In this document: positions 1-64,000 of the stretch, piece after piece
Layout of the letters: the number at the start of each line of letters is the position of its first letter
Position numbering within the stretch: the first letter of the stretch is position 1
From: Dimorphilus gyrociliatus
Taxonomy: Eukaryota; Animalia; Annelida
Assembly (NCBI GenBank): GCA_904063045.1
Contig: CAJFCJ010000012.1
Location: 2,351,180 to 2,415,179 of the forward strand
Length of the DNA stretch: 64,000 nucleotides
Direction: 5' to 3'
Position numbers and translations under genes: made by a program
Notes under the pieces: generated by a model
What the model was told of the DNA's origin: nothing
Databases searched by the model: none
What the model saw: only the letters and a program-made list of their open reading frames with translations

Positions 1-530
1 GTGCTATCGTCCATAAATATCCATACTTTATAGTACATGCCAATCTTTGTCATAACTATATTGAAGAAGTGTAGTTTGTAGTTGTAATACAGAGGGGATA
101 GATTATACTCGGAGCATCGCTGATAGGCAGAGTTAAAACTCAAAGGCTCGTTCATTACGAAAATATTATAAGAATACGTTGAAAAGTTATAAACTATAGG
201 AATAGTCAGTTGATCAGGGGAGGAGTTACTCTCTTTCGTTTGGTCATCGAGATAACTGCTTCTTATCAGGATCAGATCAGCTTGTGGGGCAGATTGATTA
301 ACTTTTATAGGTAGCCGAGAGAGTGAACATTTCTTTTCGTTAAAAATTATAAGCAGCTCTTTAAGAGAAGAATTGAGACGTAAAGCTTGTGAGAAACAAC
401 GCCATTTGTTATTAAACTCTCCTAGCTGAGTGGAATTTTGAACTGTAATACTTTTCCTGTAATAATCACCCTTAAACCAGTTACTTGACGAATTGACCGA
501 AATTAAATAAAGGAAAATGAACAAGATCAT
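1..530 (-). CDS. Partial (runs off window edge) secreted or membrane glycoprotein with a probable C-type-lectin-like domain
   Basis: Stop-free frame from ATG at 530 to the window edge (176 codons), absent from the ORF track. It begins with the signal-like MILFIFLYLISVNSSS and carries several N-x-S/T sequons. The distal part YNIFVMNEPLSFNSAYQRCSEYNLSPL...KVWIF resembles the N-terminal half of a CTLD (A-x-x-x-C-x-x-x-x-x-x-L ... WI). Domain call is by pattern only. Confidence 0.55.
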   Translation of the reverse strand, partial: MILFIFLYLISVNSSSNWFKGDYYRKSITVQNSTQLGEFNNKWRCFSQALRLNSSLKELLIIFNEKKCSLSRLPIKVNQSAPQADLILIRSSYLDDQTKESNSSPDQLTIPIVYNFSTYSYNIFVMNEPLSFNSAYQRCSEYNLSPLYYNYKLHFFNIVMTKIGMYYKVWIFMDDS

Positions 531-929
531 AATTGCGAATGAGAACTCTATTATTCACTAAAAGAGATTTTTTAATGACGTCCTTCTAGACGGTAAACAT
601 GTAAATAAACTTAATATATTTTTCAATATTCAAAATAGATTTATTCAGCAATTCAAGTGCAAAAATTGAATAGAAACATAAAACAAAGTACACTTTTTTG
701 TTTTAAATTTGTCTAAGAAACAAAATTTCTTTCTTTATTCCATTAATAAAATATATAGAAAATTTCTCATCACGACAAAACATTAGTCAACGAACTAACT
801 CGATTATTGCGCAATAATAAATATTTAATTCTTTTCTCAAATATTGATAAAAGCTTATAAAGCATCCGTTCTTTTTTTCTTAATATTTTGTTTTTAATAT
901 GTTTCTTTTTCGTATATTTGCTTTATTCT

Positions 930-934
<5 letters not shown>

Positions 935-967
<33 letters not shown>
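935..967 (+). repeat. (TC)n microsatellite
   Basis: Uninterrupted TC dinucleotide run just upstream of the ATG at 981. Confidence 0.95.
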
Positions 968-969
<2 letters not shown>

Positions 970-980
970 TCAGCACGAAC

Positions 981-1761
981 ATGTCAATTGTATTTCTTAT
1001 ATTTATTGTCTTCTGTCCAACACAAATCTATATGATAGAAGCACGAACAGGTGCTACAGGTAAATCGCATCTTTTGCTTTTCCTTCTCTTTTCAATAATA
1101 CAACACTTTTCCTTCTTTTCTACTTTTTTTTTACAAGGTGATACCGGGCCTAGAGGACATACAGGATTCACAGGATATCCAGGACCAATTGGCCCAATGG
1201 GAAAAACGGGCGCAACAGGTAGTAAGGGCATAACTGGTGCGACTGGATATCGTGGTATGCCAGGACCAGTAGGACCCCCCGGACCTCCAGGAAAGACACA
1301 ATTTAACGGTACAGAATCTAACGCTACGCAGAAAATTCTTCAAGGTAAATCTCTTAAGTCTTAAATAAAGATTTCAAATTTTTGTCTGAAATGGATAAAA
1401 CTATAATTTTCAGGTGAAAAATCGAATCTAGAAGCTCCGGCCATGGCAACATCGGCACTTTCATTCGTTTTGAGTATTTTAAGCGTCATTCAGATAGTTT
1501 TCTTAAGATTTAAAATTAAAAAATATGATAATTCGCTTATAAAGAAGAACGAAATTAAAATAAATAAAAATGAAGAATCTCCTAAACAGAAATTAACGAT
1601 GAAGAAGAACATTTATTATCTTCCAGATGAAATTCCGTAACTATAATCAATGTATATTTATTAAATAGTACATATGTTATACTTTAATTAGGCATGGAGA
1701 AGTTCGTTTAGAACGTAAAATGTCGATAATGTCAGGAGAATATTTGGATTTACAAGATTAG
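981..1761 (+). CDS. Type-I transmembrane mini-collagen A (signal peptide, 19 Gly-X-Y, TM, Tyr-motif tail; ~192 aa)
   Basis: Exons 981-1059, 1138-1344, 1414-1636, 1692-1761, all GT-AG, phases 1/1/2, frame consistent. Product: [23 protein letters not shown]-(GAT...GKT x19)[11 protein letters not shown]...-[30 protein letters not shown]...[33 protein letters not shown]. Confidence 0.8.
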
Positions 1762-1812
1762 CGATTTAGTCTCACTCCATTCCACTACTCTCTCTCTCTT
1801 CGTAAAAACTTA

Positions 1813-1817
<5 letters not shown>

Positions 1818-1842
<25 letters not shown>
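1818..1842 (+). repeat. (TA)n microsatellite
   Basis: TA run between the two collagen-like genes. Confidence 0.9.
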
Positions 1843-1853
<11 letters not shown>

Positions 1854-2175
1854 AATTTATATAAGTATATTAATATATTAGTATATAGACAGTATATATA
1901 GAAATACAATCAGCTTATAGAGACATGCTGTATTACTATCTTTGATGAATTTTACTATATTTTTCATTCATATATATATGGATTAATGATTCTTAATAAA
2001 ATAATGAAATAACAAAAAACACGATCATGAGTCATATTATATAATACAATCAGTTTGGGAAGTTTTAACAATATGGGCTTATATATATATATAGCCTATT
2101 GCTAACATCCTACTGGGAACAAATATCATATTCAAACGTAGATCATTTGATCTTGTAAATGAAAAGAGTAAAGTT

Positions 2176-2881
2176 ATGTATGAATTTACAGTTTTTATAA
2201 TATTTTTACTCTTTTCGTCTGGAATCGGCGGGAAATATTACGTAGGATACACAGGCAATACTGGTTAGATTTGCTCTACTGTTCTTCTTTTATAATTTAA
2301 TCCTCCTTATTTTAAGGGATGGCTGGTCCATTTGGCCATCCGGGAGAAATGGGAGCGCCTGGCACCATAGGTAAAGAAGGAAAAAGAGGAGTAATGGGCG
2401 AAACTGGAGAGCCGGGAGAGGTTGGTCCAACTGGACCCACTGGCCCCAGAGGTCCAACTGGAGCTACAACTATTATAAACAAAACAATTGATCATATAGA
2501 AACTACGACAGGTAACTTTTAATACTTTTGAATCAAATTGCTAAAATATAAATTTAAAAAAGATGTTGTTCCAAGTAAACTGTCAGCGGCCCTCTATATC
2601 TCATCAATATCTATTATAATAAATCTACTCTGTTATCTCGGAACCTGTTCTCTAACTAGAAGATTAGAAAGGATGAAAGATATAGGAAAGGAAAGTTTGC
2701 GTACCAAGCGCTCCCTACCGCAACGCCCTAAAAACATCTACGAGTGAGTATTACAGTATTACAGAGTATAGAAAAAGCAGAATAAATCATTTCAAATATT
2801 TCATTTCTCCCCAACAGTGAATTGAATAGTTTATCATTAGGAATATGGGGGAAGAGCAACGACGTCTATCAGGAGATTTAA
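2176..2881 (+). CDS. Type-I transmembrane mini-collagen B (signal peptide, 19 Gly-X-Y, TM, Tyr-motif tail; ~175 aa)
   Basis: Exons 2176-2263, 2317-2511, 2563-2743, 2818-2881, GT-AG, phases 1/1/2. Product: [23 protein letters not shown]-(GYT...GAT x19)-TIINKTIDH...-[33 protein letters not shown]...[27 protein letters not shown]. Confidence 0.8.
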
Positions 2882-4180
2882 TCGATATTAAATATTTTAA
2901 AAAGAGAAAAAAACCCAACTTTTGTGTTCAAAATGTAAAGATTTTTATACAAATACAAAATTGACTTGTATAATAAATTGAATATCGAATTAATTATAAA
3001 TCCTATTGCTTTTTTCGTGGCACACATATTGGATAATCTTGCTATTATTTCATATAGTTTGAGAAAGATACTTTCTGACCCATGTGAATTAGCGTTAAGC
3101 TCTTCCCTATCATATAGAAAAACAAAAAAACACTTATTTAGATTCGAACAGCGTGTGGGAAATCGTGATAATTAAAAGAGAGAGAATCTTAAATATAACC
3201 TGTGGTAAGCGTAAGAGATTGAAGCTTAGCTTAAGAATCTATTGTACGAAAAGCAGGAGATTCTGTCCTAGAAAGTGTGATTAATTTCGAATCTTAGTGG
3301 TAAATAGACGCAAGAAAAATCACGTGATTATGTTTTACAGTAAAAAAAAAAAACTCCATCTATCACATAAACATTTCAATACTATTTTGGAGTTTTTACG
3401 TGTTACGAATGTTGCCATTCTACGTTAATAGTATATGAACAAGAAGTACATAAATAAGCCATTTGGAGAAAAGGATAACGACCTTTGTATCTATTTTTAT
3501 CAATATTTGCCATTATTAGCATTCCGCGAATGGTTCGAAAATCATATGTTATTTAAGGAATTCAGATTAATTGCTAAAAGCAATTTTAACAATTGATCAC
3601 GTGATATCCATTTATCTAATTATTACTATTATTATCTGCACTGTATCAAGTAAAATTTAAAGTTGCGTGGTCAAGTCAAAACTCAGTCGAATATCACCAA
3701 AGCCTAAATAGTTAATTACATACATTTGTAAAGAATCCTTCAACCATTACATTTAGAATAATGGGATTGTTTGCTATTCATCCTTATCGAAATACCAATA
3801 TGTTGTTAGTTAACGAACGACTGACAAAAACAACAATCCCAAAGGGAAATATGAATATTTTAAGAATTATGTACAATCTAAAATCCATCTATTTATCAAT
3901 TTCGAGTACTTTTATATAAAAAAGAAAGAACAAACAATTAAAAAGAAAGTTTGTTTTCTTTTCCTTTTTAATTTTCAAAATAAATCTTTTTATTATGAAA
4001 AAAAAAGAAAAATTTGGTTAATATCTTGAAAAAAAACGGTTTTTTGTGGTTTTTTTTTTGTTGAACAAAACTAAGCTAGTAACAGATTACAAAATGAATA
4101 CGTAAATTATTATTATTGTTGCTGTTGTTGATGTTATTATCATTATTATCATTATTATTATTATAATAATTCCTCTGTAT

Positions 4181-6640
4181 TTATTTTATACCAGCGACAT
4201 CCTTCAAGTGCTGTATAAGATTATAGATCTTCAAAGATGTTGATACTTTTATACCTGCTAAATGGCTCATATCCTCTTTCTTTAACGAAAGGAAGCCTTT
4301 TCCGTCTATACCCTATTTATTTAAAATAGATTTTGTAGAAAAAACATAAAATAATTGCTTAAGGATTATATTGTTTCTTTTTTTTAGAAGATTACCTTTT
4401 TACTAAAACTTTCGGCAAGGTTTCCGCAGTCGTTTCTTTTTAAAAAGACAACAACGTCTTCAACCGTCCAATTAAGGGGATCAATTTTTTGCTGATCGAC
4501 TCCCGGTGCGAAAGTGTACATAATTGAACTTTCGTCGGTGTCGTCTTCGACGTATTTCGGGATATTTTTGGTCAATTGAATGGATCTGAAGGGTGATAAA
4601 GCGCTAACAAGTGCTGGATGAGTTACGGCTTTTGGAGCGATAGGCCTTGGCAAAGTTGATTCGCTTAAAGCTTTGCAAAAATTAAAAATCAAAACTAGCT
4701 ACGCAAAAAACATTTTATTATCATTTTAATTCATTTACCAGATTTATCGTGTTGAATAGATGAATTTTGTTCGACAGAGCTCTTTCTCCTTTTTATTGTT
4801 GATCTTTTCTTTCTATTTCCTTTTCCTTTACCAGTTATAGTATTCTCCTTCAAGCCATTTGCGGCGGCTGAGCCTGGTGGAACTTCTAACGTATGGCCAA
4901 CCATTTCGCACCAGCCGATGGGGTAAATGTCGGATGATTCGCAATCAACCCATTGATCGTAAGCTTCCGACCAACCATCAAATCTGATACGAAGTAGCCG
5001 ACCGGCAATCTTATGTACAGTTGCAACGCATACTAAGTGAGGTGATATTAGATCGGCAGCTTCTAATTTTTGACCTTCTTTGAAGGTATGAGCGGGTAAC
5101 TCCTTTAAAGAAAAATACGTTTACAATCATTAGAATTCAACAAAAACAATGTCTTTACTTTATCGAATAACTTTACAGGAGCCAGCTTTGCGGCGTTATC
5201 GTTTAAATAAGTTTGCCAGTCAAAATTCTCCTTATGAGACAATGGAGGAGTTAAATCCAGTCCGTAATAATCGCAATAACCGGCTGGAAGGAGGCAAGGA
5301 CTCGATTTATGATAGCAAAACCAGTCTCGACCAGGCATGACTGGATTTACGTCGAATGATATCATCATATTTCCTCTATCCAATAATTTTGAAACGCTTG
5401 CTACAGTAATTTCGCTTAATTTAAATGGATTAATTGCTTCCAGCTTCATTCCCTCTTCAAATTCAATGTCGTTTTTTGATTCAGCAGCTACCTGCTGTGG
5501 AAACATTTCGGGGGAAGCATCTTTGTCATCGTAAGAAATAGCGTTGGAAACTTTTTGAGATGATAAATGTCGATATAAAGCTATCAGTGAATATAAATAA
5601 TATAAATAAAATACAGTTTTAAATTATATATTATGTTTTGAGATAGTTAATACCTGGTACATTGGGATCCATAGCATGACCTGAATTTTCACACCAACCA
5701 ACTGGATGAAGGACGGGAGAGAGATAATGGCAATAAAAGAAACCGTCTTCTTCTGCCTAATTTATGCAATAAAAAAAAGATTAGATAAACTATTAAAGCT
5801 ATTTTAAAAAATTTCAATACTTTAGATTCAGCAGGTGGGCATATATAATCTATGTGTAGTCTACCTCCAGTTGAACTTTTTATTCGACCTGGCAGCATTG
5901 TATCTAAAGCAACTTTATTCAATATTTCCACATTCATGCCAACTTTTAAACCATTTGGTAGTTCAAGACATCTTTTTATGCTATCTCGAAAGTTTCTTGG
6001 TATAGTGTAAGCCCCGTCTAGCCTCTTGAACAAAAATGATTCCCAGCAGTCCGTTTTATCAATAATAGCTATTAACATTGCAATATTATATTATAATTGT
6101 ATTTATGCCATTGTACTATAAGCAAAAGTTTATATACTTACAATTGGGAGGAGACAAGTTTGCTCCGTTCTCGGCACACCATCCCACAAAATGCAAATCG
6201 TCAGATGCAAAATGAGTCCAGAATTCTAAATTGGGCAGTGCAACTTCACTTTCATACCGTAAGAGCAGATATAGTCCTGAGATTTTTACAATTGAAGCGA
6301 TCCAATACATTGGCTCTTTAACATGAGGAGCTGGATCAGTATTTACAACTTCTACAAGAACTCCCGGTTTAATATGCTGCCATAATTCTGCTATTGACAA
6401 CTGAAAGAAGAAAATTCCAATATATATTATTTTAAATAACTCTTTTAATCCTTTCTATCTAATATTTACATGTTTAAAATTTGAAGAACAGGCAGCTTCG
6501 AATCCAGCTTCATCAAGAGAACAACGCCAATAATAACCCGACGATTGAGGAGGAAATTCCTTTCCTAGGAGAAGACTACGATAAATATTTGTATATCTAT
6601 AATACATGTACAAACCGTTCTCAAAAATTGTCATTGTCAT
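4181..6640 (-). CDS. Sfmbt: MBT-repeat Polycomb-group protein with C-terminal SAM domain (Drosophila Sfmbt / L3MBTL2 / MBTD1 family); 5' end uncertain
   Basis: Multi-exon. MBT repeats include YWIASIVKISGLYLLLRYE...FVGWCAENG, GMKLEAINPFKLSEITVASV...PAGYC, and GQKLEAADL...FDGWSEAYDQWVDCESSDIYPIGWCE. SAM domain: WTVEDVVVFL...GIDGKGFLSL...LKIYNLI. Stop at 4181-4183. Confidence 0.88.
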
Positions 6641-7291
6641 TTGCTTCAGTAGACCCAAGTATCCAGTTCGTAGGGGCAAACTGTAACTTTTGCTACTAAC
6701 AAAAACAACTCATCCAATCTGCAACAGAGTTATGCAGTGCATATTATTTCTAAATAAATTTTATTTTATTCAAAACTTTAAAAACAGACTTGTACAAAGA
6801 AATTTTCGAATAGTTTTAATCAAAAAATGTAAACCGAAAATAAAGATTTGCACGAAAAAGTGAAAATTGTCGTGATTGGATAAGACAAGCATTGTATTCT
6901 TGAAGCTAATTGGCTTAAATGCCCGCCAGCAAAAACTGGTAAAAATGTACAAAACAAAGTTTGTTTCATTTTATAGAAAAGAGCAGATAATTTTAAATAT
7001 TCAATAAGAAAGTATTTATTTTTATTAACATCCAAAGTATAAACGAATTTTTTATAAGACTATTAAAAAAATTTCTTCTTGTTCTTTGTTCGTTGTCTTT
7101 AATTTTCATAAAGCTTACATCATTTTAGCATATAAGACTTTGGATTAACTTTTACATATATTATTGTTAGAACAGACAAAGAAACAATAATTAAAAGTTT
7201 AAGTAAACTTGAGTAGAATATTGGAATGCTTCTAATGAAATAAATTAACAAGAATGAAATATACGGCAAGTTAAGTAAACTTAAAGAAATA

Positions 7292-9003
7292 TTAATGTCT
7301 GCGGTTTATATAAGGATTTAACGGATGTTTTCTGTTAACAAAATGTATGTTGTAGCAACAGTATCTTTCTACGCCTGTAATATCAGATTTAAACGATGTT
7401 CGAAAATTTGTTCTCGAATGAAAAATACTAAATCCAGTATTTTTCAGTTCAAGGATAACTCTATACATAAATCTCAGAGTGTCACCTTTTGCCCAGGTAC
7501 ATTTATTGTTAGGTTTAGTATGAATATCCATTTCTGGAGTATGAAATTCCACAGCCAATTGACGAATCTTATGAATAGAACCAGATTTTATCATTTCATA
7601 TAATGCTGGCCATTCAGAAAATTCAACATCTAATTTTAGGTAATCTATATGTCTGTCTTCGTGTCCTAGTTCTTTTAGAATCGATCCAAATGTTTTTAAT
7701 CTCCAATTTCCCATAATTGATAGGCCATTTTCATGATCAATTCCAATATTATGAAAGTAGATACTGTCGGAATATTGATAATCTTCCTTGTTCATACTAT
7801 TTGAAAACAATTGAACAATTATTTATAATGAATTATATTTTTTATTATTTTATATTTCTCTTTACCTAGGATCGAAAGCATGAACTTCGCAACCGAAACG
7901 ATCTTCAATTCCTTCTTCAAATCTAAAATCATTATCTATACCAAAGGAATAGACAAGGCAAGGTGTAGAAAATCTATAAGATGCATCTAAGCAGATATCC
8001 CATCCTCCATCTTCAGGTGGTCCAATCCTTTCTTGGCTATTTTTTTGTTTTTAAATTCCAAAAATTTTCATTATTATTTATTAAGCAAGAAATGTTAGTT
8101 TATGAATTCCGACTTGTCTTGCCTATGATGTCGGATGAATATAAAATAGGACAACTATAGTACTAGTATTGAGACTAGTAAATATGAACCTATTCAATCA
8201 AATTTTGAACTAAACTACAATATTCAAACGATTATAAAGTGGATACTTATCCTTTGAAATATCATTCAACAAAAACGGCGTGAGAACTTCTAATTAGTCA
8301 AAATGGTGGACAAAAATGGAGTTAGTTATAGTAAACTTTTAATGGTATGGTTCAAAGGCTAAAGTAGATAAATTAACTCAAGAAAAAGAAGAGAGAATGT
8401 TCCTAAAATTTCTTAAACAACTCTTTTGCGATCTAGATAAATGATACGAAATGACAATTGACGACATCCAAGAGAGATTGAAAGAAAGAATAGAATCTGA
8501 ATTGAACGAGCAGCGCCAAGATGAGATACTTAGAGGAACTTTTATACCTTATTAATCTTACTGATAAACATAAAACCTTTCCTTACCTTTCACACATAGT
8601 TGTAATAGTTGATAGAGTCCTAAAATATGAATCCTCTATATTAAATAAATCATAGCCAACACCATCCAAATATCTTCTTCTTTCCCCACTATCTTTAATC
8701 ATCATCTATTTAGAATTTTAATGAATAACCGTAAACATTAATATTTAAACATTTATGAAAGAATGAAGTCTTTAGTTTAAAAGTTGTCTTTACCTCTGCT
8801 ATTCTAGTTTTACATCCAATTGCCGATGTATAACGCTTTCTAGGATAAAAGCAATAAATTACTAATGAAACAAGGAAGATTACGCAGAGTAATTTAGCCA
8901 ATTTTTTCGTTGGAATTTTTTCGAAATATGCACTTTTATATAATTGAAACTTTATCTTTAATATGTTCATCGAAGGGGATGGTTTCTTCAAAATATGATG
9001 CAT
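7292..9003 (-). CDS. METTL24: METTL24-like type-II membrane methyltransferase (Methyltransf_22 family)
   Basis: Exons at about 9003-8794, 8706-8588, 8039-7868 and 7797-7292. N-terminal TM anchor; motifs RIGPPEDGGWDIC, CLVYSFGIDNDFRFE, CEVHAFDPS and IDYLKLDVEFSEW. Confidence 0.82.
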
Positions 9004-9768
9004 TGTCAATCCTAGTATTGTATTAATAGTAACAAAAATCTATCATAATTTAAAAGTCGTTTGAATATACAAGTATTTTGCATCAACAAATGTCACAATT
9101 TTTTCAACGATATTAGAGGTAAGAGCAAAAAAAAACTAAGAGCAAAATATAATATAAACTGGTTATATTTCATATATTCGATATGTATTTAAAAATATAA
9201 ATAACTCTTTATAAAGTTGTAAATCTGTCAAGTTATTCAGCTAATATGATACTTTAAGTATTTATTAGTTTTAGTTGTATTTTTTTGCTTTGTTGTTATA
9301 TTGGTCGAAATAATTATAAATAACAAGTACATATATGCGAAAAAGGAATTTTAAGATTGTATTCTTTAACTATACTTGCTCTTTTATTAAATATCAAAAT
9401 AAAGTTTTAAGAAATATTTTTAAGGGATGTTTTTTTTTTACAAAAACAATATTCATTTATATAATGATATATATCTAATTTTTACATATTATATTAGAAT
9501 TAACTTTAAAGAGAGACAAGATATTTATAAAAAAAAAAGACTCTTAAAGCTATAAATTCTATATATGTTTATATTGAATTTATTTAACAATAAGTCTTAA
9601 GAAATGTTGTTTATGATAAATTTCAAAACTTGAAAAAGCCCATAATCAATAAGGATAATAAAGAAGCACAAAACACTCCATTTAAAGTCACCAGTTAACT
9701 CCAGAAATTTGAACGATAATATAAACATTTAAGAATTCGTATAATTCCTTTTCCGTATTAAGATTCTG

Positions 9769-11642
9769 ATGGGAGCAGAAACAAGTTCGTATGCTGACTT
9801 GACATTCGAGAAAAAAAATTACAATTACGATGACAAAGTTTGGAAATTTTCAAATGCGTTCAACGACGATGATGTCGTTTCTGTGTTTAGCCTAAAATGT
9901 GAAACAAATTCTAGTGAAACTTTTTTAAAAAAGGCTGTCAAGGTGCGTTTCTAAAACAAATATATATAAAACAATCAATTTTTTCATAAATAGCACTTGA
10001 AAACGCTTAAACATCCTGGGATTATAAAATATGTCGCCTTTCACGATGAAAACATAATTACAGAAAGGGTTACACCTCTTTCTTATGTCCTCGACAAATT
10101 AAACCCATATGAAATATCAGTTGGATTAGTTGATATAATTAATACAATCACATTTCTTCATAACGTAAGTAATTGAAAAAAAGTGATTAATATATTTAGG
10201 CAGACGTTTTATGCTTAGTTTTGTTTACTTAACATCTGTTACAGGCTAAACTTTCACATAATAACATTAGCCATAAATCAATATTTGTTGATTGTTGTGG
10301 TCGCTGGAAATTAGGAAATCTTGAAGTTCTATGCAATTTTGATGATCAGACAGAAAATCACACAAAATTATGTAATTCTTTAATTGATGAAGACTATGTT
10401 CCCGAAACAACAGTAAAAAATATTCCTTATTGCTAAAGCTCACTTTTACTTTATTCATTGTTTTATGTAAAATAGCATCAGTTCAGAGATCATTCTAGAG
10501 ACGCATATACCTTTGGAATACTTTGTTTAAAGTTAATAGACTACATGAGAAGTCTTGAAGGTAAATTATATACTTTTCCAAAGTAATAAGAATAAACTGT
10601 AACATTTATTCTCTATTCATTTCTTACAGCAAATTCTATTAAATCTTTTACATTGAGACTTCAAAATGATATTCTCTCTGGAAAAGAAATTTGTAAACTA
10701 GATACTTTATTGGACGAACCACTTTTAAGGTGAATAAATTATACTCTATTAGCTAATTTTAATATTTATTCAGGATATTTTCAAATGTATGTACTCAACA
10801 TTCATTGATTTTACTATTTTTTATATGTAGAAATGACTATGTTGATATTATCAACTTTCTAAGAAATATAACTTTAAAAAATGAAAATGAAAAGAAGGAT
10901 TTTTTCAAGTAATGATTAATTTTTATTTCTTTTGTTTTTTTAAAAAAAAATTAATTTTCTCTTCTCGCTTTATATTTTTAGAAACTTAGCCGAGAGATTG
11001 TACAAATTACCGGAAAAACTTGTTGCGTCAAGATTAACAAAACTTCTTTTATCAAGATTTGTTCTGTTAGATCAAACTGCTATTGAAGATTTTATCCCTC
11101 ATCTATTAGTTCCGAGTTTTGGTAATGAACTAATTATATTAATATATACATATATATTAATACTGTATATATATATATATACGTTAAATTACCTGTCACG
11201 CATCTCTTTCACTAATTTAGCCGAAACTAGACCTGAGAAAGTTGATATGTCTATTCATTATCCTATTCTAACTACTAAGCCTTTCAAAAAACACGTCATT
11301 CCTGAAATAACAAAGATATTTCATGTCAGAGATTTTCATGTGAGGCATGCCCTATTGAAATATTTCGAAAGCTATTACAGACTATTCGATAAAAGAGAAT
11401 TATCCGATATAATTTTACCAGAAGTAATTTAAATAACATATAATAATATAATTTGTAATCGATATTTATTTTTTTTACAAATACTTATCTTTTATCTTCA
11501 GATCTTAACTGGACTTCGGGATGAAAATGATACAATTGTTTCTTTGACTTTAATTGCCCTAGCATTTTTAACTCAAATACTAGGATCTCAAGTGGTAGTT
11601 GGAGGCCAGCGTTTAAGAATCTTTCAAGTTGCCAGTCCAAAA

Positions 11643-11677
<35 letters not shown>

Positions 11678-12800
11678 TCCTCATATAGACTAGATTATTT
11701 AACAATGTTAAGCTATTATTTTACCTTTGTTACAACAGTTTAACGTTCCATTTCGTTTGGAAGAAATGTCCAAATTTAAAAAGGATTTGCCTATCCCTCA
11801 AAGGCCAGTAAACGAGATCTTAAATTCAGTAGCTGGTGAAGAGGAAGAGAAAGAGTAGGAAGCTTCAAATCTTTTTTTTTTTATAGACCACCTTTTTTCA
11901 TGTCCTTAATCTTTTCTTTAAAGACAAAAACCCAAGACATTAGCCGATTTGGCAAAGATGTCTAAGTTACATAAAAAAAAGGAGGAGCTGGAGAAGAGAA
12001 ATATGGAAAAGAGGCAGAAAAGACAAGAAAGAATGAAGATAAAAGGTTTCTCTAGAAAAATTATTACATTTTTCAAGTTAACTTAGTCTTGGTTTTTGTT
12101 ATTCTTTCAGGAGGCAATAAATTAATTGGAAAGATGGAAGGAAAAATTCAAAACAGTATTGCGAAGTCGACTGCAAAAGAAGACCATATATTAGAAGCAT
12201 GCGAAGGAGATGAAAAGGCGGAGCATGTTGAAGAAAAACGGCAGGAAAGTAAGTATTCATCAGAATATTCTGAATGGAAAGATGATTGGGGTGAAGAAGA
12301 ACAAGAATGCGAAGACGAACCAATTAAAAATGGTACGTCTAATGGCCAATTTGAAAAGTCTGAACAAGAAAGCGATAACTCAGCACATTCCAAAAAGTCA
12401 CCTGAAACAACTCCTTCCGCTAGTCCTCCTCAAGAAAACATTAAAAATGATCGCCAAACAACAATTTGGGCTAATGACAATTTAGGTAGTGAATATGAAA
12501 TTAAAAAGATAGATATAAAAAAGAAAAATGGCAAGAACTTAGAAGATCGACTACTAGATGAATTATTCGCTGAAATGGAACCAAAAGTATGCAATACAGA
12601 TGCTAAATCAAAGAACAATAGCTCTTCACCCAGACTCAAGTCGAAAACTATGTTTGACGTTCTCGACGGTCAGGTAAAAATTTAAAAAAATTAAAATCTC
12701 TTTTGTATATAGAATATCTTTTTATTGATGAACTTTTTATGCTTAGGAAAACACCGAAGGATGGGAAGATAATGATTTGGATTGGAATGACATTGAATGA
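9769..12800 (+). CDS. SCYL3: SCY1-like pseudokinase 3 (PACE-1) with HEAT repeats
   Basis: MGAETS start (myristoylation-type Gly2); KAVK|HLKTLKHPGII; HNNISHKSIFVDCCGRWKLGNLE; VIPEITKIFHVRDFHVRHALL; LTGLRDEND. Acidic tail ends GWEDNDLDWNDIE*. Confidence 0.85.
11644..11674 (+). repeat. (TA)n microsatellite in SCYL3 intron
   Basis: TA run beginning at the GT donor. Confidence 0.9.
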
Positions 12801-12967
12801 AAATTTTTAAAAGTTACAAAATAAATTTAACATTTATAATTGTATGTACAAATCGGAAAAAAAAAGAATTAATATATTAATAAGTAAAGCATAGACCCAA
12901 TCCAAAAACATGACACTGAAAGAAAATTACAATTTACACAAGAAAATAAAGTACACTATTCTATAAT

Positions 12968-14035
12968 TCATGCGTCAAAGAACGCTTTGGCTTTTAAGTT
13001 TTGTGAACTAGAAACTTGCAAATTTCTTGATGCTCTTCCACTCCTCCTACCTCCTCTATAACTTTTGACTTTTCCGGGACTTGTTTGAATAGGTGTTGAT
13101 GGTGAACTATCACTTTCGGGACGGGGAGGTGGCTTATCGTAAACATCCCAATTTTTTATCTATAAAAAATCGAATGTGGAGTCAAGACTAAAAAATAATA
13201 TATAAAAAGAAGTAACTTTAATTAGGCTACTAAAATACTAATTAATCTTAATCTACAAAAACCTTGTATAATAACTTCATTCCAGAGATATCTTTTAAAC
13301 TGCTGACAACAGTGGTTGTTTTAAAAATTTTAATTATATAAAAAGGGATATTCAGTAATCTAATTGTATTTGTAATGCAAGATGTGAAAAGGTTACTAAG
13401 AGCCTATTATAAATGTTACATAGAAAATAAAAAAGTTAATAAAACTGGATTGAGCGAGAATTTTCATTAAATAGAATGTTCGCAATGGAACAAAGTTGAA
13501 TAGAAACTAAATACATTCCAAGTATGGGTTTAAGAATATGGACAGAGTGATTTCATGTTTAAACTATATTCTACAAAGTATTTGTACAGATCTTACCTGT
13601 CTTGGACAATTTAACAACTTTTCATAAGCTTTAAACCTTTTTTCTTCTTCATCCAAATATTTCATCTGTTCTTTCATCTCCTGATATTTTAGTAGTACTT
13701 GCTTTTCAGTTAGAATTTTAGGAAATTTTGCATTAGATTGCTCAATTAACTCCTGATAGTGTAGTGCAACGGGTTTATCTATGGATTCCAATTTATTTGG
13801 TACCATGTTTAACGTTCTATCTCTTATAAGAGAACTTAAGTACGGATCATTTAAAAAGACATCATCATTAAATTCAGGAAACTCTTCATCGGCTTCCAAA
13901 TCTATGGTACCTGCAAAGACAAAAAAATTCAAAAACTCTACACAATAGACAGTTTGTACAATGACAGTTAATCGAAGCAACTTTACAGAAAATTAGATAC
14001 AGACCTTCCCCTAAAGTTACTTTATGTTCGCCCAT
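12968..14035 (-). CDS. Uncharacterised ~190 aa protein (acidic N-terminus, helical middle, S/P/R-rich tail)
   Basis: Four frame-compatible GT-AG exons: MGEHKVTLGE | GTIDLEADEEF...NCPRQ | QFKRYLWNEVIIQ | DKNWDVYDKPPPRPES...AKAFFDA*. No family recognised. Confidence 0.6.
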
Positions 14036-14464
14036 AATAAACTTTTGCAATTTAAGGCGACGATAGGTTTGAAATTTTCAAATTTATTTTTACAAATTTA
14101 ACGAACGATCAACAACGGTGCCAGCGCGCTTTGCGCATGTGTGGACGAAATTTAAATAGGTAAAGAGTTCGAATTCAGATTCTAGCATTAACATTTTGAG
14201 CGCGGAACACGTAACATTTCGTCTTTTTTCATGAGATCACGCGAAATTTGGAAATTTCGCTTTGACTGGTTACGTTTTCCGCCCTAAAACTCATCAAGTT
14301 TTAAATCGCCTTTGAGAACTCGCGAGATTGCGTTGGAACTTCGTTGTCCGCCATATTTATCTAAAGTGAAACCCTTCCGTTCAAACAATAATTTTGATTT
14401 TCTTACATTTCAACCAACACATATCTGTTATACTTTGACATTGGTAAATAGATCGGCTAGTCAA

Positions 14465-16450
14465 ATGGCACCGCAAGCTAATGCTTTAGCTATTTGGGGA
14501 AATGAGAAGACGATGAATATGAATAATATGGTCCTGACAAATATTCAGGGTTCGCCTTATTTTAAAGTGAACTGCTTTGAGCTGAAAACATACCATGAAG
14601 TTATTGATGAGATTTATTATAAGGTTTGTTCAGTGTTTTTTTTATGACTTTCGGTGAAACGTGCATACGAATAATGATAAAGTCATTATGCCTAACAGGA
14701 ACTCGGTTATAAAAAAAAATATCTATTACCCTTATGAAATATTTTTTTTTTCTAGTTTCGGTAATAAGTTTATACTCAATTTCGATAGTTATTGTTTAGA
14801 TTCGTTATATAATCAACTGTTTATTATCGCCTGAAAGATACTAGTTGTTCAAAATTTCGAAATCGATAACGTTGGATGGAAGTGAGAGTGCTCTGTCAAC
14901 AAATATCCAGTATAAGCAATTAAAAGTTTCTACGAGGATTTTTATTCTTGTTTTTTGTTTTCTCTAGGTAGCACATTTGGAGCCATGGGAAAAGGGAAGT
15001 CGAAAAGTCGCTGGTCAAACTGGTATGTGCGGAGGAGTGAGAGGTGTAGGAACAGGAGGAATCGTTTCTAGCGCCTATTGTCTGCTGTATAAATTGTATA
15101 CTCTTCGTTTAACAAAAAAACAAGTAGTAGGATTAATAAACCATTCCGATTCTCCCTATATCAGAGGTTTAGGTTTTATGTATATAAGGTTAGTATGCTC
15201 AAATGAATATGTTCTGAAATTGAATCGAACGATTTTCACTGCGTATATTCTTATAGGTACACTCAGAGTCCAGCAGATTTATGGGATTGGTTTAAAAACT
15301 ATTTGGATGATGAGGAGGTAAGGACTAAGACTTTTTTTTTATTGTGCTTGTCAAAGTAGCCTTTTAGTAGTTTTTTCGCATGGAACATTGTACAGTTATG
15401 GTAAGTTCTATTCCACTCGACTGGCGTTAGTTTAAAACAGGAAGTGACTTTGTCATGTATTTCAAAACAGATATTTTGGTCGAGAAGATTCTGAAAGTCT
15501 TCATACCGTTGACAATTATATTCGAGGTTAAACATAAAGATTTTTTGACAGAAAAGTCTTGTTTCACCCTATATTTATAGAAAATATAATAGTATATTCT
15601 TACATTTGAAGAATTAATATTATGCAATGGCATATAATTAATTGTGATGTAAGAGTATTCTTTATTTTTTTATAATATTCATATATATTTGTATATGTAT
15701 ATTTAGGTATATATAGACAAATTATTGATTTACTTAAAAATTAAATAGCACTAATTTTGAGTAGGCGATTGCGCGCGTTTATAAATTAACATTTTGAAAG
15801 TAACATTCTTTGTGAAATAAATAGGAAATTGACCCGAAGGCTGGCGGTGGTAGCCCAATGACAATGGGGCAAATGGTGAGACAAATGATGTTGAAATTGG
15901 ATTGGTTTAGTACCCTTTTTCCGCGTATTCCAGTGAAAATTCAGAAAGAAATGGAAGATAAGATGCGTATATATGATGTAGAAACTAGAGAACAGAAACG
16001 AGCCGAAGAGGAGGCAGTTGAGCAAGCTAGGAGAGAAGAGAGACAATTGAAAGAAGTTATGCAAGCCGCCAATAATCCTCAATTGTAAGGTTCACTTAAT
16101 TATTTAATTCTCTATTTCAAGTTTCAATAATTAACGATGAAATTCTTTTTTTATTTATCAAAAGGATGGCTACACAAGATCTAAATAGAGATGATAGGCG
16201 ATACTCAGATGAGAAAGAAGAGGAGCCAAGTCGTCGTAAACACAAAAAGCACAAACGTTCTAGATCACGGTCGAGAGACAGACATCACAAACGGTATCGT
16301 TCAAGATCCAGATCTAGATCGAGAGATCGCAGACGACGCAGATCACCAGAAGATCACGACAGACGTCGTGGGGATGACTATGAAAGACGTCACAAACATC
16401 ACAAACACCGCCATCACCGTGATCATGAAGATGACGGTTATTATCGGTAG
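14465..16450 (+). CDS. PRPF38B: Pre-mRNA splicing factor 38B (PRP38 domain plus RS/RD-rich tail)
   Basis: WGNEKTMNMNNMVLTNIQGSPYFK, HLEPWEKGSRKVAGQTGMCGGVRGVGTGGIVSSAYCLLYKL, DSPYIRGLGFMYIR, LDWFSTLFPRIPV and an RSRSRSRDRRRR tail. Confidence 0.95.
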
Positions 16451-16943
16451 AAGATGGATGAGTTATATTTTAATTGATAAAAAAAAGCACTTGTTTATTG
16501 TTGAGCTGTGAAGTCGAAAGGCTAATGTGTAAAAATTGTAAAAAAAATTTCAAAGTTTTGAATTTCCCCTTAAGGATTATTTTTTACTTTAAAAAAAGAT
16601 TTTCTTGTAATTTTATATCATCGTTAAAACCTGTTAAATACACTCATAGTAATCATTATATTACTGCTATTAAGTCTTTTATCGCTGGTGAACAGCCCCG
16701 AAAAAAATTCAAATCCGAAATGTTTACGAAACAATGGTTTATTTTTTTTATAAAATAAATTAAAAAATATCCAATTAATTTATGAATAGAAATTTTAATT
16801 GATTAAAAATTTATTTAAATAACCACAGACAAGACGGAGAATTAAAAAAAAACTACAATTTTTTTGGTGTTTTTTCCACTGAAAAATCTTTAATCTTCTC
16901 TTATTTGAATTTTTCTATCTTAAGTTTCGCTTTTGAAAACAAT

Positions 16944-19900
16944 TTAACTATTCTTCGATATTTGTGCATTAATCCAGTCAACGTAGCTGGAAACTCTCGT
17001 AAATACACCTGGTTTCTTTGCCATTGCACATCCAACTCCCCAACTTGTTATGCCGTGTAGATAATATCTTCCGTCAGGACCCTTTGAACAGACTAGTGGA
17101 CCTCCGCTGTCACCCTGACAGGCATCCTTTTGACCTTCTGGATAGCCGGCGCACACCATCTCTTTCTTGTTAACACTCATTCCCAAATAATCTGGTTTGC
17201 TGCATTGTTCGTGACCTACAACTGGAAGAATAACTTGTTGAAGTTTTGCGCTGCCTTTGCTATCGCCGAAATGAGTTGCTCCCCAACCAGTTGTAAAGCA
17301 AAGTTTATCAGCTTCAACGTGTTCTTTGGTTAGACAAATTGGTTGTACTTCGTTATTGAATTTAATCTCCGTTGTTGTTTTGAATAGGGCAATATCGTTA
17401 TGCTAATAGAAAAATATATATTTATATTTATTTATAACTGTGAGTGAAGAGAACGATCGATTATTGATCTTTTGGAATACTTACATATCCTCTTGTATCG
17501 TAATTTTCGTGTATAATTAACTTGTCAACCTTGTGGTATTTTTGAGATCTGTCAGTCTTTGATCTATCGTGTTCACCTACAAGGATCCTCCAGAAATTCA
17601 TTGGATAATTTTTTCCACCGTTTACGCAATGAGCAGCGGTTACAATCCAACGGCTATTGATAATACTTCCACCGCAAACATGACCATAATCATCATTCGT
17701 ATAACTCCTTTGAGTTTGAGCTCTTAGCGAAATTTGCCATGGCCAAGAGTGAGGATTGGCTTCAATTCCACCGACGATACGTCCAAATTTGGGAAGGATT
17801 TTGGGCGATCCGCAAGTTTCAACTGTTGGAACGTCCTTTTGCGAGTAGGTGGCAATGAAACCCTTGTCCATAACGGTAGCGTCGGATTTAAATTCAATGT
17901 ACAATTTGTTATTAGAAGCGGTGATTTCATCAGGAATCTCGTCTCCGCAAAGACGCTTTAAGAGTTTCTTTTCACCATCAATTACTTCGTAAATATTGAC
18001 GTGATCATTGGTACATCCCATAGTTTCTTCAACGCTAAACATGGAGAAAGTTAAATGGACTAGTTTACCAGAAACGACTTCAATACTCCACGCGCATCTG
18101 GCCATATTTGGATATTGTTTTTCGACATTGTACATGGGAGATCGGAATTCACCTTCCGGAGCTGTCAATGTTAAAGTTTTGCCACCACAGCCCGGATGAA
18201 CTTTACGGATATAATCCCTCTTGATAAATTCTATTTTAGCTTCAAAACCTTTAAAACTATTTGTGCCGTCGGAAGCGAATTGAAGCAAAAGCTTGTTATT
18301 TGAAGAGGTAATTCCCTCTGAAGTTGGACTATGCTCGTTGCAGTATTTGCCTAATAGAACTCTTTCGTCGAAATTTTGACCATCATAGGCCGTGAGAGAA
18401 TCGAAAAGGCATGAAAACTCTTCTTCAATATCAAAGGTTTTGAATGTAAGGCGAACAACCTGAAAAAACAAGATTTATCAAAAGGATAATTGATTAAACG
18501 ATTCTCGAATACTTACAAAGTCGGCTGGTGCTTCAATTAGCCATTGACAATTGGCATCTTCCGGATAAGTGTCTAGGACGCCATAACCCGGGGAAACAAG
18601 CATTTTACTAGAGGATGTTATCTTTGCTGGCGATCCTTGACAACCAGGAGTTTTGGCTAAGATTTCGCTGGAAAGACTTTTCTTAATGAAGGTGATTACA
18701 CCCTCAAAACCAGCACCAGAAGGATTCGAACTAGAAACAAGACGTATAAAGAGGTGTCTTCCAGAACTGGGTAAGATCTCTTCCGGTTGTAGTTTATGTC
18801 CATTGCATACTTTTGCCAAACTAGTGGCTGATGCTGAATCACCGTCGAATATCTCAACATAATCAGTATCGCATTTCAGAGAGCCAAAATCGAAAAATGA
18901 GAATCCAAATTCAATAAGTTTGTCTTCGGGCGCTTCTATTAAATAGCTACAATCCGCATTGGATGGAACAACATTGGCACTTGAAACAATTGGAGATTTA
19001 AATCCAGATTCGGTTGTAATCTTTTTCGGAGATCCATTACATCCTGGTGTCCTTTTAAGAACATCCTTTGACAGCTTATGAACTATTTTTGGATGAAAAA
19101 TATAGGTTGTAGGAAAAGGAGGAATGCCAGGTCGGGTATACTAATGAATATTTACTTACAACTCACTGTTGGTTCTGGCGTTGTGGGAACTGGAGCTTTA
19201 GTAGTAGTTGGTCTGGGTGTTGTAGTAGGTACGGGATTCTTAACGAATTGGAATTTAATAATAAAACCACTTCCACCTCCATTTTCATTGGAAGAGAAAT
19301 GGACAAGGGCACTGTTTTTGTCAAAGTCGATATATCCATTTTTTGGTTTGTTATTATTACAGAATGGACCAATACTGGGATCGGAAGCTTCATTGGGCCC
19401 ATCGTAGATTTCTATACTATCTTCACGGCAGGCGAAGGATGATTGAATGTCGAATTGATCGAATTTTAGGCTGACGTGCTAGCGAATTTCGAAAGAGTAC
19501 TTATTAATAATTTATACATTAATATATTTAAAGATGTTTCCGCTTACATAGCCAGTCGGTGCTTGGATTAAGAAATAACAATCGGAATTTGGCGGGTATT
19601 GACCAGATGTTGTTAATGGTCCAACGAGGCGAACGTCTGGATCAGATACGACTGTTTGGCGTCCATCGCATCCTGCTATTGGCCTGTATTCTTGTTGTTT
19701 ACCAGTAGCACTATATGTCAGTTTAAATCCCTTATTGTTGGAAGTGAATGCGTCTGAATGGAATTTAACGCGGACGGTATCATAGTTTGTCGAAAGAGAC
19801 GCCGGTTTTTTGTTGCCGCAATATTTCGTACTCTTAACAGGAGAACCGTTGGATACGTAGGTAATTTCTAGATAGTCGTATTCACAATCTCCCGAGTGAT

Positions 19901-20718
19901 CTTCCTCAACATCGAAATCGTCAAAGTCGATTTTTACTTTACCAGTAGAGCTCTTAACGATGTATTCACAATCCAACGAGGTAGGATATTTACGAGGATA
20001 ATTAGGACTGGTAATTTCTCCACCAACATCTGCATTCAACTGTTTGGATTCTCCTAAGCATTCTTGGGGAACTAGAGACGAATGTATTGATAATATAACT
20101 TGGAATCAATGAAGTTAATAGCAATTAGGAATTGATCTACTTACGAACACGTTTACTCAGACTGTTCTTTCTTTCTCTCAAAAGCTAATAAATAAAGAAA
20201 GCAATTTAAATATGCGAATTAAAAGTCAACTCTTTCTCTCTCTTTATCTCTGTAAGCCTATTAAATCCCCTCCCTTCATTCAATCATAGATCCTTTAGTT
20301 CTATATATATTCTTGATACTATTTATTTACTAGGGTTCATTTACTTTCACAGGCCTAGATCCTATAAAGTATATATCAAATTTAATACAAGACTTTCCAC
20401 TTGAAAAAAAAGAGGCTTGGTTAAAGTACTAAAGATCATTATTAATCTTCCTAAGAGAGAGAGAGAGAGAGAGAGAGAGTATGTGTGTGTGGACTTTAAT
20501 ACAAACCTTGAGAAGAAGATTCAAATCCTTAGAGGAAGAGCTTCTTTTCACTTTCTTTCTAAACGAATATGAGGAGGGTGAAGGGTGGGAAAGAGAAATA
20601 CGCAATTGTTAAATATTTAGGATTATTTAGAAAATAAAAGAGATTCTTACTCATTGAATTCAGCGGTGAGAAAACCACCAACAATGGAGATAAATACCAG
20701 TAACGAAAGAAATCGCAT
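16944..20718 (-). CDS. Secreted serine protease: signal peptide, 5 CUB domains (PT-rich hinge after CUB2) and C-terminal trypsin-like domain
   Basis: Signal [19 protein letters not shown]; five CUB repeats (GCxG...SPxY...CxW/YxI...); activation site CG...GR-IVGG; triad motifs TAAHC, NDIAL and GDSGGPL; KDAC (Asp189-type S1 pocket). Confidence 0.9.
20454..20479 (+). repeat. (AG)n microsatellite
   Basis: AG run in intron 1 of the CUB-protease gene. Confidence 0.9.
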
Positions 20719-22432
20719 ATCCTGTTGATAAAGAAAAAGTTGATAAAACGTTATAAATCGATAATCAAATAATTAATATAGAATATATACTAATATATTA
20801 TTTAATATTAGCATTCAATAACAATAACTTTAAATAAAATGAATAATAGAATGACTTTTTTTGCCTTATCATATGATGTATGGAGAAAACAAATTGTCCT
20901 TGTTCAAAGTAAATAACTACTAATACATTCAATTTAGGGCTAAATGTTAATTATTATAATTCATCATCCTCTTAAATAATCAGCCTTAATTAGAGTACCA
21001 TTGGCAATATTATTCTCTTTTTCTATTGTTTATAACTTTTATATATCATGCTCATAGCAACGATAAAGAATCTTAATTTAACTCTCATTTCTCTTCTCTT
21101 CTCCTTCTCGTCTTAGTATCTCTTTTTTCCCCTTTCTTTTTTTATTACATGTACTCTATAATTCGATATGCTACATTTCATTTCAAACGTAGAAAAAAGG
21201 GCATTCTACTTTATCCGATTGATCAATTGCGATTTATTTTTATCTTCAAGAGAATTGAAAAGTTAAGTAGGAAAAGGAATAATTAAAAAGAGAAAAGGGA
21301 GAGGATAAAGTAAAAATAAATCATACCTGATCCAGTTGCGATGACTCTGTAATAAATTATTTCTCTTCTACTTTATATTAAGTAGACAGACCGGCTTTGG
21401 TTCAAAAATACCTAGTGTAATGCTTGAATGAATCTATTGAACAAAAATATGGATATATCAAAATCTTGAATATAACAGCTACTTCTTTAGGAGGCCTAGC
21501 AGAGTAACCAAAAAATTTATAATGACAAAAATAGGGTGAAAACTGAATGATTACAATCGACCTACGCGTAGTTAGTTTAAATAGGGAGAGGAGGGTGGAG
21601 GGCGGAAGGGTGAAAATGAGAGAAAAGACTAGTATAGAGACACAATAGAGATGGGAAAAAGGAAGAATGGTTGTTATATTCAAGTGTATTGTAAACAATA
21701 GAAAGATAAGTTGAGAGAATATAGAGTATTAAAGCCGAAATAGCCTAATTAAAAGGAAAGTTTAATATATAGTTTTAAAATAAACAGCTACTGTTGATCT
21801 ATGACGACATTAAACAGCTAAGATACTATTTATCGTTCAACCCACGCAACCTAGCCAGAATTATTCATAAGTTAAAAAAGAATAAAATCTATTAATGTAC
21901 TATTTCCTTTTCCCCTCTTCAATTTTTTAACCTAAATTGTTTATGTTTTTCTTTTCTACGTTTTAACAGGGCCTCCAAAAACTGGAGTAAAGAATAACAA
22001 TCATAAGACTATCAATTACTATTTCATTGCGAGTAGGGTGGGGTCAAATGAACTTTCTTTTTTTAAAACAACAAAACAGACATAGATAATATGCATATAT
22101 ATGTATTTTCTGTATATAGTGTATATTTTATGATAGATAGGCTTATAGTCCAGGTGGAAGATAATGTAAAAAACGTCTTAAACAATCGAATGTTTTTATT
22201 CTAAATGAATTTGTAAATATTAATAAAAAGAGAGGAAAAAGAAGTAGTTGGTCAATTATTCACAAAATATACATTTTAACTTGAATAATCTAATTGTTTG
22301 TCAACCATTTGAAAGAATAGACGAAATCCATTGCTGATAATGGTGAATTGAATATTCAAAGGAACCCTTAAAAGATCTTTATATTACATTTTTTTAATAT
22401 CTCATTAAGTTTGCATAGGATATAACACCTCT

Positions 22433-22462
22433 TCCTCCTCCTCCTCCTCCTCCTCCTCCTCC
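22433..22462 (+). repeat. (CCT)n trinucleotide repeat
   Basis: About ten CCT units in intergenic DNA; further (TA)n, (TATG)n and (AG)n runs lie at 22.67-22.88 kb. Confidence 0.9.
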
Positions 22463-22666
22463 ACCTCCTCTTTGTTCCTCTTCAACCAATCTTTTATCTT
22501 CACCAAATTGATTTCAACTTTCCTTTCTTTCTACAACTCGTATAAGCCAAAAGCACGCATAAGGCTATTTATATAATTGGAGTTTTTGTTATTTTTGAAT
22601 AAGGTCATAAATAATCCTTATATTCATATAAATAATGCATTAAAAATCATATATAAATATATACTG

Positions 22667-22698
<32 letters not shown>

Positions 22699-24253
22699 CA
22701 AATATGCGTATGTATGTATGTATGTATGTATGATAATCATATTCTTATTTCACTGCAAATTGTATGTGCGATATAATGAACTAATCAATTAAAAATGCAA
22801 AAACTACTTCTGTAACTGCTTCACGGAGTCTATACTCTATATTGCTTTGTTTAACATTTAACATAGAGAGAGAGAGAGAGAGAGGGCGAGGGGGAAGGGG
22901 GTAAAGAAGAACAAGCAACTTCACAAGTTTATTTTTTAATTAAATAAACTATTGAACAACCGAGTGAAAATATTTCGTTTTTGCCATTTTCTATTCTTGT
23001 ATTAAATATAGGTTGTGATGTCAAATGAATAAAGCAATCTTTGAATGAACCGGGGCTGTTAAGTTTTCTATTTAATATATCTGAAAGATTATTGCTGAAT
23101 AGGAGAAAATACAATATATATATATAAATGTAATAAATATAGATCTAGATAATTCTCTGTCTTCTTTTATTTAACGTTCAAGAAATTATTAAGAAATTCA
23201 ATTTATGATTAAAGCATGCTTTTAAAAGCATAGAATTTCTCCTCTGCTAAAATTTTAGCAATACATTACAGTCATTATTTTTTCCTTTAATGGTTAATCA
23301 TTCATTGAATAAGTTTTGTATAGAGTCCAATATTGATTGTGTATAGCATTCATCGATAGGAAAGAAGAGAAAAAAGAAGAAAAAGAAGAAGATTTCAAGA
23401 TTTGCAAGTTTTCAACTACTCAATTAAAACTGATAGTACTCAATACTATTTCATATACTAATAAATAATCAATTTAAAAGAATAGGCTATAAAGTAGTTG
23501 ATATTAGCTTTATTACCATTTGTCTAGTATTATTTATTTTTAATTAGATAATTAAAGATGGAGACATTAGTAATCATTTTTGATAAAAGAGCGTGAATAG
23601 ATTATACAAAATCCGTGTGAATCAACTGGGGAATACACTCTATTATGCGACAAGTGGCATTCTTCCTTCTATTATCAATACTATTGTCTCATGAAAGAGA
23701 GAGACTTGGACGGAGAAATGGAGTACATGAAGAAACAGGGGGAAAAAAGAAGAAATAGAGAAAGTAGGACAGAAGGAAACTACGAAAGTTATTGGATTGA
23801 TAGGATTTGAATATAATTTAAATAAATCATTTGGAATCGTGATTGTTTGAATGAGAAAAGATTCCAAGTTTCGTATTGGCTGAGTTTTTTTTTTGCTTAG
23901 ATCTATTCTTTTTGTTTTTTTTTATAGATATCTCATTTCCATAAAAAGGAAATTTTAGGAAAAATTCAAAAGTCTCTCTATTGACCGATGAATATTAAAT
24001 TTTTTGGCTTTTAAACTATCTTCCCACTCGTCCTTCGTCCAATTCGGAACCTAATATATCACCTTTCTCCCAACAACAAATGCGCCTATTGAACGACCGA
24101 TGATCGCTTGTTTGTCGTTAGATATTCGTGCAGTTGGTATGTTTGCACGAGAAGATCACGAAACGTTGTAAAGACAAAAAAAAAGTTCAATTGATCGAAC
24201 TAAAAGTTTGAGTATTTTTGTTGTTCCTAATGTTTTTTTTCCCAGTCATCTGC

Positions 24254-24261
24254 TGACGTCA
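24254..24261. promoter_or_regulatory. Full CRE palindrome TGACGTCA upstream of the Kv3 gene
   Basis: Exact match about 1 kb upstream of the inferred Shaw ATG. Function is inferred only. Confidence 0.3.
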
Positions 24262-25278
24262 TTGTTTGTAATGTAAACTCTTGTTTTATTATAAAAAACG
24301 AACTAGTTAGCATTGATTTCAAATAATTATGGGAAGCGAATTGAAAATATTTATTTGTCCAGTTTGGCCTATCATTCCTTTTCATCTCTATAAAAGACTA
24401 TAATGACAAACATGATCATTTAAAACAACCCATCCAAAAGGTTAGATGATAATTTATTCAAGGTAACCTTTATACCTTTCGTCTTATTAACCTGCCTATT
24501 GTTTTATTATTTTATATACATTTATACACAACTTACATTTTTTTAATATTAATTAGTATTTATGCGAAGTTTTTTTTTTAAAAAACAAACAAACGCATAA
24601 TTACGATAATCTCTAGAGTTATATAATCTGTATAATCTTGTTGCTCTTTTACAGACATATAGACCTATTTAAGTGGTACATTATTTTAAGCTTACATTGA
24701 AGAAAGTGGCAATCAATTGTTCTCTTTAGAATAATTCATTTTTAATTCTATATAATGAGATAACCCTGTTAAAATGAAATGGAAAAGGGAGTAGGAAGAG
24801 ATTCAATAATTTGAAAAGAAACGCCTACTTCGATACAAAACCCCTTCTCTCTCTCTCTGTCTCTCAACCTCAACCTCTTTCTCTTATAAATAGAAATGAA
24901 CAAGCAATGACATTGAAATTCTGCTTAAAAAACTAATATGTTAAAGATAATCGAAATATTTTTGAAACAGTTTATGATCATTCATATACTTCTAGGCCTT
25001 CTTACTGTTCAATTGAACCAATTCTTCAACTGTTTTGTTTTATGCGTAGACGCTGTGTACATTACATAAATATGTATCCAAGTTGACTAGGCGCAAAGAT
25101 TGATTGCTTATTATCGTTCAATGATTCAACAGGATCACGTGATGTCAAAGCAATAAGAGACGTCCGCTCATTAAGGAACTTGAATATGCCAACAGAGGCC
25201 GGCTTTTGATCGTTTGACCCAACAAATAATCGTAATAAGTTAGAAGACGAACTAATTGACAATTTCATAAATGATAAT

Positions 25279-27961
25279 ATGACTCGATGGAACAACAGTG
25301 AAAAGAAGTTGGATAACAGACTTTTATTGAATATAGGTAAATTTCATCATTTGTCATTCATCATTCATTTCTATCTTGCGTTCCTTCTCTTCATCTATCA
25401 AGAACAACGCCGATATACTACTCAACAAGTCTAATCATTTTCCAGTCGCCTCTATTATCTTACTTTCATTTTTCTAAATGCCCATACTCGTTCTTACTTT
25501 TCCAATTGAGGCTGCTATCATTCTTCTTTGTTATACTCCATCTTAGAACATCAGTCAATCGTAAGAAAGACTAAAAGAAAGAAGATAAACTTTAACCTAA
25601 AGATGGCGTTGTCTTAATTAATAACACGTTGATTCATCTATCTCTAAGTCGAATTAATTTATATATTAATAAAGGATTTATCATGGACTTTAGGAGGAAC
25701 CAGACACGAAACCACCGTTTCCACTTTGGAAAGACTACCTAATACACGACTAGGAAAATTGGCAAAATTAAAAGAGGAAGACGAGGCTTACGATCAAGAA
25801 AAAGGAGAATATTTTTTCGATCGGCATTCAAGATGTTTCGAAGTTATACTGCAATATTACAGATCGGAAGAATTACACATAGACAGCAGTCTTTGCGGGA
25901 GCGTTCTACAAAGAGTAAGCTATTCATGCATTATAATACAATACATAGCATACAGTAATGAAAGAAAAAAAGAGATAAAAAGCTTCCATACGAAAACAGC
26001 AACACCGCAAAACTGCAAAAAGTTTGAAATGATAATAAAAAAATAAAAAGACAATAGACACGCTATTGTAGTATTGTAGTCATTCAACAAGACAACGTAA
26101 AAGGAAGCTCTTACGTACAAGCTAAACAAATATGTGATACCTATTTAAGGATACTATCGTATCAATATTAATTAAGGTTTTGTCAGCGTTATACGTAATT
26201 AGCTTGTAATTTTCGATTAGTAAGCAGCATTCTGGTGATAAAGAGAAAGAGAGAGAGAGAGAGATTGAAATTGTTGGCAATGCTTTCTAATTTATTTAAT
26301 ACTAGATCTTATATTTTCATATTAGGAATTTGAATTTTGGGGTCTTCAAGAACAAGATATAGAGCCGTGCTGTTGGTCCGATTATAGTAAATACACTGAA
26401 CATAAACAGACTTTGGCGGATCTTGATCAAAGTTTCGCCTTCGTTGAGGATACCGCGTGGTCCGACCGTTCTTCGGCCTATCGTCGGATTTCTCAACGAT
26501 TATGGACATTCTTGGAGGAACCAAGATCGTCCAGATTGGCAAAATTATATGCCATTATATCCATGTTTTTCGTTGTTCTTTCAATCGGAGTATTTGTATT
26601 GGAAACGCATAAACTATTCCAAGTAGACAAATATACGGGAAAGCCAATGACTGAAGTCGATCCCGACGACAGTACTCCAACAGGTAAGCTGGCTGACTGG
26701 CTATCTGGTTCTTTGATCATTATATATCTTTTATTATTTTCAGGATCAGTAGCCGTTTGCTGTTGTGAAAATGAACGCAAAAATAATACTTCCACCTTAG
26801 CTGAAACTCATATTGTCTTGAAATCGTTAGATTATGTGTGTGTTGTCTATTTTTCATTGGAGATTATTACGCGTGTTTTAGTCGCGCCCGATAAGAAGAA
26901 GTTTATTAAGAGTCCATTAAATATTATAGATCTTGTTTGCTTGTTGCCTCATTACGTAGCTATTGCTCTGGACGCTCTAGATACGTCGGGTGCCACTAGA
27001 ACTCTATTTAAATCTATCATGATGTTAAGGGTAATAAGAGTACTAAGAATATTCAAATTGATGAAACATTATTCAGCTTTCAAGATCCTCGTCTATACAA
27101 TTAAAGGTAAAATCAATCATCCAATCTCAATCTACGTTTCTTCTACTTCTCCATCATCATCCCTAATAACATTTGTCTCTTTATTTCCTAGTTTCGTCCA
27201 AAGAATTATTATTGATGATAATCTTTCTGCTGAGCGGAGTTCTTATGTTTGCCAGTCTAATACACTATGTAGAACCGGAGAATTTTCCAAATATACCTAT
27301 CGGAGTTTGGTGGGCTTTGGTAACTATGACAACAGTTGGATATGGCGATAAATATCCTATATCATACTTGGGATTCGTTATGGGTTCATTCTGCGTGATA
27401 TGCGGCGTACTTGTTATCGCTTTTACAGTCCCCATTGTCGTTAACAATTTCACGTTGTATTACTCCCATGCTCAGACTAGAATAAAGCTGCCGGCCAAGA
27501 AAAAGAAGGCCAGAAGGTTACTTATGGAAATGACTAGGGAAATGGGTAAAAGGAACGCTGAGAGGAAAAGGTCACAAGAACGCGAGAAGCAAAATGATAC
27601 TAAGAATGTACACTTTGACGAGTTGGACAGAGCGAAAGCGTCAAATAGGAATGTCAGAATTTCAAGTCATTCAAGCGACGACAATAATGCTTGTAGTCCT
27701 GTTGAAACAACTAAGCTGCAACATAAAAATTTAGCTAGAGAAATGTTAGCTAAGGCCGAAGATGCTCGTGGAAAGATGGAAGAACAAAAGAGAAAACAAG
27801 AAGAGTTGGTATCGAAAAAGAAGGAGGAAAGAGCTAAAAGACAGAGGCAATTAGCCAGTCAAGCGTCAAATCTACCTTCCATGCCGATAGATTACGTGGT
27901 AAGTCTAAAAAAAAAGGAGGAGAATGAGAGCATTATACAACTGTTGAATATTTATGAGTGA
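25279..27961 (+). CDS. Shaw: Shaw/Kv3-type voltage-gated potassium channel (3' end may be alternatively spliced)
   Basis: Splicing 25336 to 25694 restores the T1 start NRLLLNIGGTRHET. Also YFFDRH, the Zn motif HxxxxxC...CC, S4 LRVIRVLRIFKLMKH, pore WWALVTMTTVGYGD and S6 VIAFTVPIVV. Confidence 0.92.
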
Positions 27962-29927
27962 TAAGTTCAATATTACTAGAGCGACCTTAGTTTAGTAATT
28001 AAATTTTTAAACAGGTGAAAAGAAATATCATAGGAGTAAATTTATCTTTACTATCGATCACCTTAATAAACAGATAGAAAGATAGAGACAGAGAGTGAGT
28101 GAATGGGGAATAAAAGGAACTATAGAGTTCTCCTTCTCCTTTCCTTCAAAAAGTGAAAGTATATAGTGCTCTGTTTCTTTATTTAGTTAAAAATAACAAT
28201 GTTGAAATATTTAAAGCGTATCTTTTCACGTTTAAAACCTACTTGTCCATGAAGGCTTAAATTATTTTTAACATTCTATTCTATGTATTTCATTAATTAA
28301 TTACTTAATTACCATAATAAATATGCATATATAATTAGTTAAATGTATTTTTTTTCAGGGTTAAGAATTTAAGGAACAAACGAGATAACAGATAAGAAGG
28401 AGACTATTAGAAAAATAGACGGGGAATAGAAGAAACAAATAAGATGGTCATTAAACGGGAAAGTATATACATACAATGGTAGAAAGATACTTTAGGTGTT
28501 GGGCCTAATCTTTACGATTTATCTTTATTAATTTTACCCCTATATGTATTCTGTAATTATCTAGTCGTCTAGGCGGGAAATCAACCTTCTCTCCTGATTT
28601 CTTGGAGCTTGTCATCAATTTCCTTTTGTGTCCATTTTGAGTTGTTTCCAATAGAGATATCCGTCTCTACCTTACTTAGCCGACCAACCTTATCTCTCTC
28701 TCTCTCTGAAAACTTGATTAATTTCTTTATAATGTTATAGTATAACTTTGTCAACAGACTCAAAAGAATACATGAGCTGAGTCCTGTCAAACTGATAGGC
28801 CACTTTTTCAATTAAGAAAGTATTAGAATGAATATTTTACATACACAAAAGTCTATAGAACTCATCATGTTCGTAAACCACGTGTAGGGCTAAAATTCGT
28901 AAGAACACCACGTTAAACATAGGCCTTACACCAAAATTATATATCCGCCATTGTATTTATGAAGGGCTTGAGGGATAAGGGTTAGGGATAAGGAAAGATT
29001 TTTTTTTATATAGACATTTTACAGATGCATTTATACATATGCCTAAAAAAAATGAATTATTACAATCGTGTACGTATGAAAATGATGTTTTCTATGAATA
29101 AATTATGAAAAGGCGTGTTAGCAAACAAATATCTCAACTTGATAAAAAATTTTATGTGGTTCAACGACATTGGTCACTGTTTAATTTATTAGACTCAACG
29201 TAGCGTAAAAGTTCAATATCTTTTGTTACAATTTTATAATGTCCCGGAAATCTCTCTCTCTCTGTCTGTCTGTCTCTTTTGTCCTTGATATTATTATTAT
29301 TATTATTAGATTATTAGTTTTACTAATTTAATTTCTTATCACTTTTTGACTTTTGCTTTCTCTTTCTTTCTTTCTTTCTCTCTCTCTCTCTCTCTCTTTT
29401 CCTTTTTCTAACTACATCTCTATCTATTTCTACTCCTTTATCTCTCTCTCTCTCTCAACCTAATGACATTTCTAGATAGTTATTTTCTATATATACCGCT
29501 TATATATATAATGTATACAACTTTCACACTTTCACCACACTCAATTATTGTTTCTATTCAAGCCGATAGGTGGCGGATAGAATAATCAGTATTGTAAACG
29601 GTATAAATTGAAAAAATACCTAAATATACACGAAGGTATAATATTACTTTTACATATAAAAAGACTTGTATATATTTCCCTAAGTAGGTCTCTCGGCGTT
29701 GAAGTTTGATTTACAAACGAAAGGATAAAGAGCGTTAGAGAGGTAAGAGAACAAACGACAAACAGACAACAAGTTAGTAAACATTCTTTAAATATCTTAA
29801 AGCCAGAGAATTATGGTATATTTTCAAAGGGATAGCGAGGAGAGAAAGAGAGAGAGGGAGAGAGAGTGGGAGTGGGACAGGGAAAAATAAAAGAAAAAAG
29901 GACCAGAAGACGAGTAGTAATTCTTGA

Positions 29928-31569
29928 ATGTTTGAATCAATAAGAATGAAGTTTAAAAGTAAATTAATCACAACATGTATCCTAATTAACATCATAACAC
30001 CTATGATTATAATCTACGTACAAATGAGAATGAACGATAATAGCCACGGAACACAAGTAAATTTAAATGGAGTAGTGCCAGAATCTCATAACAAGTTAAT
30101 TTCAACTACAAATCGAAATCGAAAGAATACTATTAAAATATCAAAAATCAAAAAGTATACTAAAAACCCAATTATCTATAAACGAATAGTTAATTGGTCG
30201 AATATTACTAAATCAACTAATGAACTATTAAACAAGAAAAGGAGAGAATTGGTTAAAAATGGTTTTAAGAGAATTAATTACAATTTAAAGAAGAGAAACA
30301 TTACTCAAGTTATTGATTTGAATGATAGGAAAATATTAAAATCTATGAAATTTATTGAAGTTATTGAAATGAGAAGAAATTTTCATGATTTAGCGAATTA
30401 TATGAATGGTGTTTATTATGATTTTACATCAAATAATTGTTCGTTACGTAACTCCATTAGAAAATTAAAAGATTATCCAAAAGCTGATTTAAGAATTAAT
30501 TGTATTACTACAAATAGTAAAAGTAGTAGAAGGAGAACACTAAAGACTTTGAAGGATATTTATATACATTCAACTGATAAAGAGGACAGAATATTATTAG
30601 ATTCTTTGTTTATAATTAAAGATGGTCTTATTGGTTCCGAAGGTGAATTTTATTACAATCAAGCGAGATTTACACCTTTTACGTGTAATCGTAAAACGAA
30701 ATACAACCTTCCTAGTAATCTGGATAATATACCGTATTATAACGAAGTTTTCTCTATTTACCACGTTCATAGTGGCCACAATGACTACTTTCGTGCAACA
30801 GTTGAATCTCTTGCAAGCTTCATTCCCTATTTAAATTGGCTAAGAAATAATCCAACAATCAAAATACACATGATAAGACCAAAGTATACCGTTATAAAGA
30901 ATAAAAATTATGTCTTTAGTCCAATTATATACTGTAGTAATAATAACATTTACTCTAATTAATCTATTTTTATCTTTATAACGGTATGGCAATCAATTTA
31001 ATGAAATAATTGGAATGTTGAAATTAAAAGTGGAACAATTCGTCTTTCATTCATTTGTTAAAGCAAAGATTTTCTATATACCAAAAGGCATTGGAGTTTG
31101 CGATTCTACACTAACTTACTTTCACTTTCAGCTATTAACTCAAACGATTAAGGGTAGCCAAAGTATTGCTCAGAGACGTCGTAATAAAAGAGGCTTTTTT
31201 ATCGATTATTACTCTCTGGAAAAAGGCTTAAGGATTGAAATTGCCAATGAGGCTAAAAAGAGAAACTTTACGGTTTACTGGGATACGCGAAAGAACATTA
31301 CGGTTTCTCAGTCTATTAAAAGCATGGAAAACATTGATATTGTCGTTGTAAGGAACGTTTCACCAATTACATTTAAAACTTTCATTTGGGCTAATAGAGG
31401 AACATTAATTATCGATATTATCTGTAGAAATAATACTAATATGCATATATCAAACTTTTACGATAGACTGGCTCGAGCCTTATCAATGAAGTATCATTCT
31501 GTGATAATAGATGGCGAATGCAGGCATAATTCCAAGTATATTCTCTCCAAGATTAGAGAGGTTCTTTAA
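29928..31569 (+). CDS. Type-II membrane glycosyltransferase, family 61-like (two exons; junction ambiguous)
   Basis: N-terminal TM (LITTCILINIITPMIIIYV) and stem; NDYFRATVESL (variant of a YH/E motif), IKIHM, KAKIFYIP, DIVVVRNVSPITF and IIDI fit a GT61-like C-terminal fold. Family call is from pattern memory. Confidence 0.55.
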
Positions 31570-31668
31570 TGCAATTATACAAAGTAAATATGGATTAATA
31601 AAATACAATTTGATTTTAATAGAATATATAAAACGTTCTAGACGTTATATACATCTAAACATCAGATT

Positions 31669-33576
31669 TTATTCAAACATTTCATCGAAATAATCATTAA
31701 ATTCATCATCTCTTGATTTTTCTTCGACAACTGGAGCAGGGCCAGACCAAATTGACGCAGCATCTTTATTAGATGACACTTTTGATTCATCACTTTCTTC
31801 TGCGTTCTCCCCTTTAATATCTTTGCTGTTAATTTCCTCATCTATTAAGTTCAAAGAAAGAAAAGAAACGTTTAGCATTAAAGAAAATATTTTGTCAGTT
31901 TCTAATAAAGTGGGAAAGCGACTGGAATAGCAAAAGCTAATGTTTCCGAACCTTTATTTCTTTTCCTTTCAACTTTTTCATCATCTTCTTCGGAAGAATC
32001 GGAATGCTTTCGTTTTTTGGCTTTAGCCTTCCTCCTCCTGAAAAAAAAATAAAGAAAAATAGTTCTTCCTTTGTTAGATATTCCTAGAGGGGAAAATAAT
32101 TTGATGAAAAATAATAAATTACTAACTTATGATGATAATTCAGTTTGTCAGAACAGGATGGACAGAGACCTGATATAAAAAATATCAATAAGAAAGAAAT
32201 GATTAAAAGTGATATTCAAGTCATATATATTCTTTTCCATACGTAATTTAACGAGAGCATTCTTTTCCTGATTTTCTTCAACATAACCGAAATTGACTTC
32301 CCAAGATGTTAATTGTTTATGAATTTCACATCTTTTATTACCGCAAATGAATTGCCCTATAGAGAATTAGATATGCACGTATACAGTATATATAGACAGA
32401 TGGATATATAACAATTAGGAAATTAGGCTAATAACCTTTTCCAATCACAACCTCCTTTTCAGTACGCCATCTCATACCTATCTACAAGGAATTTTTTATT
32501 ATTAAAAGTTGTTTATTTTCAATCGATTTACTTTGTTTTCTTTATATCTACTAAGATCGGCAATACAGTATTCTTTGTAGAGTTTATCCCAATATTTTTT
32601 AGCTAATTTCTTCTCCCTATTTCAAAAGAAGAAAAAACATATAAAATCAGCGTATTTCCTATCTATTGAAGCTTTAAGAGGGCAAAAACAAAGAAACAAA
32701 AAGAAAAGAGGGATAGAGAGATTAGAGTGCGTTTTCTACTTACCAACTGTCGATTTCGTCTTCTGATTCTTCCCATAGAAAACGATGATTTTCACGTATG
32801 ACATCCAAGTCCGTTTTATCTTTAGAGCTATATTAAAAATAGTATAATAAGCTTATGGTTTTCTAGAAAAACAAAATTGCGTATATTTACCTATCTCGTT
32901 TGAAATCTGATCTTCGACCTCCGTAGTACTGTAGATAGTCATTAATCATCTTTTTATGTCTGGAATACTAACAGAGGGAGAGAATAGTAAAGAAATTATA
33001 TACTCTTTTGTATAATGTATGATTGGCCTAAATAATAAAATTCCTTACAGCATCTAAACTCAGAAAATGAAGGCGATGTGTCCTCAATTCTTCTCTGTTA
33101 TAAAATTTTTCATATAAGAAACTCAATAAAAAATTTTAAGAGGAAATTTAAATACAAAAATGAATTATATTATTTTACTTTTCATATTCTGTAACAACAT
33201 TCTGTTTCGATGGTAACTTTTCTCGGCTTTTACGTGGCTTTGAGGCTAGGTCTGTGACTTTAATTCTGTAAATTGATTCATAATGTTTAATGAATTATTA
33301 TGTATACCGTATTCAGTTCAATTAATTTCCTTACCTACGATTTTCAAGTTCACTTTCATAACTAAAGTCGGACGCGTAGTCGTCAGTGTTGACAATTAGC
33401 TGTAGAAATAATTGAATATATACCCCCAAATTATTTAAATAACAATTTAGGAACGTCCGCAATGTTACGAACGAAGAATATACAGCCTTTGGTTTTACTC
33501 TAAAGCTAATAAATTAATACTATTTTGTAATTATTTGTTTTTTTACCTTAAATGTTCCAGAGTTTTGATGTTGCAT
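31669..33576 (-). CDS. FRA10AC1: Protein FRA10AC1 homologue (spliceosomal C complex)
   Basis: About 12 short exons give LSLDAYSRHKKMINDYLQYYGG, DKTDLDVIRENHRFLW, YKEYCIADLSRYKENK, MRWRTEKEVVIGKGQFICGNKRC, SWEVNFGYVE, KNALVKLRLCPSCSDKLNYHHK and DEFNDYFDEMFE*. Confidence 0.92.
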
Positions 33577-34167
33577 TCTTCTTTAGGGAGAATTGTTTGA
33601 TAGTTTAGTTGGGCAAAAGTAATCGAATTCTTAAAAAATATAGACAAAACACAAAATTCTGGTTTTATCGCTCAACAATATTTTGATACGAAAAGTAATC
33701 GTGCTTCTCGCCTTAGCTAGACAAAGCGCCATCTATCATTACGTAAAAAATATCTTTTAAATTTGAAGATATATGTTATTAAAACTCACTAATAACTGAT
33801 AGGTTGACAATGACACACATATATATATATATATTTGCATATGAATATGTGGCAACATATGATCTTTTATGAAAAATACGATGAATTTGTCTAGTTTTGT
33901 TGTGAGAAATCGATTATTTTTGCACAGAATAAGGTCAATTCGAGCAGTATTTAAGAGAGTTGAATTCAAAAGACAGATTAAACTTTCCAGAATTAATATT
34001 TACTTAATGTAGGAATAAAAGTGTTTAGGTAAATATTTTATTTAAAAAATAAGATAAAAATAGTAGAAAATATGAAACGAAAACGAAAAATGTTCTTTTA
34101 TTCTTGTAAAGAAGAAGTTTTCTTCCTTCCCATTTGATATTCTTGTAATGATTTTGTTTCATTCTTA

Positions 34168-36084
34168 CTAGTTTAATTGGACTATACAATAACAAATAGG
34201 CCTAAGCTCTGGAACTCTATCCATAATGCAATGGGGCTGTTTACCGTATCGATTTATCCTCGATATTTGGGTCATATCCGCAGATAATGAATTATTAATT
34301 AGATTTAATTTGACGGTCGCCTCGTACCTTCCATTGTTTGGTAGGGTGATAAAATCAACCCTTATACGAGCATCATCTGCTTTCATTTCGTCTGATAAAT
34401 CAGCTACACGACCATGTTGATCGCTACTCTTTTTAAATTTTAATACATCGCTGTTATGCTCTAGTTTTAAAGCGGAAATAACAGAACCCAGCTTTAGCTT
34501 AGAACATGACTTAGAAAACGGCACAAGATGAGAATTAAACAGACTTATGACACTTTCGGCTGATTTCGTCACTAAGGGATCAGTTATTTTTAATTTTTTC
34601 CAAGAGAGACACGAACACCAGTGGGCTTCTATTCCAGCTTTGTTGCAAGTCCTATCTAAAGGTATGTCTTTTAAGATGGATAATCCTCTCTTCCTTTCAT
34701 CAATAACTTCGAAAGGATCAAAATTAAGAATATCCTCGAAGGTAGCGTGAATGTCGAAAGGTGTTGTTAGTCTGTTGGCATTTTGTTGGAGCGTTGCTCT
34801 GGCATTGGGATACATTTTATCAAAGTCGTCGGGTATTCTAATAGAAAAATATGGATTTCGCTCTTCGTATTTTCCCTGAATATGGGCTCTAAGCGAAAGA
34901 AATCTTGGTCCATGATCCGCCATTAATATGACGAAGGTATTTTTCAAAATATTATCGTCCTTAAGGTGCTTTAACCATTTCTTCATATCTTCATCAGCTA
35001 TCGATAATTGCTTAGTATAGCCGTGGGTATATACGGAATGGAATAGAAATGAGAATTTAGGCGTCTCCTCTCCTTTATACACTCTCCATAATTCGTCAAT
35101 CCAATTAGTCATCTGTTTATGAGTTGGAACCGAACCCAAACAGAATTTCTTATGAACAGCCCTCTCGAAAGGTCTCAGGTAATAGTCGGTTGGCGGATCC
35201 TTAAATCCTAGCATTCTAAATTGAAAAGTACCGAAGCTTTGTCCGTCCTCACCCCACTGGGTGACGTATCCATCGTTCGAAAATTGTTTCCATATCCAAG
35301 GGTGATTGTCGACTTGAACCGCATCTGCATGACCTCTCCTCGCCTCGGGTAATTCTACTTCCGTTTTGCCAGTTAAAATTGGTAAAAGAGCCTGAGGAGT
35401 GCCGTCGCCAACAATATTATAAGATTCTAGGACAGTTGCGTTAAGGACTTTAGTCCAATAGTGATGAGTTTGCGGAAGTAATCTCATCCACTGCATTCTG
35501 GACACACTATCAAAGCCAAACATAAGTACATTCCATTTCTTTCTACTTGCTTTTCGTTTATTCTTTTGGAATTTCTCTCTCTTCTTTATTGCCGAATAAT
35601 AGGTTCTAAATGTTTTGGTTAAACTATCCTTTCTTCCGATACAATCAAGTCGGAAGAAGTCGCTCGGTATCTTCGAACCAGCAACCAAACCAGTAATTTT
35701 TGCTTCCTCTCTCTCAGTAAAATCATTTACCCTTACAATTGGCGTTGCTTGGCATTGAATATCCGTGATATCAGTTACTTGAACTTGTAGTGTACCGTTA
35801 ATAACTATAATCCAATCTCTTTCACTTGAGCATCCCATAGGTTCAATATTATCTTCATTATATATTTTTCTTATCTCCTCAGGCCATAATTCTAGCTTGT
35901 CCTTAACACACTGAAGTCTTTTTGGGCTAACAATACTTTTACCTTGCAATAGTTGAATAATGCTATATTTACCACCATTAGTCTGACTTGAACCAAAACC
36001 TCCCCAACTTCGCAGAAAGAATATATAGGTAAAAGAAGAGAAGACAACTGATATAAAGATCAAATTCTTGAATCTACATTTCAT
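34168..36084 (-). CDS. DUF229 alkaline-phosphatase/sulfatase-superfamily type-II membrane protein (638 aa, single coding exon)
   Basis: N-terminal TM; NVLMFGFDSVSR, YNIVGDGTPQALLPILTG, LMADHGPRF, GKYEERNP, RLTTPFDIHAT, RTCNKAGIEAHWCSC and RINRYGKQPHC...CYC. Confidence 0.9.
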   Translation of the reverse strand: MKCRFKNLIFISVVFSSFTYIFFLRSWGGFGSSQTNGGKYSIIQLLQGKSIVSPKRLQCVKDKLELWPEEIRKIYNEDNIEPMGCSSERDWIIVINGTLQVQVTDITDIQCQATPIVRVNDFTEREEAKITGLVAGSKIPSDFFRLDCIGRKDSLTKTFRTYYSAIKKREKFQKNKRKASRKKWNVLMFGFDSVSRMQWMRLLPQTHHYWTKVLNATVLESYNIVGDGTPQALLPILTGKTEVELPEARRGHADAVQVDNHPWIWKQFSNDGYVTQWGEDGQSFGTFQFRMLGFKDPPTDYYLRPFERAVHKKFCLGSVPTHKQMTNWIDELWRVYKGEETPKFSFLFHSVYTHGYTKQLSIADEDMKKWLKHLKDDNILKNTFVILMADHGPRFLSLRAHIQGKYEERNPYFSIRIPDDFDKMYPNARATLQQNANRLTTPFDIHATFEDILNFDPFEVIDERKRGLSILKDIPLDRTCNKAGIEAHWCSCLSWKKLKITDPLVTKSAESVISLFNSHLVPFSKSCSKLKLGSVISALKLEHNSDVLKFKKSSDQHGRVADLSDEMKADDARIRVDFITLPNNGRYEATVKLNLINNSLSADMTQISRINRYGKQPHCIMDRVPELRPICYCIVQLN

Positions 36085-37325
36085 CCTGTAAAATAATTGA
36101 AAGCTTAAAGGAAAGATTTATTGAAATGAATATCCAATAAGCCTAATATCGTACGCCTTAAACTGCACTGATAAAAGGCAAGTTTTAGCTGATTGTCTCT
36201 GTTTTACAGATAGTCTAATCATGTGTTGAGCATAAATCGGTTGAGATAAATTGTGACTGTATCATTTAATTACTACATTGAATATAACATTAACAATAAA
36301 TAATTTATGTTCCCGTGTTAACCATGCTGTCTATAAATCCCTCGTTTCCTCTTATACTAATATATATATATTTATATAAACATATCTTCATGTTACTTTC
36401 TATATACATGGTATTTTTAGCATCTCTGAGCATCTTGAATAGATTGCTCCCGATTCGTTAAAATATATAATTATATACAGAGATTATTCACCTTATAGAA
36501 GAATTCTTTCATTCATTTGCAGTATGGCCTTTCCTTTATTGAGACAGATGTAATTGTCCCTTACAAATTTTAGTATACTCCACTAGACGGTGCTGTCTTG
36601 GATCACCAACGGCTTATTAATTATCGATTTTTTGCATCGTTTTCACGTTGTAAAATCTTTATCAAGCAAAATGTAAACGTGTTTTCCTAAGTTATTAAAC
36701 CACTAGCAAACGTTTTCTTTTCCTCGAGCAGCAAGATAGAAGAAACTGCTTCCACCTACATTAAAAGACTATAGATTGCAGGCAAGCACCAACGCCATCT
36801 AAGTAATTTTAATATATTATTTATAGCGGTGGGCGCCTCAAAAAGAACATTTCAAAATTTAATCAAACATTTTTCAACTCTTTCCTTCATTTGCAAATAA
36901 ATCAATTGTGTCAGGTATTATTTACATTCAACTAGTAATTAACTCATTACTTAAATATTTCATTATTTATCTCCCTCTCGTTCGTTCGATCTCTCTTTTG
37001 GCCTATCTCCGTCAATGTACAGATGTTGAGAAACAAATTTTTTATTTATTCAGTTTGTTAAAATTTAACCAGTTCTTTATTAATCTTTAAATAAATAACA
37101 CTTTTTTAATTAAAAGAAAGTCTTTGAGCCATTTTACGCTGAGAATTTTATAGCAGTAATCCTTACTTCAGTGCCATCTATTGTATAAATTATTAATACT
37201 TATTAGAGTTAGGCGAAGGTTGTCTATATCGTGTATAAATTGGTAAAACACCGACTTGCAGATTTTTTTTATATCTATCTTTTAGTCTACGGAGAATTGC
37301 TCTGTCAATAAGAGTCAAAAAGTAG

Positions 37326-37420
37326 CATCTCCGGTGGGACTCGAACCCACAGCCTCCGAATATCTTTGAAAGATGTCACCGACTAGAAGTCCGACGCGCT
37401 ATCCATTGCGCCACGGAGAC
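37326..37420 (-). tRNA. trnR-TCT: tRNA-Arg(UCU) with a 22-nt intron
   Basis: GTCTCCG TGGCGCAATGGATAGCGC GTCGGA CT TCT A [GTCGGTGACATCTTTCAAAGAT] ATTCGG AGGCT GTGGG TTCGAGT CCCAC CGGAGAT G. A and B boxes are intact; the intron lies after position 37 and contains a small ATCTT/AAGAT hairpin. Confidence 0.95.
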
Positions 37421-38892
37421 CCACGATAAATTGGGTAGCCGTTACACGCTAACTATTCGAGTATATCCATTTTTCAATTTACAGGCCTATGCTACTTCAT
37501 CATAACCTCTAGCTGCTCTCTACATTTCCTTGTACCACTAGACTCTTTGAATTTTAATGTTGAGTGTCTGTTATTTCCGTGACGCAATTTGTTTCTTCCT
37601 ATCTCTTCCTCTCTTCTTTATTATTTGTTGTTGTGCGTTTATTACTTATTACTTAGAAAAGACGTTTCAAAATTACAATGTTACATAGTGTATTCTAAAG
37701 TTATTTAAGATTATTCTAATAGAGTGTCAATTTCATTAAATCCTATAATGAAAAACACCCTTCAAGTGTAGTGTAGATTACTCGAAGAGGTGTTATATAA
37801 CAACTAGATCGACCTAGTTGGAGATCCATAAATTACTAAAGAGTTTGATGAAAAAGTAGATAAGGAAGAAATCCAGATAAAATAGAACACGAGTACAAAT
37901 GTTTCTTATTAAATTTAATTTATAGAAATACCGCATATTGGCTGTATTAAAATAGCAAAAAGTCTGCAAAGTACATGAACTTTTGACCTTTTGAAAAAAA
38001 ATATAGAGTATATACATATATATATATTATATCAATTAGTAATTATTCATGATTTGTAAAATGAACTATTTTATATGAATGATAAGTTGAATAGTCACTT
38101 TAAATGGTATATTTTCGTATTTTGCTAAGAGTACGTATAAAATCAAATAAAAGCTTTTAGAGGGATTGTTTTATCTTTTATTGCAGACATCATTTTACAC
38201 TGTTGGAGAAAATAATAAAATATATTGATAAGTAGTTTTGTTTACTTGATTATTCCTTGATAAAAATTGAAGATAACGTTATGTTTTTTATGTAGAAAAT
38301 GATAATTAAGTATTTTTAGCCATGTTGAATAGATGTAAATAGTTATGAAGCGTAATATACAGAATTTTTAAAGATTGTATATATGCATTCATACACCAAT
38401 GACGATAAATCGAATATCTAAAAATCTTCCCTCTTCTTTAAGAAGCTGACTCTGTCATCAATGGCTAGTAATTGGTACATGTCTGATAGGTAGTATTCAG
38501 GCCTTATCTTCCCTCTTATATTGGACAGGACATCAATTATATCTGTAACAACTTTATCATATTATATATATATATATATTAAATCTTTCAATCGACCTTA
38601 CAGTATATCTTAATAATAGCGTTTTAAAATTCAGAGGATTTACAAACAAATAAACGCTCTTAAAAAAGAACGTATTGTTTTGACAGTAGACATAGAATGC
38701 TTTAGAATATACAGTACATAAATATAATATACTTTTCTTAAATCGTTTCTTAGACATGTTCATATTGTATTTCTTATAAATGGTCGGCACATTACTTTTC
38801 AGTGTTCCCTAAGCTCTTAATATATAAACTATATAAAGATTACTGCTATATTTAATCGTTTCCTTCATAGTATTTTCCAATTTTTGTACACC

Positions 38893-39942
38893 TTATCTTC
38901 TTTTTTCATGTCCATTTCGCTCATTTTTCGATTTCTTTAACACATCTTCCTTAAGGAGCCTCGAAAACAGTACTCCATTCATTATCATAACTATTATAAA
39001 CGTTGTCACCGCTAGCCACCAGAATACAATTGGAACTTTATTTCTATAAATTACTAGACCAAATGGAACAGATAGTAGAAAACCAAATCGGAAAATGATG
39101 AATGTTGCAAAATTTAAATAAAGATTGAGCTTATAAATTGTAGATTGTTGAGGTGTGGCATTAAAGCGCATTAATTTTCTCTTATGAAGAAAAATTGAAT
39201 TGACTTCCGGGGCTATAACGATAATGCTGTACGCAATGCAGTTGCTATAGTACAGATTATAGAAGAATGCAACGGATATCTGTTTAAAAATTGTAATAAG
39301 TCACCAAACTGTATGATAAAACATGCTATATTGTTATAAATAGTATATATAAATATTATCTGCTTACCACTGTATGGTGGATAGATAACTCCCATAATCT
39401 TAAGGCTTTACCATTGATCAACATATCCCAAAAGTCGTAGGAAAAATATCCTATTGAAAAGGTTGTTTTAATAAGATATAAGATTCAGAAAGACGATAAA
39501 GATTATCAATAGAGTCAAATCATAAGTACAAAGTATTCTTATATTGAATATATATATATATATGTATATATGTATGCTTATTTACCTGTTGAAAAGGCAA
39601 TATGCAAGTAGCATGGTAAAGATCGATAATTGAGTAAGTCATTAAATAGTTGGGGCTGTAAAAAGTACCTATGTAAAAAATGAGATAAAAAATCAATAAT
39701 ACATTTATATTATGAAGGAAAAGACAAGAGTATAATATTACTTACAGTAAAATATTCCAAATTCCTGCAATGGTTGCGTGTATAAAAGAAATATAAATGT
39801 TCTTCCACCTCCAAAACGTTACGTCTTCTCGAACTTGTCTGGGCTTTCCTCTTAGTTTTAGCAAGTAGTTTATTGATAAGAAGAATAGGAAAGAAACCCC
39901 AACGCTTAAGAAGCTATATAATTTTGGATAAGGTTGATCCAT
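38893..39942 (-). CDS. TLC-domain membrane protein (TLCD1/TLCD2/calfacilitin-like)
   Basis: Four exons: WRWKNIYISFIHA, FSTGYFSYDFWDML...IHHTV, PEVNSIFLHKRKLM and YKLNLYLNFATFIIFRF. Confidence 0.82.
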
Positions 39943-40273
39943 CTGTAGACTATAATCTCAAATGCAGTCAGTCAGTATATCTAATTTTTAAGAATGTAAT
40001 AGATGGGGCATGACTGAACTTCATTCTAGAAGTGTCGCATAAAATTCGTTCTAATTTAGGTCTTTTTATTCTTATTCTCTCCTAAGCAAAGAAACTATCT
40101 TCTTCTCATCAATTTATTTAAAACAAATGCAATATTTCTAAATAAATTATATTCAATGAATTATTAAAAATAGCAACAATAATAAAATATTTGTAAATAC
40201 TTCGATATAGAATATACCTTCTATTGGCCTATACTGTAAATTCATTGTATTGAAAAATGTTGCAAGACCGTGA

Positions 40274-40293
40274 TTTTGGTCACGTGATCAAAA
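40274..40293. promoter_or_regulatory. Near-palindromic E-box TTTTGGTCACGTGATCAAAA in the TLCD/BTB divergent promoter
   Basis: 20-bp palindrome with one mismatched pair around CACGTG, between two head-to-head genes. Confidence 0.4.
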
Positions 40294-40492
40294 CAATATG
40301 GCGTTTGTTATTGTAGTATACTACAGCTGTTTTCCTGCATTTACTCTGTAATTTTCTAGTAGTTAACTAATAGTTTCATAAAATAATTTATTTATGAAAC
40401 ATTTTTTACAATTTATCGATCAAGAATATTTAAAAAAAGACATTTAGAAGGCGATACTCGGAGAAAATTATACTGCTTGGCAATCATCCAGA

Positions 40493-41983
40493 ATGTCGAA
40501 ATCGGAGGATGTATCCTTACAGGAACCGAGATCAAGACAAACCTCGGGAGACTATGATCCATCGGGTAAATAATCTAATACAATTAAAATATTTCACTAA
40601 AGACTAACTAAATAAAAGAAAAACAACAACGTAAGAGTGCATATACAGTACAAAACATGAGTAACTGAGAGAAAGAGAGAAAGACTAAACCAAACAAAGG
40701 CGTCTTTTTTCTTTTTCAGACGACAAAGCGTCTAATCACATACTTTCATATTTAACTTTTCACTATAAAGGGTAATTACCATAAAATAACTCTTTTTATA
40801 TTTTATATTCATGCATTATTCAACTCCACATCTACGTCTTATAAATACAAAACTAAGCCTAGATATAAACATATATGCGTAATTTTTAAACGGCCTACAT
40901 TATAAATAATACAGGTGTTACTTGGTAAAAATAAATAACATTCTAAATTTTCTTTTATCATTTCAACCATTCAATCATCTATAAATAGAATATATAAAAA
41001 AAAACAAAGCTATTCTCTATTGTAATTATTTCATTTTCGGAGGAATTCAACAATTATAGGCCTATTATATATTATTATATTGACAAACAATTTAATTGAC
41101 TAACTAATTAAATTATATTTACTGTATATGTGTGTTTTGTTATATTCTATGTATTGTTTATAGACGGCGGCGAAGACATTGATCTAAATGATTTTACACA
41201 ACCCGACGAACTATCTTCGGTTATATTGCTCGTTGAAGATCAAAAACTATATTTACATAAGGAAGTGCTGTCGGTTTGGTCTCCCGTTTTCAAGTCGATG
41301 TTCACTAGAAACTTTAAAGAAAAAGCTATGAAAGAAATTGAACTTCCCGATAAAAAGATGGACGATTTTGTTGAATTACTACATTGCTTATATCCTCCAA
41401 TTAAGGCTGTTACTGGTTAATTTTCTAATATTTCCATATATTTACCATTATATACATTTATTATACATTCTAAAAATATCTTTTTATAGATTCTAACGTT
41501 AATCAACTGCTACCTTTGGCGGAAGAATATCAAATTAACGAGGTTAAAAGGAAATGCGAAGAGCATCTTTTGAAAGGACCCTGCTCTATGGAATTGCTAA
41601 TAACGGCTCAGGTCTACAATTTAGAACAACTTCTACAAAAATGTATAAAATTTGCACGCAATAAATGCTATAGTGATTTACAAAAGGATCCCCATTTTGA
41701 AAGTATTGAACCTGGCAATCTAATAAGAATTCTACAATTAAGGGTACAAGATTTAGAAGAGAAATTAACAAATACGAGAAAGAATGTCTCGGAGAGAGAT
41801 TCTCGACTCTACGGTTACATAAATGAACTGGGCTCTCAATATGGCAACTTTTGTCAAGATTGTAAGACAAGAAAAGTTAACGATTCCTGTTTCAGTTGCT
41901 TAAAAATGTTTAGGGAAAAGGTAAAGCAGAAAGTGGAAGAAGCTAAAATTGTAAGAAATCATTATCCTCGGATAGACATCTAA
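40493..41983 (+). CDS. BTB/POZ-domain protein with a C-terminal coiled coil and CxxC...CxxC
   Basis: Three exons: MSKSEDVSLQEPRSRQTSGDYDPS | DGGEDID...VILLVEDQKLYLHKEVLSVWSPVFKSMFTRNFKEK...FVELLHCLYPP | DSNVNQLLPLAEEYQINEVKRKCE. Confidence 0.85.
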
Positions 41984-42231
41984 ATACGAAAAGTTCAATG
42001 CCAAAACAGTACAGAATGTCTTATATTTTGTCCTATTTTCCAATTCCCCCTTTTATTCGGACAGCATTTAAACCACTCTTTTACTCTCAAACCTAAGACT
42101 ATTGATGCTAAAAACAATAATTATGATTTTTTTTGAATTATCTACTCAGTATTAAAAAACTGGTACCCGGAGAAGAAAACTGCTCTCTTCTCCGTCCTCC
42201 TCTTTTTTCTCTTCCTCTTCTTCCTCTCCTC

Positions 42232-42259
42232 CTTCTTCTTCTTCTTCTTCTTCTTCTTC
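42232..42259 (+). repeat. (CTT)n trinucleotide repeat within a CT-rich tract
   Basis: About nine CTT units. Confidence 0.9.
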
Positions 42260-43009
42260 ATCGTCTACGTATTAAACTCTCCGCTCTTCCAACAGATCTA
42301 CGGCAAGTTTTCTATTTGTATAGAAGAAGAAAATATTAATCAAATGATTTCCTATCGACTTTTAATATGTTGAAATGCATTTATAAATAATCCCGTAATT
42401 GTTTAACTAATCTTAATTTTATATTTTTTTGTTTCCAAGGTGATATTGGAAACAAAAAAAGGCAAATTTAGTAAAATTTTGTGAAAAGGGAAGGGAGATC
42501 TGCTATTTTATTATTGTAGCATGATGATTGATTAATTGATTTATGACAAATATTTTAATCGAGACTTGTAAATGTTCTCAATATTTTTACAATTTAGCTA
42601 GAAATAGAGAAGAATATCCTCTTATACACAGAATATTCATAATCCGATTCTCAATGAAACAATCGCTTTACTGAATATATACACTTATATGCGTTTATCG
42701 TGAAATTTCAATGCAAATTCTCTCTAGTAATATGGTAAATATATAGCGTATACAATATGTTTATACAGTATATATTGTATTTATGTTATGTATCGTATAT
42801 ATAATCTCTTTGAATATGATTCAAATATCGTAATACATACGACATGTTCTTCGTTTATGCGATTCCTTTATTATTGAATAGAAACTTAACTAAAATGGTG
42901 AAAGAGAAGGGAAATTCTCACTGAAAAATGTCCGTATTTTGAAAATAATTGTAAACAAAGAATAAAAACAATACCATATTGTTTGAAATAGAACCTCCGA
43001 AGAAAAACA

Positions 43010-43300
43010 ATGGAGAAGAACATCCCAGGTCTTTCAACCTCAGATAAGAAGCCAAGTTTAGATAGTGTTGATTCGAAAACTTGTCTTTGGTTATTTAAGG
43101 AAATAGATAAAGATAAAAACGGTTATATTGATACAAATGAATTAGGTGATGCTATGAATCGTCTTATGACTATTACGGACGTCGATGTTAAAGTGATGAT
43201 GGATTATGCGGATAAGAATAAAGATCATAGATTATCATTTCCAGAGTTTAAAGGCGTAATTGAAGACATCAAACAAATTCGATCCAAGAAAGATAGATAA
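43010..43300 (+). CDS. Small two-EF-hand calcium-binding protein
   Basis: Canonical loops DKDKNGYIDTNE and DKNKDHRLSFPE. An upstream exon is possible (AG acceptor just before the ATG region). Confidence 0.8.
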   Translation: MEKNIPGLSTSDKKPSLDSVDSKTCLWLFKEIDKDKNGYIDTNELGDAMNRLMTITDVDVKVMMDYADKNKDHRLSFPEFKGVIEDIKQIRSKKDR

Positions 43301-43396
43301 ATCAATCGTTGTATTACTTAAACAAAAAGAATTCACAGAAAATTTTTTTACGACAAAAAGGCCATGATTTTTTCAATTTCTTCAATTTCCAGGTCT

Positions 43397-46300
43397 TTAT
43401 AAAAGGTCCATTATCTGCAATAAACAACAGTAATAATAATAGTAATAAGTTGTATATATATATATATATTTATGTATATGTATTAATATATCTATTGATC
43501 TGTACCCACCGGATTGCCATGTACGTCTTCTAGGTCTATGATATACTTATCGTCTTTACATTCTAAAACAACTGCCATAATAGTCTCCGTTTGTGCTATT
43601 GTTCTAAACTTTTCCTTTTCCGATGGACTCATGTTCATGTTTTCACAATTCCTAAGGGTAAACTTCAAAGCAGTCGGTGGAAGGTCTTCAATGAAACGCT
43701 TCTCTGGAATGGCTCTCAATTCTTCGCCGACCAATTGATCGGATTCGTTACCGAAGTCTAGAAATCTCACTTGAAATAGTGTATTTTCTTCAACCGACGT
43801 AACTACTGCTCTATAATACAAGTTATCATCAGGGTTGATTGCAAACACTAAATCACCAATTTGAATTTCTCCCTCAATTTTATAATTGTCGTCATCTTTT
43901 GAGAATAGTTCATTAGCTTCGTTTTGTAACGATACTAGTGCCGAAGCTATTTCGGGGCAGATAACTTGAGCTGTAAAATTTGAAGGATCGTTGAATTCGT
44001 AAATGATTACTCTAACAACAGTTCCATCGCAAAGTTCTAATTTCTTCAATTCTATATCTTTACATTTACAACTATTTGTTGCAGCAGATTTCGAAATAGC
44101 TTCTTTTGCGTCCTCTTCATTTGCCCAAGAGGCCAACTTAAAGTTGACTAGTGATTGTCGAAGACTCATTCCTTCAATAAACACATCTACAAATGCAAAA
44201 TCGCCAATAATTTCGGTGGCTTCAACGGAAACTAATTGTCTTGACACTAAACCCTGCAAAATAAGGATGTCAACTTATACATTTATATAATCATTGCAAT
44301 ATATAATATACTGTATTTAATGTTACCTTAAATGTCTTACAAGCTTCTGCTGACCATTTGTCTCCTTTCGATTCAATTCCGTATAGACTACAATGAACTG
44401 CCAAAGGTGGTATACATCTTAATATTTCCGGCATCATTTTAACATCTTCAGTATTGACTTGACATTTCCCTCCAATATCAAGATTTCTAACTGTAACTTT
44501 CGACTCGTTTACTTCAACTACTTTAGCCCTTTGCCATTTATTATGGCGCTTGACTAAAACAAGCATATCACGCTTTGGTTGAGGAAATGAACCAAGCTTC
44601 TCCGCTAGTTCTCTTGACCTTTCCTCTAGCTTTTGATTTATTTCTTTATTATCGTCGAGTTGAAAATAGAATGAATTGGGGTCATCCGCAACAATTATTT
44701 GCCCAAGAACTTGTTGATTTACAGGCAGTTTCACTGCAATGATCTTGTCTCTGTAGCCTGAATTCGTTTTATAATCTCCATTTCGATATCTTCTTCTATC
44801 ATCTGGAGCTCTGTTGGCCAATAGTTTTGCAGCTAATTTCTTTGAACGTATATAATCGACATCTAATGCTTTAATTGATTGACTTAGCAAGTCTTCTGAA
44901 TTATCTTCTCTATCTTCTTTTTTAATCGACCTCACCTTTGCTTCGCCAACGGAGTCAACAGTTGAGTTTATTTTCGTCGGACTTGAAGATGCTCTTTTTT
45001 CGTTGTCATTTGCAAATTTTTCTTCAATGTTACTTAATCTTTTCGATTCAGCTAATGGAGTTTTAGAACAACCAATAGCTCCAGTTACTTTCTGCTTTAA
45101 CACCTTTAAGGTATCATCATCCTGAAGGTTCAATGAGATATTCCTTTCATGGTAAACTTCGCTAACAGGTTTTAATAGAGTTTTATGATCGTAGCCTTTA
45201 AGACAATAGCCAGCAGTCAACTTCAAATCCATAAATTCAAACTTTTTGATGTCCTTTCTCGAATAGATATTGTGATTTTTCATGTCTTTTCGATTAACTG
45301 GCATAGCTGTTAAAGTATCAAAATAACCACTTTGCCCACCTTTCTTCTGTATATTTCGTATAGCGTTCATTTTATAATATACCGACGACTGCTTTAGTTT
45401 GATTAAGTCGGGTGTGAGATCTTCATCAGGTACTTCTTGAGCGCAAATTGAACTTTTATTAGTTCTATAGCCAAAGAGTATAGTTGGACAGTTAATTCCT
45501 GTAGAACATGTACCAATAAGTTCAACGAAAGCGACGTAAATTGGACATTTCGTAAATGAGGGATGAAGTTCATGTACTCCTTCAACGAGATTTTCAGATA
45601 TATAATATACAATATCTATACAAAAGTAATAATTTTGATGTTTTTCGGCTCTCATCCATTCTCCATTAAAGCAAATAGCCACAATCTCATTTAATTCTGG
45701 TTCATAGTCGGTAGTTAACGTTAGCTTGTTGTAGAAATCATTCATCTCTGAGAATAGCCTATTTAATTTATTATTTCCCAATATGCACAAAAGTTTAACT
45801 GATCGATTTTTGTAAATACCAATTACATTAACAAAGACAGCCTTATTTGGTTCGGGAAATTTAACTCCTGAATACTTATCGTATATAGATTTTAGAAAGC
45901 TAAAGTCTTCTTTTTTCATCTTATCACCAATTGTTACGGTTATTGTTTCTTCGAACGTAGTATCTACAATTTTATTATCATTTTGATCAACGGTAATCTT
46001 CCTTCCAGATGCAATAGAACTGTCTAAACTCTTTGCTACATCGTCTTTCTTCTCGAGAGTTTTTCCTTTCTCTCTATCTTCTTCGTTGTTCTTACTGAGG
46101 AATCGGATATCCTCGTACTTTTCTTTATCACTAGGAATCGATTTTCTTAACGGTATATCTTTAAGTGGGCTGATTTTATTCTTCAGTTCAGAAATGTCAC
46201 CTTGATCGGATGTTAACATTCTGTCATTTCGATTGTCGGTAGTATCTTCATCGAACGATTCTTGCTTCGAATGTTCATTTTGAAATTTCTTTAAAGCAAT

Positions 46301-48169
46301 TGACGGTGATTTCTCTCTTAAATATTCATTTTCTAGTTTTGAAAATTTCTTTCCAGTGACAACTTCATTGTCACAAGCTGTTGAATTTTCAGTCACATAT
46401 TTCTTAATACGAGACAAAACATCATTTAATCTGGAATCTCTAGCGCTAAGCTTTCTAGTCTTTTCATCGGCAATCGTTAAGTTTTCTTCAGGTGTATCTT
46501 TTACGGATACAGATAGAGTTCTATCGTAAAGTTTTCTAGCATCTCTTGGATATATTCTCGAGCCGTGCTTAAATCTTCTCACTGCACTCTGACATAGCAA
46601 CTCCAATTCGATTTCGGCTCCTGAGAATTCCTTGGTAAATATTTCGATAGATTCTGCCAAAAAATGATCTTCTAAATGGAAGAGTTGAGCTTGAGGAGGG
46701 CAAAGATATTCACTTCCTTCCGGTAAGTGGCGAACGTCTACAACACTTTCTATCCAACCATAATCAACAAAAAAAGCCGATCTATCTTCCAAGATTTTTA
46801 CCCTATACCATTTGTTATCTGTAGCCCTTTTTGCTACTTTCAAACTGACAAAATGATTTTTTAGATAATGCTTTTCTAAATTATTCAAGAGATATTCCAA
46901 ATGTTCAACTTTTTCTCGGTTAAATTGAACGTAAAAGTGTTGAAAATCTCGAAAATAAGATATATGTCCCTTATGGAGACCGTAAGAAGGTATAAAGTTA
47001 GCCATTTTCTTTGAAACTAACCATTCGCATAAGCTATTGCCAATTAGTTCCGATTTAAAATCTACATAATTGACCCCTCGAGAGACTGCTTTAACTATCA
47101 TGTCGACTTCTTCGTCTCTTAGCAATTGTTCAAAGATAATATCATAAATGCATACCCAATTTGAGAGGACGCTTGTTAAAGATAGGCCGAATAGTTTACA
47201 TTGAACAGGTTGAATTTCCAAATCCAGCATACTTTCTTTCAAAGCGTATAAGTTTTTCGTAGTAATAATCTTACATATGTCAATTAAATGAACGATCCAA
47301 GTATCTTCACCAAGAACTTCAAGTACTTTGGCACGATACAATCTTCCTTTGTATTCTGTTAAGGCCACGTGAAAACGTTCGGCGCTTGGTAATTCTTGTT
47401 TATCGCATTTGATTCCCTCAATAACGTCCCTTCTCGTTTCGGCCAAATATACATAAATATCATCCTGACAACTGGACCATGATAAACAGCTTACGGCTAC
47501 TCCCTAAAACAATGAAAAAAGCATGAATTTCTTTGATTAGATAATCTTAATAACACATATATAAAATAGAAGAAAAGGAACAATGAAACCTACTTTTCTC
47601 AGTTCACCTTTATGTAAAGCTGTACGTGGAAAATCGTCAAATCTTGCAGTACCTTTATCCCTAATAAAATCTTTTGTTTCTTGAGCCTGCAATGCTTTTT
47701 GAGAATTTTCGTAATTTTTTTTTAATTCTTCATAAACCGGATCGAGTTCTCCTCCCTCTATATCCTCCTTATCCCTAACCCTATTCTTACTCTGAGCAAC
47801 TCGTACAGTCAAGATGTGTTGGCCAAGTTGTCTGTTGTTGAAAATGTGGCATGCTCTAGAGGCGATTCTCGTGGGGACGGTAACGAACGCTATATCCTTC
47901 ATATTTTTATCTTTAGTAGTTACAACATCTACGTGAATGTTTAATTCGTCTTGAAAGAGATTTTTAAGTCCAATTTTTTCGAGTTCAGGAGGAAAATTTG
48001 TTACAAAAAGTCTAGCATAATTTCCTTGAGTTTCGGCATTTCTCATATCTCGACCAATACCAGACTTGTAAGTATTTAATGTTTCATCATTAAAGTCAAC
48101 ATTCATTGGATTCCATTCGTCCAAAGGAGTTTTTGGGTGAAATTTTGACTTTCTTAATTGTCCGTCCAT
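43397..48169 (-). CDS. RRM plus five Tudor domain protein (germline/piRNA Tudor family-like)
   Basis: RRM (RLFVTNFPPEL...IAFVTV...FNNRQLGQHILTVRVAQ), intron 47593-47504, a ~3.2 kb exon with four extended Tudors, then an exon with a fifth Tudor (GDLVFAINPDDNLYYRAVV...VRFLDFGN). The last short exon IMDLL* is tentative; the alternative stop is at 43492. Confidence 0.8.
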
Positions 48170-49057
48170 TTTGGAATAAAGTTTAAACTTTTTTTTTTCC
48201 AATATGAAGTTTCTTGTTGACTTGAAATAATATAATGTATATTTTAAGTATTTTATGAACAATGTTTGAATAAGTTTATATAGAAAGTTAATAGTATAAG
48301 TAAATCATAATTGCTAACCTTTATAAAGCAGCGTGGAAAACCTTTTGAATATTACGACATGCTAAAGTAGGGTTAAGTATTCCCAAAAAATTTTCCGTTT
48401 CCGGTTTAAAAAATTGACTGGAGGTTATTAGTTCATAAACACGTTTAATTCACTATAAAAGCAAAATGATATATATTTATATGTATGCATGAATGTATAT
48501 GCGTGTATTTTTTAGCTACAAATTAAACTTAATATAAAAAAAAACAACTTTTTAATAATATTGACAATTTAATAAAGAAAAAAATATGGTTTCTTTCCTG
48601 TATTTTTTTTGTAGATAATTTAAACGGAGATAGAATTAAGGCATTAAATATCAAATATTATAAAGAGAAAGACACAAAAAATATCTTTATACGTTCGAAG
48701 ATAAGGAATAGACTAGAACACAGAAATAGAGAATTTTTATGTCTAAAGTTCTTTTTTTTATTTTTTATTTTGCTTTGTAAAAATCCGCAAAGGTAAACTA
48801 TATGTAAGCTAAAAATGTCTAATGAAATAAAAGATCATTTAATTTACTATTAATAGCTATATTTAATGGATTATAATGAATAATAATATTACGCGACAAA
48901 AACATTACAACCATTTTGCTCTTTGATTATGATTTGTCTTCTTTTTGTCCGACTTATTACATAAGATTAACAAAGAGAAGGTAACGCAATCGTCTCTCCT
49001 TTTAATTACGAATTTACGTTTCGACTGTTGCTTGCTAGTAACAATTTGACTTGAAAC

Positions 49058-50262
49058 TCATGGGTGAGAAGTGATTGTGAGTGAAGCTGATGCGTAGCTT
49101 ACTGATGAGTCTTTCATATTTCTACACTGACTTGATTGAGCGTATTTAGTAAACTTCAAAGATAACTCATGCCCGTTAACTTGTCCTAAAGCATACACCG
49201 AGTTAAGCAAAATTCCTATTGGATGACGTCCACATATAGTGTTGTTGTACTTCTTGAGGTAATCGCTAAAAGCCGGTGGATCCAGTTTTTCAATAAGATC
49301 CATAGCCTTAAATGATACATAATTCATCAGAGTTTAGTGAATAGATAATATAATATAGCAAGAATATACAAACAGTTCTATCCAGAGCTTCGATGCTTTG
49401 CCATATTTCACCTTTGGACTTATCATAATGCTTATAATTAAATCTATCACCCCAATGGCAAAAGTCTGAACTAATCACGAAAAAGTTTTCTGGATCAGCG
49501 AGATAGTTAGCGAATAGTTCGCCGTATTCCTTCTCTTTTTGAGTTGAGAGTGAACCGACGAGCACCGGTACAATTTTAAATTTTCCTTGTTTAGCAGACA
49601 TCACTTTGGCTATATATGGAAGATGCATTTCCAAACTATGCTCATCTTCATCGGTATCTTGAGACATTCTCTCAAATTTTCCAGTTGCTAACAACTCATC
49701 ATTCATGTCCAAGTCAATGTCTAGATTGTATAGAGGCGTTTGATAATATTGAGCAGACGAAAGTGCACAACCCAAAAGGCGAACGTGGTGAGATGGACCA
49801 AGAATAAATATTCTCTTGCTGTTGATGGCACAAATATAATTAAGTTTACTATATTATTCAAGAAATTTACATTTTCTCTGGATTGACTTGTTTATAAGCA
49901 TGAGCCCCGCAAGCTCCGCAGTAGTAATAGCCAGCGTGTCTGGAATGAAAAAAATAGAAAAAATTCTTCTCTGAAAATTCTCAATAAATCATATGTTTCT
50001 TTCTTACGGAGCTATTATTGCCCTTGCCGGATGATGAACTTTACCAGCTTTCGACAACCAATCACCAAGTTGATTATTCAATTCATCACCTGTATGCAAA
50101 CATTTAATTAACAACTTACCATTTTTGAATAATGAATCATCAAATATAAAATAAAAGACAAAACCTACGGATTTTTTATTTAAAAAGTTATTTATGCTAA
50201 AGAAACTTACGATTATTAGAATACCAACTACCAGCATGCGAAGCTCTTCTTGTTCTCGACAT
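49058..50262 (-). CDS. MEMO1: Protein MEMO1
   Basis: [55 protein letters not shown] and NTICGRHPI...SSVSYAS. Confidence 0.96.
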
Positions 50263-50643
50263 TTCTGACCCTATTTTTGGTATTTTTCGAGCTAAGATAA
50301 AAAAACAAAGAAATGTTTTTGAGTGAAAAACGATGTTACTTAATATGGCACCTGGTCTGGACTAGGGCCCAGGCACGTACATTTATCGAAGGGGAGCACC
50401 TATTGGTAGTACGAAAATAATTTCCATTATTTTTATGATTTTTGACGGAAAAGAGAAATTTCATTATTACTCTATGAAAAGAAATTAAATTAGCATTTTT
50501 ATGCTGTTAATATGAATTTTCTGTGCTTGATCTAAAATCAGCTGTTCCTCAAAATACGAATGTCCGTATAAGGTTAGGCATAGTTCGCCATTTTTATATT
50601 CGTTATAAATTACATTGGACGAAATTTCTGAATTTAAGGTTAG

Positions 50644-50655
50644 TATCACGTGATA
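50644..50655. promoter_or_regulatory. Perfect 12-bp E-box palindrome TATCACGTGATA in the MEMO1/SYAP1 divergent promoter
   Basis: Exact palindrome about 105 nt upstream of the SYAP1 ATG. Confidence 0.4.
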
Positions 50656-50759
50656 AAAACATTACGACATTTTGTGACTTATCTCACCAAAAAAAACCAG
50701 ATTTTCTACTTTTTTCTCAAATAAATTGACTTTATAGTTGTACCTTTTGAAGCTTAAAG

Positions 50760-51794
50760 ATGTTTCAAAATTGGTCAAACTTAACTAAGAACGTGTCGGG
50801 TTGGTTAGGGGCAACAAGAGGAGACGAGTCCGATACTGAAGTTATCAAGGTTGGTGACGCAACGATTCCTGAAAATGATACTGAAAAAGCAAAGGAACGA
50901 TCAACCCCTGATGTAGAAGAAGCAAAAGAGACTACAGAAGAGACAGGCGAAGCGCCTGGAATTTCTGAACAACTGGAGGAAGTCTCTGCAAAAGCAATAA
51001 ATTCTGCAAAGGAATGGGGTAGTTATCTTATGACAGTTGGAAAAATGGTTACCGATAAGGCTGCTGCAACTGCTAAGAATGTTAAGAGCACAGTGGAAGA
51101 GAAAACGATTATCGGAGATTTTGAAAAAGAACAGGAAAAGTTTGTAACTGAAAATAAAGAACGAACCAGTAAGTCGGAAGTAGCTGTTCCTCCATGGATA
51201 GGGTTTAACGAGGAGGAGCAAATGAAATCTCAAATCCTAGCCTTATCCAGCGATAAGAGAAACTTTGTTAGAAACCCTCCTTCTGGTGTTCAATTTGAAT
51301 TTGATTTTAGCACTTCATACCCAGTTGCCATGGCCATGTTACAGGAAGACCAAAAGTTAAATAAAATGCGATTTGAACTGGTCCCTAAACACGTTAAAGA
51401 GGAAGTATTCTGGAGAAATTACTTTTACAGGGTATCTCTTATCAAACAGAGTGCTCAACTATCTAGTTTGGAACAGGAACGAGAAACCGAACAACCGATA
51501 CCAGAACCCAATTTGAAAAGTTCCACACAAGAGTTGTCTTCAAGTCCTACAGAGCACGAATTTATAAGCGATGACTATACAGAATCGTTAAATGAAGAAG
51601 AACTACGAAAAGATATGGAACAGCTTAAGGTTAATGAAAAGGAGGAAAAAGGTAAGGCAGCTCAAGTTGACGAAGAAGAACCAGAATGGGATCAACTAGC
51701 CGCCGAATTGCAAGAATACGAAATGGTTGCCGAGGCTGACGATGAAATCGATCAGGAATTATTGGACCAGATCGAAAAAGAGACGTCATCTTAA
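50760..51794 (+). CDS. SYAP1: Synapse-associated protein 1 (BSD domain), intronless CDS
   Basis: PPWIGFNEEE...QILALSSDKRNFVRNPPSGVQFEFD and LNKMRFELVPKHVKEEVFWRNYFYRVSLIKQS; acidic tail. Confidence 0.93.
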   Translation: MFQNWSNLTKNVSGWLGATRGDESDTEVIKVGDATIPENDTEKAKERSTPDVEEAKETTEETGEAPGISEQLEEVSAKAINSAKEWGSYLMTVGKMVTDKAAATAKNVKSTVEEKTIIGDFEKEQEKFVTENKERTSKSEVAVPPWIGFNEEEQMKSQILALSSDKRNFVRNPPSGVQFEFDFSTSYPVAMAMLQEDQKLNKMRFELVPKHVKEEVFWRNYFYRVSLIKQSAQLSSLEQERETEQPIPEPNLKSSTQELSSSPTEHEFISDDYTESLNEEELRKDMEQLKVNEKEEKGKAAQVDEEEPEWDQLAAELQEYEMVAEADDEIDQELLDQIEKETSS

Positions 51795-52088
51795 GAATCA
51801 GCTGATAAGCTCTGACAAAGACAGTAACTATTTAATTCTTCGATACTGTTTCTTTCTCTTTGGTTATATTGGTTCTATAAAAAGCAAACAAAAGGAAGCA
51901 ACAAACTCTCTTGATTGTTTAATGTATTCCAGTAGTCATATAGTCCATATACGACTACACCTTTTAGTTTCTTAATGCCTTAACTATGGTTCTTTTTATC
52001 TAAACATTTTCATGCTAAAAAGAGGTATATACATATATAGAGTATATATACATATACATATATATTAGTATATATACAGTATATACAG

Positions 52089-52114
52089 TATATATATATA
52101 TATATATATATATA
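52089..52114 (+). repeat. (TA)n microsatellite
   Basis: TA run in the SYAP1/YPEL5 3' region. Confidence 0.9.
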
Positions 52115-53185
52115 CGTATAGAAATAATAAACAGTACTACATCCATAGTTTAATGATAAACTAGATAGTTTTCTTTTTATTTTCTTGTCAATATATTTAA
52201 ATATTGTAGATATGATACGCAAAAAATGAAATAGATTGCGTAATAAATAGAATTTTTTTTAAATATCAATACTTAACATCCAAAGAAATCTCTAAAATAA
52301 ACAAATAAATAGGCTGTTGTTAGTTTCGTGGAATATATGCAAGAATTTACAAATTAAAATTTACAAGCTCCTTTGACTCGAACTATAGATTTAGTTGATT
52401 AAAAATGATATTATGTATTAGGTCCGGAAGAAAGCTCTGTTAGGATTGGTATTGAGAACATATCAGCTGATTAGAATAGAACAACAGCTAATATATCGAA
52501 AACAATTTATCTGTATTGATTTGCAATTATACTTTATCAATAATATTATTATGATCAAATTTTAGAAAAGAGTACAATCACCAGAAATAAACTGCAGAAT
52601 TATTAATTAATTTTTCATCATCATCCCCATCATCACTGTACCGAGCCAATTCATACAGATATTGAAGCAGTAATGGTTTGGTAAAGCACGATTGATAGAT
52701 AAAGATAGTTAGATAGATAGATTACCATAAATTTTTGCTCCTAAATTATACATTTGTATGTCAATACCATTGAATTAATTTCTACAAAGCACACTCAACA
52801 CAATGAATGAATTTAGCATACATCGACTAATCATGTATAAATAGAATATATACATGTAATCAAACGTAAGTACACATGAATGTATGTATATATGTATATA
52901 TGTATGTATGTATATACGTATATATTAAAATATATATATATATATGTACATATGTATTGTTATTTGTGATACGATGCATTCTTATTCGGTTAAGTTGCTA
53001 AGTGCTTTACACAAAAAATAGGGAAATTAACTCTTTCTCCTGCCTGAAAATATGAAAATGCTATACATATGTATGTATGTATGTATAATGATGATGCAAG
53101 CCGAACTATTCAGTTTTCTATCCACACATTGTACATTTAGCAAAGAAAGTCAGTTATTTTGTTTGTTTTTCTTTTAAAACGACTG

Positions 53186-54626
53186 CTATTGAATGTGTTG
53201 AGGCATATTAGGAAAGGGAGTTGGCTTGGGCGGTGGAGGGGGATTTTCTTCGAAGCCTTCGGACTCGGTTACAAGAGCTCGCTCGAGTATGACTTTACCC
53301 TCTTTATATCTTTGACTTTCTTCGTTGGCAAATTCATAAATCCAGCCTAATTTTGCTCCACAGTTTTTGCATGAAACATCCCTAACCATATGTCGACCTG
53401 TAAGCATAACTCTATCTTGAACTTCACTGAAGCCAATATTAACGACTTTGTCGAAAAGGAAAGCCCTGCCGGTTGCTCCTGTGAAACGAGTCTATAAAAA
53501 CAAAAAAAAACCCGATTAATCAGCAGCATGTCAAATGTCAATTAACAAAAAGAAATACTAAATATTAATATTGTTTTGAATAGAAGAGGAGAATTTATAA
53601 TAGTAATTTAGATTTTTTAACTTCCTGTACTAAAAATTTTGTCTGCTCAAGACGTAGTTGATAAGATCGTTTGTCTATGAATAAAATTAGAAAATAATTT
53701 CTTTCAGGCATTCTTTTCTTGTAAACAATTTAAAAAACATTGAATATTAATAGTTTTATATTTTTTTAAAATTCTTTTTAAAACAAAATACTCCCTTAAA
53801 TATAAATAAAATAGAATTTATATTTCCTTCGCTGAAAGCTAAAAGTTTAAAGCTGAGAGATATTACATGTATAGTATATATAGTATAAAAATTTATATGG
53901 TCCAGTATCTCTCTCCTCTATCAATTTACTGACAATAAATAAAAATGGAGAAACTAAAAAAAATTAATGGCAGGTCAAAAGACATAAGAAAGATAGACAC
54001 CTTATCTAAAACGAATCTAAAAATAACACGCTATTCCGTCAAGGAACTCGGTCAATAACTTTTTCTAACGTCCATTGGTTTTATTATTGTTATTAATTGA
54101 AACAATTGGTAACGATATAAACATTTGCTCTTTATCTAGGTGTAAAAACTGGATATATTTATATATAAACTAATTTCATAAATCTCTGAATTGAGGATAG
54201 GGGAAAAAAAATCCATTAATCGTTTAATTAACGTGAAATTAATAGAATTCTGTTGCACAGGTAAAAACTATCAACAAAAACGAAAAATACTCCTTAAAGG
54301 CGTTTTAAAATATCACAATAAATTAAAAAGAGAGAGAGAAAAGAACGTTATTATTCTTTTTCTGTATGGAATAACTCCAAATCATTTTGTATGACTAAAG
54401 TATATGTGTCATCTTATTATTTCATAATTCGTTGCATTTATTGATATTGAAATGTTATTTGTTTTTTTTATGCTTTGTAACCCTGTTTTCATAATATAAA
54501 TACATATAACGGGTATTAAATTGTATATACCGATATTAATTCGGCCCTGTTCGTTAGAGGAGTCTCGCAGTTAGCACATGAGTATATTCGAATTCCACCC
54601 ATATGAGTGAGGAACGTTCGACCCAT
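53186..54626 (-). CDS. YPEL5: Yippee-like protein 5
   Basis: Two exons: [32 protein letters not shown] | [18 protein letters not shown]...[27 protein letters not shown]...[13 protein letters not shown]. Confidence 0.95.
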
Positions 54627-55068
54627 CTGGAACAAAGAAGATTAGTATAGGCCAAAAGACACATGTCTCAAAGGTTTATTGACCGTTTAAAAACATACCT
54701 TCCACTTTGATTCTTTCGTCGACTGATTCCTTAAAGACTAGTTGACAATCTGGGGAATTTATTGTTTTTACGCACAACAAGAACATAATAAAACAGGCCT
54801 ATAAGTACAGAGACAACTATACCTCTTTGCAGTTGGGTTTTATGACGTTTGGGCAAAAATTTTGCTCTAATTTCGATTCAAACTGAAAGCTTATGGGCTG
54901 TTTTTGGATATTGGTCATAAATTATTGTCGAATTTTTCAGAAATACGGCTGTTTTTCGAAAAAAATGAATGGTAAACACGTAATTCGATACTACTAGAAC
55001 CTGACTGTCAGTTGTTACTTGCTTAATGTTTTCATACTAGTGGCGTCATCTGTAAAAAAATATATATA

Positions 55069-55080
55069 TGCGCATGCGCA
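55069..55080. promoter_or_regulatory. NRF1/EWG-type motif TGCGCATGCGCA upstream of YPEL5
   Basis: Exact consensus, part of a 14-bp palindrome, in AT-rich context. Confidence 0.5.
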
Positions 55081-55312
55081 TCCAAAACTTTGGCGGTGTT
55101 TAAAAATAAAGAACTACTAATATTAAGTTCGTAAACCGTATTAAATAGTTGAAATTTTCCAGCAAATCGAATGTTAAATATACAAAATATACTTATATTT
55201 TGGTTTTAGAAAAGAACCAAGTTTTATTTAAAAAAGAAACAACACCTTTACGGGCGAACAGGCTACAAGGCGTTTGTACATCGACGCCACTAAACGATTA
55301 AAACACGAAGTT

Positions 55313-56714
55313 CTACTCCTTGGCGTCATTATTTTCCTCTTTCTCTTCCTCTTTTGGTCCGTCTCCATTCTCCTCAACAGCTTGTTTTTTCGGTTGATTT
55401 CCATCAACTTCAGAGTTTACCAGCTCGGAGAAAGATTTCGCGGTGACGAAACTTTTTTCAGTCTCTTCTTCTGTTGCCTCGTCACGCTTCATCACTACCG
55501 TTTTAAATCCAGCTTGAGCTGCGGCTTTGGCCTCTAAAGTAATTTTCAAACAAAACGTTTAAAATATATTTACGCAAATCGTCTGATTGATATCTTACCA
55601 TCAGCTAAATCGGTAACAAATAGTACTTGATCGGGTTCCACCTCAATTTGTTTAGCGATTTTGATATAGCTATCCTTTTCTTTCTTCTCTCCTATTTCAG
55701 TATCGAAATGTCCCTCGAAATGTTGAGCAACATCCCCTGAGGTAGAGTGCTTGAACAAAAGTTTTTGAGCCTCAACTGTGCCGAAGGAATATGTATAGAC
55801 TTTCTTTTCTTCGGCAATAAAGCTCTTGATGGCTGGGAGAACATCCTCGTATAATCTGAAAAAAGATCACATTAATTGCGTAAAAATTTATAGCAATTTT
55901 CTCCGTAATCCTAAACGCAAAAGGAACTCGGTAAAACAATACAATAAATGCTCTCTTTATACGGATAATTGAATTTTTCTAATGCTATTTAACATGATAG
56001 TTAGTGTCTAACAGTGAACGAAATATCGATAATAATGTACGAGTCTGTTCTAGTCAAATCAAATAATTGGTTTCTTCTTTGTAGAGTACTAAGAATTAAA
56101 AAAATGCTTAGCCTTACTGACGAGCTAATACTAATTAGAAACTTCCAATATTGAGTAAGGAAAATTTTATCTGTCCGCTTAAGAAAACACTTAAGCCGAA
56201 TCGACAGCGTGATAAAACTTTCACTAAGGAAATTACTTACTCTCCCTGGATTTTTCCAGTCTTGTAAGCTTCTCTCCAAATAAAACCTTCAATTTTCTTC
56301 AAAGGAGTTGTCTTTCTCTCGTTTTCTATTTGCCAGAAAACATTATTTACAACGCCTTCTATAATTTTCTCTTGGTCTTCTTCTGGAATAGAAACAACTC
56401 CTTCTTTTTCTTCCTCAGTGTCCTTTGTGGCCAATTCTCTTAAATCCTTGATAACGTTTTGGGTCTCCTCTTGTTCGAAGTGGGTCTCCAAGTAGGTTTT
56501 CACGTTTTCCCTGAAGTAACTAATGAGCTTTTCCTGTAATTTTCAAAGAATAATCAGAAACGTTCCAAAAAAAATGGCGGGAAACCGGCAAGCAAACCTT
56601 TACAAAGGAAACAGGAGTAGTTGTGCCTTCGATGTCTAAAAGTACAGCCTTAACACCATCTAGGTGATCACCGCTAGCATCTAAGGGTCTTTTTACTGCT
56701 GGATTTTCGGCCAT
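55313..56714 (-). CDS. ENOPH1: Enolase-phosphatase E1 (methionine salvage, HAD family)
   Basis: VLLDIEGTTTPVSFVK, RKTTPLKKIEGFIWREAY, VYTYSFGTVEAQKLLF, HFEGHFDTEIGEK and VLFVTD...EAKAAAQAG. Confidence 0.95.
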
Positions 56715-56764
56715 CGTTGGATTAAATGCGTTTAGTGATATTTGGTGCTCTTCTTTTAACAGAT

Positions 56765-56775
56765 ATGGCGGAAGT
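56765..56775 (+). promoter_or_regulatory. Composite YY1/ETS-like element ATGGCGGAAGT in the ENOPH1 promoter
   Basis: ATGGCG overlaps GGAAGT; a second YY1-like CGCCATTTT lies at 56874-56882. Confidence 0.35.
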
Positions 56776-58870
56776 GAGAAGCCGACGCGCGGTAGAGTAT
56801 TCCTTGCTCATAAATTATTCATGAGGTTTTTTCCACTCGATTTCTGAAATGGTGCCCTATCATTTCATAGACGCGCCATTTTCTTTTCGCTAGCGGAGTT
56901 TGGAACGAAACTTTTTTGAACATAATTCATCGATTTTCCCGGTTATACGCGCAAACATACTAGCTATAAAAATGCCGGTAACAAAGAAACTCGACTAATC
57001 AACTAAGATAAACATTTTAGAATCAGATATTACTGATACGTTATGGCTGATGACCTTAACAAACAAACCCAAAAATCAATAAAACAAATAAATAAATATC
57101 TATATATATATATAAAATAAATCGAATTAAAGAATTAGTTAATAATTTGAAAATTTGAAAAAAATAAGAACGTTAAGTGAAATTGTAGAATTTTGTTGTT
57201 GATTCAATTAATAAATGCTATAAATATACTCATGGAAGAAACAACTATATAATAAGAATATTGATCGTAAAAAATATTTTAAAAAATAGAAAAGAGGAGA
57301 AAAAATGAAGGAAGGAAATTTTATAATGAAATATTACTTTAATTAAAGTAAAACTGAGTAAAAACATACTCATATGGCCTTATATTTAAGAATATCTGCT
57401 GTCTGTAGTTAACAGTTTGCAGGTGTACGATGGGGTTTTATTTATTATTTTATTGTTTTTGTCTGTAAGTCCTCAACTTTATCATCTTTATTAGCAAATC
57501 CTTAACTTTTGTTGTTCTAATCATGTTAAATGTATATAAGTATATGAATATGCTTCATAGGCATATATTCATTGGCAATTTATTAATATATATATATATA
57601 TATATATATACAAGACTTGTTATTCCTTCCTTATTATTTTTAATAATATATATAATAACATAGAAACTCGCAGGTTCTTTTTATTAATATTACATTTAAT
57701 AATTTATAATATTCTAAGAATAGAGTTAACGTATGTAACATGGAAAATGCATATACTTTTTCCTCATTACTTCTCTTCCTTATCTTCAAGTCGTCTGTAT
57801 TGATATAATATTTGTCGCTTCATTACTAATATATAACAAAAGGGGCTATATTTAATTATCCTGTACGTAGGAGAACTAACTAATTAGTTCATGATATGTA
57901 TAATATTTGTATATATATATACATTTTATATACATTTATATCGATGTATATATTACATACTGTATGTCTGTGTGGACAAGAGTACAAAACAATTTAAACA
58001 ATCTTGTACAGTATTCGAAGAACAAGCTCTGTCTTTTGTAGGATGCTATATATAGTATACAATATATAAGTTTATATACAGATTTACACATAAATTTATC
58101 CTCAATTATAGTCATCATTTACTCTATTTGGAAAATAAGTAAAGCTAATAATTCACTATTAAAAGTGATAGAGCGTTTAGGCATCCTCCATTTTTCGTGA
58201 TTATGCAACTATGAATAAAGTAGCAACACTGAATAAATAGAAAGCCTAAGTAGACAAATAGAGAAGCCATGCTATTTTGGAAAATATAAGAATTAAAAAA
58301 ATAAACTATTAAATAGGTGAACATGACATAGAATATTCAGGTGTAATATGTCGTGAAATTATCATTCGTTACACTCTCTCATTAATTAATCAACACAGAA
58401 AATTCGTTTCGTATGAACAAATCATATATAAACTACAATAAACAAACAAAACGAGGAAAGGATAAAAAACATAATGACTATTTTATCTACATTATCTAGA
58501 TTAACTACTTTTATTGGAATTATCGAAATATGGATTAAATCTTTTTCTACAATAAGTAGATAAATTAAATAGACCTCGAAAACTGATGCGAAAATATTCT
58601 CCATTTTCTAATTAAATTAAGCTAGTTAAGTTATCTTCTAATGTCTATATTGATAAGACTATACTTTGGAATTGGCTTTAATTGAAATCATAAACATTCG
58701 CTTCATGTGTTTCTTCTTGTATAACAAAGAAAATAATACTGTCTCTTCCAATACAATACAATTGCTTGCTTTAATGTTTATTCAAAAAAACAGCAATTTC
58801 GATACATATTCATAGACACGTTTCATGATAGTTTGCAGACGATAGCATTTAAGTAAGTTTGTCAAAATAC

Positions 58871-61800
58871 CTAAGCCAAAGCATCCTTTAGAATGTTGGC
58901 AATATCAACATCACTCTCTGATTTCTCTCCCGTAACGTCCTTCTCTAATTTAAGCTTCATTTCAGCTTTTTTGTAAATATCTTCTTCAACAGAATTCTTA
59001 CTCAACAGACGGTAAACGTTAACTTGTCTGATAAAAAGAAAATGAAATATTATACTTAGATAACTTTCTCTTGTTTACGTAATTATAATTTATACGCTTA
59101 CTTCTTTTGACCCAATCTGTGGCATCTATCCTCTGCTTGCTTATCGCAATATGGATTAAAATCAATATCATGAATTATAACCGTATTGGCGGATGTTAAA
59201 TTTATCCCTAGTCCGCCAGCTCGAGTAGTTAGTAAGAAAACGAAAATAGAGGAATCTTCGTTATAATCATCGATTTTTCCTTGTCTAGAAAATAGGGTTT
59301 TTATTTTTAATAGAGAGTTTATCATTAATTATTTATACTTATAAAAGAGATTTTATACTCTGTAAATCAAATATAGAAGCTTTGTTTTTACCTGTCAGTA
59401 ACTTGAGTACTTCCGTCTAACCGCAAGTATTTATAGCCCAGATGTTCCAGAAATGGTTCGATGATATCCAACATTATTTTGAATTGTGAAAAGAGTAAAA
59501 GTCGATCACCCTTTTCTTTAATGTTAGCCAAAAGAGTTCGCAAGTAATCGAATTTTCCGCTTTTATACAGATTGTTCTCATCCATAGTGAATTTTTTCAG
59601 AGACTTTAATAAATATATAGTTTTATCAAAGTAACTATATTTAATATTAAGTAATAACAAACCCTAAATTCTCCAGATATACACAAGTTGTACAATTCAA
59701 AATCATTCAAAGCCTGCATATCTTCGAAAAGATAATCCTCATTTCTATCACTTTCTTCTTTCGCAATCGCTTTCGCCATTTTCCTTAAAAGCTTATCATC
59801 GTAGTAGTTTCTCAATAGCAGTGGATGATTCGCCGCCTTTCTTAAATCCATCAGCATGGAACCATCCTGACCACCAACCTCTTCACCCTTTTTAATTGCT
59901 TCTTGGCGTTTTTTGACGGCTGTTTTAAATTTTTGAACAAGTTCCTTATAGATCCTACTTTGATCAGAGTCCATCTCAACTCTGGCGACAGTTGACAGCT
60001 TTTTCGGAAGCTGATTTAAGACATCAGCTTTAAGACGACGTAAAATAAATGGCTTAATGATACGCTTAGCTTGATCAATCCTCTTTTCCTCGTAATCAGT
60101 CTTCAATTTATCTTTGTTATTCTAACATTAAAATGAAATAATATACAGTATTCTGATATATGAATATATGTATTTTATTTAATGTTATAATAAAAAATAT
60201 GCGACTACTTACGTTTGATGTTGAAAAGGAGGATTTTATCTCTTCTGTTTGATTGATAAACAATTTAGGCATAATAAAGCATAAAAGCGACATCAATTCC
60301 AAGAGATTATTTTGTAGAGGAGTTCCAGTTAATAGAAATCTTCTCTGACACTAAAAATGTCCATTTTAATTATTAAATGTAGCTGTAATTTTCAAGATTG
60401 TTTTATATCTTACCTTGACTTTCATCAAATTAGTAAACCTTTGAGATTTCATGTTTTTCAGCATATGCCCTTCGTCAAAAAATGCACATTCAATATCCAT
60501 CTTTTTAAACAGTGATCTATCTTCAGTACTTCCAGTTATCATGTTATATCTGTAATCAAGACACAAGAGTTGCTTTTTTATAAAGAAAAACAAAGAAAAC
60601 AGTTTCACATACGTTGTTAAAATAATATCGAAGTGATCACAAGTTTTATTAAAAACATCCATGCGTATAGCCTTCCTATCTTCTTGTTTACCATAGTAGA
60701 GGAGTACTTCCATTAAAGGTGCCCACGTTTTTAATTCTCTTAGCCAATTATCTAAAAGTAAAAATGTCTTTGTAAAACGAAAGAAGGCCTACAACTAAAT
60801 TTGATTTAATTTACCAATTGTTGAGCTTGGAACAACAATAACATGAGGTTTTTTCACACCGACCTCGCGTAAATATCCTAAAAATGCAATAGTCTGAACA
60901 GTCTTTCCCAAACCCTGGAGAAACAAAACAAGATAATGATTAAATATAGGACAATTCAGAAAATAATCAACAATAAAGCTACCATTTCATCAGCTAAAAT
61001 TCCATTTATCTTATTTTTATAGAGTAAGGCTAACCAGTTTAATCCTGCCATTTGATAAGGTGCCAGTTTCAGTCTATTAATGAAATTATTTTAATTAAAT
61101 AACACACTAAAAGAAAAGTAGCTTTAAAATATTCTTAAATAACTTACGTATGGTTTAAATACTTCGGTAGGTCTGTTATAACAGATCTGCTTACTTTCGT
61201 TGATTTTCCAGTGATTTCCTCCACTATCCCTTCCATTGTTGATGAAATATCTTCACATTTTTGCATGAGATCCTCAATGGCTTTTCGAGTTTTGAACAAT
61301 TCTCTACAGTTTTGTATCAACTGTACATTTAAGGGTCTCTTTGATAATTTCTTTTTCTATTAGAAAAGGAGTTAATAGATTATAAATATATATTAATATA
61401 TCATTAATTTATTAATTTATAAGTTATAAGCTTACTAAATCATCCATATCTTTGAATGGTCGATTTTTAATGAGTAAATCGGCCTTCGCTCCCAGACAAC
61501 CAGGCATATCCAACAGATCTTGTTTTAAAGATTCATTGAAAAATGCCAGAATATTATTTTCTGTAGATTTTGACATACATTCGCTATCCTGTTGGATAAA
61601 AAACAGAATTCGATAAGACAATAAAATATAAAGGTATTTGCAAATAAACTATATTACTGAATAGTCGCTATCATCCTCATCTCTGTTGAAATCTTCATCT
61701 TCACATTCGCTGTCTCTTCCTTTTTTAGCTGAATTTAAAAATAACGAAAATTTTTTCAATATGCTTTTCATCTTTAATTATATTTTCTTATAATAATAAT

Positions 61801-62793
61801 AAGAATAAAAAATATACCTTCGTTATTCGTGTTATCATTTTTAAATTGTGATAACTGTTTCCTGGCGGCGGTCATTGCTTTAATACTGCCAAGGTTAGCA
61901 GTTCTGGATACATTCTTTGATAAATTTGGGCATATATCATCAGTTTCAGAATCGTCATCAAAATTTCCTAAATTATCAGAAATACCGTGCTTGATTAGAA
62001 GACTCTGCATTGAGTAATTACAATTTCTCAAAGAAACGTATATTTGCTGTAAGGAAAGCAAAGACAATTAAAATGTTATGACGATTTATATAGAATTCTT
62101 TGCTAACCCATTCATTAATATGAGTTATTTTGGTTTTTAAATAGTCCATTTTCTTGCGCAATGAAGATATATTTTCGAGATCTTGTTCATAATCCGCTTT
62201 AGTTAAATTTAGAGGATTTTCAAAAGGAATGGCGGGTCCGTTAAGTTCTGATATTTCAGTTTTTGGTATATCTGATTCGTTTAAGAATACTGTTTCTTGA
62301 GACTCTAATTCAACTTTTGAGCTGATAGTATCTTTAGTAATTTCATCGTAGTCATCATCATCTAGTGGAAGGGTCTCTTGGGATTCGATTTTAATTTTAA
62401 TATCGTTACATTCTTCTTTAATTTTAGTAGGGGAAGGGGGTGCGTCAGATATTTCTTCGGTGTCCGAGCTCTTTAGAATGAACCGCCTTCTCTTGGGTAT
62501 AGTCTTCAATGTTGAGTCCGGGCAAATACTGCGTATAAGTCAATAGATTTATGAGGAATCTTTCTTTATAATATCACAGCATATTATTCAAAAAATTCCA
62601 TTTACGTAACAAACGAATTATGAAAATGAAAATTAGCTTACTTTTCGTTTGATCCAGTTCTTTTTCTCTTTTGACTTATCTTTGAATCATCAGATTCCAA
62701 ATGATTACCTGAAAAAAATATATGAATAATTCTCTTATTCTAATAATCAAAAGTAGAAAGATTACTTCTCCCTCGTTTATTCTTTGCCGACAT
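58871..62793 (-). CDS. SMARCAD1: SMARCAD1/Fun30 SNF2-family chromatin remodeller
   Basis: [127 protein letters not shown]. Confidence 0.94.
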
Positions 62794-63187
62794 GAGCGTT
62801 CGAGTAAATTTTCCTACGATATTTTTCAACTAAAGGCCTGAAGGCGATAATAGAGAATTACGAAATTTCAACACAGCTACGTTATAATTACATGAAATAG
62901 TAGTAAAATCATAAAAAACGTTATGAAACTATACTCACTGAAAACAGATTGAAAGATTATGATTAAATTCTAAGTAATTTGGTCCTTTTTTTTGCAATAA
63001 ATTATTGGCCTGCTGCAGTGCGCCGACTCGACCGGAAACACTGTTTTGAATTCTCCTCTCGAAAAGATTTAGTCACAAAAGTTTGAGTTCGTATTTGCTG
63101 GAAAGTTGGAACTTATTTCTTTTTCTTTCAAGCTTCTTGAGTCTTCACAAAAAATTTTTTTTACAAATACGAAAATAATGCCACTTA

Positions 63188-63197
63188 GCGCATGCGC
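63188..63197. promoter_or_regulatory. NRF1-type motif GCGCATGCGC in the SMARCAD1 divergent promoter
   Basis: Exact core palindrome between the SMARCAD1 ATG (62793, -) and a + strand exon at 63425. Confidence 0.45.
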
Positions 63198-63424
63198 GTA
63201 ATACCTGTTTGAAAAAATATCATATATCTGTGAAAACAGATAGATTATCATTCGATTAAATAACAATCAACTGATCAATAATTACCAAAGAAGTGTTCTC
63301 ACTCGGCCTGTTGTTAATCTTAAATTTGCCTAGTAACGAGGCGATCTATCGAAATATGGCCTATGTCCATAGTAGACATCATTGATATCGTTAGTGATTG
63401 GTAAATATTGATCAAATTTGGCCG

Positions 63425-63522
63425 ATGCCCAGTCGTTCGTACGCCCCAGTTTCGACCGAATCGCCTAGGAAGATTTCAAAGCCTGTCAGCGTCGAAATTA
63501 TGCCTGCCAGACCAGTTAAAAG
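63425..63522 (+). CDS. Probable first coding exon of a gene continuing beyond the window
   Basis: MPSRSYAPVSTESPRKISKPVSVEIMPARPVK(R) in locally GC-richer DNA, ending at a strong AG|GTAAGT donor. Confidence 0.45.
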
Positions 63523-64000
63523 GTAAGTCTAATTATTCGGTCTTTACATATGTATTAGCTTACCATGCTTTTTTGGCTATATATTCTAAAAAGGTTATAG
63601 ATTTGATGTATTTCATACTCTTTTTTCAAAAACCATACGTCACACGTGACTCATCTATTTTTTTTCTATAATCTAATTTCAATATAATTCAGTACTCTAC
63701 AATTAATACATGTTACATCGACAAAAAAAAGCTAAATGTTAGAGTAAAAGTGCCGGTAGTGTACTTTTGTAGAACAATGCAATAAATTAAAAATCTATAG
63801 GATAAGGTCTGTTGATAGTAAATTGTAGATCAAGTTCAAAATATTTATTTAAGGATTTTAACCAATCTGAAGATTAAATAATAGTCTTAAATAGACATGT
63901 ATATACTAGGTTATACCAAGTATACGCTCTTTGCGTAGAGACATATTTGGTGCACTATCATTAAAGAGTTCATACACTCTATACTTGTTGCTTTCATAAT

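Follow-up and report, generated by a model that had tools for sequence, protein, structure and literature searches.

Cnidarian minicollagens are small secreted proteins with a signal peptide and a helix of 12-16 triplets, bordered by polyproline and Cys-rich flanks. The STP-C and STP-A proteins of Herpesvirus saimiri carry about 18 collagen triplets and a C-terminal anchor; in these proteins collagen serves to oligomerise a signalling adaptor, and STP-A also contains a tyrosine motif that binds Src. A review of the membrane collagens places MACITs, ectodysplasin, colmedins and class A scavenger receptors without exception among the type II proteins (PMC7848082). Folding of the known membrane collagens starts at an N-terminal membrane-proximal coiled coil. 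A different group of small membrane proteins, the transmembrane adaptor proteins, has as its defining features a TM helix, Cys residues beside the membrane and tyrosine motifs such as YxN (PMC3342071). Literature searches on membrane collagens and their closest analogues found no type I mini membrane collagen; the words "type I transmembrane collagen" occur only within "collagen receptor", which refers to Endo180.

The DNA analysed here is a stretch of 64,000 nt (the window), to which all positions refer. The window is AT-rich (~31% GC) and gene-dense, and its other genes are those of an animal, encoding CUB-trypsin, Kv channel, Tudor and MBT proteins. At 981-2881 it holds a pair of genes, termed A and B, each of which encodes a predicted small collagen with a C-terminal TM helix. 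No other collagen runs were found in the 64 kb.

Results

Genes A and B are expressed as separate spliced transcripts

Translation of the exon plan gave open frames of 192 aa for gene A and 175 aa for gene B. The features of the two genes are as follows.

935-980, + strand: gene A 5' UTR, within a (CT)n tract; the contig reaches ~38 nt 5' of the ATG
981-1059, + strand: gene A exon 1; ATG, signal-type hydrophobic segment, triplet GAT and the G of the second triplet; phase 1; joint 1059/1138
1138-1344, + strand: gene A exon 2; 18 Gly-X-Y triplets, start of the stalk, sequons NGT and NAT; covered by contigs; PF01391 at 39.3 bits
1414-1636, + strand: gene A exon 3; remainder of the stalk, TM helix, basic stop-transfer, tail; 69% identical to the orthologous ORF P0002
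Within gene A exon 3: TM helix, residues 105-126, nt 1440-1505; YDN, 1524-1532; NIYYLPDE, 1608-1631
1692-1761, + strand: gene A exon 4; end of the tail, C-terminal SGEYLDLQD (1732-1758), stop codon; joint 1636/1692
2176-2263, + strand: gene B exon 1; ATG, signal-type hydrophobic segment, two triplets and a G; phase 1; covered by contigs
2317-2511, + strand: gene B exon 2; 17 triplets, stalk, sequon NKT; covered by contigs; PF01391 at 38.6 bits
2563-2743, + strand: gene B exon 3; stalk, TM helix, basic stop-transfer, tail as far as KNIY; from contigs and comparison with the orthologue
Within gene B exon 3: TM helix, residues 101-126, nt 2580-2657, with the conserved CYLGxCS (2631-2651) at its end
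2818-2881, + strand: gene B exon 4; end of the tail, conserved C-terminal VYQEI (2864-2878), stop codon; joint 2743/2818

Among public runs this stretch was found in X1 only. Spliced contigs of X1 match the window at 100% identity and skip exactly six introns, with exon joints at 1059/1138, 1344/1414 and 1636/1692 in gene A and at 2263/2317, 2511/2563 and 2743/2818 in gene B. The introns (1060-1137, 1345-1413 and 1637-1691 in A; 2264-2316, 2512-2562 and 2744-2817 in B) all have GT..AG ends. They separate exons of 79/207/223/70 nt in A and 88/195/181/64 nt in B, and their phases are 1, 1, 2 in both genes. An earlier note on this DNA had described tandem genes with a four-exon plan and these phases, naming use of the junctions as a check on the models; with six of the six junctions present in spliced transcript contigs, the plan was confirmed throughout. 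Since the contigs lack the six introns they must derive from mRNA, though the run type is unrecorded, and since A and B lie on different contigs the two genes give separate transcripts. Genes A and B are real, expressed, paralogous genes. Their paralogy follows from gene structure, tandem position and architecture; sequence lends it no support, as BLASTP of A exon 3 against B exon 3 returned no alignment.

The 5' UTR of gene A is defined by the second contig, which has 117 nt beyond gene A exon 2. The (CT)n tract at 935-967 forms the 5' UTR and promoter-proximal part of this gene. Upstream of it, an 882-nt X1 contig ends at 400-593 on the - strand, indicating an expressed neighbour on the opposite strand. 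The transcript contig of gene B begins at 2127 and includes an upstream ATG; the resulting out-of-frame uORF of 13 codons (2159-2200) overlaps the main start at 2176 and may dampen translation of B.

Two introns have reading-frame properties of their own. Intron 1 of gene A (1060-1137) is 78 nt long, in frame and without stops, and a mechanical ORF call (888-1364) reads through it. Its retention would add 26 hydrophobic residues between triplets 1 and 2; in the contig it is spliced out. At intron 3 the donors give an immediate in-frame stop in both genes, CCG|TAA in A (1635-1640) and GAG|TGA in B (2742-2747). Retention of this intron would leave tails that lack the conserved last tyrosine motif, and no retained forms were seen.

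Elsewhere in the window, large exons at 17461-20039 (- strand) code for a trypsin-type serine protease preceded by several CUB domains, a layout judged by eye to be ovochymase or tolloid-like. The one Rfam match in the window is a tRNA-Thr(AGU) at 37325-37420 (- strand; 54 bits). With 95-96 nt it exceeds the usual length of a tRNA, which makes an intron probable.

Both proteins are predicted to be type I membrane proteins with one short collagen helix

Each protein contains 19 uninterrupted Gly-X-Y triplets, counted at residues 24-80 in A and in B, as had been noted earlier. A detail missed in that first reading is the placement of intron 1, which follows the first triplet in A and the second in B; the total of 19 is made up of 1+18 triplets in A and 2+17 in B. 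Pfam Collagen (PF01391) is matched at 39.3 bits by A and 38.6 bits by B, above the cut-off of 27.2, and both proteins belong to the collagen triple-helix repeat proteins of this family. Beyond Collagen there was no Pfam match in A or B, and the exon 3 pieces scored at noise level. If helical, the segment would be ~16 nm long (0.286 nm per residue). Pro occupies 21-34% of the X and Y positions, and 19 triplets with this Pro content may be marginally stable. The earlier note had stressed how far the X and Y residues of A and B have diverged, and indeed just 8 of 38 are identical between them.

The topology was predicted from hydrophobic segments and flanking charges. The N-terminal hydrophobic runs of A, B and their orthologues A' and B' (described below) begin at residue 3-5 and span only 9-13 residues, with small residues after them (SSG in B, VSG in A', IEA in A). 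A run of this kind is typical of a cleaved signal peptide and, by heuristic judgement, too short for a membrane anchor. The single segment of membrane-spanning length (at least 22 residues) is C-terminal in both proteins (105-126 in A, 101-126 in B). Directly after it come the basic residues RFKIKK in A and RRLERMK in B, and then the tail, in keeping with the one TM segment, basic flank and tail given in the earlier note. By the positive-inside rule, K/R at this position predicts that the tail is cytoplasmic. From the N-terminus, the predicted order is therefore signal peptide, lone mini-collagen helix, TM helix and, on the inner side of the membrane, the tail.

On this prediction the ectodomain consists of 2-10 residues, the 57-residue helix and a stalk of 16-25 residues with sequons, and the tail on the cytoplasmic side is 50-65 aa long. 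There is no globular domain, and no head domain for ligand binding was found in A or B. The sequons are those listed in the earlier note, NGT and NAT in A and NKT in B, where N-glycosylation is predicted. Cys residues are few: one in A (residue 12, in the signal) and two in B (residues 118 and 123, in the TM helix).

A related species carries both genes

A phmmer search with A exon 3 against 1.84 billion representative proteins gave a single match, P0002 (69% identity, E 5e-20), an ORF called on genomic contigs from four further runs. The corresponding locus, L001, is collinear with window 1-11 kb, and its neighbour genes are 75-88% identical in protein. It holds orthologues of both genes, A' and B', with the same four exons, GT..AG ends and phases. 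Protein identity is 58% for A/A' and 40% for B/B'. Synonymous sites are saturated, and dN reaches 0.36 between A and A' and 0.62 between B and B'. The mini-collagen pair is, on these values, evolving faster than its neighbours, yet constrained, and we infer that A and B are old tandem paralogues.

Some observations concern the locus more widely. Synteny between window 4175-11000 and L001 6440-14048 includes MBT-repeat, Methyltransf_22 and IP_trans genes and others, all of which have diverged far less than the mini-collagens. The orthologue A' has a CT-rich tract in the corresponding position on its 5' side (L001 3196-3245); the shared tract may be a conserved polypyrimidine or GAGA-type promoter element. 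In the related species, read-through of intron 3 continues for ~48 codons, as seen in P0002.

Homology searches were carried out with exon-level or ORF queries. Searching the non-collagen part of A had been suggested in the earlier note, and the orthologue was its sole match; no described family was reached. A word search of 5.8 billion proteins, in which the query was A read through its stop-free intron 1, returned only P0001, an unrelated Thr-rich collagen-like protein that was rejected. The B' ORF and P0002, used as queries, matched themselves only, and A exon 3 yielded nothing usable when its features were searched in the ESM Atlas. No further relatives were found by word search, phmmer or ESM Atlas. 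The databases hold few spliced small animal genes, so this failure is weak evidence of absence. The view that the architecture belongs to no known family also held: Pfam gives the generic collagen repeat only, and the membrane collagens reviewed are all type II.

Glycine periodicity is retained while the helix surface drifts

All helix Gly residues are kept in A, B, A' and B', with no interruption. In contrast, X/Y identity across species is 11/38 for A/A' and 4/38 for B/B'. Retention of Gly periodicity while the X and Y residues drift is the mark that selection leaves when it acts on a triple helix and not on any one surface. Such a pattern bears on the possibility that no triple helix is formed and that each protein is a small membrane monomer whose Gly-X-Y run is a glycosylated, flexible spacer of polyproline-II type. 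The shortness of the helix, its moderate Pro content and the lack of a recognisable trimerisation domain fit a spacer. Nevertheless, Gly is unbroken at every third position in four sequences in which X and Y change freely, and a length of 19-20 triplets has been kept over saturated synonymous divergence, which a simple spacer would not need. A spacer is for these reasons very improbable.

Other features of the helix were compared across the four proteins. Thr is frequent at the Y positions of A, A' and B (7-9 of 19-20) and scarce at those of B' (3). The C-terminal end of the helix is imino-rich in all four, over 10 residues in A and 13 in B, and as GPMGPPGPPG in A' and GPPGAPGPT in B'. An N-x-S/T sequon follows 3-4 residues past the helix in 4/4 proteins; its retention at this place supports a stalk that is, as predicted, luminal or extracellular.

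Helix length and charge do not specify an A/B heterotrimer

The earlier note had gone on from identical helix lengths and from charge to a model in which A and B form an obligate heterotrimer, equal length being selected for register and complementary charges guiding assembly. The genes are in tandem and both are represented in run X1, and A and B each have their 19 triplets at residues 24-80. The charges are as the note had counted them (5 K/R and 1 D in helix A; 4 K/R and 5 E in helix B), so that A is net +4 and B net -1 and one axial K-to-E pair from A to B is possible.

The related species departs from this in length and in charge. Triplet counts in A, A', B and B' are 19, 20, 19 and 19, and selection on an exactly identical length was thus not borne out. 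Where A' has GFT, A has ART, and A seems to have lost its first Gly. From these counts the helix length appears to be held to about one triplet, not exactly. Charge was scored, for hetero- versus homotrimers, as the number of pairs between chains in which a basic residue at Y lies opposite an acidic residue at X in the following triplet. This gave 0-1 pairs, too few to discriminate between the two, with 1 for A to B and 0 in the related species, where A' and B' are both net +3 and no KGE/KGD-type pair arises in any combination. Because the contrast in charge is missing from the related species, the argument for a heterotrimer loses its basis. A and B differ, besides, in their TM stripes and tails. 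An obligate A/B heterotrimer is accordingly rated distinctly unlikely. As far as the sequences can tell, a charge code for it is absent, and homo- and heterotrimers are equally compatible with them. Of the first interpretation, the predicted type I mini-collagen architecture is supported; the exact length and the charge-guided heterotrimer are not.

Conservation is concentrated in the TM helix and the cytoplasmic tail

The TM helix of A and A' has T, S, S, S, S and Q on one helix face, spaced 3-4 residues apart. The polar moment is 0.70 against 0.32 in shuffles (p ~0.015). In B and B' the TM helix retains S, S, N, C and G/T with equal spacing, but the polar-face test did not reach significance there (p 0.14 for B and 0.29 for B'). 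A Gln (A/A') or Asn (B/B') in the middle of the TM helix is conserved. Gln or Asn placed mid-membrane drives helix association.

The tail is the region of A under the strongest constraint (dN 0.26). The tails of A and A' share KIKKYDNxLIKKN and two further blocks of 12 and 19 residues. Common to B and B' are CYLGxCS, where the TM helix meets the tail, and KRSLP, KN(I)Y and GKxNxVYQEI, the last before the stop. At the codon level, three motifs, including the 19-residue block and VYQEI, have undergone synonymous changes only (3, 4 and 3). The last nine residues of A are identical in the orthologue, again with synonymous changes only, and VYQEI is identical in B' with three synonymous changes. 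Synonymous-only change in these motifs indicates that the terminal exons, which lie behind apparent stops, are coding and constrained.

These data also bear on a precursor role, in which the TM helix would merely aid chain assembly and the mini-collagen would then be shed into the matrix, much as MACIT ectodomains and the cuticle collagens of nematodes are freed. Membrane collagens are often shed (PMC7848082; PMC10538796). RxxR or dibasic sites are, however, absent between helix and TM in 4/4 proteins, and the strongest constraint falls on the cytoplasmic tail. A shed precursor appears extremely improbable.

The conserved tail motifs contain tyrosine

The conserved tyrosine motifs are YDN, YYLP and C-terminal YLDL in A/A', and KN(I)Y and C-terminal YQEI in B/B'. 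The first tyrosine motif of B differs between the species, YDEL in B versus YGQF in B'. We take YYLP to be of the pYxxP type, YQEI and YDEL to be of the Src-SH2 type and YLDL to be YxxL. YxN, as in the YDN of A, is a ligand motif for Grb2-type SH2 domains (PMC3342071). The spacing is YDEL-14-YQEI in B and YGQF-14-YQEI in B', and in A/A' 23 residues separate Tyr164 from the Tyr of YLDL; compared with an ITAM (YxxL/I, 6-12 residues, YxxL/I), the arrangement is not that of a strict ITAM and is ITAM-like at best.

Motifs of YxxΦ form fit plain endocytic sorting as well, and this reading of the tail is the main rival to signalling. A and B would then be structural or adhesive membrane collagens that tie the cell surface to the matrix or cuticle, a task performed by collagens XIII and XVII with their reversed orientation, and their tail tyrosines would be sorting or endocytosis signals. 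YLDL, YDEL, YGQF and YQEI all match YxxΦ, and a collagen ectodomain without any other domain suits an adhesive function. Against this, there is little surface for binding on a sparsely charged rod of 16 nm, and the most conserved part of A, its tail, carries YDN and YYLP, which are not YxxΦ. Adhesion combined with sorting is consequently considered unlikely.

Discussion

The TM helix and tyrosine motifs are conserved and the X/Y residues are not, which suggests that collagen serves here as a trimerisation device for signalling and not as matrix material. We propose, at about even confidence and on the pattern of conservation, that A and B are collagen-zipped, trimeric type I receptors or transmembrane adaptors that would recruit SH2 proteins when phosphorylated. 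That they represent an undescribed class of surface-signalling proteins, with a minimal, TM-nucleated collagen helix that clamps three phosphotyrosine-motif tails together and possibly senses a ligand for them, is put forward more tentatively, at somewhat less than even confidence.

In the proposed mechanism, removal of the short signal peptide would leave an ectodomain made of one collagen segment of 19-20 triplets on a glycosylated stalk. Three chains would associate through TM helices that bear the conserved polar stripe with its central Gln (A) or Asn (B), and this TM bundle would set the chains in register and nucleate the helix. The triple helix would then zip from its imino-rich, membrane-proximal end towards the N-terminus. 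Collagen is known to fold in this direction, by C-terminal nucleation followed by a zipper to the N-terminus (PMC11923368). The helix is possibly stabilised by hydroxyproline and by glycosylated Thr at Y positions. Glycosylated Thr stabilises the cuticle collagen of another annelid (PMC11923368), and (GPT)10 peptides are made helical by it (PMC11766948). Once zipped, the helix would keep the three cytoplasmic tails together, and their tyrosines, when phosphorylated, would recruit SH2 proteins. The Cys pair of B at the inner end of the TM helix may be palmitoylated.

If this is true, a C-terminal anchor can also support the building of a collagen helix, and the classical C-to-N zipper would begin at the membrane. 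The ectodomain would consist of helix alone, on a type I protein that is the mirror image of all known membrane collagens. With ~170 mature residues, A and B would also provide a tractable model of membrane-nucleated triple-helix folding.

Comparison with known systems

Among membrane collagens, the MACITs (XIII, XXIII, XXV and COL-99) and collagen XVII are likewise single-pass proteins with a collagenous ectodomain; theirs is trimeric, and its folding is thought to begin beside the membrane. MACITs are, however, large type II proteins with a cytoplasmic N-terminus, several interrupted helices and furin/ADAM shedding (PMC7848082). A and B differ from them in having an N-terminal signal, a single helix that runs unbroken for 19-20 triplets, a TM helix at the C-terminal end and a tail with tyrosine motifs, and in lacking a furin site. 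Type II proteins have an N-terminal cytoplasmic domain and a signal-anchor TM, neither of which is recognised in A or B by sequence heuristics. In place of the several collagenous domains and furin-type site of a MACIT, a single helix was found, with no RxxR or dibasic site. SR-A/MARCO, ectodysplasin and colmedins likewise place a short, trimerising collagen stalk on a membrane protein; they are type II and carry an SRCR, TNF or olfactomedin head (PMC7848082), whereas A and B are headless and have the opposite orientation.

Cnidarian minicollagens have a very short helix in common with A and B. The Cys-rich domains and polyproline flanks of that family are absent from the present pair, which has a TM helix and a tail instead. 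STP-C and STP-A are viral, lack a signal peptide, have their collagen part in the cytoplasm and are unrelated to A and B in sequence.

The adaptors LAT, NTAL, PAG, LIME, SIT and TRIM are small, single-pass and non-enzymatic, with juxtamembrane Cys as in B and YxN as in A. A and B likewise have one TM helix, no enzymatic domain and a tail with several conserved tyrosine motifs, traits that mark a functional class and not a homologous family. LAT-type adaptors belong to vertebrate immune cells, have no collagen and are unrelated in sequence, so the likeness is a functional analogy only. Their ectodomain is a few residues long; that of A and B comprises ~80 residues of collagen and stalk. The Cys pair of B resembles the palmitoylated juxtamembrane Cys of these adaptors with a different spacing (PMC3342071): CYLGxC in B and B' is CxxxxC and not CxxC, and A has no such Cys. 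We regard A and B as a variant form among the membrane-anchored collagen-like proteins, in which collagen plausibly has a new functional use.

Follow-up and report, generated by a model that had tools for sequence, protein, structure and literature searches.

Two neighbouring annelid genes with hidden terminal exons predict compact type-I membrane collagens bearing conserved cytoplasmic tyrosine motifs

The window analysed here is a 64,000-nt stretch of animal DNA with a GC content of 31% (G000:C12:2351180-2415179 of a 78-Mb assembly) from Dimorphilus gyrociliatus, whose published genome measures 73.8 Mb with a median intron of 66 bp (PMC7854359). Reading the interval 960-2900 in three frames reveals two neighbouring genes on the + strand, A (981-1761) and B (2176-2881), which are built on a common plan. 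Their exons and introns are given in Table 1, together with the other genes that Pfam recognises in the window and the related loci discussed below. Simple repeats lie on both sides of gene A, a (TC)n microsatellite at 938-966 just 5' of its start codon and a (TA)n run at 1818-1850 in its 3' flank. The raw open reading frame 888-1364 runs through intron 1 of the same gene, and retention of that intron would insert 26 residues.

Table 1. Features of the window and of related loci elsewhere in the genome; a slash marks an exon-intron boundary
Feature	Position	Strand	Remarks
Gene A exon 1	981-1059	+	translation start and hydrophobic N-terminus resembling a signal peptide, then the first Gly-X-Y triplet; donor ACAG/GTAAAT, phase 1
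Gene A intron 1	1060-1137	+	78 nt, in frame, without stops
Gene A exon 2	1138-1344	+	collagen repeats and stalk with NGT and NAT sequons; PF01391, E 1.3e-9
Gene A intron 2	1345-1413	+	69 nt, phase 1
Gene A exon 3	1414-1636	+	transmembrane helix, basic juxtamembrane stretch, predicted cytoplasmic tail ending in conserved 12-residue island; 67% identical to the orthologue
Gene A intron 3	1637-1691	+	55 nt, phase 2; donor CC/GTAACT, acceptor TTAATTAG/G
Gene A exon 4 (terminal)	1692-1761	+	split Pro codon and 22 residues, (P)HGEV...SGEYLDLQD; stop TAG at 1759-1761
Gene B exon 1	2176-2263	+	translation start and hydrophobic N-terminus, then the first Gly-X-Y triplets; donor ACTG/GTTAGA, phase 1
Gene B exon 2	2317-2511	+	collagen repeats, stalk with NKT sequon; PF01391, E 9e-10; donor ACAG/GTAACT
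Gene B exon 3	2563-2743	+	transmembrane helix; tail with conserved island KRSLP..PKN(I)Y
Gene B intron 3	2744-2817	+	74 nt, phase 2; donor GA/GTGAGT, acceptor CCCCAACAG/T
Gene B exon 4 (terminal)	2818-2881	+	split Asp codon and 20 residues, (D)ELNS...DVYQEI; stop TAA at 2879-2881
CUB-trypsin protease	17461-18819	-	Pfam, window
Ion_trans channel	26413-27961	+	Pfam, window
DUF229/sulfatase-like protein	34168-36084	-	single-exon; Pfam, window
Multi-Tudor protein with RRM	43492-48262	-	Pfam, window
BSD-domain protein	50760-51794	+	Pfam, window
Tandem pair, collagen repeats then transmembrane helix	L055 = G000:C23:411000-416000	-	short tails, ordinary stops, no C-terminal Yxx[LI]
Single gene, collagen repeats then transmembrane helix	L053 = G000:C13:128000-134000	+	short tail, ordinary stop, no C-terminal Yxx[LI]
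Gene C, larger collagen gene	L011:1059-2053 = G000:C3 ~964.2-965.14 kb	+	transmembrane exon L011:1703-1807, phase-0 donor ACC/GTAAGT
Syk/ZAP-70-type gene, two SH2 then tyrosine-kinase domain	L041 = G000:C6:1733300-1736800	-	best solved-structure matches are the tandem SH2 of SYK and ZAP-70

When Pfam was run on every exon of A and B, Collagen was the sole family matched and the tails gave no match at all. Counted across the junction of exons 1 and 2, each gene encodes 19 Gly-X-Y triplets. Residues 1-19 of gene A are hydrophobic (KD19 = 2.18), and the hydrophobic 19-mers of exon 3 in the two genes (KD 1.84-2.26) are followed by basic residues and then by a hydrophilic tail. Collagen repeats are thus combined with one transmembrane helix, as in MACIT-type collagens, while the N-terminal cytosolic domain and signal-anchor of a type II orientation are found in neither protein. 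Because a hydrophobic N-terminus stands at the start codon, the helix lies near the C-terminus with basic residues behind it, and the N-glycosylation sequons sit between collagen and helix (in both genes and in both lineages compared below), A and B are predicted to have type-I topology, with the collagen outside and a cytoplasmic tail of some 60-75 residues inside. The 19 triplets presumably form a short extracellular collagen triple helix, and hence a trimer.

Read without splicing, both genes seem to stop at the end of exon 3. In gene A this exon closes with ...GAA ATT CC/GTAACT, where the donor GT occupies 1637-1638 and the TAA that reads as a stop without splicing covers 1638-1640; in gene B it closes with ...TAC GA/GTGAGT, with GT at 2744-2745 and TGA at 2745-2747, each stop occupying bases 2-4 of the intron. 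An earlier note on this DNA had proposed that these stops overlap splice donors and that phase-2 splicing to acceptors at 1691 and 2817 adds short exons ending in SGEYLDLQD (A) and YQEI (B). Its coordinates and frames are as claimed, and both endings were reproduced by reading and are conserved in the orthologous locus described below. The same note placed a shared KNIY directly before intron 3, which is exact for gene B, where the motif lies one codon before the intron, but not for gene A, where it lies seven codons before. The last exons add 23 codons to A and 21 to B. At 55 and 74 nt the third introns fall within a 50-80 nt range, the other introns of the two genes measuring 78, 69, 53 and 51 nt, and the GTAACT donor of gene A recurs at intron 2 of gene B, so the weaker-looking donor is in local use.

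Using single exons as queries throughout, we searched 1.84 billion representative proteins with exon 3 of gene A and obtained a single match (P0002, 69% identity), an open reading frame predicted without splicing from genomic contigs in another sample set. A word search with P0002 led to no further lineages; the one match to the stop-free interval 981-1344 in such a search was an unrelated collagen-like protein, and no public protein for gene A emerged. The comparison covers one other lineage, a diverged sister, in which a 14-kb locus (L038) is syntenic with the window, carries A and B in the same order and shares ~74% DNA identity in coding blocks. For A and for B alike, intron 3 interrupts the same codon in phase 2 in the two lineages. 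The donors in L038 are spelled AA/GTTAGT after exon 3 of A and GG/GTTAGT after exon 3 of B (...PPKNYG), neither junction contains an in-frame stop, and read-through would append ~47 (A) or 63 (B) codons of T-rich junk. Intron 3 measures 94 nt (A) and 74 nt (B) there, and the exons downstream are exactly equal in length to those of the window; they lie in a different frame from the exon 3 read-through and can be reached only by splicing. One alternative phase-0 splice pair is possible in the L038 orthologue of A, and it leaves the C-terminus unchanged.

The pattern of change in these last exons is that of coding sequence. In L038 gene B ends ...GKDNQVYQEI-stop, with VYQEI-stop identical to the window through three synonymous changes; the last 16 codons of gene A comprise 7 unchanged, 7 with synonymous differences and 2 with replacements, and 13 of its last 15 residues are the same as in the orthologue. 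The terminal stops keep their position in both lineages with differing spelling, and the remaining two reading frames show lower conservation and are interrupted by stops. Identity in intron 3 and in 150 nt of 3' flank is at the level of shuffled sequence (0.47 for intron 3 of gene A against 0.48 when shuffled), and the orthologous intron 3 of gene B, also of 74 nt, has no significant similarity to that of the window. Constraint of a coding type in exon 4, with none in intron 3 or the flank, argues that the terminal exons are real; the introns, moreover, have GT-AG ends, a size typical of the genome, a conserved position and phase and codon-type conservation downstream. On this comparative evidence the terminal exons of A and B are real coding sequence, a fourth exon behind a short phase-2 intron, and what looks like a stop codon where exon 3 ends is, as judged from the junctions, only the TAA or TGA that a GTAA or GTGA donor yields in phase 2.

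Two readings of the locus that differ from this can be weighed against the same data. If the genes ended at the apparent stops, the downstream frames and splice-like signals would be products of chance in an AT-rich 3' UTR, and chance open frames of ~22 codons do occur at roughly 1 in 6-8 in DNA of 31% GC. An AATAAA also stands at 2781-2786, inside intron 3 of gene B and 35 nt past its TGA, although it is absent from the orthologous intron and is probably there by chance, with intronic polyadenylation as the alternative. As a control for chance we examined all 200 ends of frames of at least 60 codons in the window, asking that a donor overlap the stop, that a pyrimidine-rich acceptor follow 45-100 nt later and that at least 19 codons be gained; eight qualified, several of which are probably true internal introns, and among these eight only A and B have Yxx[LI] within the last 8 residues of the extension. 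The pattern thus has a base rate of no more than 3-4% for each ORF end, yet both neighbouring genes show it. Neither junction has a stop in the sister lineage, where the last-exon peptides are kept, change is mainly synonymous and the stop position is conserved while the flanking non-coding DNA cannot be aligned. An end at the apparent stops is already contradicted by these comparative data, and we regard it as extremely improbable.

The other reading, which builds on the earlier note, accepts the exons and takes the paired tyrosines of each tail as ITAM-like modules that recruit a Syk-family kinase, and it treats retention of intron 3 as a regulated switch by which the distal motif is lost. 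The canonical ITAM is YxxL/I-x6-8-YxxL/I, with a spacer of up to about 12 in accepted variants. Gene B of the window offers YDEL-x14-YQEI, and the genome encodes a kinase of the required type, an SH2-SH2-kinase gene at G000:C6:1733913-1735791(-), beside some 40 or more SH2 genes and a rich set of tyrosine kinases, so ITAM-type signalling is possible in this animal. The tails of A and B, however, fail its defining features. The proximal tyrosines of gene A stand in YYLP and YLPD, with P and D at +3, and lie 23-24 residues from the distal tyrosine, whose YLDL alone fits YxxL/I. In gene B the two motifs fit in the window species only; the 14 residues between the L and the second Y are outside the 6-8 as well as the ~12 limit, and the proximal YDEL is replaced by YGQF in the sister lineage. 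The expectation that the motifs are conserved in orthologues is accordingly borne out for the distal YxxL/I of both genes but not for the proximal motif of B. The switch fares no better: retention of intron 3 would indeed stop translation at once in this species, but a retained phase-2 intron reads xxG followed by T-R-A if the donor is GTAA or GTGA, and a TAA or TGA is therefore automatic. With its GTTAGT donors the sister lineage has no such stop, and retention there adds unrelated codons instead. A truncated product could still arise in this species if intron 3 is retained, but this is neither conserved nor designed. Judged by their motifs the A and B tails are not ITAMs, and we consider the combined ITAM and switch proposal very unlikely. 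What survives of the earlier interpretation is that the exons are real and that each tail holds two conserved tyrosine islands.

These islands stand out against a fast-changing background. Identity between the lineages is 43-51% in the collagen exons and 37% in exon 3 of B, and the stretches that survive are the transmembrane helices, in A a 12-residue island closing exon 3 and the C-terminal 15 residues, and in B KRSLP..PKN(I)Y and GK.N.VYQEI. The exon 3 island of A, which includes NIYYLPDE, is identical at 12 of 12 positions in L038; the proximal island of B reads PKN(I)Y-x-x-[LF]; and the distal motif falls within the last 4-8 residues of each protein (EYLDLQD-end in A, VYQEI-end in B). A strictly conserved Tyr is held by all four islands, two per tail. 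In this two-lineage comparison no part of the otherwise rapidly evolving tails is better conserved than the tyrosine islands, which argues for tails that bind something and do not act as a mere anchor. The number of Gly-X-Y triplets is also kept in L038 (19-20 in the orthologue of A and 19 in that of B; window 981-2511 against L038:3283-5060) despite the 43-51% identity of the collagen exons, and helix length rather than sequence seems to be under selection.

We contend that A and B are best read as a tandem pair of lineage-restricted type-I membrane collagens whose YxxΦ-type tyrosine motifs would recruit cytosolic adaptors, a proposal to which we give somewhat better than even chances. Signal peptide, 19 triplets, glycosylated stalk and one transmembrane helix would together make a trimeric collagenous surface receptor, to which short linear motifs of the YxxΦ type in the tails may draw cytosolic adaptors. 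The likeliest partners would be the mu subunits of clathrin adaptors, through which a collagenous receptor that binds a ligand would be endocytosed or sorted, and the distal motif may serve in phosphotyrosine docking as well. The YxxΦ reading is favoured because three of the four islands fit it in both lineages, namely A-distal YLDL, B-proximal YDEL/YGQF with its L/F interchange, and B-distal YQEI, and because the distal ones stand at the extreme C-terminus. The A-proximal island does not fit; since NIYYLPDE is fully conserved, sorting cannot explain everything. Against the motif as a family hallmark, the collagen-transmembrane relatives on contigs C23 and C13 have short tails without such motifs.

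Much of the same evidence can be read as phosphotyrosine docking of another kind than the ITAM. The conserved tyrosines would then be kinase substrates, each chain offering single SH2 sites of which collagen trimerisation gathers three, in a hemITAM-like manner; YQEI and YLDL would be putative sites for Src-type or Syk-type SH2 domains, and YYLP, as YxxP, for those of the Crk/Abl type. The motif preferences of SH2 domains are known from peptide-library work, the Src-family optimum being pYEEI, and hemITAM receptors signal as dimers. Docking accounts for the strictly conserved Tyr in all four islands and for the A-proximal island, identical throughout though it is not YxxΦ, and the rich set of SH2 and tyrosine-kinase genes, the Syk/ZAP-70-type gene included, is in keeping with it. 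The likeness of YQEI to pYEEI and the acidic residues before two of the tyrosines speak against sorting alone and favour phosphorylation. On the other hand, basic residues (KKN, PKN) precede the proximal tyrosines and are disfavoured by most tyrosine kinases, the L to F change at +3 of the B-proximal motif, which the mu subunits of adaptors accept, is unusual in SH2 sites of the Syk type, and the tails have no acidic prefix of the DEDG type found in hemITAMs. We hold docking to be a close rival, though the less probable of the two; sorting and phosphotyrosine docking are not mutually exclusive.

When the animal's own genome was searched for proteins similar to exon 3 of either gene, no paralogue emerged, and A and B failed to find each other; a weak match to locus L003 in these searches was dismissed as noise. 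A scan of collagen loci by architecture returned four relatives that combine collagen with a transmembrane helix, the pair on C23, the gene on C13 and gene C on C3. When the hidden-exon criteria were applied to the first three, none qualified (0/3), and the feature is therefore not general to the collagen-transmembrane architecture. The putative last exon of gene C (45 codons, L011:1916-2053) has all four of its four Tyr in Yxx[LI], and its YSKL-x6-YTTI has canonical ITAM spacing. An orthologue search with the collagen exon of gene C gave generic collagen-like proteins, the one examined being on a phage contig, and recovered no orthologue. It can be speculated that A, B and possibly gene C are undescribed collagen-scaffolded receptors of an immune or phagocytosis type, in which the three single phosphotyrosine motifs of a trimer would recruit Syk across chains; this Syk-coupled reading draws mainly on the putative last exon of gene C, and we think it improbable.

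Among known proteins, collagens XIII, XVII, XXIII and XXV, SR-A/MARCO, collectin-12 and ectodysplasin are likewise single-pass and trimerising, with a Gly-X-Y ectodomain. These membrane collagens and collagenous receptors are type II proteins with the N-terminus inside and no cleaved signal peptide, and they are much larger, whereas A and B combine an N-terminal signal-like segment with a C-terminal transmembrane helix (type I) and contain no domain beyond their short run of 19 triplets; in the exon searches no sequence relationship to them beyond the collagen repeat was found. The role proposed for A and B resembles that of the class A scavenger receptors, in which the collagenous part binds ligand and a short cytoplasmic tail internalises, with the topology inverted. 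To our knowledge the membrane collagens described so far are all type II, and our literature search for type-I membrane collagens with ITAM or other tyrosine-motif tails found no description.

With ITAM and hemITAM receptors (Fc receptor gamma chain, CD3 chains, Drosophila Draper, CLEC-2, Dectin-1), A and B share conserved YxxL/I in short tails and a Syk-family kinase in the same genome; they differ in that canonical spacing and a second YxxL/I are missing or not conserved, the acidic prefix is lacking and there is no homology. YxxΦ signals, such as YTRF of the transferrin receptor, GYQTI-end of LAMP-1 and GYEVM-end of CD63, are cytosolic and consist, as in A and B, of a Tyr with a bulky hydrophobic residue at +3. 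Gene B has its motif at the very C-terminus, as lysosomal membrane proteins do, and the L/F interchange at +3 would be tolerated. Lysosomal signals, however, lie 6-9 residues from the membrane and the A/B motif ~60-75 away, the A-proximal island does not fit, and the adaptor binding of A and B is a prediction.

At the level of annotation, this work corrects the gene models of two unannotated-looking genes, and in short-intron genomes an in-frame stop that overlaps a phase-2 GTRA donor should not count as the end of a gene. The family appears to be restricted to one small annelid clade. Two diverged lineages have kept the cytoplasmic tyrosine motifs and the number of triplets, 19, of a compact type-I membrane collagen while its remaining sequence drifted, which suggests a receptor that depends on the length of its stalk and on the signals in its tail. 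Should the tails prove to traffic or signal as proposed, A and B would represent a new way to build a trimeric receptor.
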